This document shows positions 1 to 45,013 of a DNA stretch of 45,013 bases, piece after piece (the stretch's first letter is position 1; each line of letters starts with the position of its first letter). The translations under genes were made by a program, and so were the position numbers. Where the stretch lies: positions 1-45,013 of the IMG/VR virus record IMGVR_UViG_3300037458_000563; one strand, written 5' to 3'. A model generated the notes under the pieces. That model was given only the letters and a program-made list of their open reading frames with translations, was not told the origin of the DNA and did not search any database. Source of the stretch: a virus (Duplodnaviria > Caudoviricetes).

Positions 1-2101
1 GAACCCGCTGCCCTTGAATCCGACGTAGGTCCGGCCCTCCACGTTCTCATCTCCAGAGACGCACACGGGCCAGTCGAGCGAGCCCAGCGGGTAAGGGCCG
101 ATGCTCGTCCATGTCGCGCAGTTGTCGTCACTGCGGTACACGCCGTATGTCCCACTGAGCCAGCCGATCACATGAACGCTCGGATACGAGCCGCCGGATG
201 GAGTCTTGCCGAAGCCAACGTCGTACACTTCCAGCAGGTTCGACACTGCAGACCAAGACTCGCCCCCGTCCGTCGAGCGCATCAGGTACGCGCCGGACGC
301 CGGGTTGGTCGGGCCACCGACATGACCGGGTGTCCAGAATAGGTGGCCCGCCTTGCCTGGAACGGCTTTCAGTTTCCCGTTCCAGTGGTCCATGCCGTAT
401 GTAGTCAGCCTTGACGAATAGACCCGCGTCCACGTTGCGCCGCCGTTGGTGCTTCTGAAGACAGATGGGCTCGTCTCGCCGTTGTGGTAGGCGTAGAAGG
501 TGCCAGTCGTGACCCGATCCGCACAGACGATGTGCCGGTCGATGAAAAGCTGCTCGTCGAAGCCGCCCCAACCCTGCGTCGATGAGTCGTCGACGAACGG
601 GCTGGGAAACGAAAGCTTGGTCCACGACGTGCCCCCGTTCGTCGTGTAGTAGCCCGCCTTGCTCGCGTTGGACATCCACACCCAGTTCGTCGTGGTACTT
701 ACCGCAATGTGCCCGCCCCCGTTCGTGCCCGACCACGCCGGGACAGCCGCGAACTTCGTCCACGTTGCGCCGCCATCGGTCGAATAGCTGGACTCTTCGT
801 CGCTGAACCAGTTGGCGTCTGCGACTATGAAGCTGGTGTCATTCACGGCGTGTTCGACGCTGTAGCCCTTGATGATGGAGTGGTCCCGGTTCGTGCCGTG
901 GGTCGAGGGGAACGTGTCGGGGTCCGTGATGCGGAATATGGGTCTGTCCCATGCTGCGGCGAAGAGCGCTCCGCCCGGCACGCTCCACAGCCAACTGGCG
1001 ACAAGTTGCTCGATGCCCGTGCTCTGCGAAGTCCACGCGGTCGGCTCGGCGTCGACGTTGTCGGTGTACCAGACGCCGATCCCCTGCGCCAGCCACACCC
1101 GACCGGACGTGACTGGGTCGGGCACGATGACTGCGGTGGACATGTAGTCCTCATTCGTCCACGCCAGCCACGGGATGTCCGTCGCGGTGCGAGTTGGGTA
1201 CCACCCCTTAAAGCTCCACGTTGATCCGCCGTTGGTGGACACGGCAAACGAGCCGGCATCGACTACGGCCACTACCTTCGTGTTGTCGGAGGGCATCACG
1301 AGTACCGAGGCCGTGCGGTTCTGGAATCCGCTGGTGTCAAGATTCGTCCACGACCCGCCGCTGTACTTGGCGAGCGTCGTTCCGCTGACGCAGTAGTAGA
1401 CGCCCGAGGTGTTCCCGCAGTAGCCCGCCTGACAGGAGGTCAGTGTCGAGGAAATGCGCGTCCACGTTTCCCCGGCATCCGCGCTACGCCATACACCATT
1501 TCCGTAGCTGCCCGCGTAAATCACGTTGGTCCGGCCGCTGGTCGTGCCGCTCGTCCGGTCGAACGCGATTCCGCAGTGACCGGCCGTCGCGCCAGCAGTC
1601 ACTCCCGACACGGCAGACCACGTCGTCCCGCCGTCCAGCGTGCGGAACAAGCCGTTCGACACTGTCCCCGCGTACACCACGTCAGGGTTAGCTGGGTCCA
1701 CGGCCATCTTGCCCGCATACGTCCTATAGTTATCGTTCGCGTCGAGGTTTGACCTATAGGTGAACGCCGTGCGGGTGAAGGAGCCGCCGCCGTTCGTGCT
1801 CTTGTAGAGGTAGCCGCCCCAGATCAGGTAAATCCTGTCGGAGTCGCTCGGCGCAATGGCGATCGAGTACACTCCTCCCGCGTTGTCGCCTGGCGCTCCG
1901 TAGTAGGAGGCGTCGAGCTTGGTCGACGTGATGAGTTGCTCCCACTCAGTCCCGGTCCAGACGTATCCGCCGTAGGTGTCCGTGCGGATCACCCTGGTCC
2001 CGTCGTCGGCGATCGATATGCCGGTGATGAAACCTCCGGCCCCGATCCTGAGCGGCTTCCAGCCGGGCGCACCAGCGGGAGCCCTGAGTCCGACAGTGAC
2101 G
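1..2101. repeat. Imperfect terminal direct repeat, left copy
   Basis: Aligns by eye to 42919..45013. The first 93 nt are identical, followed by many mostly synonymous substitutions and two one-codon indels. Confidence 0.95.
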
Positions 2102-2109
2102 CTTCTCAT
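1..2109 (-). CDS. GH74 (xyloglucanase)-like BNR/Asp-box double beta-propeller protein, copy 1 (3' end runs off the window)
   Basis: Not in the ORF track because it has no stop inside the window. ATG at 2109 gives MRSVTVGLRAPAGAPGWKPLRIGAGGFITGISIADDGTRVIRTDTYGG..., with many SxDGGxTW Asp-boxes, and stays in frame to base 1. Collinear with the copy at 42901..45013. Confidence 0.85.
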   Translation of the reverse strand, partial: MRSVTVGLRAPAGAPGWKPLRIGAGGFITGISIADDGTRVIRTDTYGGYVWTGTEWEQLITSTKLDASYYGAPGDNAGGVYSIAIAPSDSDRIYLIWGGYLYKSTNGGGSFTRTAFTYRSNLDANDNYRTYAGKMAVDPANPDVVYAGTVSNGLFRTLDGGTTWSAVSGVTAGATAGHCGIAFDRTSGTTSGRTNVIYAGSYGNGVWRSADAGETWTRISSTLTSCQAGYCGNTSGVYYCVSGTTLAKYSGGSWTNLDTSGFQNRTASVLVMPSDNTKVVAVVDAGSFAVSTNGGSTWSFKGWYPTRTATDIPWLAWTNEDYMSTAVIVPDPVTSGRVWLAQGIGVWYTDNVDAEPTAWTSQSTGIEQLVASWLWSVPGGALFAAAWDRPIFRITDPDTFPSTHGTNRDHSIIKGYSVEHAVNDTSFIVADANWFSDEESSYSTDGGATWTKFAAVPAWSGTNGGGHIAVSTTTNWVWMSNASKAGYYTTNGGTSWTKLSFPSPFVDDSSTQGWGGFDEQLFIDRHIVCADRVTTGTFYAYHNGETSPSVFRSTNGGATWTRVYSSRLTTYGMDHWNGKLKAVPGKAGHLFWTPGHVGGPTNPASGAYLMRSTDGGESWSAVSNLLEVYDVGFGKTPSGGSYPSVHVIGWLSGTYGVYRSDDNCATWTSIGPYPLGSLDWPVCVSGDENVEGRTYVGFKGSGF

Positions 2110-2167
2110 GCTTTGGTCCCTCGGGGGCGCAGGGACAACCCCCACGCCCCCGAGAAGGTCAGCTAGA

Positions 2168-2638
2168 TCACGGGAAGCCAGTGGCGTCGGTCGCCGTGAT
2201 CGTGAGAATACCCGCCGAGTCCCAGGTGATCTGGAACGTCCCCGACGAGGACGACACGTCCGCGCCGAAGTCCACCCACGCGAGAAGGGGGGAGGTGCTC
2301 GCCGAGCCGGTGTCCTTGTAGATCACCGCCCGCCGCGCCGTGATCGTGGAGGTCGTCCACGACGTGTCCGCCGCGTCGAACTTCACGACGTTGTTGGTGT
2401 TCGCGAGCGTCTTGCTGCCGAGCGTCGCCCCGCCCGAGGTGTACCCGTTGCCGTTGGCGACCTCGTTGGTCACGTCGTCGAAGAAATCGTGGGTGTCCTG
2501 ATTGGGGGTGTAGCTCGACGTGGTGAGCGCCACCTTGATCGTGTCCGATAGGAAGTCGATCGCGTACGACTCCCCGGACGAGTCCCCGCCGAAGGCGTTG
2601 ACGAGGCCCTGTGCGTACCAGTACGCCGTGACTGCCAT
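2168..2638 (-). CDS. Phage virion/fibre-associated structural protein
   Basis: 156 aa, Thr/Ser-rich. The IDFLSDTIKVAL...GYTSGG...FDAAD..W...GTFQITW pattern is typical of phage tail/fibre base proteins. RBS GAGGAG. Confidence 0.75.
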   Translation of the reverse strand: MAVTAYWYAQGLVNAFGGDSSGESYAIDFLSDTIKVALTTSSYTPNQDTHDFFDDVTNEVANGNGYTSGGATLGSKTLANTNNVVKFDAADTSWTTSTITARRAVIYKDTGSASTSPLLAWVDFGADVSSSSGTFQITWDSAGILTITATDATGFP

Positions 2639-2641
2639 GCT

Positions 2642-2869
2642 CTACTCCTCGTGCGTCTGTGCCGGGGGTGGCGTTGGCAGCGAGCCCCGACCGTTGATCT
2701 GGCGCTGAAGTCGTTCCAGCGCGAAACGAAGTCCGGTGAGGTGGCGCAGCGCCTGCTCGACCGTGCGGCCCACCTCCTCCCGCTCGTCGTCCTGCTGCGG
2801 GGACGGGGGGATAGGCGTGATCACGCGGGCCGGGACGGCGTGGATGACGGCGTCTCGACTCTCTCTCAC
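2642..2869 (-). CDS. Hypothetical protein
   Basis: GTG start overlaps the upstream TGA and the ORF fills the gap in the operon. Confidence 0.5.
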   Translation of the reverse strand: MRESRDAVIHAVPARVITPIPPSPQQDDEREEVGRTVEQALRHLTGLRFALERLQRQINGRGSLPTPPPAQTHEE

Positions 2870-3273
2870 GTGCCCCCCCCCGTGTGCGTGCACCCCGGCC
2901 CGGCGAGGCACGGCCGGTCGTCGAGGCGAGCTTCGATCGAGCCCAGGTGCACCCGCAGGCCGGCCATCTCGGCCCGAACGGTGTCGGTGATCTGGCGTGC
3001 GAGCTCGGCGCCGGCCATCCGTAGCGCTGCGGAAACGAGCCGCTCCTGGGCCTCGGCTCGCTCGACGAGCACCGTCACGTTGCTGCCGATCTCTGCCACG
3101 TGCTCGGTCAGTCGCTCGATGCGAGGCTGCATGCGCTCCTGCTCGACGAGACGGCGTTCGTGGTTGTTGTGCTGGTCGACGAGCCGCCGGATGTCCGCCC
3201 CCTGTTTCTGGAGCTCGGCCCGGACGGCGGCGAGCGCGTGCATGATGTCCGTGTTCGTCGCGTAGCCGCTCAC
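2866..3273 (-). CDS. Coiled-coil hypothetical protein (lysis region)
   Basis: GTGA-coupled start (MSGYATNTDIMHAL...) with a heptad pattern. Confidence 0.6.
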   Translation of the reverse strand: MSGYATNTDIMHALAAVRAELQKQGADIRRLVDQHNNHERRLVEQERMQPRIERLTEHVAEIGSNVTVLVERAEAQERLVSAALRMAGAELARQITDTVRAEMAGLRVHLGSIEARLDDRPCLAGPGCTHTGGGT

Positions 3274-3623
3274 TCGGAGGCCTCCTCGGGGCGGACTCGT
3301 GCCGTGGTTCTCATTCGGCTGAGGCTCACCCGCTCGTCGAGGCGCGCGTGGGCCACCTCGAGCGCCTGCTGCTGCACGACCACGTTGTCGACGCGGGCGT
3401 GGGCCGCCTGGGCCTGGCGCAGTGCCTCCTGCGCGAGCTGGCGGTTCGCGACACTCTCGTCCCGCCAGGTCTGCACGGCGCTTGTCAGCCCCCGCTGCTG
3501 CTCGTCGGCGCGCTCCTCGTTCCGCTTCGCCTGGGCGCGCAGGGTCGCCCATCCCATCGCGAAGGCGACGAGCAGCCCGCCCAGCTTGATCAACAGGTCG
3601 AGGTCGAGCGGGGGCGGCGTCAT
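3270..3623 (-). CDS. Membrane-anchored coiled-coil protein (holin/spanin-like)
   Basis: N-terminal TM segment LLIKLGGLLVAFAMGWA followed by a coiled coil; ATGA coupling. Confidence 0.6.
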   Translation of the reverse strand: MTPPPLDLDLLIKLGGLLVAFAMGWATLRAQAKRNEERADEQQRGLTSAVQTWRDESVANRQLAQEALRQAQAAHARVDNVVVQQQALEVAHARLDERVSLSRMRTTARVRPEEASE

Positions 3624-3802
3624 CGTGTCGCCCTGGCCGTGGTACTGGTGGCCTCGTAGCGCAGCCGCTGGACGGAGGGCCCGCACGGGTGGCGGAGGTG
3701 GTCCCGCACCGCCTCGAGGAGGCGGACGTAGGCCCGCGCCTGAGCTTCCCGGCGCCGCTGCTCGTCGGCGGCGCGGATCACCTCTGCGATGGCGCGGGCC
3801 AT
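3620..3802 (-). CDS. Hypothetical protein
   Basis: MARAIAEVIRAADEQRRR..., tightly packed between neighbouring genes. Confidence 0.45.
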   Translation of the reverse strand: MARAIAEVIRAADEQRRREAQARAYVRLLEAVRDHLRHPCGPSVQRLRYEATSTTARATR

Positions 3803-3807
3803 GCGCC

Positions 3808-4191
3808 CTACAGCATCCCCTTCGTCGGCGTCACCGGGGACAGGCCCTTCGGGAGGGTCGTGGCGACCTCCCGGAGCCAGGTGGCCGCGGTCGAGGCGAG
3901 GGCTGCGAGCAGTGGGTCGGCGGGCGGGTGCCCGACCAGCCACGCGACGCCGTAGTTGACGCCGATCCCGAGCACCGGCACGGCGAAGAGGACCACGTTC
4001 GCGGGGATCTTCGAGAGGAGGAGCTTCACCCCCCAGACCACGAACGCGGTCGCGATCGATCCGAGAGCGAGGATCGCGGCGGAGCCGGCGGCGACGGGGT
4101 CCGGCATTGGCCCGGGGGCGACCTGGGCGAGCGCGAGGCTCGCCGCGACGGCGAGCATGAGCACGGCGACGGCTGCGGCGCGACGGATCAT
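3808..4191 (-). CDS. Putative holin / multi-pass membrane protein
   Basis: Strong RBS AAGGAGG, a signal-like N-terminus plus about 3 hydrophobic helices, downstream of the endolysin. Confidence 0.6.
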   Translation of the reverse strand: MIRRAAAVAVLMLAVAASLALAQVAPGPMPDPVAAGSAAILALGSIATAFVVWGVKLLLSKIPANVVLFAVPVLGIGVNYGVAWLVGHPPADPLLAALASTAATWLREVATTLPKGLSPVTPTKGML

Positions 4192-4202
4192 CTTGACCTC
4201 CT

Positions 4203-4532
4203 TCACAGGGACCACCGGAACGCGGCCTGCGCGTTCCAGTCGCCCGACCACTTGCGGGTGCCCGTGATCGTCCACTTCAGGTCGCCCACGGGCACGTTGA
4301 GCCGCCCGACCACGGCGACGCTCGCCCCGTCGCGGTCGACGTAGCCGATGGCGACGACGCGCTCTTCGGGCTTCATCACCGCGACCTGCCGGTCGATCGA
4401 AGCGTTCACCGCGGCGACGTCGAACTGCTGGACGTCTGGGGCGCCCGACTGTTTCACGACGGTCACGAGGCGCGCTGGGACGTCCACGACGACCGGCTTC
4501 GCCTCGGCCCGGATTCTCTCAATGCTGCCCAC
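4203..4532 (-). CDS. Hypothetical protein
   Basis: GGGGAGG RBS before GTG; beta-rich C-terminus ending AAFRWSL. Confidence 0.6.
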   Translation of the reverse strand: MGSIERIRAEAKPVVVDVPARLVTVVKQSGAPDVQQFDVAAVNASIDRQVAVMKPEERVVAIGYVDRDGASVAVVGRLNVPVGDLKWTITGTRKWSGDWNAQAAFRWSL

Positions 4533-4722
4533 GGCGCCCCTCCCCTGCCACCTGGCGGACGCCTTGCGGCATGCCGCCGTGGCCTCTCCCGGCCCCAGCC
4601 TGTCTTCGACGATGGCGCGCATCGTCACCACGACAGCGCGTCCTGCAGCCAGCCGTACCAGATGAGCACCAGGAGCGCCGCGAAGATGACGATCCCGAGC
4701 GCTGCGTCCGCGAGGCGGGCTT

Positions 4723-6123
4723 TCAGCGTTCGATCCACAGCTCGCCGCCCTGCGCGTTGGAGCACTTGTCCTCGCCGTTCGCCGTGGCGAAGGTGCAGCG
4801 GAGCCGAGCCTTCCCACGCCCCGTCACCGTTACGCCGTACCCGCGGTGGCTGACCTTGATCCCGAGGTCGCCCTCGACATCAGTGAGCCACCACTGGATC
4901 TGAGAGCCCATCGCTGACTGCTCGCATGGCTCCCTGAAGGGGTCCCCCTCGGGGCGCACGGGGCACAGGGAGCGGTCGGAGTCGATGCTGCGGCAGTAGG
5001 TGAAGTTCTGCACGAGCGGCGTCGCGTCGTAGTAGTCGGTCCCGTGAGGCTTGACCCGGATCACGGTTGGCACCGGGACCTCGAAGGGGCAGTCACCGCC
5101 CCCCATCCCCTCACAGCCCTTCTGCCAAAGCGCGAGCGTGTCGCTCATCTCGTCCTTGTGGGTCCCGCCGCGCCAGTACCACCAGGTCGCGGCGCCGTTC
5201 TCTCGAGCCGCGCACCACAGCGCGTGCTCCTGATCCGGCAAGAATGGCGGGTTGCGCTCGTTGTTCATCCGGTGCTTCCCGTAGTACGGCCCCGAGACGC
5301 CCGCACGCTGGTGAGTCACGGTGTAGTCGATGCGCGGGTCGGACTCCACGTCCGCGTGACCGCTATTCGTCCCGAAGAGGTGGACGACTCCGCACCCGAG
5401 CTCCTGCTCGGCCTCGCGGATCACGTCTCGGATGGCAAAGGACCACGCTGGCTTGTACGAGGCGTTGATGCCGATCTCGTTCCCGTCCTGCCAGATGACG
5501 TTCCCGAAACAGCCCACCTCGTCCACGATCTTCCGCAGCCAGTCCCGATGGGTCGGCGTGAGCGTGTTCGCGCAGGCGTTGAGGTCAGCCGCGCTCCAGG
5601 GGTGCGGCACCGATCCGGGGTCGCCCTTCGGGGTCGCGTGCCGACACTGCCATCCGTCGATCAGGTCCACCTCGACGACGGCTCCGCGCTGGCCCGCACG
5701 CTCGACGATGCGCCTGACCTTCGCCCACCACGCTGGGTTGAACCCCTTGGCCGGGTCGTCGTCGATGTAGGCCGAGCTACCGGCGTTCAGACCGTTCGGC
5801 CACTTGTCGTCCCGCGTGAAAGGCCCCAGCCTGATGTGGAAGGCGTCGGCCCCGTACTGCAAGGCGTAGTCCATCCCGGCGTCGTCGATCCCGGGCCAGC
5901 CCATGTGATCGACTTCCTCGCCGTCCCAGCAGGGCACAAAGCCGAAGGGCTTCCACGGCTGTCCACCCTTCATTAGCGTCCCGCCGGCCTCCTGGCGCAC
6001 GAGGAGGTTCAGGAACTTCGCCTCCTTGACGGGAGGCGGCGGGGGCTCGGGCGGCTTCGGGGGACGCTTCGGAGTGCAGGCCGCGACGAGGGCGAGGCAG
6101 AGGGCAACAGCGAGAGCTCGCAT
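4723..6123 (-). CDS. Lipoprotein with glycoside hydrolase clan-A-like (GH5/DUF4038-like) TIM barrel
   Basis: Lipobox MRALAVALCLALVAAC, Pro-rich linker, NVIWQDGNE acid/base-like motif, Cys-rich C-terminus. Confidence 0.65.
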   Translation of the reverse strand: MRALAVALCLALVAACTPKRPPKPPEPPPPPVKEAKFLNLLVRQEAGGTLMKGGQPWKPFGFVPCWDGEEVDHMGWPGIDDAGMDYALQYGADAFHIRLGPFTRDDKWPNGLNAGSSAYIDDDPAKGFNPAWWAKVRRIVERAGQRGAVVEVDLIDGWQCRHATPKGDPGSVPHPWSAADLNACANTLTPTHRDWLRKIVDEVGCFGNVIWQDGNEIGINASYKPAWSFAIRDVIREAEQELGCGVVHLFGTNSGHADVESDPRIDYTVTHQRAGVSGPYYGKHRMNNERNPPFLPDQEHALWCAARENGAATWWYWRGGTHKDEMSDTLALWQKGCEGMGGGDCPFEVPVPTVIRVKPHGTDYYDATPLVQNFTYCRSIDSDRSLCPVRPEGDPFREPCEQSAMGSQIQWWLTDVEGDLGIKVSHRGYGVTVTGRGKARLRCTFATANGEDKCSNAQGGELWIER

Positions 6124-6260
6124 CGGGTGGGGACCTCCATGCGGTACGTCTCCCCGGCGGGGAGCGAAACCGGGGGCTGGGCTTGCCCCCCGCCGGGGAC
6201 CGGGAGGACTCACGGGGGATACGCCCGCAGGGGAGGGGTGCCCCGAGGCAGGCGGGTGAG

Positions 6261-6815
6261 TCATGCCATCTGCCAGCGGCCCGCTTTCATCGCGAGCCGG
6301 AAGAGCCTGTTACGCCAGCCGAGGAGCGAGGACCCGTGCTTCGCCGGGTCGGCGCGTGCGAGCCACTCGTACTCGGACAGCCGCTCCGAGAGCAGCCGCA
6401 CGATGAGCTCCGACTGCGGCATCGCCATCTTCGCCGCGCTGACCGTGATGGGGCCAATCACGCCGTCCACGACCTCTAGGCGCAGCGCCTTCTGGAGCAT
6501 CTTCGCGGCGCGGGTCACGCCCTGGTTCACAGCGGCGTCGAAGACCACGAGGCTCAGCGCGGGAGGGAGGTCGTAGCCGCGGACGGGGCGCCAGAAGTCC
6601 TCGTGGTAGAGCGTCTCCGCTCGCTCACGGGTCAGGTGCTCGATGTCGAGCGTGGGGTAGGCGCGTTGGCTGATCCCCCAGCGCGTGCGACCGCCCTGGT
6701 CTGAGATCAGCTTGCCCCCGCCCTCGAGGGCATCGACCACGAAGCGGCAGGCGTCACGGAAGACGCTGCGCTCGGCTGTCGTCTCGGTCGTCGCGCTGCC
6801 GGCCGCCCCATCCAA
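6261..6815 (-). CDS. Endolysin, glycoside hydrolase family 108 with peptidoglycan-binding C-terminus
   Basis: EGG...DQGGRTRWGIS, FDAAVNQG, LQKAL...DGVIGPIT and GWRNR motifs. Confidence 0.9.
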   Translation of the reverse strand: MDGAAGSATTETTAERSVFRDACRFVVDALEGGGKLISDQGGRTRWGISQRAYPTLDIEHLTRERAETLYHEDFWRPVRGYDLPPALSLVVFDAAVNQGVTRAAKMLQKALRLEVVDGVIGPITVSAAKMAMPQSELIVRLLSERLSEYEWLARADPAKHGSSLLGWRNRLFRLAMKAGRWQMA

Positions 6816-6907
6816 TCCCGGACCCCTCCCTTCAGGAGTAAGGTCCGGGCGCTTGCCGCAGTCGCTACCCGGGTCGCCCTTCCCACCGCCGTCGTGGGCG
6901 CAGGACG

Positions 6908-7096
6908 TTACGTCTCAGCTATTGTCTCACGCTGGTCAAGCAGATCGCACGCGCTCAACCCCTCGACGCGCTCCGTCTCCAGCCGCTCCGTACCGGCACG
7001 GTCCCGCGACAGACGCAGCAGGATCGCCGCCGGCCCACGGCTGCGCCGGATCAACTCCCGCGCCGCCTCGAGCTCGCGCAGGACCGGGTCCGTCAC
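6908..7096 (-). CDS. Hypothetical protein
   Basis: GTGA-coupled small ORF. Confidence 0.5.
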   Translation of the reverse strand: MTDPVLRELEAARELIRRSRGPAAILLRLSRDRAGTERLETERVEGLSACDLLDQRETIAET

Positions 7097-7284
7097 GCCT
7101 TCGCCACCTGGGGTTTGACCCGCGAGGAGCCTACCACCGCGAGGGGGGCGCCGATGCGGCACGAGGGGCAGATGTCGGGCTCGGACTGGTCGAGGGCGTA
7201 CCAGACTCGGCCGCAGCCGGGGCGGGGGCAGACTCGGCGCTTGGCCTTGGAGCGGCCGTCGCGGAGTGGAACGGCTCCGGTCAC
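7093..7284 (-). CDS. Small zinc-ribbon protein
   Basis: CPRPGC...CPSC; GTGA coupling. Confidence 0.6.
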   Translation of the reverse strand: MTGAVPLRDGRSKAKRRVCPRPGCGRVWYALDQSEPDICPSCRIGAPLAVVGSSRVKPQVAKA

Positions 7285-7466
7285 AGACCCGCCTTTCGCT
7301 TGGCCACGCTCACCTCTCGGGCCGTGATGAGGGCGGCGCAGAAGGCAACCCACACGGAGCGCAGTCTGCCGTCCCCGATGTTGCGGCTGAGGCGGTAGGA
7401 GTAGGCGAAGCATGATCGTGCCGCCCGCGCTTTGACCGCCCATGACTTCAGTCGGTAGCTCATCAC
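7281..7466 (-). CDS. Hypothetical protein
   Basis: Starts at the repeated GGAGGTGAGTGATG junction. Confidence 0.5.
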   Translation of the reverse strand: MMSYRLKSWAVKARAARSCFAYSYRLSRNIGDGRLRSVWVAFCAALITAREVSVAKRKAGL

Positions 7467-7714
7467 TCACCTCCCCGCAGGGCGGCGCGGGCTTGCTTGT
7501 ACAGCGGCTCGCAGACGCAGGACTCCTCGGTCACATCGCCCATCTTGCCGTCGATGACCGGGACGCACAGGCCAGAATGCTTGGCGTACCTCTCAACCAT
7601 CGCCCGCAGCGCCTCCCGAAGCCGCGCCACCTCGGCCTCGGCGGCGAGGGCACGACGCTCCCATTCCGATTTCGTCTGGTAGGACTTGGCGTGCCGCTTC
7701 GATGACGTGCTCAT
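7463..7714 (-). CDS. Hypothetical protein (AALRGGE cassette family)
   Basis: Contains AEAEVARLR and ends ARAALRGGE. Confidence 0.6.
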   Translation of the reverse strand: MSTSSKRHAKSYQTKSEWERRALAAEAEVARLREALRAMVERYAKHSGLCVPVIDGKMGDVTEESCVCEPLYKQARAALRGGE

Positions 7715-7717
7715 TAC

Positions 7718-8368
7718 TCACCTCCCCCCACGCGGATGCAAGCTGCGGACGTAGGTGGTAGACCCCTCGGTGACCACGTTGGACTCCCGCAGGGCGGCGC
7801 ATTCTGGACGCTCGCAGTTGACCATCAGCGCCTTGATACCCAGACGCTCTCCGTCCTCGGGCGGCAGGAGCGCCCATGCCCCCTGCAACATCCGATGGGC
7901 TTCGGTCAGCGCCTCCTCCAGCGTGCGGACGCTGGCCGTCAGGGCACCACAGGTCCGGTTGTAGCGGTCGCGCTCCTTTCGCAGCCGCGCCACCTCGGCC
8001 TCGGCCTTGAGCGTCCTCTCCCTCGGCCAATCAGCACAGCTAACGTGCGCGTCCTCTATGGCCCGCAGCCGCTCCACCTCCCCAGTCAGGGCGAGGATGG
8101 CCTTGTGGCTGCGCTCCACCTCGGCCTCGGCTTTCTCTGCGCGGGCCTCTTCGGCCTCCCACAACGCCTTGTAGTCGTTCTGGGAGTCCTCTCGCAGCCG
8201 ATCCACCTCGGCTAGCACCTCGCGGATGGCGTCGATCCGCCTCTCTCTCAGCGATGCTGAGAGAAACAGCACGTCGTAGCCAATGCTGTTGACATTGACT
8301 TCGCGTTTTACGGGTGCCTCGACCAACGCATCACGCAGGTTCTCCAGCATTTCGCGGGCGTCCATCAC
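7718..8368 (-). CDS. Coiled-coil hypothetical protein (Ead/Ea22-like character)
   Basis: Contains AEAEVARLR and VRTLEEAL modules; strong RBS. Confidence 0.65.
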   Translation of the reverse strand: MMDAREMLENLRDALVEAPVKREVNVNSIGYDVLFLSASLRERRIDAIREVLAEVDRLREDSQNDYKALWEAEEARAEKAEAEVERSHKAILALTGEVERLRAIEDAHVSCADWPRERTLKAEAEVARLRKERDRYNRTCGALTASVRTLEEALTEAHRMLQGAWALLPPEDGERLGIKALMVNCERPECAALRESNVVTEGSTTYVRSLHPRGGR

Positions 8369-8613
8369 TCACCTCCCCGTAGGGCGGCGCGGGCGCTATG
8401 AATCAACCGGACGAGGCGGTTGTAGTGCTCTACGGCTCGCGCATCGCGGCACACCTCGGCTCGCACGGCAGATTCGATCACTAGGCTCAGCGTGTCCCAC
8501 TCTCGCAGCGCCTCCTCCAGCGTGCGGACGCGGGCCTCGGCGGCGAGCATCCGCTCTCCCAGCTCCCCGCGAGTCTTGATGCACTCTCGCAGGAGTTCGC
8601 GGTCGTCCATCAC
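8365..8613 (-). CDS. Hypothetical protein (AALRGGE cassette family)
   Basis: Contains ARVRTLEEAL and ends ARAALRGGE. Confidence 0.6.
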   Translation of the reverse strand: MMDDRELLRECIKTRGELGERMLAAEARVRTLEEALREWDTLSLVIESAVRAEVCRDARAVEHYNRLVRLIHSARAALRGGE

Positions 8614-8858
8614 TCACCTCCTCGCAGGGCGGCGCTGATGATGGCCGGGATGTCGCATAGGGCTGCGAAGTAGTCGCCAGTACGACGAGCATCGGCAGCG
8701 CGCTGCGTCACACTATCCAGCGCCTCCTCCAGCGTGCGGACGCGGGCCAGCAGCACAGCCACGTCAGCCTGTATCGCCTTGGGCACATACCAGCCTTCGT
8801 AGCCCCGCCCGGCAGCTACGTCGGTCAGTCGGTCCAAAGCACGGCCAGCGTCAGTCAT
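8610..8858 (-). CDS. Hypothetical protein (AALRGGE cassette family)
   Basis: ATGA-coupled to NinG; contains ARVRTLEEAL and ends AALRGGE. Confidence 0.6.
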   Translation of the reverse strand: MTDAGRALDRLTDVAAGRGYEGWYVPKAIQADVAVLLARVRTLEEALDSVTQRAADARRTGDYFAALCDIPAIISAALRGGE

Positions 8859-9250
8859 ACCCCCTCCTTCGGCAGCGTCTTCAGCACCGCCTCGTAGTCC
8901 ACCCACGGCGTCCCCCTCCTCGCGATCGCACGGAGCTCGGCCCACCCCGCCTCACCCAACCGCGCGATGCACCAGTCCTCGAAGCGCAGCGGGTCCATGT
9001 GCCCGCCCAGGTGGCACGAAGCGCAGAGCGTGACAGCGTTGCCCAGCATCCAACGGGTAGCGTGGTAGCGGCGGGAGATCAGGTGCGCGCACTGCACCCC
9101 CTGCGTCCTCCCGCACATCACGCAGCGCCAGCCGTCCCTCGCCTTGATCGCCAGAGCGAACCTCCTGTCGCACTCCTTGCGGAGGGCCATGCGGGACATC
9201 CTGCGCTTACTGGTCCGCTTGCGTCGGAGGGGCTTGCGCCGCTTGATCAT
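8855..9250 (-). CDS. ninG: NinG/Rap-like HNH-fold recombination endonuclease
   Basis: Basic N-terminus, RDGWRCVMCG...CAHLISRR...TRW...NAVTLCASCH. Confidence 0.75.
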   Translation of the reverse strand: MIKRRKPLRRKRTSKRRMSRMALRKECDRRFALAIKARDGWRCVMCGRTQGVQCAHLISRRYHATRWMLGNAVTLCASCHLGGHMDPLRFEDWCIARLGEAGWAELRAIARRGTPWVDYEAVLKTLPKEGV

Positions 9251-9299
9251 GCCCAGTCCTCCGTCCCGCTCGGCAACCCCTGCGCCTGACCCCGCAGCC

Positions 9300-9554
9300 T
9301 CATCTGCCCCCCATCGCTTGAAACCAGTACTCGTAGGCCCTCTGCACCGGGAGCTCCATAGCCTCGAGCCGCCGGGGCCGGTCACGGAAGTCATCAAACC
9401 CGCGGAACACCACGGGGAGCGGAATGCCCTGCTCCATCCAGCGTTCCACCAGCCGGAACTCGGCGGGGCTGATGATCCGTTCGTGCTTGGCCCGGGAGCA
9501 GAACTCGCTCCAAATCGCCTCGGCATAGCCTGGTCGGTCCTCACGCCTGATCAT
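9300..9554 (-). CDS. Hypothetical protein (small helical, possibly DnaD-like)
   Basis: 84 aa with RBS GGAGG; LVERWMEQGIPLPVVFRGFD. Confidence 0.6.
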   Translation of the reverse strand: MIRREDRPGYAEAIWSEFCSRAKHERIISPAEFRLVERWMEQGIPLPVVFRGFDDFRDRPRRLEAMELPVQRAYEYWFQAMGGR

Positions 9555-10128
9555 CTAGGTACACCTCCCCCATTCCCCGGGCACATTCCGGGGTGCGACA
9601 CCCTCCCCTGCTATCTGCCCCGGGTACTGCCTGCCAGATAGCCCGCTTGCCGCTCTGCTTGGACGTGCCTGAAGGACCGGGACGTATGGGGTGTGCTGGA
9701 ATCGACTACCAGCCCGTTGCCCGGGAGAGAACCGGCCGAAGCCGGAAGAGAGCGTTGCGGTGGAGCGACTGTACGGTGGGTCCGTGCGCTCGCGTTCTGG
9801 TTCCGCTCGGCCAGCGCAGAGAGACTGCGGCCAAGGGCTTGTCGGCTTGACGGGTTGTGGTATGATCTGTCTGTCACCGACCTGCTCTCGGTGGCCCCCG
9901 CCGTGCCCCTCCTGCTCGGTTCGCTCCGAGCCGGAGGTCCGTCTGACGTGAGCCGTCAACGGCAGTGTAGCACACATGTCTAGCCATCTAGCCGTTTCTT
10001 CGTCGCTCTCGAGAACGCAAAGCCGAAATGCCACCTCAGCGGCTCGGCGTAAAAGTTGAATGACCAGAGACGGCCGTTCCACACGTTGGTGACAACAAAA
10101 CCGTGCCGGAGCAGCCACCGTCGCCACA

Positions 10129-12276
10129 TTACAACCGCCCGACCTTGGCGAACCGCTCGCCGATCTTGTCGGTGTTCCCCTTGTACGCGACGATTATCTT
10201 CTGCTCACGCTTGGGGAACTTCCGGGTGTTGAGCGTGACCTTGGCCTGCGCCAGTCGCGTGAACTCGCCCTCGAGGTAGACGATTCGGTTGTAGATGCTC
10301 AGACCGTGATCGCGCAGGAACAACTCCGTCTCGGCTTCCGAGCAGTGGTAAGCACCCTTGCTGTCCCTGGAGTCGCCAGTCATCACGACGAAGAAGCACC
10401 CGTCGTTGAGGTGTTCGATCGCCTTCGCGTACCCAGCAAACAGCGTGTCGCGGAACTGCTCGTACGTGCCCATCGAGTTGAGCTCGCCGGCCGGCGGCTT
10501 GCCGTCATAGTCGAGGTACTTCTCGACCTTGTAGTAGGGCGGGCAGGTGAAGACGAGATCGAACATGCCCTCGGGCTGGTAGGTTGAACTGTCGGCCTGG
10601 ACCCACTTTACCCCGGGTAAGAACTGGCACAACACGTTGTTCGCATCGCACTGGTTCTTGCGGATCTCGCTAGCAACGTACTCGTAGCCGTAGGAGCCCG
10701 CGACGTAACCAAACTGCACCCCGCCGCCGAATGGGTTGTAGACACGCCGGCCCTCGCGGGGCATGAAGAATCGGAGGATGACCTCGCAGGCGAGCGTGTC
10801 CAGCACGGAAGCGTTGCCGTTGTGCGCGTGCCCTGTGACGACGTTGGCGAAACCGTTTGTGCCCTGCCAGCAACCATCCCGAGAAGCGAACATGGGATTC
10901 GGGATGTTGAGGGCCGCCCCAGTCGCCTCGATCTTTTCGCGCCACTTCTTCTTGAGCTCAAGCCACTTCCCCCGCGTGCTATCCCAGACGTTGGTCATCG
11001 TGATGTGGGCCAGGATCTTCAGCCGGTAGTCGGCCTCAGAACCGCGGCACATGTAGTGAAAGCCCGACATCTTGAGGTAGGTTTCGAAGCCCAAGCTTTC
11101 GAAGAGCTCCGGCGTCTCGAACTTGCTCTTTGGGTCGGTGGTCATGAAGCACGGATACCCGCACTGGTCGGCCCGCTCGAGTACGGCCTTGACCATGCGG
11201 CGGTACAGATCCGGCGTGTGCAGCGCGGGCTTAATCACCGATTGCAGGAGGCAGAACTCGCGCACCTCGTCATTGACCTGGAACGTCATGAAGCCCGCGA
11301 AGGCACCATCCACCAAGAGAATGATCGCGGAGTGAATCTGCATGTTCTTGCGGGCGGCCCGGTGCGCGATGCCGTCCTCGAGCGCCAGCGTTGCCACGTC
11401 CTGCTCGTAGCCCGAGCCGATCACGCTCGGGACGTACTTGAAAACGACCTCGTGTGCGAATAACTCTTTCTGAGCCACCGCCCCCCCCTTGCTAGTAACC
11501 CCACATTGATCGGGACAGTCTGAGCACCTCCCGATAAATACTGTCGGCTTGTGCAACGAGACAGACTTTCCGCCGCCGACCGACCCGCGCCTCCGCGTGA
11601 GAGCGACCCGTCCGGACTCGACTAGCGGGTGATCCGCGGGCACCCGCAACGGGTTATCGATGACTGGACCCATTGCGAGCAGCCCGTCCTGCCTGTCCCG
11701 CATCCCCGCCGAGGCGAAATCGCAGGTCACGACACGGAGCACGCTGCCGACACCGCCGGCCATCAACCGCTCGCGCTGGCGCAACCTGTGGGCGAGCTCC
11801 GCATCCGTGTCCAGTGCGCTTACGGATGTGTTGACCACCGCCCCCAACTCCCGCAGTGAGTCAATCTCGTCATCGGTGAGGCTGGCCCAGTGCTTCGTCA
11901 CAATCACCGGAGTTTTCTTCGCGTGTCTTAGTGCCCGCAGGCTCGCCAGCGTGCCAGACCAGTCATGGCTCGGGTCGCCGGCCGTGCCCACGCGATACCA
12001 CGCGGCGGGCGAATCGTTCATCATGCGAATCAGGGTGCCGCGGTGCTCTCTCCCGTGGATGCGACGGCTCACGCTGACAGTGAAGTCGATGCCGTATTGG
12101 CGGGCCGTCTTTGCTGCGTAGCACGCACCGTAACAGCCCCCCACCGGATAGGCGGCCATCCCACGGGTGCAACCCTTCACCGTGTCGGCGTCGAGCACCC
12201 CCTTGCGGTTCTCAACCACGGTCAGCACGCCCCCGTAGACCCTTGGCGCTATAGGTGCCGAGCCCAGGTCGAACAT
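10129..12276 (-). CDS. Multi-domain DNA modification protein: Cys-rich radical-SAM-like domain + GNAT-like domain + amino (N6A/N4C) DNA methyltransferase
   Basis: N-terminal C-x11-C-x3-CYA, RVGTAGDPS and CSDCPDQC. Middle segment GFMTF...FESLGF has a GNAT pattern. C-terminal YNPFGGG (motif I) and DLVFTCPPYY (motif IV). Confidence 0.75.
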   Translation of the reverse strand: MFDLGSAPIAPRVYGGVLTVVENRKGVLDADTVKGCTRGMAAYPVGGCYGACYAAKTARQYGIDFTVSVSRRIHGREHRGTLIRMMNDSPAAWYRVGTAGDPSHDWSGTLASLRALRHAKKTPVIVTKHWASLTDDEIDSLRELGAVVNTSVSALDTDAELAHRLRQRERLMAGGVGSVLRVVTCDFASAGMRDRQDGLLAMGPVIDNPLRVPADHPLVESGRVALTRRRGSVGGGKSVSLHKPTVFIGRCSDCPDQCGVTSKGGAVAQKELFAHEVVFKYVPSVIGSGYEQDVATLALEDGIAHRAARKNMQIHSAIILLVDGAFAGFMTFQVNDEVREFCLLQSVIKPALHTPDLYRRMVKAVLERADQCGYPCFMTTDPKSKFETPELFESLGFETYLKMSGFHYMCRGSEADYRLKILAHITMTNVWDSTRGKWLELKKKWREKIEATGAALNIPNPMFASRDGCWQGTNGFANVVTGHAHNGNASVLDTLACEVILRFFMPREGRRVYNPFGGGVQFGYVAGSYGYEYVASEIRKNQCDANNVLCQFLPGVKWVQADSSTYQPEGMFDLVFTCPPYYKVEKYLDYDGKPPAGELNSMGTYEQFRDTLFAGYAKAIEHLNDGCFFVVMTGDSRDSKGAYHCSEAETELFLRDHGLSIYNRIVYLEGEFTRLAQAKVTLNTRKFPKREQKIIVAYKGNTDKIGERFAKVGRL

Positions 12277-12391
12277 CGCAGCCTGACAGCCCACCCCTAT
12301 CGGCTCCTGCGCCCGTGAGCGAGCAGCCACGCGATCTCCAGGGCAATCACCACACCCCAGATCACGAGGCCCGCGAGAATACCGTCAAGGC

Positions 12392-12952
12392 TCATCGCTG
12401 CCCCCACTGCTCGGCCATAGCGGCGGCGATGCCCTCGTAGGTCCGGCTTCGGTTCTTCCAGCGGTTGGGTCCGGGCGGCTCCCTGTGGACCCGGTTCGCT
12501 CGGCCCTCGACGACATCGGTCGGCTGAAGTTTTGGAAGCCCCTTGAGCCACAGACAGGTGGCTTTCGTCTCGCCGTGGCCGAACTGCCAGGGCTGGATGA
12601 TCTGGGTTGGCTTTCCGATGTGGCTGGACAAGATCGAAACAGGGTTCTCAACGCAGATTCTCGGAACCGGAGCCGTCCACAGCGCCCAGACAAAATCCAG
12701 CGCAGCCTGCTGCTCGCGCCGCTTGTACTTAAACCACCGTGCCCCGCTTACTGCCAAGTGCGTGCATGGGGGATGGGCGATCATCAGATCCCACCGTTCG
12801 TGGCCGATCCAGCCCAGTACATCACCCAGCAAATGCTGGTCCGTCTGGTCATCCTCTGACGGCAGGAGGTCGCACGAGTAGGCTTCGTGACCCTTGGCGC
12901 GAAATGCTCGCCTGACGACACCGGAAAACTCGCAGGCAACAAGCACGCGCAC
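12392..12952 (-). CDS. Phage-type DNA cytosine-C5 methyltransferase
   Basis: RVLVACEFSG, DLMIAHPPCT (catalytic PC), VENPV, QPWQFGH, KATCLWLKGLP, RSRTYEGIAAAMAEQW. Confidence 0.85.
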   Translation of the reverse strand: MRVLVACEFSGVVRRAFRAKGHEAYSCDLLPSEDDQTDQHLLGDVLGWIGHERWDLMIAHPPCTHLAVSGARWFKYKRREQQAALDFVWALWTAPVPRICVENPVSILSSHIGKPTQIIQPWQFGHGETKATCLWLKGLPKLQPTDVVEGRANRVHREPPGPNRWKNRSRTYEGIAAAMAEQWGQR

Positions 12953-13287
12953 TAGAGCTGCCCCTCGCCGCGGTCGTGCCGGGCCAGCGTGTATGTGCTC
13001 CACTCAGCCCCGTCGTGCTTGTGGTCTTCGCGGGTGATCTGGTGCCCCCGCTTCCGCAGGTCATAGATCCGGGCCGAGAAGCGGTGTGTGATCCGGGCGA
13101 GCTCGATACTCGTGGCCGGTCCCTGAGCCAGCCGGGCCAGGATGCGCTGGGCCGTGTTGTCCCTGCGGTTGGCGCAGGCCGACAATTCCCGGTCGGCCGG
13201 CGTCCAGCCGATGCCATCCTGAGCGCCTATACGCCCCGCTGGCGTGTTCTCTGGCTCGGGTACATCCCAAACCATTAGGCTAGCCAT
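12952..13287 (-). CDS. Winged helix-turn-helix protein
   Basis: QRILARLAQGPATSIEL...RFSARIYDLRKRGHQI...YTL. Confidence 0.75.
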   Translation of the reverse strand: MASLMVWDVPEPENTPAGRIGAQDGIGWTPADRELSACANRRDNTAQRILARLAQGPATSIELARITHRFSARIYDLRKRGHQITREDHKHDGAEWSTYTLARHDRGEGQL

Positions 13288-13817
13288 CTAGACCCCCCTG
13301 CGGACGAATTCCAGATTCTGGACAAAACGGCCCGGGGGGCAGCCACTCCCCCCGGGCAACCCTTGCTCACGGTGAATTGTCACGGTCGTCAGCCCGTTGC
13401 CGCGCTCCACCACCTTTCCAGTTCCCGGCCTGGCCCATCCAGGCGGGTCTGACACATCCCGGGATGCCCAGCCGCATCTCGGCCCTGGCGACAGGTGGAA
13501 TGAGGATTTGCCCGCCGCGTCCACCGCCCGCTCCCCTGCTCCACAACAGGGGGTCACGGCCGGGATGTGTCTGACCCGCCTAGCCGTGGGCCCAAGAAGG
13601 GGGGCGTCGGCAGCCGCCAATTTGAGCGGCTGAATTGCGCCGACATGGACGGGCGGGACTAAGCCCGGCCCCCCTTCTTGGGCCCACGGGAGGTTAGTCA
13701 CGCCGGCCCCACCACGCCAGCACTGCCCCGATCATGGCGACAGCCCATAGCGCCGGGACCAGCACGGCCTTCTTACGCCGCCACCGCTTGACCCGCTTGG
13801 TCACTTCGCCTTGCCAG

Positions 13818-14003
13818 CTAGCCACGCTCGGCCTCGAGCAGGGCACGCAGGATCAGCCACGAGCCACACAGGAGCAGCCCCAGAGCCACAATGCTCACCG
13901 CGAAGTCGGGGTGGCTCACCGCCCAGACGATGGTGTGATAGATGCCCACCCAGAGCAGGGCAGACACGAGGAACGCCAGCCCGTAACCCCACACGCTAGC
14001 CAT
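13818..14003 (-). CDS. Small two-TM membrane protein
   Basis: Two hydrophobic helices; RBS GGAGGGG. Confidence 0.6.
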   Translation of the reverse strand: MASVWGYGLAFLVSALLWVGIYHTIVWAVSHPDFAVSIVALGLLLCGSWLILRALLEAERG

Positions 14004-14259
14004 CTAGCCCCTCCCACATCCAATTGCGCTCCAGCCGCCATGTGCGAATGTCAAAGCCGGCCTCGCAGCGCAGGATCTCCTCCCCTGCCCCGCGGGGGTG
14101 CCTCGGCCGGCACATGTAGCTCACCACCCCAGCCCCACACGCGGGGCACACCCGCCGGAACCGATCCTTCGGCCCATCCTCCAGCACCTGGATCAGCCGC
14201 TCCGCTATGGCCCTGTCCCGGCGAGCCACCTGCCCAGCCTTGAAATGCGGGTGCTTCAT
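13996..14259 (-). CDS. Hypothetical protein with Cys pair
   Basis: CPACG; ATGA coupling. Confidence 0.55.
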   Translation of the reverse strand: MKHPHFKAGQVARRDRAIAERLIQVLEDGPKDRFRRVCPACGAGVVSYMCRPRHPRGAGEEILRCEAGFDIRTWRLERNWMWEGLDG

Positions 14260-14648
14260 TCCCCTGACTCCGAAAGGATCAGATTCAGCTTGTCAAATGA
14301 CCATTTCCGAACAAAGTCCATGTACCGGCTGAAGGATTCCTGCTCCACCACCGTGGTCGCCTCGTCCGGCACCAACTGGTCCCCGATCAGCGCATAGCAG
14401 GGCTCGAGCACCCCGAGCCGGACAGCCTCGGACTTGAGCGCCCGATGCACCGTGTCGGGGTCATTGCCCGTCTCGGCACATATCTCGTTGTACATAGCCC
14501 AGAGCTTGCGGTTGCTCTGTCCCGATCTGATTACCGGGGAGGGAAGTTTATGCACCTCCACCCAGACATCCCTGCCACGCCACCGATTCAGCCAGTCGGC
14601 CCGCTCGGGCACCAGGGCGTCATCGATGACGTGGCAGAGGTAGCGCAT
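14256..14648 (-). CDS. NinB/Orf-like recombination mediator
   Basis: The RSGQSNRKLWAM...VHRALK...FSRYMDFV pattern resembles NinB/DUF1367. Confidence 0.6.
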   Translation of the reverse strand: MRYLCHVIDDALVPERADWLNRWRGRDVWVEVHKLPSPVIRSGQSNRKLWAMYNEICAETGNDPDTVHRALKSEAVRLGVLEPCYALIGDQLVPDEATTVVEQESFSRYMDFVRKWSFDKLNLILSESGE

Positions 14649-14657
14649 GGCTGGCCC

Positions 14658-15023
14658 CTAGAAGGGCACCTCGTCGTCGGGCGTGTCGGGCTCGACCGGC
14701 CTGGGCTTGGGCTGCGGGGTGTCGGGCGGGTCCACCCGGATGGCGTCCACCCGTTTGCCTTGAAAGTCCACCTTGGTCGGGTACAGCACGATGGTCGTCC
14801 CCGGCCAGTCGTCCGTGTCGTCCGAGCCGTTGATGCCCCAGATGGCCGAAGCGTTGGTCTTGTTCAAGACCAGCCCTCTGTTCTTGCCGCGGAAGTGCAG
14901 GACTGGCTTGGTCTCCCCCCCCACATCCTCGAGCTCAACACGGTCGATAACGACCGTGACCCGCTTGCCGCCGAGATCGGCAGCCTTGATGAACGTACCC
15001 GGGAACGCCGCTGCAACCTTCAC
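14658..15023 (-). CDS. Putative single-stranded DNA-binding protein
   Basis: Beta-rich core (LVLNKTN...DDWPG..IVLY) and SSB-type acidic tail DDEVPF. Confidence 0.65.
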   Translation of the reverse strand: MKVAAAFPGTFIKAADLGGKRVTVVIDRVELEDVGGETKPVLHFRGKNRGLVLNKTNASAIWGINGSDDTDDWPGTTIVLYPTKVDFQGKRVDAIRVDPPDTPQPKPRPVEPDTPDDEVPF

Positions 15024-15259
15024 TTTGACTCCTCCCTAAACCCCTGAAACGGGTCTGCAACGTAGTTTCTGCACTGCCTCATGGCCTTCCTGCGCTGGGC
15101 CGCCCAGAACTCCCGGCGGTATAGCTGCTCCGCCGCATCCCGCCTTGCCTTGAGGCATGACGGGCAAATCGCATCCTTCCGATGCGCTCCCACGTCCCAG
15201 AAACCCCAGCGGCCATCCACTAGAGTCCGGCCGCAGTTCCCTTCGCATTCGAGAATCAC
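15020..15259 (-). CDS. Small zinc-finger protein
   Basis: CEGNC...CPSC. Confidence 0.55.
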   Translation of the reverse strand: MILECEGNCGRTLVDGRWGFWDVGAHRKDAICPSCLKARRDAAEQLYRREFWAAQRRKAMRQCRNYVADPFQGFREESK

Positions 15260-15462
15260 TGCCCTTCCCCCTCGTAGTCCGAGCAGGTCAGCGGCACAGC
15301 CCGTAGCTCCTCGGCGTCCCGCACAGCCTTCTCGATCGCCGGCATCAGCACAGCCGCCACGTCGTCCGGCACGTCCAGCTTGAGGCTGCCCGGCGAGAGT
15401 TCCAGATAAGCAGCCGTCCAGCCGGGCCACTGCGTCCAGGTGCGCCAGCCCAGATGCTTCAC
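15256..15462 (-). CDS. Hypothetical protein
   Basis: GTGA-coupled at both ends. Confidence 0.55.
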   Translation of the reverse strand: MKHLGWRTWTQWPGWTAAYLELSPGSLKLDVPDDVAAVLMPAIEKAVRDAEELRAVPLTCSDYEGEGQ

Positions 15463-15785
15463 TTGGCCCCCCTATGCACGAGTGCCCGCTCGGGCCACCC
15501 CATGCGCTCCAGAATCGCCGCCGTGCGCTCCCGGCCCAGCCGGATCGACCGCTCCCGCTCGGCACAGCGCCGCTCGTAAGCCTCCTCGGGAGACTCCGAG
15601 CAGAGCCCGCACACCCCGTCATCGCCCATCACCGTCCGGTACTGCCCGCACTGCGGGCACGGGCGGGAGTGGGCCACCTGGCGGGGATGCCAGTCCCGCG
15701 CCTCCATTTGCTCCCCCAGCGCATAGGCCCGGATATCCGGGTCATACGAGTAGAGGGCATTGGTCGTCGTGTCGCGGGTCATCAC
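15459..15785 (-). CDS. Zinc-finger hypothetical protein
   Basis: CPQC...CGLC; RBS AGGAGG. Confidence 0.6.
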   Translation of the reverse strand: MMTRDTTTNALYSYDPDIRAYALGEQMEARDWHPRQVAHSRPCPQCGQYRTVMGDDGVCGLCSESPEEAYERRCAERERSIRLGRERTAAILERMGWPERALVHRGAK

Positions 15786-15793
15786 CGCACCTC

Positions 15794-15988
15794 CTAGCGC
15801 AGGATGACGCCGCACGGGGTCATGGTGCAGTGGTAGCCCTTGGCCTCCGCGTCCACAATCGCCCGCACGATGTCGAGGCCGCCCCCATAGGTAATGATGC
15901 CCCGCTGCGGCTTCGCCATCAGCCGGTTGTAATGCGTCTGCATCCAGTACGCCGCGACCCGCCGCTGCTTGCTGCTCATGGTCTGCAT
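15794..15988 (-). CDS. Hypothetical protein
   Basis: First gene after the RHH regulator in the leftward early operon. Confidence 0.5.
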   Translation of the reverse strand: MQTMSSKQRRVAAYWMQTHYNRLMAKPQRGIITYGGGLDIVRAIVDAEAKGYHCTMTPCGVILR

Positions 15989-16017
15989 ATCTAGCCCCCT
16001 AGACAGAAACGGCCCGG

Positions 16018-16164
16018 CTACGGCCGGGCCAGGTACTGCCGCAGCGCCTCGGACGTGATGTCCCCAATGCGCCGCTGCTGCTTCGCCGCCAGGATTCGGA
16101 CCCTCTGCACCAGATCGGCCGGCAGCCTCACCAGAGCCGTCTTACCCTCGCTCGCCTTCTTCAT
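16018..16164 (-). CDS. Ribbon-helix-helix (Arc/CopG-like) regulator
   Basis: TALVRLPADLVQRVRILAA...IGDITSEALRQYL; RBS GAGGAGG. Confidence 0.8.
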   Translation of the reverse strand: MKKASEGKTALVRLPADLVQRVRILAAKQQRRIGDITSEALRQYLARP

Positions 16165-16182
16165 CAATCCTCCTCGCCCGAC

Positions 16183-16211
16183 ACAATACGCCTGCGTGGC
16201 TAGCTTGTCAA
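16183..16211 (-). promoter_or_regulatory. Sigma70-type leftward early promoter
   Basis: TTGACA-17 nt-TATTGT upstream of the RHH gene. Confidence 0.75.
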
Positions 16212-16250
16212 CCAATTAATTTGGCTATCCGTTGGAATCGCCCACCCCTG

Positions 16251-16280
16251 TTGACTGGCTTACCGGAGGGGCCTTACATT
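16251..16280 (+). promoter_or_regulatory. Sigma70-type rightward promoter
   Basis: TTGACT-18 nt-TACATT upstream of the second RHH gene. Confidence 0.6.
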
Positions 16281-16299
16281 CGAGACACAGGGGGGACAC

Positions 16300-16482
16300 A
16301 TGCCAGCCACAAAGTCAGCCAAGGTGTCGCGGCCGCGTCCGAAGGTGACCGGCCTGCGCTTCGACCGCGAGCTCATCAAGGAGATGAAGCACCGGGCCGT
16401 GGACTCCGAGCGCACCTTGACGGAGCTCATCGAGCAGGCCATGCGCGAGTACCTGGGCCGCGCTCGAGCCGGACAGCGGTAG
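16300..16482 (+). CDS. Ribbon-helix-helix regulator (possible repressor)
   Basis: VTGLRFDRELIKEMKHRAVDSERTLTELIEQAMREYL; divergent from the other RHH gene. Confidence 0.8.
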   Translation: MPATKSAKVSRPRPKVTGLRFDRELIKEMKHRAVDSERTLTELIEQAMREYLGRARAGQR

Positions 16483-16804
16483 ACACCACTCGGACAGTCC
16501 GTAAGTGTCCGCTACCTAGAATATGTGTTATCGGAACCTGACGCATGGACGCCCCCACGTCCGCTAAGTGCCCGATCCTCATATGATTCCGGGCGTTACT
16601 CATCGTCAAACGCGGCTCACGGGGCTATCTTCCACAGCCCCGGACTTATTGTCAACCGATTTACATGCACCACAGCAGAGCCCGCTAAGGGTCGCCAGAA
16701 AGACGGACAGCCTGCACGGCATGACGCCACATTTTCTGGGCGGTTATCGTTGCAAAAAATAGGGCGTTTGTTCTAACCGCGGATAGAATCTGCTAGGTGA
16801 TTGA

Positions 16805-17062
16805 ATGCGAAAACTACTGATAGTCGTTGCGGTCCTGCTCACCGGGCTCGTGCTCTGGCATGACATCCAAGCCCTCGGCCGTGTCGAGGCCAGTGGCCCC
16901 TGCGTGGCCCCCAAGGCATGGGGTGCCCTCCGCGGCGTGACGTGGCAATCCGGCCCCAGCCCGCTGGCTGCGCCCGTCCTGGCCTTCGAGGACGAGGCCG
17001 GTACCATCCGGCTGGTTCACGGGGGTAGCTGCAAGGCGATCGGGGAGATCGTCAGGCAGTAG
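16805..17062 (+). CDS. Small exported protein (moron-like)
   Basis: Signal/TM segment MRKLLIVVAVLLTGLVLW, two Cys, AT-rich upstream region. Confidence 0.6.
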   Translation: MRKLLIVVAVLLTGLVLWHDIQALGRVEASGPCVAPKAWGALRGVTWQSGPSPLAAPVLAFEDEAGTIRLVHGGSCKAIGEIVRQ

Positions 17063-17294
17063 GGCCGACCCCGGGGTGGGAACGATTGTTCCCGTCATGG
17101 GTACGGATGCCCCGATCGGGAAAGCCCTTGACGTTCCGCGCCAGTAAGCGGATGAATATGCCCGCTCGGGAAGCCACACGTCAAGCGGAGCGCAAGATTT
17201 GCGCGGTGTGGTATACTAAAGACGGGACGAGGGCAGCCCGTCCGTCCGATACTCCCGTGCCCAGACGGGAGGATATGGACGGGCTGCCCGGACC

Positions 17295-18587
17295 TCACAT
17301 CACCGGCAGCGGCTCCTCAACAATCTCCATCTCCCCCGTGCGGATGGCATAGCTGACCCGCGATGTCAGCAGCCCCTCGGCACACCGCCCGTACACCACT
17401 ACATCCGGGTCAGTCTCGGTCGGCAGCACAACCATCGGATAGCGCCCCGCCGAGCTCCCCTGGAAGAAGGTGTCCCGCACCTGCTGGAACTCTGCGTCAT
17501 TGCGGAACCGCCACGACAGCCCCAGCACCCTCCGCGGCCGGGCCGCATGTGAGTACACATACTGTCCGCCCTGCGCCGTCGTGGCCCGCTCCTGCGCGTC
17601 CTGGTACTCGATTGACACGGGATAGTCCGGGGCGCACGTCAGGTCCGCAGACTGCCCCACCACGAGCTCGCCCAGCCAGGGGGCGGCCATCGTGGTGTAC
17701 GTCCCGTAAGCCCCGCCCGGGTAGAAGTAGACCCCGGGGAAGGGGTCATACACCCGGCTCGTGTTCTGAATGGCGCAGGTCTGCGCCTTCAACGCTGCGT
17801 TCGTAGCCGACCCGAAAGAGATGCTGTGGGCCGCCGGAGAATGCCAGTAGCTGGCCCCGTGAGTCTCGAAGGCTAGCCCGGTCGAGGCATCCAGCCCATG
17901 CCCGTGCAATGACACCCAGTCGATGCCGGGGACGAGCAGCACCTCATCGAAATAGCAGGTCGCACCATTGGTGCCCACTTGCAGCAGGATTTCCAGTGTC
18001 GCGGTCGCCCGGCCGATTTCCGCGAAAGTCGGCACCCGGAATGTGACGGGCGTAAAAGCCGTCATGGTGTTGCCCGTCTTATTCATCACAGCTGTGGATG
18101 ATGCGTACCATGTCCCGTCGTCCTTGACGTACTGTCCTGTATCAAGGCATTTGACTCTGACTAGCGCGTAGTTCGTGCCGTCTGACTTCGCGGCGGCCCA
18201 AATCTGAAGGTACTCCCCCGCTTGAACCGTGACACGCTGGTATGCATACCCGCCCGTCACCGTCGCCACCAGCTTGAGAGACTTGCTGCCCTTGTGGTAG
18301 TTCCCCGCTCCAGTCTCGCTAGTCGCCGTGACGCTGTTGGTCGTCCAGCCAGTCGTGCCCTGCTCCATGTCCCCATTAGCCACGAGGCTGTTGGGCCAGG
18401 ACACAAAGAATCCCGTGGTGGCCGCGGACAGCTTCATGGGGAACGCGGAGCGGCCGTCATAGATCGAAGACAGCGGATAGGATGAATCGACCGTGGCCGA
18501 GCAGGCCACCCCGGTAGCACCAGAGCCGTAACCCTGCGCTCGAGCCAGCACGTTCATTAGCGGACCTGCTAGCACCTTGAATGCCAT
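17295..18587 (-). CDS. Minor tail protein with carbohydrate-binding-like domain
   Basis: LVANGDMEQGTTGW...YFDEVLL is a CBM4/9-like pattern; last gene of the tail operon; TAATG coupling. Confidence 0.7.
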   Translation of the reverse strand: MAFKVLAGPLMNVLARAQGYGSGATGVACSATVDSSYPLSSIYDGRSAFPMKLSAATTGFFVSWPNSLVANGDMEQGTTGWTTNSVTATSETGAGNYHKGSKSLKLVATVTGGYAYQRVTVQAGEYLQIWAAAKSDGTNYALVRVKCLDTGQYVKDDGTWYASSTAVMNKTGNTMTAFTPVTFRVPTFAEIGRATATLEILLQVGTNGATCYFDEVLLVPGIDWVSLHGHGLDASTGLAFETHGASYWHSPAAHSISFGSATNAALKAQTCAIQNTSRVYDPFPGVYFYPGGAYGTYTTMAAPWLGELVVGQSADLTCAPDYPVSIEYQDAQERATTAQGGQYVYSHAARPRRVLGLSWRFRNDAEFQQVRDTFFQGSSAGRYPMVVLPTETDPDVVVYGRCAEGLLTSRVSYAIRTGEMEIVEEPLPVM

Positions 18588-20785
18588 TACATCCTCGCCA
18601 TCTCGGCATCGGTCGGACACCGACTGCTAATCGACAGGTTCCCGATGTGCCCGTCAGCGTAGTAGACAGTACGCGGCGGGATTTCGATCTCGACCGCACC
18701 CAGTGAAATTGAGGCGGGCACCGTAGGTGTCAACTCTGTTGCGCTAGTCGACCCGGTACCCCGCACCCCGTCTACCCAGATGTCGAACGCCTGCCCCGCG
18801 AGGTCGTGCTCGTCATCGGCCTCGCTCGTCATTCGGGCCGCGATCCTATATGATGTGCCCGCCTGTGGCAGGGTTGATGCCGCGCTAGACGTTGCGAAGC
18901 TGGCAGATCGCCACACCCAAAGGCCAGACGTGGAATCGGTCCGGTAGTAGTAGCAAAGCAACCCAGCCGGTGAAGGGAAGCCGTTAACCGCGTGCTGTAA
19001 TATCCCGACATACTGCCCGTTAGCAAGGTCAGAGTGCGACCATTGCGGCGAGTAGTCCAGCACGAAGAAACCCCGAGACGCCGGAAAGATTCGATAGTCG
19101 GCCTCGTTGTTTAGGCTAGTCTGGTCTGCAACCCTAGTAACCGCTGCCGTTGTCGTCGGGAGGAGATCCCGCCGGCACCACGAAAACGTCGTACCGAGCT
19201 GGAGCTCTAGCGCATAGATGTGGCCGGTGTTCGCCCCAGTCGCCACGGCGGAGTAGTGCCCCATGTAGACCGTGATGTCGGTTGTTGAGCCGCCGACATC
19301 AATCTGCCCCGACGTATAGCGTGAAATGGTCGACGCCAGAGTGGGGCGAAGATCATGGGCGGATGCCTGCCAGGTTGATCCATTCCAGTAATTCGAGTCG
19401 ACGCCTCTTTTGACTTGGATGAAATAGGCGTCGGCCCCGCTGTCGTTCTTATACCAAGCACGCACGAAGAGTTTAGTGTTTGCGGCAATGCTCGAAACCG
19501 TCTGGCTCAGGTAGCAGTTTTCGCCGCTAGCGGTGGTTGTCGTCTTCGCCGATCGCCGGAATCCGCTCGTATCGATGAGATAGTCCGTCACGTCCTGTGT
19601 GATGGTGGCGGAACCGCTCGTGGTCTTCGTCCAACTCGTGAAGGTATCACTGCTCCCCTGGCTGAAAGTCGAGTCGAGAAGATGGTTCTTGTCAGACCCG
19701 CCCTGGATAAGCAGCCCGTCCTTCGTCAAAAGCGGGCTATCCTGCGCCACCTCTTGATAGAGGCCATCCCCGGGCCGGGGCGCAAATGCCACCTGCGCCC
19801 TACTGGTAGACCATCCTCCACCGAGATGCCACACGGCCAGCCCGGTATTACTCTCATCCACTCCGGTGATGGCGAATGGGCTCCAGAAGTTGACGTACTG
19901 CTCCCGCGGGTCAAGCAGGGTCAGCGTGCGCGTCGGTGGGCTGACATGATCCTCGACCTCGAGACAGTACAGAGGCACATGCTCCCACGACCTCATCCCC
20001 GGAGACCACGGCAGCAGATCGTGTGAGCTCCACACCGTCTGGCCCGGCTCGACCTCCCCGAATTCGTGCGGCACAGCCACCCGCAGCCGGCGCAGGGGCC
20101 GGCGCAGCGTCCGCAGTTGGTGGCTCAGGACGACCCGCACGGGGTCAGTGTAGAGGCCGCTCGGCGTAGTCTCGAGCTCGATGTAGACGCTCGCCCAGTC
20201 CAGCGAAGCCGACGATCCGCCCGTGGTCGCATCGATGCCGCTGCCGTAGCCGCTCGTGGCACTGCTCTCAAATCCCGCCTGGAACGTACCAGACAACAGG
20301 TCGGCACGGGTCCATGCCCCACCCGCGGGCCGGGCCGTCCATGTATAGGTGAGCTTTTGGAATCGCCCCACAGCCGTCTGGGTGTTGCGGTTGCATGTTG
20401 CCGTGATGGTCTGTGTCCCCGTCTGGTACGTCCTCGTGCCGCTTGGGTTGGTGAAGAAAGACAGGGTCGGAGACGAGTCGATTACGGCAGTATTGGCCGA
20501 GGATGTCCTGACCCATGCAACCAGCGTCAGGCTTACAATCGTCACGTTCTGCGGCGGGTCGCCAAAGGTGAACTCGACCCGCCCGTTGTTCCTCGTCCCG
20601 GTGGTGGCTGACGACCGGGCGAAACCATAGTTCGTCTCGTCCAGCGCATCGGCCAGATCATCACACGAGGTCGAGCAGTCCCCGGAATACTCCAGCGAGT
20701 TCCCCGCCGCGAGGTGTGTGCCGTAACCGCTCGTAAGCGTCCAAGAGCAGGCGTGTGCCTTCGGGTACATCCGTTGGAGCGCCAC
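18587..20785 (-). CDS. Minor tail / receptor-binding protein (CBM-like and LamG-like C-terminus)
   Basis: 732 aa, Thr/Ser-rich; PTTTAAVTRVAD and IWVDG motifs; position after the hub gene. Confidence 0.7.
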   Translation of the reverse strand: MALQRMYPKAHACSWTLTSGYGTHLAAGNSLEYSGDCSTSCDDLADALDETNYGFARSSATTGTRNNGRVEFTFGDPPQNVTIVSLTLVAWVRTSSANTAVIDSSPTLSFFTNPSGTRTYQTGTQTITATCNRNTQTAVGRFQKLTYTWTARPAGGAWTRADLLSGTFQAGFESSATSGYGSGIDATTGGSSASLDWASVYIELETTPSGLYTDPVRVVLSHQLRTLRRPLRRLRVAVPHEFGEVEPGQTVWSSHDLLPWSPGMRSWEHVPLYCLEVEDHVSPPTRTLTLLDPREQYVNFWSPFAITGVDESNTGLAVWHLGGGWSTSRAQVAFAPRPGDGLYQEVAQDSPLLTKDGLLIQGGSDKNHLLDSTFSQGSSDTFTSWTKTTSGSATITQDVTDYLIDTSGFRRSAKTTTTASGENCYLSQTVSSIAANTKLFVRAWYKNDSGADAYFIQVKRGVDSNYWNGSTWQASAHDLRPTLASTISRYTSGQIDVGGSTTDITVYMGHYSAVATGANTGHIYALELQLGTTFSWCRRDLLPTTTAAVTRVADQTSLNNEADYRIFPASRGFFVLDYSPQWSHSDLANGQYVGILQHAVNGFPSPAGLLCYYYRTDSTSGLWVWRSASFATSSAASTLPQAGTSYRIAARMTSEADDEHDLAGQAFDIWVDGVRGTGSTSATELTPTVPASISLGAVEIEIPPRTVYYADGHIGNLSISSRCPTDAEMARM

Positions 20786-22152
20786 TAGACAGCCCTCCGC
20801 ACGCAGTCCTTCAACTCGACCAGTGTAGACACGCTCGGCGTTACTGTGGGGTCGTGTACCGCCATGCTCGCCACATACTGCTGCTGCACCTCGTCGTACA
20901 GGTAAGACCCCAGGAACTCGGACGTAACGTCCGTGGCGTCGAGGTCATACTCCGCGGACCCCTCCAGTTCATGCGCCGGCTCAAGCACTGGGGCATCGGT
21001 GCTCGCCCGATACCCCGGGAATGCCAGATCGAACACCCGCAGGGCGAGCCTGCCCGAGGCTGTCCAGTAAGCCCGGAAGCAGGGCCAGCTTGCCAGCCAC
21101 TCGTCCAGCACATCCCACACTTGGAGGGGCATGGCGTCCCCCCCGACGTAAAGCGTCCCCTCGAGCAGTTGCCGCTCGGCCCACTGGGCACACTCGGCCC
21201 AGGACTCCGCGTCGATCAGGGATGAGTCCGCCGTGCCGTACCACGCGCCGGTCAGCCAGTTCGTCTCTGCGAAGTTGATCAGGAGGTGGCGCATCTGCTC
21301 GACGGGGTTGGTGATCTGGACACCAGTGGGGGCGGTCGTTCCGGACCCCGTGTTGCCAGTGACCTCGTAGCCCTTCACGTCCGCAGTGACCACGGCATCG
21401 GCCGCCTTAGACGAGACGAAGGTGATGACGGTGGACATCTTCCCGGCGACCGAGGTGCTATAGGACAGGGTGTAGTCCGTGGTAATCGTCTGGCTGGCCC
21501 CATTCACATACACCGCCAGCACCTCCTTGGCCTGGCCGGCGCAGACGAGATACTTGTACGTCCCATCCTCCGCGACCTCATAGACGGGGATGCACTTGAC
21601 CATGCCCGTCCCGCTTAGGCCGCTTGAATTGTGGGTGCCATAGATGATCGGGGCATACAGGCCCAGCGAGGGGGTAGGAGCCCCCGGCCAGTCAGACTTG
21701 GAAATCGACCAATTGGGGACGTAGTCCCGCAGCGCCCCGTCGTCTGCCCGCAGCGTCAGCAGCACCACGCCGGAACGGTAGCCCCACCGCTCGAGGACCC
21801 CGGTGAATACGGTTCTGGAGTTGGTCGCGTCGCCCGGGAAGACGTGATAGATCGTCGCCGCGCTCCCCCGCTGCTGCCCGTTCTCGATGGCGTCTCGGAT
21901 GGTGCCGTCGTCGTCGGCCACGAGCACATCGATCTCGGCCGGCTGGAGGTCAGATGCCCTGATCTGGAATCCCCGCCGGGTCGAGCCCCACTCGACCACG
22001 TTGGGGTGGTATGCCTTGCCCAGTGCAGACGCTACGCCGCCAGACAGGTAGAGGTTGGTGGTCGAGCCCCAGACGGCAGCGTCGAGCGTGCCGTCATTGA
22101 GGACGATCTCGAGCACCGGGGCCAGGTCGGTGCCCTGATCGGTCCAACTCAT
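20785..22152 (-). CDS. Tail tip/baseplate hub-like protein
   Basis: Follows the tape measure gene; APIIYG and TNPVEQMRHLL motifs. Confidence 0.7.
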   Translation of the reverse strand: MSWTDQGTDLAPVLEIVLNDGTLDAAVWGSTTNLYLSGGVASALGKAYHPNVVEWGSTRRGFQIRASDLQPAEIDVLVADDDGTIRDAIENGQQRGSAATIYHVFPGDATNSRTVFTGVLERWGYRSGVVLLTLRADDGALRDYVPNWSISKSDWPGAPTPSLGLYAPIIYGTHNSSGLSGTGMVKCIPVYEVAEDGTYKYLVCAGQAKEVLAVYVNGASQTITTDYTLSYSTSVAGKMSTVITFVSSKAADAVVTADVKGYEVTGNTGSGTTAPTGVQITNPVEQMRHLLINFAETNWLTGAWYGTADSSLIDAESWAECAQWAERQLLEGTLYVGGDAMPLQVWDVLDEWLASWPCFRAYWTASGRLALRVFDLAFPGYRASTDAPVLEPAHELEGSAEYDLDATDVTSEFLGSYLYDEVQQQYVASMAVHDPTVTPSVSTLVELKDCVRRAV

Positions 22153-24650
22153 CGGCCGCCCGCCACCGCGAGCCGGGTGTCGTACCGGACGCCAGAGTTA
22201 GCCCGGAGGAGCTTCCGCATCGTGCGCTCCACCCGCCGGTCGAATGCATACTCAGTCTCACGGGTCGTGCCGAGGCTGCGGCTGATAGTCACGTTAACGG
22301 GCCGCCCCACAGACAGCGGACTCGGCTTGTCCAGCGGGATGACAGCCTCGCGCCCGTGGAGGGGCACCCAGGTGCCGCGGCCGAAGTCTCCTATCCCGCC
22401 GCTCGCAAACCCCTCCCGGCCGGCCATGATCTTCAGATAGTCCCGGCTTTCCTTGAGCACCTCGAGCTGTGTCGGGAGCACCTCGATGCCGGCCGCTTCC
22501 ATCGCGGCCTTCAAGTCCTCTGGCATCTCCTGCCCCGTCGCCGCATACGCCTGAGCCAGCGCGGTAAGCTGGTCGGCCATTGACTGGGCCGCCAGTGCCT
22601 CGTCCATGCCCTGCCCCTTGAGCTCGGCCAGGGTCTGCCGGGCAATGGTGGTCGAGTCATTCACGAAGCCCTTGTCCACATAGCCGGCATCCATCGCACC
22701 TCGGAGCAACTGCCCAGCACCCTGGCTCACCCCGAGCAGGGCGCGGGTCTTGGGGTCATTGGTGATGTCGAACATCTGGCCGATGCGGCCCAGCCCCATC
22801 TTGGTGGGGTCGATGCCCAGCTTAATAAGCTGATCGTGCATCTTCTCCCACGCCGGGCGCAGGCCCTCGATACCGGCGATGCCCTGCTTGCGGAACGTCT
22901 CCCAGAACGTCGCCCCGAAGAGCCCCGCGGCTGCGGCGGCGACGTTGGGGTCCGAGAAGGTGTTGACGATCTTGCCCGCAGCGTCGGTATAGGTCAGGTT
23001 GTCGATGAGCCCGGAGATGCCGCCCTGCGCCGTCTGGAGTCCGGCGGCCTGACGCTGCCGCTTCTCCTCCTCGGCCCGCTTGCGCTCCTCCTCGGCCGCC
23101 TTCTTGGCCTCCCGCTCGGCTTGCTTCTCGGCCTCGGACTTGCCCCCGAATAGCCCCTTGATGCCACCCCACAGGGACTTCCCGATCGACAGGGCGCTGC
23201 CCACGATGCCGCCAATGCCGGTGATCTTCCCCAGCAGGCCCATGAAGCCGCCCTGAGCCGACCCCATCTTGAACGCCTGGATACCCGACATCAGCCCGCC
23301 GATGCCGGACGCAATGCTCGCCGCGAAGTTGGCGATCTTCCCCGCCAGCCCGCCCGTCAGATCCCCGAGTGCCTGGAGTTGTGTGGATAGCGCGGTCAGG
23401 GGGCCGGACCAGTCGGTGATGGACTGCGTCGTTTCCTTCACCACATCATTAGTGCGGGTTAGCTGATTGTCGAACTTCGACCAGTCCCCGATGTTGAACT
23501 TGGTTTGGCCCGGGACGGTGGGAGCGAGCCCGGCCAGCCGGTTGCCATCCTTGACGTTGAGGATCTGGTAAGACTTGATACTGCTGGTCAGCGGGCCGGC
23601 CAATTCCTTCTCGATTGCCTTGGCAGTCTTCTCGATGGCTGCCGTGAGCCTCTTGGACTCCTTACCCGCATCTCCGAAGTTCTGGTCCATCTCCTTCCAT
23701 GCCTTCATGGGGTCGGAGAGGTCGAGCTCCGGGGCAGACCTGCCGAAGCCGCCGCCGGCCACCTTCGGCCCGCTGCTGATCATCGTGGCGAGCATCCGCA
23801 GCCCACCCACCGGAGAGTTGGCCCCGGTGAGCCCAGCCATCCGGGTCATCATCTCGATCCACAGCTTAAACGCAGGCTGATTATCCTTGATCGCCTGCGC
23901 CACCTCCGAGATGGACATGGCGAGATCGTTTGTCCCCTCCACGATGGCCGGGGTTTGCGCCACGCTCGCCAACATCTGATTCTGGAGATCCTCCCATGCC
24001 CCAGAAAGGTCATCCACCGCGTTGTCCACTTTCACAAGCGCGGCAACCTGATCATCGGACAGCGTGACCTGGAGTTCCTGCGAAGCGTCGGCGATAGACC
24101 CCATCACCGGCAGCAACTCTGCCCCGGCACGCCCGAACGCAGCCATAGCCGCCGCGGCACGCTGGGTCGGGTCTTCCATTGCCCTGATCTGGCGAGCGAG
24201 TTCCTGAAACTGCTCCTCAGGTTTCATCCCAGCCAGCCGCCCGACCTCTAGCCCATACTTTTGGAGAGTGGATGTGTTGCCCACGAGGTTGCGCTGCATG
24301 ATCGAGATAGATCGGGTCATCTGATCGAGAGATAGCCCGCTATTCTTCGCCACACGCTCGAGCCGCTGAAGAGCCTCGACGGCCATCCCCGTTTTGGCAG
24401 AGGCATTGGACAGCCGCTCTGCCGCCTCGGCGGCCCGCAGCACAGCCGCCGTCAGCGCACTAGCTGCACCCGTCACCGCCCCGATGGACGCCACCCCGGC
24501 AGCCCACTTGCCAATCGCCCCCGACACCTTGTCCAGCGAGGTACTGGTAGCCTTGGCCTTCTTGTCCACGCCCTCGAGCGCATTGCCCAGCTTGCCGAGG
24601 ACGACCTCACCGTTGGACCTGACCTCGACGTTAATGGCTACGTTTGCCAT
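22149..24650 (-). CDS. Tail tape measure protein
   Basis: 833 aa, Ala/Gly-rich helical, follows the chaperone pair; C-terminal FASGG...LHGREAVIPL. Confidence 0.9.
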   Translation of the reverse strand: MANVAINVEVRSNGEVVLGKLGNALEGVDKKAKATSTSLDKVSGAIGKWAAGVASIGAVTGAASALTAAVLRAAEAAERLSNASAKTGMAVEALQRLERVAKNSGLSLDQMTRSISIMQRNLVGNTSTLQKYGLEVGRLAGMKPEEQFQELARQIRAMEDPTQRAAAAMAAFGRAGAELLPVMGSIADASQELQVTLSDDQVAALVKVDNAVDDLSGAWEDLQNQMLASVAQTPAIVEGTNDLAMSISEVAQAIKDNQPAFKLWIEMMTRMAGLTGANSPVGGLRMLATMISSGPKVAGGGFGRSAPELDLSDPMKAWKEMDQNFGDAGKESKRLTAAIEKTAKAIEKELAGPLTSSIKSYQILNVKDGNRLAGLAPTVPGQTKFNIGDWSKFDNQLTRTNDVVKETTQSITDWSGPLTALSTQLQALGDLTGGLAGKIANFAASIASGIGGLMSGIQAFKMGSAQGGFMGLLGKITGIGGIVGSALSIGKSLWGGIKGLFGGKSEAEKQAEREAKKAAEEERKRAEEEKRQRQAAGLQTAQGGISGLIDNLTYTDAAGKIVNTFSDPNVAAAAAGLFGATFWETFRKQGIAGIEGLRPAWEKMHDQLIKLGIDPTKMGLGRIGQMFDITNDPKTRALLGVSQGAGQLLRGAMDAGYVDKGFVNDSTTIARQTLAELKGQGMDEALAAQSMADQLTALAQAYAATGQEMPEDLKAAMEAAGIEVLPTQLEVLKESRDYLKIMAGREGFASGGIGDFGRGTWVPLHGREAVIPLDKPSPLSVGRPVNVTISRSLGTTRETEYAFDRRVERTMRKLLRANSGVRYDTRLAVAGGR

Positions 24651-24652
24651 CT

Positions 24653-25060
24653 CTACCGCTCCTTGCCGAAGTCAGGGTGCAGCCGTGACGTAATCTCGCT
24701 CGAGCGCAGGGCATTGCCGACCCGGGCCAGCAACGCAGCCCGGTCCTCGTCCGGCCACCGCGCCAGTAACGCCTTGGCATACTCGGCAGCCAGCGGCTTG
24801 AGGTCGTCGTGGATCATCCAACCCATCAGAGACATGGCCTCGATGTTTCGCGGGTCGATCTCGACTCTGGGGCAGGGCCGACCAAGGGACGAGAGCATCC
24901 GGGCCGATGCTGCCTCGCTGATGCATTTGCCCTCGTCCCCACCGTTCACCTCACATGCCCGACACCGCTCCTCGATCGACCCGTACGTCCTGCCCGACTC
25001 ATTCGCCGGAATCTCCCGCGTGTCGAAGTGCCACACCCAGGCTTCGACTAGGTTTTTCCC
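24653..25060 (-). CDS. Tail assembly chaperone T segment (reached by -1 frameshift)
   Basis: The -1 frame is open across the slippery site: GKNLVEAWVWHF... Confidence 0.75.
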   Translation of the reverse strand, partial: GKNLVEAWVWHFDTREIPANESGRTYGSIEERCRACEVNGGDEGKCISEAASARMLSSLGRPCPRVEIDPRNIEAMSLMGWMIHDDLKPLAAEYAKALLARWPDEDRAALLARVGNALRSSEITSRLHPDFGKER

Positions 25061-25494
25061 AGCGCGGCCTCCTCCTCGGTGGCCTTGGTGGTCAGGGTCT
25101 GCGCCTGCTCGACAATCCAGCCGGCGAGGCTCAAGACCTCGGACAGCACAGCCGCCTTGACCTCGGCAGTCCACTTGCCGTCAAGCCTGACCATGCCTTC
25201 CGCGTCGGCCTCGAAGTCGCCGCACCCCTTGACGAGCTCATGGGGGACGAGAGCATTGCGACTGTCCACGAGTGCATATCGGGCGAGTTCCTGGCTGTGC
25301 GCCTGAGCCGCCTCGATGTTCGTCTCGGAGATGATTGCGCCGTCCTTCCGGCGCACCTCGGCCCGCTTGCCGAAGTGCCGAAAGTAGGATTCCTTCTCTA
25401 GCCCGGTGGGGATGCGGCGCACCTTGAACGCCGCATCCCCTGCGAAGTCGAACCACTTCCCGTCGAACGATCCGGCCTTGATCAGTTCCACCAT
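25048..25494 (-). CDS. Tail assembly chaperone G
   Basis: Lies between the tail tube and tape measure genes and ends in the slippery site. Confidence 0.8.
   Translation of the reverse strand: MVELIKAGSFDGKWFDFAGDAAFKVRRIPTGLEKESYFRHFGKRAEVRRKDGAIISETNIEAAQAHSQELARYALVDSRNALVPHELVKGCGDFEADAEGMVRLDGKWTAEVKAAVLSEVLSLAGWIVEQAQTLTTKATEEEAALGKT
25054..25060 (-). other. Programmed -1 ribosomal frameshift site GGGAAAA
   Basis: CTG GGA AAA ACC TAG at the end of chaperone G gives an X XXY YYZ heptamer, as in lambda G/GT. Confidence 0.85.
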
Positions 25495-25564
25495 TCACTC
25501 CATGAAACTGCCGGGCCACCTGTCATCACGACGGGAGCCGAGCATCTGGTTAGATTTCTAGCCC

Positions 25565-26650
25565 TTAGGCCAGAGCATCCGTGCTCCGCTTGCTGAAGAC
25601 CTCGTAAGTGAGCGCCCCGGTGTAGCCGGCCGAGAAGCCGGTGGGGATCGTAGCCACACCGAACGACTCGAACGGTTGCGACCACGTCTGCCCCTCAGGG
25701 CCGGGGATACCAGGCTTGCCCTCGCCCAGCACGACGTAGGGTAGCCACAGGACGTGCTGCATGTACTGCGTGCTCGCGCCGGCCAGCGTGGCCCCGGTCA
25801 GCTTGATCTTGACCTTCTTGGCCGTCGCCGCAGTGCCGGCAAAGGCAAGCTGGTCGGACGCCAGCGAGGACGAACCACCCGTGCCCGTGTTAACGTCGGG
25901 GAACTCGAAGGAGCCCGTCACCTTCATGAAGTCCGTCTCAATGGGCTCGCTGATCTTGTCCCCGCGCTCGGTGGAGAAACGCCCCTCCATCGCACGGTCC
26001 ACGTTGATCTCGAAGCCGGTGACGTAGACCAGGTCGGTCCCGCCGAAGTCGGCACCGTTCTGCGCGTTGATGTTGACGACCGCGTGCTTGAAGAGCGCCC
26101 ACTCCAGGTTACTGGACAGGGTCACGTTGTCAATGGTCGTCGTGGTGTTGGTGCTCGAGGTGCCGTACTTGTAGTCGTCCCCGATGCCACGGAACTCGAT
26201 CTCGATGGGCCGCCCCTGCCGACCGCGCAGGGTGAAGCCGGTCCACTTGACCGAGGGCACCTCGACAACCGTGGTGTCCTTGATCAGCTCATAGGCCACC
26301 GTCGAGAAGATGCCATCAATCTGGTTGTTGATCTTGAGGACGTGCTGCTTGCCCGACGTGTCCACGGTGCTCGGAGCGCCAGCCGTGCCGAGGACGAACG
26401 CCAGCAGGGGCTCGAGCCCCTCGTAGCGCAGGTCGGTTGCCAGCGAGACGGACACGGACTTGTTGCCCGGGACCGGAGCCAGAGCCGTCACGGACCCCGA
26501 GATGCCCCGGATGGGCTCGATGACCAGATTGCCCGGGGTGTCGATCGAGCGGACATAGACGCCGTCCGTCGCCCCGGCCGCGACGGCCGTGCCCCAGGTG
26601 GTAGCCTTCTTGACTCCGACGATGCCCTGGAAACCCTTTGCGCGGGCCAT
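25565..26650 (-). CDS. Major tail tube protein
   Basis: 361 aa, K.TTWGT N-terminus, beta-rich, canonical position. Confidence 0.8.
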   Translation of the reverse strand: MARAKGFQGIVGVKKATTWGTAVAAGATDGVYVRSIDTPGNLVIEPIRGISGSVTALAPVPGNKSVSVSLATDLRYEGLEPLLAFVLGTAGAPSTVDTSGKQHVLKINNQIDGIFSTVAYELIKDTTVVEVPSVKWTGFTLRGRQGRPIEIEFRGIGDDYKYGTSSTNTTTTIDNVTLSSNLEWALFKHAVVNINAQNGADFGGTDLVYVTGFEINVDRAMEGRFSTERGDKISEPIETDFMKVTGSFEFPDVNTGTGGSSSLASDQLAFAGTAATAKKVKIKLTGATLAGASTQYMQHVLWLPYVVLGEGKPGIPGPEGQTWSQPFESFGVATIPTGFSAGYTGALTYEVFSKRSTDALA

Positions 26651-26655
26651 ATTCC

Positions 26656-26826
26656 CTACTCCTCCCCGCCCTTAGTACGCCGACGAGGAGCCGGGGCGGC
26701 AGGCTCCACGGGCACCAGTCCAAGCGCAGTCAGCGCACTGACGGCATCGTCGGGATAGTCAGCCTCTCCCGACTTGATCAGCAGCCCCGTGGCGGGGTGG
26801 ATCTGATCGTCTCCGGCCCACAGCAT
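26656..26826 (-). CDS. Hypothetical protein
   Basis: MLWAGDDQIHP...; small ORF before the tail tube gene. Confidence 0.5.
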   Translation of the reverse strand: MLWAGDDQIHPATGLLIKSGEADYPDDAVSALTALGLVPVEPAAPAPRRRTKGGEE

Positions 26827-26828
26827 CC

Positions 26829-26987
26829 TCAAGCCGTCCTCCTCGCCCGAATGCGGGCCTTTAGCGCGATGTGCTGCTGCTCCAAGATCGCCTCTTCTTC
26901 GTCTTCCGGCTCCTCCGCAAAGACCTCCTCGGTCAGCGCGGCCACCTGCTCCTCGAGCGCCCGGACACGCTCCTCGAGCTCCGTCAT
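26829..26987 (-). CDS. Small acidic coiled-coil protein
   Basis: ATGA-coupled MTELEERVRALEEQVAALTEE... Confidence 0.55.
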   Translation of the reverse strand: MTELEERVRALEEQVAALTEEVFAEEPEDEEEAILEQQHIALKARIRARRTA

Positions 26988-27475
26988 GGCGTCTCCACGA
27001 AGTCGTACGACACGACAAAGCGGAGCTCGGCGATGGCCCAGTTGGGCAGATACCTGTCGCGGTCGATCACCAGCGAGCCGAGGGCGACGTTGCGGGTCAG
27101 CCCCCCGAGCGTCACGTCAGACAGCAGCCGCCGGACAGCGTCACGGATCAGACGGTTCGCCACCTGCCACCGCGTCGGCTCCTGCTCGAGGATGGGGCTT
27201 TCGGTCGGGGCGTTGTGCTGCCGGGCCACGATCACGAAGAATTCGGCCTCGGCACCAGCCCATCCAGACGTGCCCTCCTCCGTGATCGTCTCGTCCCCGG
27301 GGCGCAGCAGGTACACCGTCTGATAGTTGCGGTCGAGCCCCTGCTCGTCCGGCCAGAACGTGACACGGGCGACGAGGTCGGGCGCATACCAGTACGTCGC
27401 CCCGGCGTCGTCCACGATGCCCTCAAACAGCGTCTTGAGGGCTGCCGCTATCTGCTCGTGCTTGGACTCAGCCAC
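26984..27475 (-). CDS. Tail terminator/completion protein
   Basis: EQIAAALK...LLSDVTLGGL motif and position. Confidence 0.7.
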   Translation of the reverse strand: MAESKHEQIAAALKTLFEGIVDDAGATYWYAPDLVARVTFWPDEQGLDRNYQTVYLLRPGDETITEEGTSGWAGAEAEFFVIVARQHNAPTESPILEQEPTRWQVANRLIRDAVRRLLSDVTLGGLTRNVALGSLVIDRDRYLPNWAIAELRFVVSYDFVETP

Positions 27476-28040
27476 CGATAGCCCCAGCCATGAAGTCGTT
27501 CATGTCCCGCTTGACCTCCCCGCCGATCTGCCCCTCGTGGTGGCGCAGTGCGGGCTCGAGCGCCGGCCGGCGGGGCACACGGCCGCCGGGGTGCCGCTTG
27601 TGCGGCTTGAACGGCTGCCCGGCCTCGAGGTTGCCCGCCACGCCCCGGGCCTGCACGGCCGAGCGCCAGGTGTTCCCGGTCCACCGGGACTTCCCCAGGT
27701 GGACGATCAGGGGGATTCCAGACCCACCCTTAGACCGGACACGGGCCGCCTTGTCTGACCCACGTCGCCAGTCCCGATGATATGTAGACCACTTGCCACC
27801 CGTGCGGTTATACCACTTGGTGCGAGACGACAGCCCGAGAGACGCCAGGGTGTGCTTGCGGCCGGTCCAGAATGCCCCACCCCACAGCTTGCGCCCGATG
27901 GTCGAGCCGCTGGTGTACTCCCCCTGCGCCGCCTTGACCACACGACGCAGCACCCGCCGGGCAGCGTTGGCCGCCACCCGCTTCTGGTCCCGCCCCACCT
28001 GCTTCAGACGGGCCGCCATCAGGGCGCACGTCTCAGCCAC
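27468..28040 (-). CDS. Neck/tail completion protein (HK97 gp10-like)
   Basis: Basic protein with HPG...PRRPALEPAL; position. Confidence 0.65.
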   Translation of the reverse strand: MAETCALMAARLKQVGRDQKRVAANAARRVLRRVVKAAQGEYTSGSTIGRKLWGGAFWTGRKHTLASLGLSSRTKWYNRTGGKWSTYHRDWRRGSDKAARVRSKGGSGIPLIVHLGKSRWTGNTWRSAVQARGVAGNLEAGQPFKPHKRHPGGRVPRRPALEPALRHHEGQIGGEVKRDMNDFMAGAIGG

Positions 28041-28669
28041 TAGATGATCCTCCCCGTCTTGATGTAGGCGTGCGAACGCCACGGGTAAAGCTGCTCCTTC
28101 TCGATCTTCAGCAGATCAGCCGGCAGGAACCGCGACACCGACCCCATGCCGTCCGTGATCGTCTGCGCCGCGAAGTCGCCGCCCCGCTTTATCTGGCTAT
28201 ACTTCCGGGCAGCCAGAGACAGCGCAACGCTCTTGATGTCACCCGGAACCGCCGCGGGCGCGGCGTAGCCCGCCGTATAGACGAGCCGGATAGCGTCCTG
28301 CCCGCTCGGCCAGTACGCTTCCAGCCGGACGAAGACACCAGCGGCCGCGTCGTAGACGTAGTCAGTGCCATGAGTCAGGGTGTCCTCAGATGTCCACGTC
28401 CCAGACTGCCACTCGCCCTCATCCACGCTCGTAACCGTGGTCACGGGGTAGTTGAGCGCACACACCTCACTCAGCCCGGACTCGACCGTGTGGTACTCGG
28501 TCGTGCTGCCACGGGTTGCGATGCGCCGACCAAGGAACGTCTCGATGGACTCGCTCGCCCTGTTGATGACGTTCTCGAGCACGGAGTCCTGAGCCGTGAG
28601 CGTAGAGTCGATCGACAGCAACTCTTTGAGCTCGGCTACGCTGACCAGCGCATAGGTAGAGAGAGCCAT
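28040..28669 (-). CDS. Head-tail adaptor (gp6/gp15-like)
   Basis: LVSVAELKELL...IETFLGR...YTAGY...VPGDIK. Confidence 0.85.
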   Translation of the reverse strand: MALSTYALVSVAELKELLSIDSTLTAQDSVLENVINRASESIETFLGRRIATRGSTTEYHTVESGLSEVCALNYPVTTVTSVDEGEWQSGTWTSEDTLTHGTDYVYDAAAGVFVRLEAYWPSGQDAIRLVYTAGYAAPAAVPGDIKSVALSLAARKYSQIKRGGDFAAQTITDGMGSVSRFLPADLLKIEKEQLYPWRSHAYIKTGRII

Positions 28670-28688
28670 TAATGCTTACCCCTCTGCA

Positions 28689-28874
28689 CTACTGCTTACC
28701 TTTCCGCACCACTGCGGCCTCAGGTGCAGAGCGCACGGCAGTCTCGATACCGACACGCTGCGCCAGCCCCAACCTGATCCACTCGCGGGCGACCTCGTCG
28801 GGGACATCCAGCGTCTCGCCGGGAGCAGGACAGCCGTGGGCCGAAGCGAACGACTTGATAGCCTGTACTCGCAT
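28689..28874 (-). CDS. Small head-associated protein
   Basis: PGETLDVPDEVAREWIRLGLA is typical of the small ORF that follows a major capsid gene. Confidence 0.65.
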   Translation of the reverse strand: MRVQAIKSFASAHGCPAPGETLDVPDEVAREWIRLGLAQRVGIETAVRSAPEAAVVRKGKQ

Positions 28875-28882
28875 GGAACCAT

Positions 28883-28909
28883 CCGGGGGGCGGGTAGGCC
28901 GCCCCCCGG
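28883..28909 (-). terminator. GC-rich hairpin after the major capsid gene
   Basis: CCGGGGGGCGG...CCGCCCCCCGG inverted repeat with no strong U-tract. Confidence 0.5.
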
Positions 28910-28919
28910 AAAGGAACCG

Positions 28920-30143
28920 TTAGGCAGTGCGGAGGTACTTGACCGCCGTGGTGTCGATCAGGTTGCCGTCCACCCGCTGGCTGGCCTCGAACACAGCCTG
29001 ATGGCTCAGGAAGTAGAGATCATCCGAGCGACGCAGCGTGATGCCGCCGGCCACCCGGACGAAGTACTTGCTGAAGTCGCCGAAGAGCACCAGCCGCTTG
29101 TTGGTGGCGAAGGTGCCATCCTGGTCATTGTTGATCACGACCGGGACGCCGAAGAGCCGGTCAGGCTGGCCCTGCTGGACGGCCATCTGCCATAGATATT
29201 GATTGTTCGAGTCCTTCAGCTTGCGGACATAGGCCGCGACAGCGTCGTTCATCATGAACGCGCAGTTGGGCGACATGCGGTAGGCGATATCGACCGCATG
29301 ATACAAATCGATCACCTCATCCAAAGTGATAGCATTGGTGGCCGAGGCCGTCTTGCCGAGGGCAGCCTTGACCTGGACGCCGCCGGGCTGGCTCGAGCCC
29401 GTGCCGGTCGTGAAGTAGGTATTCTTGATGCGGCCGATGCGGGTGCCCAGCGCGGCCCCGAGGTACTGGCTCAGGTTGATGCTCGAATCCTGAAGGAGCT
29501 CGTTGGAGATCAGCACGGCATCGCTCGACATCTTGTAGCTCGACAGCACGACCTGCCCGAAGCTGGGGTCGGTCGTGGTGGTGGCGCCGGTTGCCTCGGT
29601 CAGCAGCCGCCCGGTGTTCGACGTGTCGTCCACCGTGGGGACGGGCAGGCTGGCCCCGGTCGCCGTGGTGATGACCGTGGCGAGGTTCTGCACCCGGCCA
29701 TACCACTTCTCGACCTCGACAAAAGCCCTCATCATCTCGTCGGGGACAGAGTTGCCGCCGGCCGTGGTCGTGCCCACGGACAGGGCGCGGAGGTCGAATT
29801 CCTTGGAGCTCGGCCGGATGCCGTAGAACGCAGCCGCCGCGTGCTCGTCCTCGCTGCGGGCCTCGCCGCGCAGCCAGGCGCGGAGGGCGTGCTCCGGGTT
29901 GGGGCGAGCGTCGGTGACGATCGTTTCCGTCTTGCGGCCAGCCGACTGGTTGAGGATCTTGCGCTCCTCGTCGGCCTTCTCGTGGAGGGCGATGGTCGCC
30001 TTGATCTGGTCGATCTCGGCGTCCATGCGCTTGATGGTTTCCTGCTCCTCGGTGGAGACGGCCCGCTTCTCGTTGTCGGCCTTGTCGAGGATGGCCTTGA
30101 TGTCCTCATTCAGCTTGGCCCGCTGCTCGTACAGGTGCTTCAT
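28920..30143 (-). CDS. Major capsid protein, HK97 fold with delta domain
   Basis: Coiled-coil N-terminus, GGNSVP, ISNELLQDS, GTGSSQPGG, LKDSNNQYLW, LFGDFS. Confidence 0.95.
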   Translation of the reverse strand: MKHLYEQRAKLNEDIKAILDKADNEKRAVSTEEQETIKRMDAEIDQIKATIALHEKADEERKILNQSAGRKTETIVTDARPNPEHALRAWLRGEARSEDEHAAAAFYGIRPSSKEFDLRALSVGTTTAGGNSVPDEMMRAFVEVEKWYGRVQNLATVITTATGASLPVPTVDDTSNTGRLLTEATGATTTTDPSFGQVVLSSYKMSSDAVLISNELLQDSSINLSQYLGAALGTRIGRIKNTYFTTGTGSSQPGGVQVKAALGKTASATNAITLDEVIDLYHAVDIAYRMSPNCAFMMNDAVAAYVRKLKDSNNQYLWQMAVQQGQPDRLFGVPVVINNDQDGTFATNKRLVLFGDFSKYFVRVAGGITLRRSDDLYFLSHQAVFEASQRVDGNLIDTTAVKYLRTA

Positions 30144-30347
30144 TTGCTTAGCGCCTCCTGCGCTTGTCGCCAGGAGCGCCGGGCCAGAAAGCCGAAGGGC
30201 GCGAGCCCTGGCAGAGATCAAACGGCAATCACTGCTTGGCTTCGCGCCCTGCTCAGCGGGGTCGCTGAAGTCTTGGACGGTCGTTCGGGTTGACCAGCAA
30301 CCTCGGCGGCCGAACTAGTCGTCAGTCACAGTCTAGCACATATGTCT

Positions 30348-30460
30348 AGCCTCGCTCTAAGTATTCGGTTCTCTCCTTGACCACGGCTCGCTCAAGCTTC
30401 TCGGTTCTCTCGGCCCACCCGGCTCGCTCCCCTCTCGCGGTTCTCTCGCTCACGACGGCT
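30348..30460 (-). ncRNA. TIGR-like dual-repeat array, distal (3 x 36-nt units)
   Basis: Minus strand: AGCCG tcgtgagcg AGAGAACCG cgagagggg AGCGAGCCG ggtgggccg AGAGAACCG agaagcttg AGCGAGCCG tggtcaagg AGAGAACCG aatacttag AGCGAGGCT. Confidence 0.85.
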
Positions 30461-30471
30461 ATACATCTAGC

Positions 30472-31389
30472 CTAGTCGATAGGCCAATTGGGGACGGGGA
30501 TGTAGTCCGCGTGCCCGCCCGGCCCGAGGATGTAGGGCATGGGCGGGGGCGTCCCCATCTCGACCTCGTGCAGCACATGGTGGAAGTGGGACAGGAAGAT
30601 CTTGGCGACGTAGCGCCCGGCGCGCCAGTCCAAGCCGACCGGCTGGAGCTTGCCGCTGCCCCAGATCTCCCGCTGAAGCGGGCTGATGCTCCACCTGTTC
30701 TTCGTCGCCAGCTCGAGCCGGGCCAGCGCCTGCTCCCGGAACATCCCGGCCTCGTTGCGCTCGATCTCCTGCGCCTTGCGCTTGCGCCACAGCTTGGCAT
30801 AGAGGCAGTCCGACCGCTCGCCAGCCTTCTTGAACTGCTCCCCGATGAGCCATGCGGTGGTCTTGAGCTTGGCGCAGTGGGGCCGCTTCTTGCCCTTCTC
30901 CCACTTCGCCGTGGGGTCCAGCCCGGCGAATCGCCACACCTTGCCGGCCGTGTTGATGTACCCCTCGTGGCAGTCGGGCGTGCAGGGGTTGGCCTTGGAG
31001 CAGCGCACCCTGGCACGGCAGACCCACGGCCTGATTTCGATGTATGCGAGGAGCACCCCGGCGTATGTGGCTCCGATGCCCGGGATACTCAGCGCCCAGC
31101 GGCCAGCCCGGTGGGTCATCACCATCGCCTCGATGGCCTTGTCTGCCTTCTTCTCGATGGTTTCGTGGTCCTCGCGCAGCAGGCGCAGCGCGAAGGAATC
31201 CGGCGACGTGTCCACCCTGCGCTCGATGGCCCCGATCTGGTTTCCCGTGGCCTTGCGGTTCTCCTGTGCTGACATGCGGAGGTCCACCAGCGCACGGAGC
31301 ACATCCTTGTCGAATGTGGCCTCGGCACGGATGGCCTTGACCTGCGCCCGCGTCCAACGCTCGACGTTCAATGACTCGCTCATGTTCAC
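30472..31389 (-). CDS. IS110/Nop-domain RNA-binding protein lacking a nuclease domain; TasA-like
   Basis: Coiled-coil N-terminus, then LSIPGIGATYAGVLLAYI and KVWRFAGLDP (IS110 Tnp20/Nop-like), YAKLWRKRK and RYVAKIFL. No DEDD RuvC domain and no HNH. Flanked on both sides by 36-nt arrays. Confidence 0.8.
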   Translation of the reverse strand: MNMSESLNVERWTRAQVKAIRAEATFDKDVLRALVDLRMSAQENRKATGNQIGAIERRVDTSPDSFALRLLREDHETIEKKADKAIEAMVMTHRAGRWALSIPGIGATYAGVLLAYIEIRPWVCRARVRCSKANPCTPDCHEGYINTAGKVWRFAGLDPTAKWEKGKKRPHCAKLKTTAWLIGEQFKKAGERSDCLYAKLWRKRKAQEIERNEAGMFREQALARLELATKNRWSISPLQREIWGSGKLQPVGLDWRAGRYVAKIFLSHFHHVLHEVEMGTPPPMPYILGPGGHADYIPVPNWPID

Positions 31390-31405
31390 TCCCCCTAAGT
31401 TAAAT

Positions 31406-31594
31406 TGGCTCGCTCCGCTAAGTCGGTTCTCTCAAGAGAAGCGGCTCGCTCGGGCTGCGCGGTTCTCTCCAGCTTCTCGGCTCGCTCCGGGACGACGGTT
31501 CCCTCTGGGTCATCGGCTCGCTCAGGCCGCTCGGTTCTCTCTACCGACCCGGCTCGCTCACACCAAACGGTTCTCTCCTCTGCGACGGCTCGGC
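31406..31594 (-). ncRNA. TIGR-like dual-repeat array, middle (5 x 36-nt units)
   Basis: Alternating AGCGAGCCG / AGAGAACCG repeats (one AGGGAACCG variant) with spacers tcgcagagg, tttggtgtg, ggtcggtag, agcggcctg, atgacccag, tcgtcccgg, agaagctgg, cgcagcccg, cttctcttg, acttagcgg. Confidence 0.88.
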
Positions 31595-31603
31595 TCATTG
31601 CTG

Positions 31604-32173
31604 TTACTCGGCCTTGGTGGCCTTAGCCATGAGCGTGGCGAGCTGGTCATCGGTCAGCACCTGACCGACCGTCTCGCCCGTCTTGATCTTGAGCGTTTGC
31701 AGCCGCTTCTCCAGCAGCCGCATGAATCGCCCATTCCTGGCGTTGCCCTGCGCGTTGGCCTCGTACATCTCAGCCTCGCGCCGGACATCCTGTAGCGTTG
31801 CCTCGCCCAGAAGTCGCTTGTCGCTCATCGGCCATGCCAGGTACTTCCCCGCCCACTCCGACACCTTGCGGCAGACCTCCTCGGAGTACGCCTGCTCCTT
31901 CTGCTTGGTGTACGGCTTGGCTGGCTGGGACGTGAGCAGCCTGTCATCCACCACGCCGGTGATATCCACCCGACGGGCGGCCATAGCCAGCCGGATCTCA
32001 GCCCGAGCCGCCCTGTGAATGGCCCAGGTGATCAGGCGTGCCTGCGAGTTGATGCCGGCCACGACCTTCTCTTCGGCGGCCCTGTAGCCATGCTGCGCTA
32101 TCGCAGCATCGGCCATCCTGCGGACGATGGCACCCTCCGGCTCCGTCTCCACGCTCGACTTGTCAAACCCCAT
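31604..32173 (-). CDS. Unknown helical protein embedded between TIGR-like arrays
   Basis: 189-aa ORF with RBS AAGGGG; no family recognised. Confidence 0.75.
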   Translation of the reverse strand: MGFDKSSVETEPEGAIVRRMADAAIAQHGYRAAEEKVVAGINSQARLITWAIHRAARAEIRLAMAARRVDITGVVDDRLLTSQPAKPYTKQKEQAYSEEVCRKVSEWAGKYLAWPMSDKRLLGEATLQDVRREAEMYEANAQGNARNGRFMRLLEKRLQTLKIKTGETVGQVLTDDQLATLMAKATKAE

Positions 32174-32210
32174 GCATCCCCTTTCGTGAGCCTTCCCGGC
32201 TCGTTAATGT

Positions 32211-32323
32211 GCGCTCACGGAGTACGGTTCTCTCTTCATACGCGGCTCGCTCGTAAACGACGGTTCTCTCGTCGGCCACGGCTCGCTCGTTTCTCACGGT
32301 TCTCTCCGAACCCGCGGCTCGCT
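32211..32323 (-). ncRNA. TIGR-like dual-repeat array, proximal (3 x 36-nt units)
   Basis: Same repeats, with spacers cgggttcgg, tgagaaacg, tggccgacg, tcgtttacg, cgtatgaag, tactccgtg. Confidence 0.85.
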
Positions 32324-32327
32324 GCTC

Positions 32328-32525
32328 TCATCGCTTCATGCGGTACTGGAAGCCGGGCCACTCCTGTTTCACTTCGGCCCGCCCCTCCTTCACCAGCCCA
32401 GACAGGTGTGCCCTCACCGTCCGAGCGCACACGCTGGGCACCTTCGCCCCGACATCGACAGCCGTCTGCCACTCCCGGCTCAGGGCACCCTCGACTGCTC
32501 GCCTGTGTGGCGATCCTCGTTTCAT
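32328..32525 (-). CDS. Small winged-HTH protein, first gene of the TIGR-like cassette
   Basis: GGAGG-8 nt-ATG; TAVDVGAKV...ARTVRAHLSGLVKEGRAEV...YR. Confidence 0.7.
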   Translation of the reverse strand: MKRGSPHRRAVEGALSREWQTAVDVGAKVPSVCARTVRAHLSGLVKEGRAEVKQEWPGFQYRMKR

Positions 32526-32555
32526 TCCATACCCCTCCAATCCGAACCATGCCAG

Positions 32556-32584
32556 AATATAGCAAGCACATACGGCTGTGTCAA
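32556..32584 (-). promoter_or_regulatory. Sigma70 promoter driving the TIGR-like cassette
   Basis: TTGACA-17 nt-TATATT with an extended -10 TG. Confidence 0.8.
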
Positions 32585-32592
32585 CTAGAAAT

Positions 32593-33102
32593 CTAGCCCT
32601 TCAGCGCACGCAGGACGAACGCAAAGTTGTGCTCGTCCTCCCGCACATGAACGGGCTCGAAGTCTGCCTTGTAGCAGAAGCGGAAGTCGGACATGGCAGT
32701 CTTCCCCACCTGCACCCGATACTGCTCCTGGCTCAGAAACACCAGCGAGCCGGTACACAGCACCCGCTTGTGTGACGGGTCGCCCCACGCCCACATGCTC
32801 TTCCACGAGGGCGTGGTGGCGGCCAGATAGCCCCCAGGCTTGAGGATGCGCCAGAGCTCGCTGAACTGCGCGAAGAAGAAGCGCCAGTCGCCTTGCTGAC
32901 CCGTGTGCTCGAGCACCTCATAGGCGTGGATCTCATCGAAGCTGTTGTCCTCGAACGGGTAGGGCAACTGCTCGAGGTCATGCACCACGTCGGGGTGGTG
33001 GTCGGAGTTGTGGTCTAAGGTGACCAACTTTGTCCACTTACTGCGACCATTTATGGCTATCTTCTTCGTCCAGTCGGACCCGCAGCCCAGCAGGAGCTCC
33101 AC
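32593..33102 (-). CDS. Class I SAM-dependent methyltransferase (Methyltransf_11-like, not a DNA type)
   Basis: LGCG, VVHDLEQLPYPFEDNSFDEIHAYEVLEH, ELWRILKPGG. Confidence 0.85.
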   Translation of the reverse strand: MELLLGCGSDWTKKIAINGRSKWTKLVTLDHNSDHHPDVVHDLEQLPYPFEDNSFDEIHAYEVLEHTGQQGDWRFFFAQFSELWRILKPGGYLAATTPSWKSMWAWGDPSHKRVLCTGSLVFLSQEQYRVQVGKTAMSDFRFCYKADFEPVHVREDEHNFAFVLRALKG

Positions 33103-33687
33103 CTAGTACCGCTCCCTTCGACGGAGCCGGATGTTGATGGCCGGGATGCCCTCCTGCTGGGGCTCCTCCTTCGGCGGCTCCTGCTTGGCCCGCTCGAGCG
33201 CCCGAGCAGACACCTGAGTTGCCGGATACGCCGGATAGGCCACGGGGCTCACGTCGAGCAGTTCCAGGTCCCGCAGCTCCCGCACCTGGGCACCATCCTG
33301 CGTGCGCCACTCGTCGGTGAGCACCCGGAAGCCGAACGACATGCCGTCCACATCCCCGCGCCGGATGCTCGCCAGCACGTCCTCGGCGGCCCTCGTCTCG
33401 GGCGGGTCGATCTCCACCCGTAGCCCACGCTCGTCAACCGACAGCTTGAGCGTGCCCGACTTGGTCCGGCCAAGCACCACGTCGGGGTTATGGTTCCAGA
33501 GTGCCCGAACGTCGTGGGCCTCCTTCAGCGCCCGATCGAACGCGCCGGGCTTGATGACCTCACGAAAGCCCCCGAGGTCTTCGCTCATGGACCCGAAAAC
33601 GGCAGCGTAGCCGACGATCCGACGCTCGCCCTCGGCGGCGCGGACCTCGGCCCCGGGAAGGGCTCGGCGTTCGATGTCAGGCAGCAT
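33103..33687 (-). CDS. HK97-family prohead protease
   Basis: GYAAVF, FREVIKPGAF, ALWNH, GMSFGF, DVSPVAYPAY. Confidence 0.95.
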   Translation of the reverse strand: MLPDIERRALPGAEVRAAEGERRIVGYAAVFGSMSEDLGGFREVIKPGAFDRALKEAHDVRALWNHNPDVVLGRTKSGTLKLSVDERGLRVEIDPPETRAAEDVLASIRRGDVDGMSFGFRVLTDEWRTQDGAQVRELRDLELLDVSPVAYPAYPATQVSARALERAKQEPPKEEPQQEGIPAINIRLRRRERY

Positions 33688-35260
33688 GGTTATCCTCCAT
33701 GAGAGAAAGCACGGTGTCTGCGACCTCGGCGGGGCGGCTGCTCCCCCACCGAAGAATCAGCCCCTCGGCCTGCGGCTCGAGGTTTGCCGCACTGAGTTCT
33801 AGCAACTCCGTGCGGCTACGGGTCAGGTAATCCTTGGCCAGCCTACGGGCCGCCTGATGGCTGTCGTCCTGACGCCTAGATAGCGCATAACTAAGGGCCA
33901 AGACTGGCTGGAGACGCTCGGCGAGGCCGGGCACCTCCTTGGTATAGAACTCGCCGGCCCACGCCCTGAGTGCCCCCGCGCCCTTCTTGGCAGCCTGCCG
34001 GATTTCGGCTGCCTCGCGCCGGCCATACCGGGCCATGATGTCCACGATCAGCGCACGCTGCTGCTCCTCGGCATCGGGCGGCTCAGGGGCGGGGGGGGGC
34101 GGCTCCGGGGCCGGCGGCTCCTCCGGCTTGGGCAGGTTCTCCATCTTCGCCACGTACTCGGGGGACATGACGCCCATATCCACGTACAGCTTCTGCACGT
34201 CGGCCCGGGTCCGGGCATCGGTGCGGAGCACGGCGTTACGGGTGTGCTCCAGGTAGAATGTGCCCTCCTGCGCGTCGGAGATCATCTTGCGGTTGACCTC
34301 CTGCTCGATGGCGACCAGCCATGGGTCCAGCGTGTTGTCGAGGAAGTCCAGCCGGTTGGCCTCGTAGTTCCCGCCGGGCCGCTCGGCTGTCTTGTAGCCC
34401 AGCATGGCCGGATTGATGTTTAGCCATCGAGCCACCTCGAGCACCTGGAGCTCGCGGGTTTCGATAAGCTGGGCATCCTTGGCCGGGATGCTCAGGGGGT
34501 TGGCCTTCATCCCCTCCTCGAGGATAGCCAGCCTGTGCGCCCTGTCCGGCCCCTGATGCATGGCATTCCAACTGTCCCGCAGCCGCTTCTGCGCCTCGGG
34601 GGACAGCGTGCCGGGGTGCTCGAGCGTCATGCCCGGCATGGCCCCGTTGCCAAAGAATGTGGCCCCGTACCGCTCCGCGGCCAGCCCAAGCCCGAGGCTC
34701 TGCTTCGCCATCTGCACCACGCTGTAGCCCTTGATCCCATCGAAGCCCAGCCCGGGGACGTGCAGCACATCGACGGGGTCGAGGAACCGCTCCCCCCCGT
34801 TGTACCTGTAGCGCAGCCGGCCGCCCTCGATGACGGGCTCAATCTTGTCCGGCGTGATAGGCCACAGCCCGATGGGCTGCATAGCGCGGTTCCACTCGAT
34901 CTCGGCATAGGCATTGCCCCACGTCAGGATATGGGCCACATAGGTGCGCCAGAAGTTGAGCGGCGTCATGTAGCGGTTGGGCTCGTACCCGCACACCCTG
35001 GCAACGGGGTGCTCGGGCACCTCCTCCCGCTCGTCCTCACGCTTCCGGTACACCTTGCGGGGCAGCTTGGCGATAGACGATGCGATGAGGTTGACAGCCG
35101 ACCAGTAGGCTGCGAACGTCAACGCCGTCCCCTCGCTCACCCGGACCCCGGCCGCGGTCGGGGTGTCGATCAAGTCCATCTTGATCCACTGATCAACGGT
35201 CAGCGCCCGCTTCTCGTTGCGGAGCCACGGCAGCCAGTCACGGAGTCCCATGATCTTCAC
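33677..35260 (-). CDS. HK97-family portal protein with C-terminal extension
   Basis: IASSIAKLP, PNRYMT, GNAYAEI, DVLHV...GFDGIKGYS, FFGNGA, ILEEGM. Confidence 0.95.
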   Translation of the reverse strand: MKIMGLRDWLPWLRNEKRALTVDQWIKMDLIDTPTAAGVRVSEGTALTFAAYWSAVNLIASSIAKLPRKVYRKREDEREEVPEHPVARVCGYEPNRYMTPLNFWRTYVAHILTWGNAYAEIEWNRAMQPIGLWPITPDKIEPVIEGGRLRYRYNGGERFLDPVDVLHVPGLGFDGIKGYSVVQMAKQSLGLGLAAERYGATFFGNGAMPGMTLEHPGTLSPEAQKRLRDSWNAMHQGPDRAHRLAILEEGMKANPLSIPAKDAQLIETRELQVLEVARWLNINPAMLGYKTAERPGGNYEANRLDFLDNTLDPWLVAIEQEVNRKMISDAQEGTFYLEHTRNAVLRTDARTRADVQKLYVDMGVMSPEYVAKMENLPKPEEPPAPEPPPPAPEPPDAEEQQRALIVDIMARYGRREAAEIRQAAKKGAGALRAWAGEFYTKEVPGLAERLQPVLALSYALSRRQDDSHQAARRLAKDYLTRSRTELLELSAANLEPQAEGLILRWGSSRPAEVADTVLSLMEDNHAA

Positions 35261-36018
35261 TCCTGCGGTACCAGAACGCCCATGCCCGGCATCGACTGCC
35301 CGAGCTTGATAGACCGTTCATCGTCGTGCGACAGCCGCCGGGTCTTGTAGTGCCCCAGCCCGGGGACGTGGACGCACCAGATCGAAAACCCCGCCTCTTT
35401 GGCCCGCATCGAGAATGCAATGTCTTCCCCGTTCACGACGTAGCAGAAATCACGCGGCCGGGTGCCCGGCTCGGACTTCGCCAGGTGGATCGAGTGGAAC
35501 CACGACCGGCCGTGCCGGTCGGCAATGCCCTCGAACACGTCGCGGTGAATCAGCACGCAGGCCGTGGCAATGGCGTCCACCTCGACCGGCTCGGTCCCGA
35601 TGGGCACGGCCTCATAGATCCCGGGCGTCCCCGTCCACTTGAATCCACAGGTGGGGTATGCCTCGCCCAGCGGGACGGAGGCCGCCACGATCTTCTTGTC
35701 CGTCCCAGCCACGGCCAGCATCAGCTCGAGGATGTTCTGGGGGAACTCTATGTCAGTATCCACCTGGAAAAGCCAGTTAGCCTCGGGCTTGTCCAGCATG
35801 GCCTCGGCCAAAACCATGCGGTTGTCGCCCACATAGAGGCCGCTGGCGTGCAGCATCCGGGTCAGGTGCCTGTCCTTCTCGGGCTTGCCCTTCTCGTACT
35901 CAACCAGTCGGAGGCACGATGCATGGAAGGGAACCGTCACGGAACCACCGCAGGGGTAGCCCATGACCACCTTCCGATCCTGCCAAGACCCCGTGTTAAC
36001 CCTGGACTCACGCCCCAT
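35257..36018 (-). CDS. Glycosyltransferase (GT-A fold)
   Basis: WLFQVDTDIEF (DxD), ATACVLIHRDVF, GEDIAFSMRAKEAGF, LGH. Confidence 0.8.
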   Translation of the reverse strand: MGRESRVNTGSWQDRKVVMGYPCGGSVTVPFHASCLRLVEYEKGKPEKDRHLTRMLHASGLYVGDNRMVLAEAMLDKPEANWLFQVDTDIEFPQNILELMLAVAGTDKKIVAASVPLGEAYPTCGFKWTGTPGIYEAVPIGTEPVEVDAIATACVLIHRDVFEGIADRHGRSWFHSIHLAKSEPGTRPRDFCYVVNGEDIAFSMRAKEAGFSIWCVHVPGLGHYKTRRLSHDDERSIKLGQSMPGMGVLVPQE

Positions 36019-37682
36019 CAGAGCACCACCAACCCACGCTCCTCGTAGACGGATGGCCCGGCTGGATTGCTAGCCAACTGGGCAACACCTATAGCCATAG
36101 CCAGCGCGACCATCCCGTCCACCTTCTCGCTAGACTTTTCCTTGTCGATCTTGAGGTTGCCGGCCGGGTCCGTGCGAACGCTGACATTGCCGGCCATCCA
36201 CCTCGCTACCGGGTTGCCACCGTGCCGCAGCCGCTTCCCCATCACCAGACGCTCGATCTCACGGCACGGCCCGGTCATGGATGCGAAGCCTTGGCCGAAC
36301 TCGACCACCCGCTCACCCAGTTCGTCTTTGAGGTGGACGACGACCTGTGTAGCATTCCAGCGGTCAAAGCCAACCGCCCGCACGTCATACTTACGGCAGA
36401 GCTCGAGCACCTCCCGCTCCAGGTAGTCATAGTCCGTGACGTTCCCGGGCGTGGCGATGAGGTGCCCAGACTGGACCCATCCCGCATAGTCACCTACCCC
36501 CCTTAGCTGCCGCTCCCGCACGGTGTCCTCTGGCACCCAGAACCGCCACGCAGCCACCCCCCCATCGTCCCGGGGCGACCACAGGGCCAGCGCCGTCATG
36601 TCAGACGTGCTCCCGAGGTCGAGGGCCAGATAGACGGGATGGCCCGTGAACTCGTCCGCTTCGTCAAACCGCTCCCCCGCCGCATCCCACACCGGCATGG
36701 GCAGCCACCGCTCGGACTGCTCAGTCCATTCGCAGAAGTTCAGCCGCCGGACGATGTTCTCCTTCGACGGCATCCCCTTGGCCTCCTCCACCTGCTCCCG
36801 CAGGTAGCGGAGGGGCAGCACCCGCCCCAGCCCCGGGTTGGCCTTGGGCCATACCTTCTCGTCCCGCCAGTCGTCGCCCGGGTCCAGCGAGCAGACATAG
36901 GCGAACCACGCATCATTGGGGATGTGGCCCTCGAGCACCTTTAGCGAATACTCGTGGTGCTTCCAGCATACGGAATTCCTGTCCCATCCCGAATTGGTGA
37001 TCTCGAAGATCAGGGCGTTCTTCCGCTGCTTGGTCCCGGCCCGGATCTTGTCCACGACCATCCCGGTCGGGTGCTCGTGGAGCTCATCGATCAGCCCCAC
37101 ATGCACCCGCTTGCCATCTAGCCCACGGTGCTCGCTGGAGACGGGCCGGAACACGGAGCGGGTGCCCGGAACCGTCAGGGACGCCACCTGGCGCTGTACG
37201 AGGGCAGACAGCTCGGGGCTGGCCTCCACCATGCGCTCGGCATCCTTGAAGACGATAGACGCCTGCTCCCGGGTCACAGCCGCGGAGTAGACCTCGGCCG
37301 CCGGCTCCCCATCGGCCACCAGCGCATAGAGCCCGATGCCGGCCGCCAGGGGCGTCTTGCCGCACCCCTTCCCCGCCTCGACGTAGGCCGACCGGAACCG
37401 CCGGTTCCCCGTGGTGTCATACCAGCCAAACAGCGACCCCACGATGAACTGCTGGTATGGCTCGAGCACGAACGCCGACCCGTTCTCCAGCGTCAGCATG
37501 TCGCGGAAGAATTCGATGGCCCGCATGGCCTTGTCCGGCCGCCAGTCTAGCCCCCGCTTCTTCTGCTCCTTCACGTCCCTCAGGTGACGCTGGCAGGCCA
37601 GCCGCACGGGCCGCCCCGCAGGCTCCCGCCCAGCCACCACAGCCTTGGCATACGCCTCGACAGGATCAGCCTTACGCGCCAC
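36018..37682 (-). CDS. terL: Terminase large subunit
   Basis: Walker A GKGCGKT, Walker B GLIDELHEH, ALDLG and KVDG nuclease motifs. Confidence 0.95.
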   Translation of the reverse strand: MARKADPVEAYAKAVVAGREPAGRPVRLACQRHLRDVKEQKKRGLDWRPDKAMRAIEFFRDMLTLENGSAFVLEPYQQFIVGSLFGWYDTTGNRRFRSAYVEAGKGCGKTPLAAGIGLYALVADGEPAAEVYSAAVTREQASIVFKDAERMVEASPELSALVQRQVASLTVPGTRSVFRPVSSEHRGLDGKRVHVGLIDELHEHPTGMVVDKIRAGTKQRKNALIFEITNSGWDRNSVCWKHHEYSLKVLEGHIPNDAWFAYVCSLDPGDDWRDEKVWPKANPGLGRVLPLRYLREQVEEAKGMPSKENIVRRLNFCEWTEQSERWLPMPVWDAAGERFDEADEFTGHPVYLALDLGSTSDMTALALWSPRDDGGVAAWRFWVPEDTVRERQLRGVGDYAGWVQSGHLIATPGNVTDYDYLEREVLELCRKYDVRAVGFDRWNATQVVVHLKDELGERVVEFGQGFASMTGPCREIERLVMGKRLRHGGNPVARWMAGNVSVRTDPAGNLKIDKEKSSEKVDGMVALAMAIGVAQLASNPAGPSVYEERGLVVL

Positions 37683-38067
37683 TAATGAACCTCTCCAGCT
37701 TGCTCTCCTGCTTCTTGGGCTCCACGCTGATCCTCGCCCGGCTCGAGGGCGTGCCGCCGAACTGGATGTAATAGCTGTGCAGCATTCTAGCCAGCGCAAG
37801 CGACACATCCCCGCGCCGCTTCCGCTTCTCGAAGTCAGCCTGGAGCTCGCACAGGGTGGCAAACGCCGTCTGATCCATCGAGGTCAGCACCCCCTGCTCG
37901 ATGTAGAGCGGGGCCAGCCTGTCCCATACACCCCTCGCCCGCTTGGTCAGGTTAGCCGGCGGCTCACACCCAACGGGCGGCCGAGGCTCACCCTTGGGCA
38001 AGGGCCGCTTGCCAGGGTTGCCCTGCAGCAACTTGAGTGCGGTCGGCTTAGGTGGTCTACCCGGCAT
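37672..38067 (-). CDS. terS: Terminase small subunit (P27-like)
   Basis: GRPPKPTALKLLQGNPGKRPL...FGGTPSSRARI. Confidence 0.9.
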   Translation of the reverse strand: MPGRPPKPTALKLLQGNPGKRPLPKGEPRPPVGCEPPANLTKRARGVWDRLAPLYIEQGVLTSMDQTAFATLCELQADFEKRKRRGDVSLALARMLHSYYIQFGGTPSSRARISVEPKKQESKLERFISGA

Positions 38068-38156
38068 AATTTGCGCTCTCCCGGTAAGGATTTCGCGGCC
38101 ATGTGCGCGCAGGAGCATGATCGGTCATTTGGTCAACGGCTTCCGGGTATACCGGG

Positions 38157-38495
38157 TCAAGCATGGGCATCCACTGCGCTAGTCTTGTGTGAACTGCAAG
38201 CCACACATAGCCGTTGCAGGTTACTCCTGTCGTCGGTGCCACCCTTGGCCTTGGGGATGATGTGGTCACAGACCCACATGGGCGAGGTGCTGCCGCAAAG
38301 TCTGCACGCAAATTCTTCGCTCGCTACCATCTGCCTGATCTTACGCCAGTTGTGCCCATAGCCACGCTCTGTGGTGGTGCGCCCTGCCTGATGCTTGACC
38401 CAGCCCCTAGGGGACTGGTGCTCTGGGCAGTAGCCAGCCCGCACCCTATTGGGGCAGCCGGGCTTGCCACACAGCTTGAGGGGAGCACTAGGCAC
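38157..38495 (-). CDS. Packaging-associated HNH endonuclease (HK97 gp74-like)
   Basis: RGYGHNW, CRLC, DHIIPKAKGGTDDRSNLQRLCVACSSHKT; immediately upstream of terS. Confidence 0.85.
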   Translation of the reverse strand: MPSAPLKLCGKPGCPNRVRAGYCPEHQSPRGWVKHQAGRTTTERGYGHNWRKIRQMVASEEFACRLCGSTSPMWVCDHIIPKAKGGTDDRSNLQRLCVACSSHKTSAVDAHA

Positions 38496-38793
38496 GGACG
38501 CGCACCCGCACGATTCGCTGCCACTTGTCGCCCTGTGTGCTCGTGGCCTGGAACCTGATCAGGTAGTCCTTTCCATCGCTGCCGGCCTGGACTTGGGCTC
38601 TGATGGCGTTGCTTACGATCTCGGCGTTCTCGATTAGGGTGGACGTGACATCCGTGCCAGCCACCTCCTCGTAAGCCTTGACCTGCTGGGCAGCCAGGGT
38701 GTCCCCTGTCTCGAGGTCATTGCTGAAGTCCCACGAGATACGGAACTCCTCATCCGGCCGCTTGAATCTGGTTAGCGAGATATCTGCCAGCAC
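38488..38793 (-). CDS. Small virion/fibre adaptor-like protein
   Basis: KRPDEE..ISWDFS..L..GDTL...AG.DG.DY beta-rich pattern. Confidence 0.6.
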   Translation of the reverse strand: MLADISLTRFKRPDEEFRISWDFSNDLETGDTLAAQQVKAYEEVAGTDVTSTLIENAEIVSNAIRAQVQAGSDGKDYLIRFQATSTQGDKWQRIVRVRVRA

Positions 38794-38796
38794 TGG

Positions 38797-41700
38797 CTAG
38801 CCTCCTGACCTGTAGGAATGCACCCGCCGGGTAACAAAGCTGCGAGCCCACGCCTGCGTAAAGAATGTGCGATGCCACCGCTTGGTGCTGAAGACGTACA
38901 GGGGCGACTCGGGCCTATTGGGGACCGACCCCAGCGCGGCGGCCTGCGTTGTAGCCGGAACGGCCGCCACGACCGGGGCGAGTAGCACGCCAGGTGCTGG
39001 GGCAACTGCACCGCATACGGCGGATGGTGCAGCGAACTCGCTGCCCGCCACTATCTGGGGCGCAGCAGACGACGCAGACGCCTGTGCCGCCGGGGCCGAC
39101 GTGTTCCTGTCCCCAGCCAATCCGGGGGCTTGGGCCAAGGCCGAGCTCTCTGCGGGGGGGGGCGATACGACAAAGCCCCAGATGACCGCAGGGGACTGGC
39201 TCGAGCATCCGGCCGCTGCCGATACGGCCGCAACCACACCGTTGATACCGACCGTTGGCTGTGGGGCCGCGCTCGATGCTGTTGCTGTGACCGCATCGAC
39301 GTTTTCATCGCTGCCGACCGAGACGTAGTAGCCGGGTGGCGGCACGGACGCCAGGGCTATGGCCGGCGGGGCCTCTATGCCACCAAAGATCTGCGGCGGG
39401 GCCACATCGGCCGACGCGGACGCCGGGCTGGGCTGATGCGCCAGGTCCGGCCGGGCCGCGATAGCATCCGCACTGGCCGTGGCGGCCGCGCCAGTGACAA
39501 CTGCCGAGCCCGACACGCTAGGGGCTACACCCCTACCCTCTGCCGTCGCCGCCAGAGAAACAACCTCGCTCGAGCCCGCCCCGATGACCAGATGGGGCCA
39601 AGAGTCGGAGATGGCCCCGGCTGGGGGTGCCTGTACGGATACGCCAGAAGCTACTGCCGCGGCTGGAGACGTGCCCGCACAGGACGCTGGAATCGCAGCA
39701 ACGAAGGACGATGCAGAGAGTGATGGAGTACGAGCAACAGCCGCAGCGGTCGCCGGGACGGCATTGACCGATGCCGGACTACCAGATGCGCTGACTGCCG
39801 GGCTGCGCCCTGCCGCGGTAGAGGCCGCCGCGCCATCCACACCCAGGTCGCCCGAGATCGTCCCCCCACCGCTGACTGCTACGGCAGCGGTGGCAGTCGC
39901 CGGGACGGCAGATTGCGAGACGCTTTGAATAGTAGCCGGCGCGGATGCTGCCGCGCCAGCGCTAGCGTCCTGCGCCCCCACCGTCGCCGTGACGCTAGGT
40001 GAGGACACGCTGACGGCTGCGGTTGCCTCGGCGGGGACGGCCTGCACACCAGACACGCCCGCGCCGGATACTGCCGGAGCGGGGGCGGCTGCCGTCGCCG
40101 CGACCGTCACTGCGGAGACGGTCGCGGGGGAGGACACTGCTGGGGCCGGAACGGCGGACGCTGCGCTCGCCGCCTGAGCCCCGATCGTTGCGGTGATAGT
40201 CGGGGCAGCGACTCCCACGCTGGCGGTAGCCGCCGCCGGGACGGCTGTGACGATGGCAGCCCCGGATGCGCTCACCACCGGGATGGGGGCGTCCGCAGCC
40301 GATGCCGCCGGGGAGCCGGTGACGGACGCAGTACCCGACAGCGCAGGTGCCTGGGAGCCGGCGCTCGCAGCCGCCGCTTGGGCGGCTACCTCTCCGGTCC
40401 CAGTACCGGACGCCTGCGGGGCGGGGGCGGAGGATGCCGCGGTTGCAACCACCCCGGCGACAGAGCCGTTACCGGTCCCGCCCACTGCGGGCGGCACAGC
40501 CCCCGCCGATGCGACCACTGCGGCTCCAGCCACCGTCGCCCCGGCGCTGACGGCGGGCTTTGCGCCCTGACGGCACGGCCCGAGCGTGGCGCTCTGGACG
40601 TTCACCCACGCGCAGGGGATCAGCGGGAAGGTCGGGGCGACCAGCGAGCGCCGGACCCCGGTCCCGTTCTTGTAGAACCAGATCGAGCGCGGGCCGGCTG
40701 GGTCGTGGTCGACGTACTCCAGCCGGAAGGTGTCCCCGACGATGTACGAGCCGAGCGAGGCGATGAAAACGCCGTTTTCGTAGTGGCGGGCGATCCCGTC
40801 CTGCCCGAGCAGGACGTAGTAGTCGATGTTCTGGAAGTCGTCCGCAGGGTCGTCGTAACTCAGGCCGAAGGCGGCGAGCTGCGTGTTGGAGGTGGCCGTC
40901 GCCTCGACCCAGCAGTTGCCCGAACGGGCGGGGCCGGTCACCGTGCCCGAGAGGCCATTCGTGGCCGTGCGGGTGACCGTGCCATCGGATGCGGTGCTGA
41001 ACGAAGCGTGAGCCCCCCACGCTACCGGGATGTCGTCCGAGGCCCGGGCGTCGGCTGTGGCTGGCTGCGCGGACACCACGGCCCCACTCGCCACGCTGGA
41101 CACGGGAGCCGACCCAGACGCCGATGCCGTCGTCGCGGCGACACCCGACCCGGCTGACGATGCTGGCGCGGGTGCGCCGCCAGATGCCTCGGCGGGGACA
41201 GCGTCAACGTTCTGGACGGCAGCGACAACTGGTGCCTGGGCCGAGGCTGATGCAGCCCCCGCAGGAGCATAGGCCGTCGCCGTCAGTGTGGGCGCATCGG
41301 CGGGTACGCTGGCGCTCGCCGTGGCGACGACGGACTCGACCGTCGCATTGCCTCCGGTGCCGCCGGTCGCCCCTGGTGCCGGTGCCGCCGGGGCCGCCGT
41401 TGCGGCGACAGCGAACGCCGTGGCCGTGATGGTCGCACTTACGACGGATGCGACTGCCGAAGCCGCACCAGCGACAGCCTGTATGATCGCGCTGACACTG
41501 GTAGCCGGGGCCGGGGCTGCTGCGCTGGCCGTGGCGGTGACCGCGTTGACGGTTGGGCTTCCCGCAGGGCCACGCACAACGAATGCGACAACGCTGCCGG
41601 TTTCGTTGCTGACCAGCGTGTGCGAGGCCGACGCAATGGACTCGGAGTTTGTGACCTCGGCATCGCGGGTGAGCAGCGACCCGCCCATCGCCCCCCGGTC

Positions 41701-42219
41701 CTCACTGGCAGGCATCGACCACCCGCTCGCGGGGGTGGACACCTGCACAACATCCATGCCGATCCACGCGACCAGCCTGCCGCCCCCGTCCGACGACCCG
41801 GCGGTGAAGGACGGGGTATCGATGGTGGACCCCGCCACCGTGTCGTTGTTCGTCGCGCTCGCCCCGATGGGCGTCGTCGCATCGAACTCCCCGGCGGGCA
41901 CCTTGAACGCGCACGCGGTCCACTGCTCAGATGCGGACGGCGTGACGGTGATCGTGCCCGAGGTCGCCGAGCCGCTGGCCTTCCACCAGAACACGCTCAC
42001 GACCTGCGCCGTGCCCCCGAAGCTGCCGCTGATCGTGTTGATCGTCTCGCTATTCGGCCCGCTCGACGGCAGCGTGTGCGTGACGTTCGCGTCAGAGCAC
42101 AGGCAGACGACGATCAGGTCGCCATCAGCCTGCGCGGGCCGCGAGATGTCCCACGAGGTTGTGGCGGTGTTGTTCCCGCTCTCGGTGCAGTCGGCGGCCT
42201 CGATGAGCGGAGCGGCCAT
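38797..42219 (-). CDS. Long Ala/Ser/Thr/Val-repeat fibre-like protein with globular N-terminal and internal domains
   Basis: 1140 aa with repeated ~20-25-aa units (V.AV.A.A.A.APAP.VS) and an internal beta-domain. Confidence 0.75.
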   Translation of the reverse strand: MAAPLIEAADCTESGNNTATTSWDISRPAQADGDLIVVCLCSDANVTHTLPSSGPNSETINTISGSFGGTAQVVSVFWWKASGSATSGTITVTPSASEQWTACAFKVPAGEFDATTPIGASATNNDTVAGSTIDTPSFTAGSSDGGGRLVAWIGMDVVQVSTPASGWSMPASEDRGAMGGSLLTRDAEVTNSESIASASHTLVSNETGSVVAFVVRGPAGSPTVNAVTATASAAAPAPATSVSAIIQAVAGAASAVASVVSATITATAFAVAATAAPAAPAPGATGGTGGNATVESVVATASASVPADAPTLTATAYAPAGAASASAQAPVVAAVQNVDAVPAEASGGAPAPASSAGSGVAATTASASGSAPVSSVASGAVVSAQPATADARASDDIPVAWGAHASFSTASDGTVTRTATNGLSGTVTGPARSGNCWVEATATSNTQLAAFGLSYDDPADDFQNIDYYVLLGQDGIARHYENGVFIASLGSYIVGDTFRLEYVDHDPAGPRSIWFYKNGTGVRRSLVAPTFPLIPCAWVNVQSATLGPCRQGAKPAVSAGATVAGAAVVASAGAVPPAVGGTGNGSVAGVVATAASSAPAPQASGTGTGEVAAQAAAASAGSQAPALSGTASVTGSPAASAADAPIPVVSASGAAIVTAVPAAATASVGVAAPTITATIGAQAASAASAVPAPAVSSPATVSAVTVAATAAAPAPAVSGAGVSGVQAVPAEATAAVSVSSPSVTATVGAQDASAGAAASAPATIQSVSQSAVPATATAAVAVSGGGTISGDLGVDGAAASTAAGRSPAVSASGSPASVNAVPATAAAVARTPSLSASSFVAAIPASCAGTSPAAAVASGVSVQAPPAGAISDSWPHLVIGAGSSEVVSLAATAEGRGVAPSVSGSAVVTGAAATASADAIAARPDLAHQPSPASASADVAPPQIFGGIEAPPAIALASVPPPGYYVSVGSDENVDAVTATASSAAPQPTVGINGVVAAVSAAAGCSSQSPAVIWGFVVSPPPAESSALAQAPGLAGDRNTSAPAAQASASSAAPQIVAGSEFAAPSAVCGAVAPAPGVLLAPVVAAVPATTQAAALGSVPNRPESPLYVFSTKRWHRTFFTQAWARSFVTRRVHSYRSGG

Positions 42220-42222
42220 GTG

Positions 42223-42888
42223 CTACAGCTCGACGGTGGAGTAGATCGAGCCGGGTTCCCCCGCCCCAGCAGCGGGAGCCCATGTCACGGCGAAGAGCCG
42301 TGTCATGGTGCCGCTGTGGCTGCCGGATGGATTCCAAGACCCGGCCGTGCTGTGATGCGCCGAGAAACAGCCCGCACCATTCCCGGTGGCCTCATGGTCA
42401 TAAGAATCGGCAGTCGCACCTGTCCATGTAATCGCGATGTCGGCTTCGCAGTAGCCGACGACCATTCCGACACCATCAGCCGGGATAGTAATTGCTGACG
42501 AGAGTGTGCTGGTCGTCGTCCAGCCGTCCGCTTTCGACCCGTTGGCTGTCGGCGCGGACTCGGCCCCGACAAGTCTCCACACCGCAATGCCGACGAGATC
42601 GACCGAATAAGGCCAGTCTAGAACGATGTTTGCGGTGGTCCCAGTCGGGACGGCCGCGTAGGCAATAGCGCACCCGGTCGTCGAGCCGCCGACAATCGTC
42701 GCCGACACGCCACCGATGGTCACCGAAGATAGGTCACGCGAGGTGTAATACGCCCACACTATCCCAACCACCACGATTCGATCTGATGCCGCCGCCCCGA
42801 TGTCCACGGCCGAGAAAGTGTAGGGGTCGTTGGTGAAATTGTCATTCACCACGGCTGGAGCTGCGGTATGCGTCAACGTGAGAGCCAT
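42223..42888 (-). CDS. Beta-rich virion accessory protein
   Basis: YTFSAVDIGAAASDRIVVV...SSVTIGGVSAT...AVPTGTTANIV. Confidence 0.65.
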   Translation of the reverse strand: MALTLTHTAAPAVVNDNFTNDPYTFSAVDIGAAASDRIVVVGIVWAYYTSRDLSSVTIGGVSATIVGGSTTGCAIAYAAVPTGTTANIVLDWPYSVDLVGIAVWRLVGAESAPTANGSKADGWTTTSTLSSAITIPADGVGMVVGYCEADIAITWTGATADSYDHEATGNGAGCFSAHHSTAGSWNPSGSHSGTMTRLFAVTWAPAAGAGEPGSIYSTVEL

Positions 42889-42900
42889 GCGGCCATCTCC

Positions 42901-45013
42901 TTAAACATCGTAGTAGGCGAACCCGCTGCCCTTGAATCCGACGTAGGTCCGGCCCTCCACGTTCTCATCTCCAGAGACGCACACGGGCCAGTCGAGCGAG
43001 CCCAGCGGGTAGGGGCCGATGCTTGTCCATGTCGTGCAGTTGTCGTCGCTGCGATATATGCCGTATGTCCCACTGAGCCACCCGATGACGTGAATGCTCG
43101 GGTACGAGCCACCCGATGGGGTTTTCCCGAAGCCCACGTCATAGACTTCCAGCAGGTTCGACACCGCAGACCACGACTCGCCGCCATCCGTCGAACGCAT
43201 GAGGTATGCGCCCGATGCAGGGTTGGTTCCACCGACCTGGCTGGGCGTCCAGAACAGATGCCCGGCCTTGCCGGGTACGGCCTTCAGCTTCCCGTTCCAG
43301 TAGTCCATCGAGTAGGTGGTGAGCCGCGAGGAGTAGACCCGCGTCCACGTCGCCCCGCCGTCCGTGCTCCTGAACACGGATGGGCTCGTCTCGCCATTGT
43401 GGTAGGCGTAGAAGGTGCCCGCTGTGACCCGGTCGGCGCAGACGACGTGCCGGTCGAGGTAAAGCTGGGCATCGAAGCCACCCCACCCCTGCGACGATGT
43501 GTCATCCACGAACGGGCTGGGAAACGAAAGCTTGGTCCACGACGTTCCCCCGTTCGTGGTGTAGTAGCCCGCCGCCGTAGCGTTCGACATCCACACCCAG
43601 TTTGTCGTCGTGCTGACGGCAATGTGACCCTTCCCCGCAGTCCCCCACGGTGGGACTGCGGGGAACTTCGTCCACGTCGCCCCGCCATCGGTCGAATAGC
43701 TGGACTCCTCGTCGCCAAACCATCCAGCGTCTGCGACGACAAATGCCGTGTTGTCTACTGCGTGCTCGACACTCCATCCCTTTATGATCGAGTGGTCACG
43801 ATTTGTGCCGTGTGTCGATGGGAAGGTGTCCGGGTCCGTGATGCGGAAAATGGGCCTGTCCCATGCTGCCGCGAAGAGCGATCCGCCCGGCACGCTCCAC
43901 AGCCAACTGGCGACTAGCTGCTCGATGCCCCTACTCTGCGACGTCCACGCGGTTGGCTCGGCATCGACGTTGTCGGTGTACCAAACCCCAATCCCCTGCG
44001 CCAGCCATACCCGACCAGACGTGACGGGGTCGGGCACGATGATCGACGTGGACATGTAGCTCTCATTCGTCCACGCCAGCCACGGCACATCCGTTGCCGT
44101 GCGGCTCGGGAACCACCCCTTAAAGCTCCACGTTGATCCGCTATTGGTAGACACGGCGAGCGAGCCTGCGTCAACCGCCGCCACCACCTTCGTATTGTCC
44201 GAAGGCATCGCGAGGACGGACACGGTCCGATCCTGGAAGCTGCTGGTATCCAGCGTCGTCCACGATGAGCCATCGTACTTGGCGAGCGTCGTCCCGCTGA
44301 CGCAGTAGTAGACGCCCGAGGTGTTCCCGCAGTATCCCGCCGAGCATGATGTCAGAGTTGAGGAGATGCGAGTCCAAGTCTCCCCGGCATCCGCGCTGCG
44401 CCACACACCATTGCCGTAGCTGCCTGCATAGATCACGTTGGTCCGGCCGCTGGTCGTGCCGCTCGTCCGGTCGAACGCGATTCCGCAGTGACCGGCCGTC
44501 GCCCCCGCTGTTACTCCCGACACGCTTGACCATGTGGTCCCGCCGTCCAGCGTGCGGAACATGCCGTTCGACACCGTCCCCGCATACACCACGTCGGGGT
44601 CGTTGGGGTCTACAGCCATTTTGCCCGTATACGTCCGGTAGGAGTCATTCGCGTCGAGGTCTGACCTGTAGGTAAACGCCGTGCGGGTGAAGGAGTCGCC
44701 GCCGTTCGTGCTCTTGTAGAGGTACCCACCCCATACCATGTAGATCCGTGTCGAGTCGCTTGGCGCAATAGCAATCGAATACGCCCCGGTTGCGTTGTCT
44801 CCCGGCGCACCATAGTGCGCTGGGTCAAGCTTCGTGGCCGTAACTAGCTGCTCCCACTCGGTCCCGCCCCAGACGTAGGCCCCATACGTGTCCGTGCGGA
44901 TCACCTTGGTCCCGTCGTCGGCGATCGACATGCCGGTGATGAAACCTCCGGCCCCGATCCTGAGCGGCTTCCAGCCGGGCGCACCAGCGGGAGCCCCGAG
45001 CCCGACAATGACG
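42901..45013 (-). CDS. GH74-like BNR-repeat beta-propeller protein, copy 2 (5' end runs off the window)
   Basis: The frame stays open upstream of the ORF-track start at 44931 (..VIVGLGAPAGAPGWKPLRIGAGGFITGMS). IRTDTYG and AAWDRP occupy the two GH74 catalytic-Asp-like positions. Confidence 0.85.
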   Translation of the reverse strand, partial: VIVGLGAPAGAPGWKPLRIGAGGFITGMSIADDGTKVIRTDTYGAYVWGGTEWEQLVTATKLDPAHYGAPGDNATGAYSIAIAPSDSTRIYMVWGGYLYKSTNGGDSFTRTAFTYRSDLDANDSYRTYTGKMAVDPNDPDVVYAGTVSNGMFRTLDGGTTWSSVSGVTAGATAGHCGIAFDRTSGTTSGRTNVIYAGSYGNGVWRSADAGETWTRISSTLTSCSAGYCGNTSGVYYCVSGTTLAKYDGSSWTTLDTSSFQDRTVSVLAMPSDNTKVVAAVDAGSLAVSTNSGSTWSFKGWFPSRTATDVPWLAWTNESYMSTSIIVPDPVTSGRVWLAQGIGVWYTDNVDAEPTAWTSQSRGIEQLVASWLWSVPGGSLFAAAWDRPIFRITDPDTFPSTHGTNRDHSIIKGWSVEHAVDNTAFVVADAGWFGDEESSYSTDGGATWTKFPAVPPWGTAGKGHIAVSTTTNWVWMSNATAAGYYTTNGGTSWTKLSFPSPFVDDTSSQGWGGFDAQLYLDRHVVCADRVTAGTFYAYHNGETSPSVFRSTDGGATWTRVYSSRLTTYSMDYWNGKLKAVPGKAGHLFWTPSQVGGTNPASGAYLMRSTDGGESWSAVSNLLEVYDVGFGKTPSGGSYPSIHVIGWLSGTYGIYRSDDNCTTWTSIGPYPLGSLDWPVCVSGDENVEGRTYVGFKGSGFAYYDV
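42919..45013. repeat. Imperfect terminal direct repeat, right copy
   Basis: Collinear with 1..2101. Confidence 0.95.

Follow-up and report, generated by a model that had tools for sequence, protein, structure and literature searches.

A conserved, unnamed 189-aa protein encoded between dual-repeat TIGR arrays of a virus is a likely lineage-restricted partner of TasA

Introduction

Dual-repeat TIGR-TasA systems are phage-borne loci in which arrays of alternating edge and loop repeats, with 36-nt units, flank a Tas protein that consists of a solo Nop domain (Faure 2025, PMC12045711). According to the available text of that source, TasA has no clear protein associations save for an occasional ParB-like gene, and tasParB is the only TasA partner that it names. 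The tasParB-tasA operons combine the partner gene and tasA with arrays located upstream of, between and downstream of the two genes, and are found in variable flanks (Faure 2025, PMC12045711). TasA and dead TasR have been described as RNA-guided repressors; TasA binds DNA through paired spacers and represses transcription, and TasA proteins of other clades do this in E. coli (Xu 2026, bioRxiv 10.64898/2026.09.09.750476). The words 'partner' and 'ParB' do not occur in Xu 2026. The natural role of nuclease-free TasA and the origin of TIGR arrays are stated as open questions by both sources.

The window analysed here is a stretch of 45 013 bases comprising a virus record of 96 % completeness (CheckV). 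A preliminary description of this window had drawn attention to a 189-aa gene between two arrays and proposed that its product might be a partner of a nuclease-less Tas, either as an effector or as a spacer-acquisition factor.

Results

Genome context and layout of the cassette

Genes of the head region recognised from translations (terminase, portal, prohead protease, a methyltransferase-like gene with Pfam PF08241 and major capsid) lie on the - strand, and a 2.2-kb cassette is located between the methyltransferase-like gene and the major capsid gene. The cassette is of the dual-repeat TIGR-TasA type and has the following order:

32556..32584, - strand: predicted sigma-70-like promoter (11/12 consensus, 17-nt spacer, TG before the -10)
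32328..32525, - strand: 65-aa ORF, possible winged-helix regulator (good RBS, weak HTH matches)
32212..32319, - strand: TIGR dual-repeat array 1 (3 units of 36 nt)
32188..32202, - strand: 5-bp hairpin directly before the RBS of the 189-aa gene (5' arm resembles half of an edge repeat)
31604..32173, - strand: 189-aa gene, helical two-lobe protein, likely TasA partner (ATG start, purine-rich RBS)
31411..31590, - strand: TIGR dual-repeat array 2 (5 units)
30472..31389, - strand: TasA, solo Nop domain, about 303-305 aa (phrog_4285, E 7e-31)
30353..30460, - strand: TIGR dual-repeat array 3, after TasA (3 units)

The location of the gene between two arrays was thereby confirmed (arrays 1 and 2). In the 11 array units, edge and loop repeats of 10 nt alternate at a period of 36 nt, together with 8 variable nucleotides and an invariant G. 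The cassette has the alternating 8-12-nt repeats, spacers of about 9 nt and 36-nt unit of dual-repeat arrays as well as the adjacent nuclease-free Nop-domain protein. The loop 9-mer occurred in ten copies within the cassette and one elsewhere in the 45 kb, and the edge 9-mer in nine and five copies, respectively. A search for targets of the 11 guides in adjacent-half geometries found none, whether in the window itself, among capsid relatives (51 kb, <=2 mismatches) or across 1.1 Mb from other loci (<=1 mismatch). Guide units were common to, gained or lost between near-identical loci (L005, L007 and L009; L010 and L011; L049), and a Proteobacteria MAG contig (L070, L071) contained the array repeats with no match to Tas or the partner in the fetched DNA.

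TasA matched the profiles of 9mty (E 9e-18) and TasH 21kl (E 5e-12), with alignment to the Nop parts of both starting at query position 23. Comparison with these two profiles found no N-terminal nuclease extension, so that the Tas is a solo Nop protein and nuclease-less as first described. The TasA proteins of the window (30940-31030, - strand) and of L013 (4215-5126) contain a Cys/His-rich insertion of ~27 aa, possibly a zinc site, that is missing in the closest relatives. Another locus (L100, 3617-5809, - strand) has a 731-aa Tas frame whose Nop match is interrupted by ~420 residues, possibly an intein or a large insertion.

The gene had also been assigned to the same transcription unit as its neighbours. 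One promoter-like site was found at the cassette head (0.4 expected by shuffles) and a simple scan detected no terminator-like sites on the - strand from 30100 to 32700. These findings support the assignment and point to co-transcription, with the shared transcript itself, from the promoter at 32584 and spanning the cassette, being a likely prediction.

The 65-aa ORF between this promoter and array 1, absent from the preliminary description, had sub-threshold Pfam HTH matches (E 0.11-0.17) and was winged-helix-like by eye. Other, unrelated small regulator-like ORFs precede the 189-aa gene homolog at the cassette heads of L003 and L010. The 65-aa ORF did not align with that of L010 and is therefore not a conserved member of the cassette, which suggests that the small head ORFs are a swapped autoregulator. 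An 8-bp direct repeat is present at both cassette ends (30335-30342 and 32565-32572), each copy inside promoter-like sequence, and seven CTAG sites cluster at these ends and downstream of TasA; these may be operator sites or the scar of an insertion. The major capsid gene has a long leader (~30140-30330, - strand) that is well conserved among three relatives (L158, 4800-5000; L160, 4800-5000; L161, 610-825), contains apparent inverted repeats and is preceded by an extended -10 promoter-like motif. This leader is possibly a structured RNA.

A large, unnamed protein family

The 189-aa ORF was confirmed to be a real protein-coding gene by its GC content by codon position (0.65/0.45/0.85) and by the third positions being the most divergent in 10 of 10 homolog pairs. 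An overlapping 193-aa ORF on the + strand (32015-32596) had no Pfam match and is probably a shadow frame; it was disregarded.

No Pfam family matched the protein and PHROGs gave one weak match (E 0.013), in agreement with the earlier statement that no family was recognisable. Word-based searches identified 14 close proteins with 40-56 % identity, while a full HMMER scan extended the family to 436 clusters at E <=0.001. In a set of 150 members, any given Pfam or PHROG family covered one at most. The family is therefore large and unnamed. There was nothing below E 0.007 in a PDB sequence search, no usable match in the ESM Atlas, no match by tblastn of four family members in phages and one in plasmids, and no locus of the protein in GTDB genomes. 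No description of the family was found in the literature searched, the scope of which ended before fig. S14 and the supplementary PDF of Faure 2025.

A structural model from 150 sequences (pLDDT 89.8, pTM 0.68) predicts two lobes joined by a flexible linker, the N-terminal one helical and the C-terminal one containing a small hairpin and a long helix. A Foldseek search of the PDB with a weaker model gave no match at E 0.001, and the best VIA Z for that model was 5.2. A predicted complex of TasA (37-row alignment) and the 189-aa protein (150 rows), comprising one copy of each with RNA and DNA omitted, had a score of 0.00 and was uninformative either way.

Conserved positions among the 150 sequences were mostly hydrophobic or small, i.e. 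structural. Since TasA is without a nuclease, the protein could supply a nuclease or modifying activity recruited to the target by TasA, and R68 (98 %), T126, Y137 (68 %), N144 and R149 are conserved polar positions, with R68, Y137, N144 and R149 conserved in part of the family. However, no D, E, H, C or K reached 60 % conservation in the 150 sequences, and Y137 and N144 are missing from the actinophage proteins described below. The same alignment contained no conserved metal-binding acidic or His residues and no catalytic Tyr/Ser of the Cas1-like or integrase type. A nuclease or Cas1-like role is thus unlikely, and the proposal of a catalytic effector, with no conserved acidic, His or Cys residue to sustain it, is very improbable.

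A conserved hairpin before the gene

The hairpin preceding the RBS, which had escaped the preliminary description, occurs once in the window. Of 13 loci, 11 have a similar hairpin, and the window copy carries a compensatory change. Such conservation, together with the basic nature of the protein (pI 9.35) and the usual position of the gene upstream of TasA in the transcript, is what would be expected of a regulator or inhibitor that limits TasA, either protecting the carrier or binding its own pre-start hairpin and so setting the levels of guides and protein. However, the hairpin is missing in L004, is different in L049 and may only shield a processed mRNA end. The search with the 11 guides also detected no self-target from which the carrier would need protection. 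A regulatory function is therefore regarded as unlikely.

Linkage to TasA and arrays

Eleven metagenome loci, representing ~7 independent lineages of which six have arrays, were reached by the 189-aa protein alone; two viral loci identical to the window were left out of this count. The same repeats lay beside the homolog in 10 of the 11 loci and a Tas was visible in seven, with the contigs of L006, L008 and L012 ending within ~160 bp downstream of the homolog. Linkage was kept despite a reversed gene order in L013 and despite unrelated upstream genes. At 31 % identity, the homolog in a further locus, L049, still keeps the gene order of the window; this locus was reached through an array search and hence is not unbiased. 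Among these loci, the 189-aa protein is mostly inherited together with TasA and the guide arrays. Homologs with enough surrounding DNA mostly adjoin Tas and arrays, and the partner idea thus withstood this neighbourhood analysis.

The opposite direction of linkage was assessed with 54 distinct Tas sequences obtained from array and Tas searches. A homolog of the 189-aa protein was present with seven, and none was detectable in the fetched DNA for 47, of which 28 have at least 2 kb on both sides and at least one is a cut duplicate. Whole records of three viruses with homolog-less Tas had no match to the protein. In a tree of 38 rows, the seven gene-bearing TasA formed one side of a branch (support 100/99). 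Pairwise identities of TasA correlate with those of the 189-aa protein (rho 0.86 over 15 non-independent pairs), for which kinship alone can be sufficient. These results indicate that TasA usually works without this protein and that the gene is not generally required by these arrays, although it may be supplied in trans to homolog-less arrays. Most of the 47 were reached via the same repeats, and arrays with identical repeats adjoin Tas where the gene is absent. A spacer-acquisition factor of Cas1-like or integrase type would be expected to co-occur generally with the arrays that it serves, and this part of the preliminary description was not borne out.

Restriction to a single TasA clade in the dual-repeat sample is also compatible with independent cargo (e.g. 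an anti-host or exclusion function) that hitchhikes by sharing the promoter. The orphan homolog in L004, which immediately follows a promoter-like site on 1155 bp of DNA that contain no array or Tas, is in line with this, as is the movement of cassettes as blocks. However, the gene is kept beside TasA through order reversal and varied flanks and, if the remote link presented next holds, in both array architectures. Cargo is accordingly an improbable explanation.

Remote homologs beside stem-loop TasA in actinophages

The three top BFVD matches to the model were full-length (TM 0.50, 0.57 and 0.43; Foldseek E 0.004, 0.007 and 0.17; RMSD 7-8.5 A). The third match, from Mycobacterium phage Omega, is 166 aa long and was taken as gp22. 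The other two agree in length with Morrissey gp43 (190 aa) and Peregrin gp186 (172 aa), length being the basis of all three assignments. Omega gp22 is followed directly by gp21, a match to the TasA profile (probability 95.9 %), and the gaps of this gene pair hold stem-loop-type units. Searches with gp22 and gp21 retrieved 81 and 91 phage records, respectively, most of them near-clonal among the best 60 matches listed for each. A gp22-family gene was directly upstream of a stem-loop TasA in all seven actinophage loci opened (Omega, Bethlehem, prophiFSAT01-1, Rich, BENtherdunthat, Morrissey and Peregrin), with stem-loop-type units between or inside genes, as in the following:

L153, 1770-2010: stem-loop guide units
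L154, 1554-2000: stem-loop guide units
L152, 1750-1974: stem-loop guide units

These units, from several actinophages, lie inside what is annotated as 5' coding sequence of TasA or as a short ORF. Homologs in ~80 subcluster A1-type records are annotated as transposase, DNA-binding or hypothetical protein.

Profile-profile comparison of the 189-aa and gp22 families gave a probability of 87.6 % (E 3.5e-6, 149 columns) and a score of 41, against <=13.2 in 30 column shuffles and 13.7 for the reversed profile. When 20 test proteins were compared with the 189-aa family profile, the six best were all partners, with Peregrin gp186 ranking below one control. Omega gp22 alone was not significant against this profile (probability 0.4), a reverse search with a six-sequence actinophage profile missed the window protein at E 0.05, and a Microcystis phage Tas had no partner gene. 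Homology between the 189-aa protein and the gp22 family is considered likely. The partner idea gains from this comparison, as the likely remote homologs adjoin a different, stem-loop TasA lineage.

Movement of the cassette as a block

The Omega block of gp22, gp21 and arrays (~14428-16599) is missing from Courthouse and its kin, and 14 of 16 records matching the block query cover <80 % of it. The block has been reported as a precise IS110-like insertion with a 5-bp duplication (Pope 2013, PMC3706429). This published 'IS110-like transposon' (L150, 14428-16599) resembles, and appears to be, a stem-loop TIGR-TasA cassette. The DNA fetched for the three closest capsid relatives of the window (68-77 % identity) contains no such cassette; in L161, the capsid leader directly follows the methyltransferase gene. 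These absences indicate that partner, TasA and arrays move or are lost as a block, which fits a functional unit and also allows hitchhiking.

The 189-aa protein might itself aid cassette movement or array remodelling, be it insertion, shuffling of units or the gain of spacers, by bringing a recombination function of the host or phage to TasA-bent DNA. The precise Omega insertion, the cassette-free capsid relatives and the direct repeats at 30335 and 32565 are consistent with this, as is the re-pairing of spacer halves among 129 units (7 A, 3 B). In Omega gp21, the match to the TasA profile begins as early as residue 12, which leaves a transposase catalytic domain no room. However, a longer promoter-like sequence is common to both ends of the Omega block, and promoter-to-promoter recombination could explain the insertion. 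The absence of conserved catalytic residues and the identical-repeat arrays beside Tas without the 189-aa gene also argue against such a role, which is judged unlikely; that the protein is the missing adaptation or mobility factor seems slightly less probable still, and would, if true, be testable in cultured mycobacteriophages.

Discussion

The 189-aa protein is a real, conserved, unnamed TasA-linked protein. The presence of a conserved helical protein beside TasA in close relatives and, by way of likely remote homologs, in actinophages makes it a likely non-catalytic TasA partner, and the favoured reading, with a probability of about one in two, is that of a lineage-restricted, non-catalytic cofactor of TasA analogous to TasParB. 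One transcript from the 32584 promoter would carry the arrays, the 189-aa gene and TasA, and TasA-dependent processing would convert the arrays into 36-nt guides (cf. Faure 2025, PMC12045711). Guided TasA would then bind DNA and block transcription, an output considered likely by analogy with the other TasA proteins for which it has been shown (Xu 2026). The partner, probably as an oligomer, is predicted to bind the TasA-DNA complex or adjacent bent DNA, and may stabilise or extend the block on a competing phage or host gene. Such a role would be that proposed for TasParB, with a probably different fold.

A second partner family besides ParB provides a handle on the role of TasA and on array origin. 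Should the remote homology be genuine, dozens of cultured Mycobacterium smegmatis phages, in which Tas is annotated as transposase or hypothetical protein, would carry this pair as well, and its role could be addressed directly by genetics in the laboratory host.

Among known systems, the window locus differs from the dual-repeat TIGR-TasA loci of Faure 2025 in its conserved partner. It resembles the tasParB-tasA operons in combining a partner gene and tasA with arrays before, between and after them, the window operon being predicted. However, none of 150 members of the 189-aa family matched ParB (Pfam family, E 0.01), the model of the 189-aa protein is helical with one small predicted hairpin, and the family is found beside dual-repeat and, by remote homology, stem-loop TasA. 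The names Omega, Bethlehem and Morrissey do not occur in the four text supplements of Faure 2025, nor does gp22 in the main text of Pope 2013 (PMC3706429). Omega gp21/gp22 and their subcluster A1 mycobacteriophage homologs share with the window the order of partner, arrays and then Tas, and the Omega block is inserted in the head-gene region, where the window cassette also lies; Omega differs in its stem-loop guides, its divergent TasA and the remote homology of gp22.
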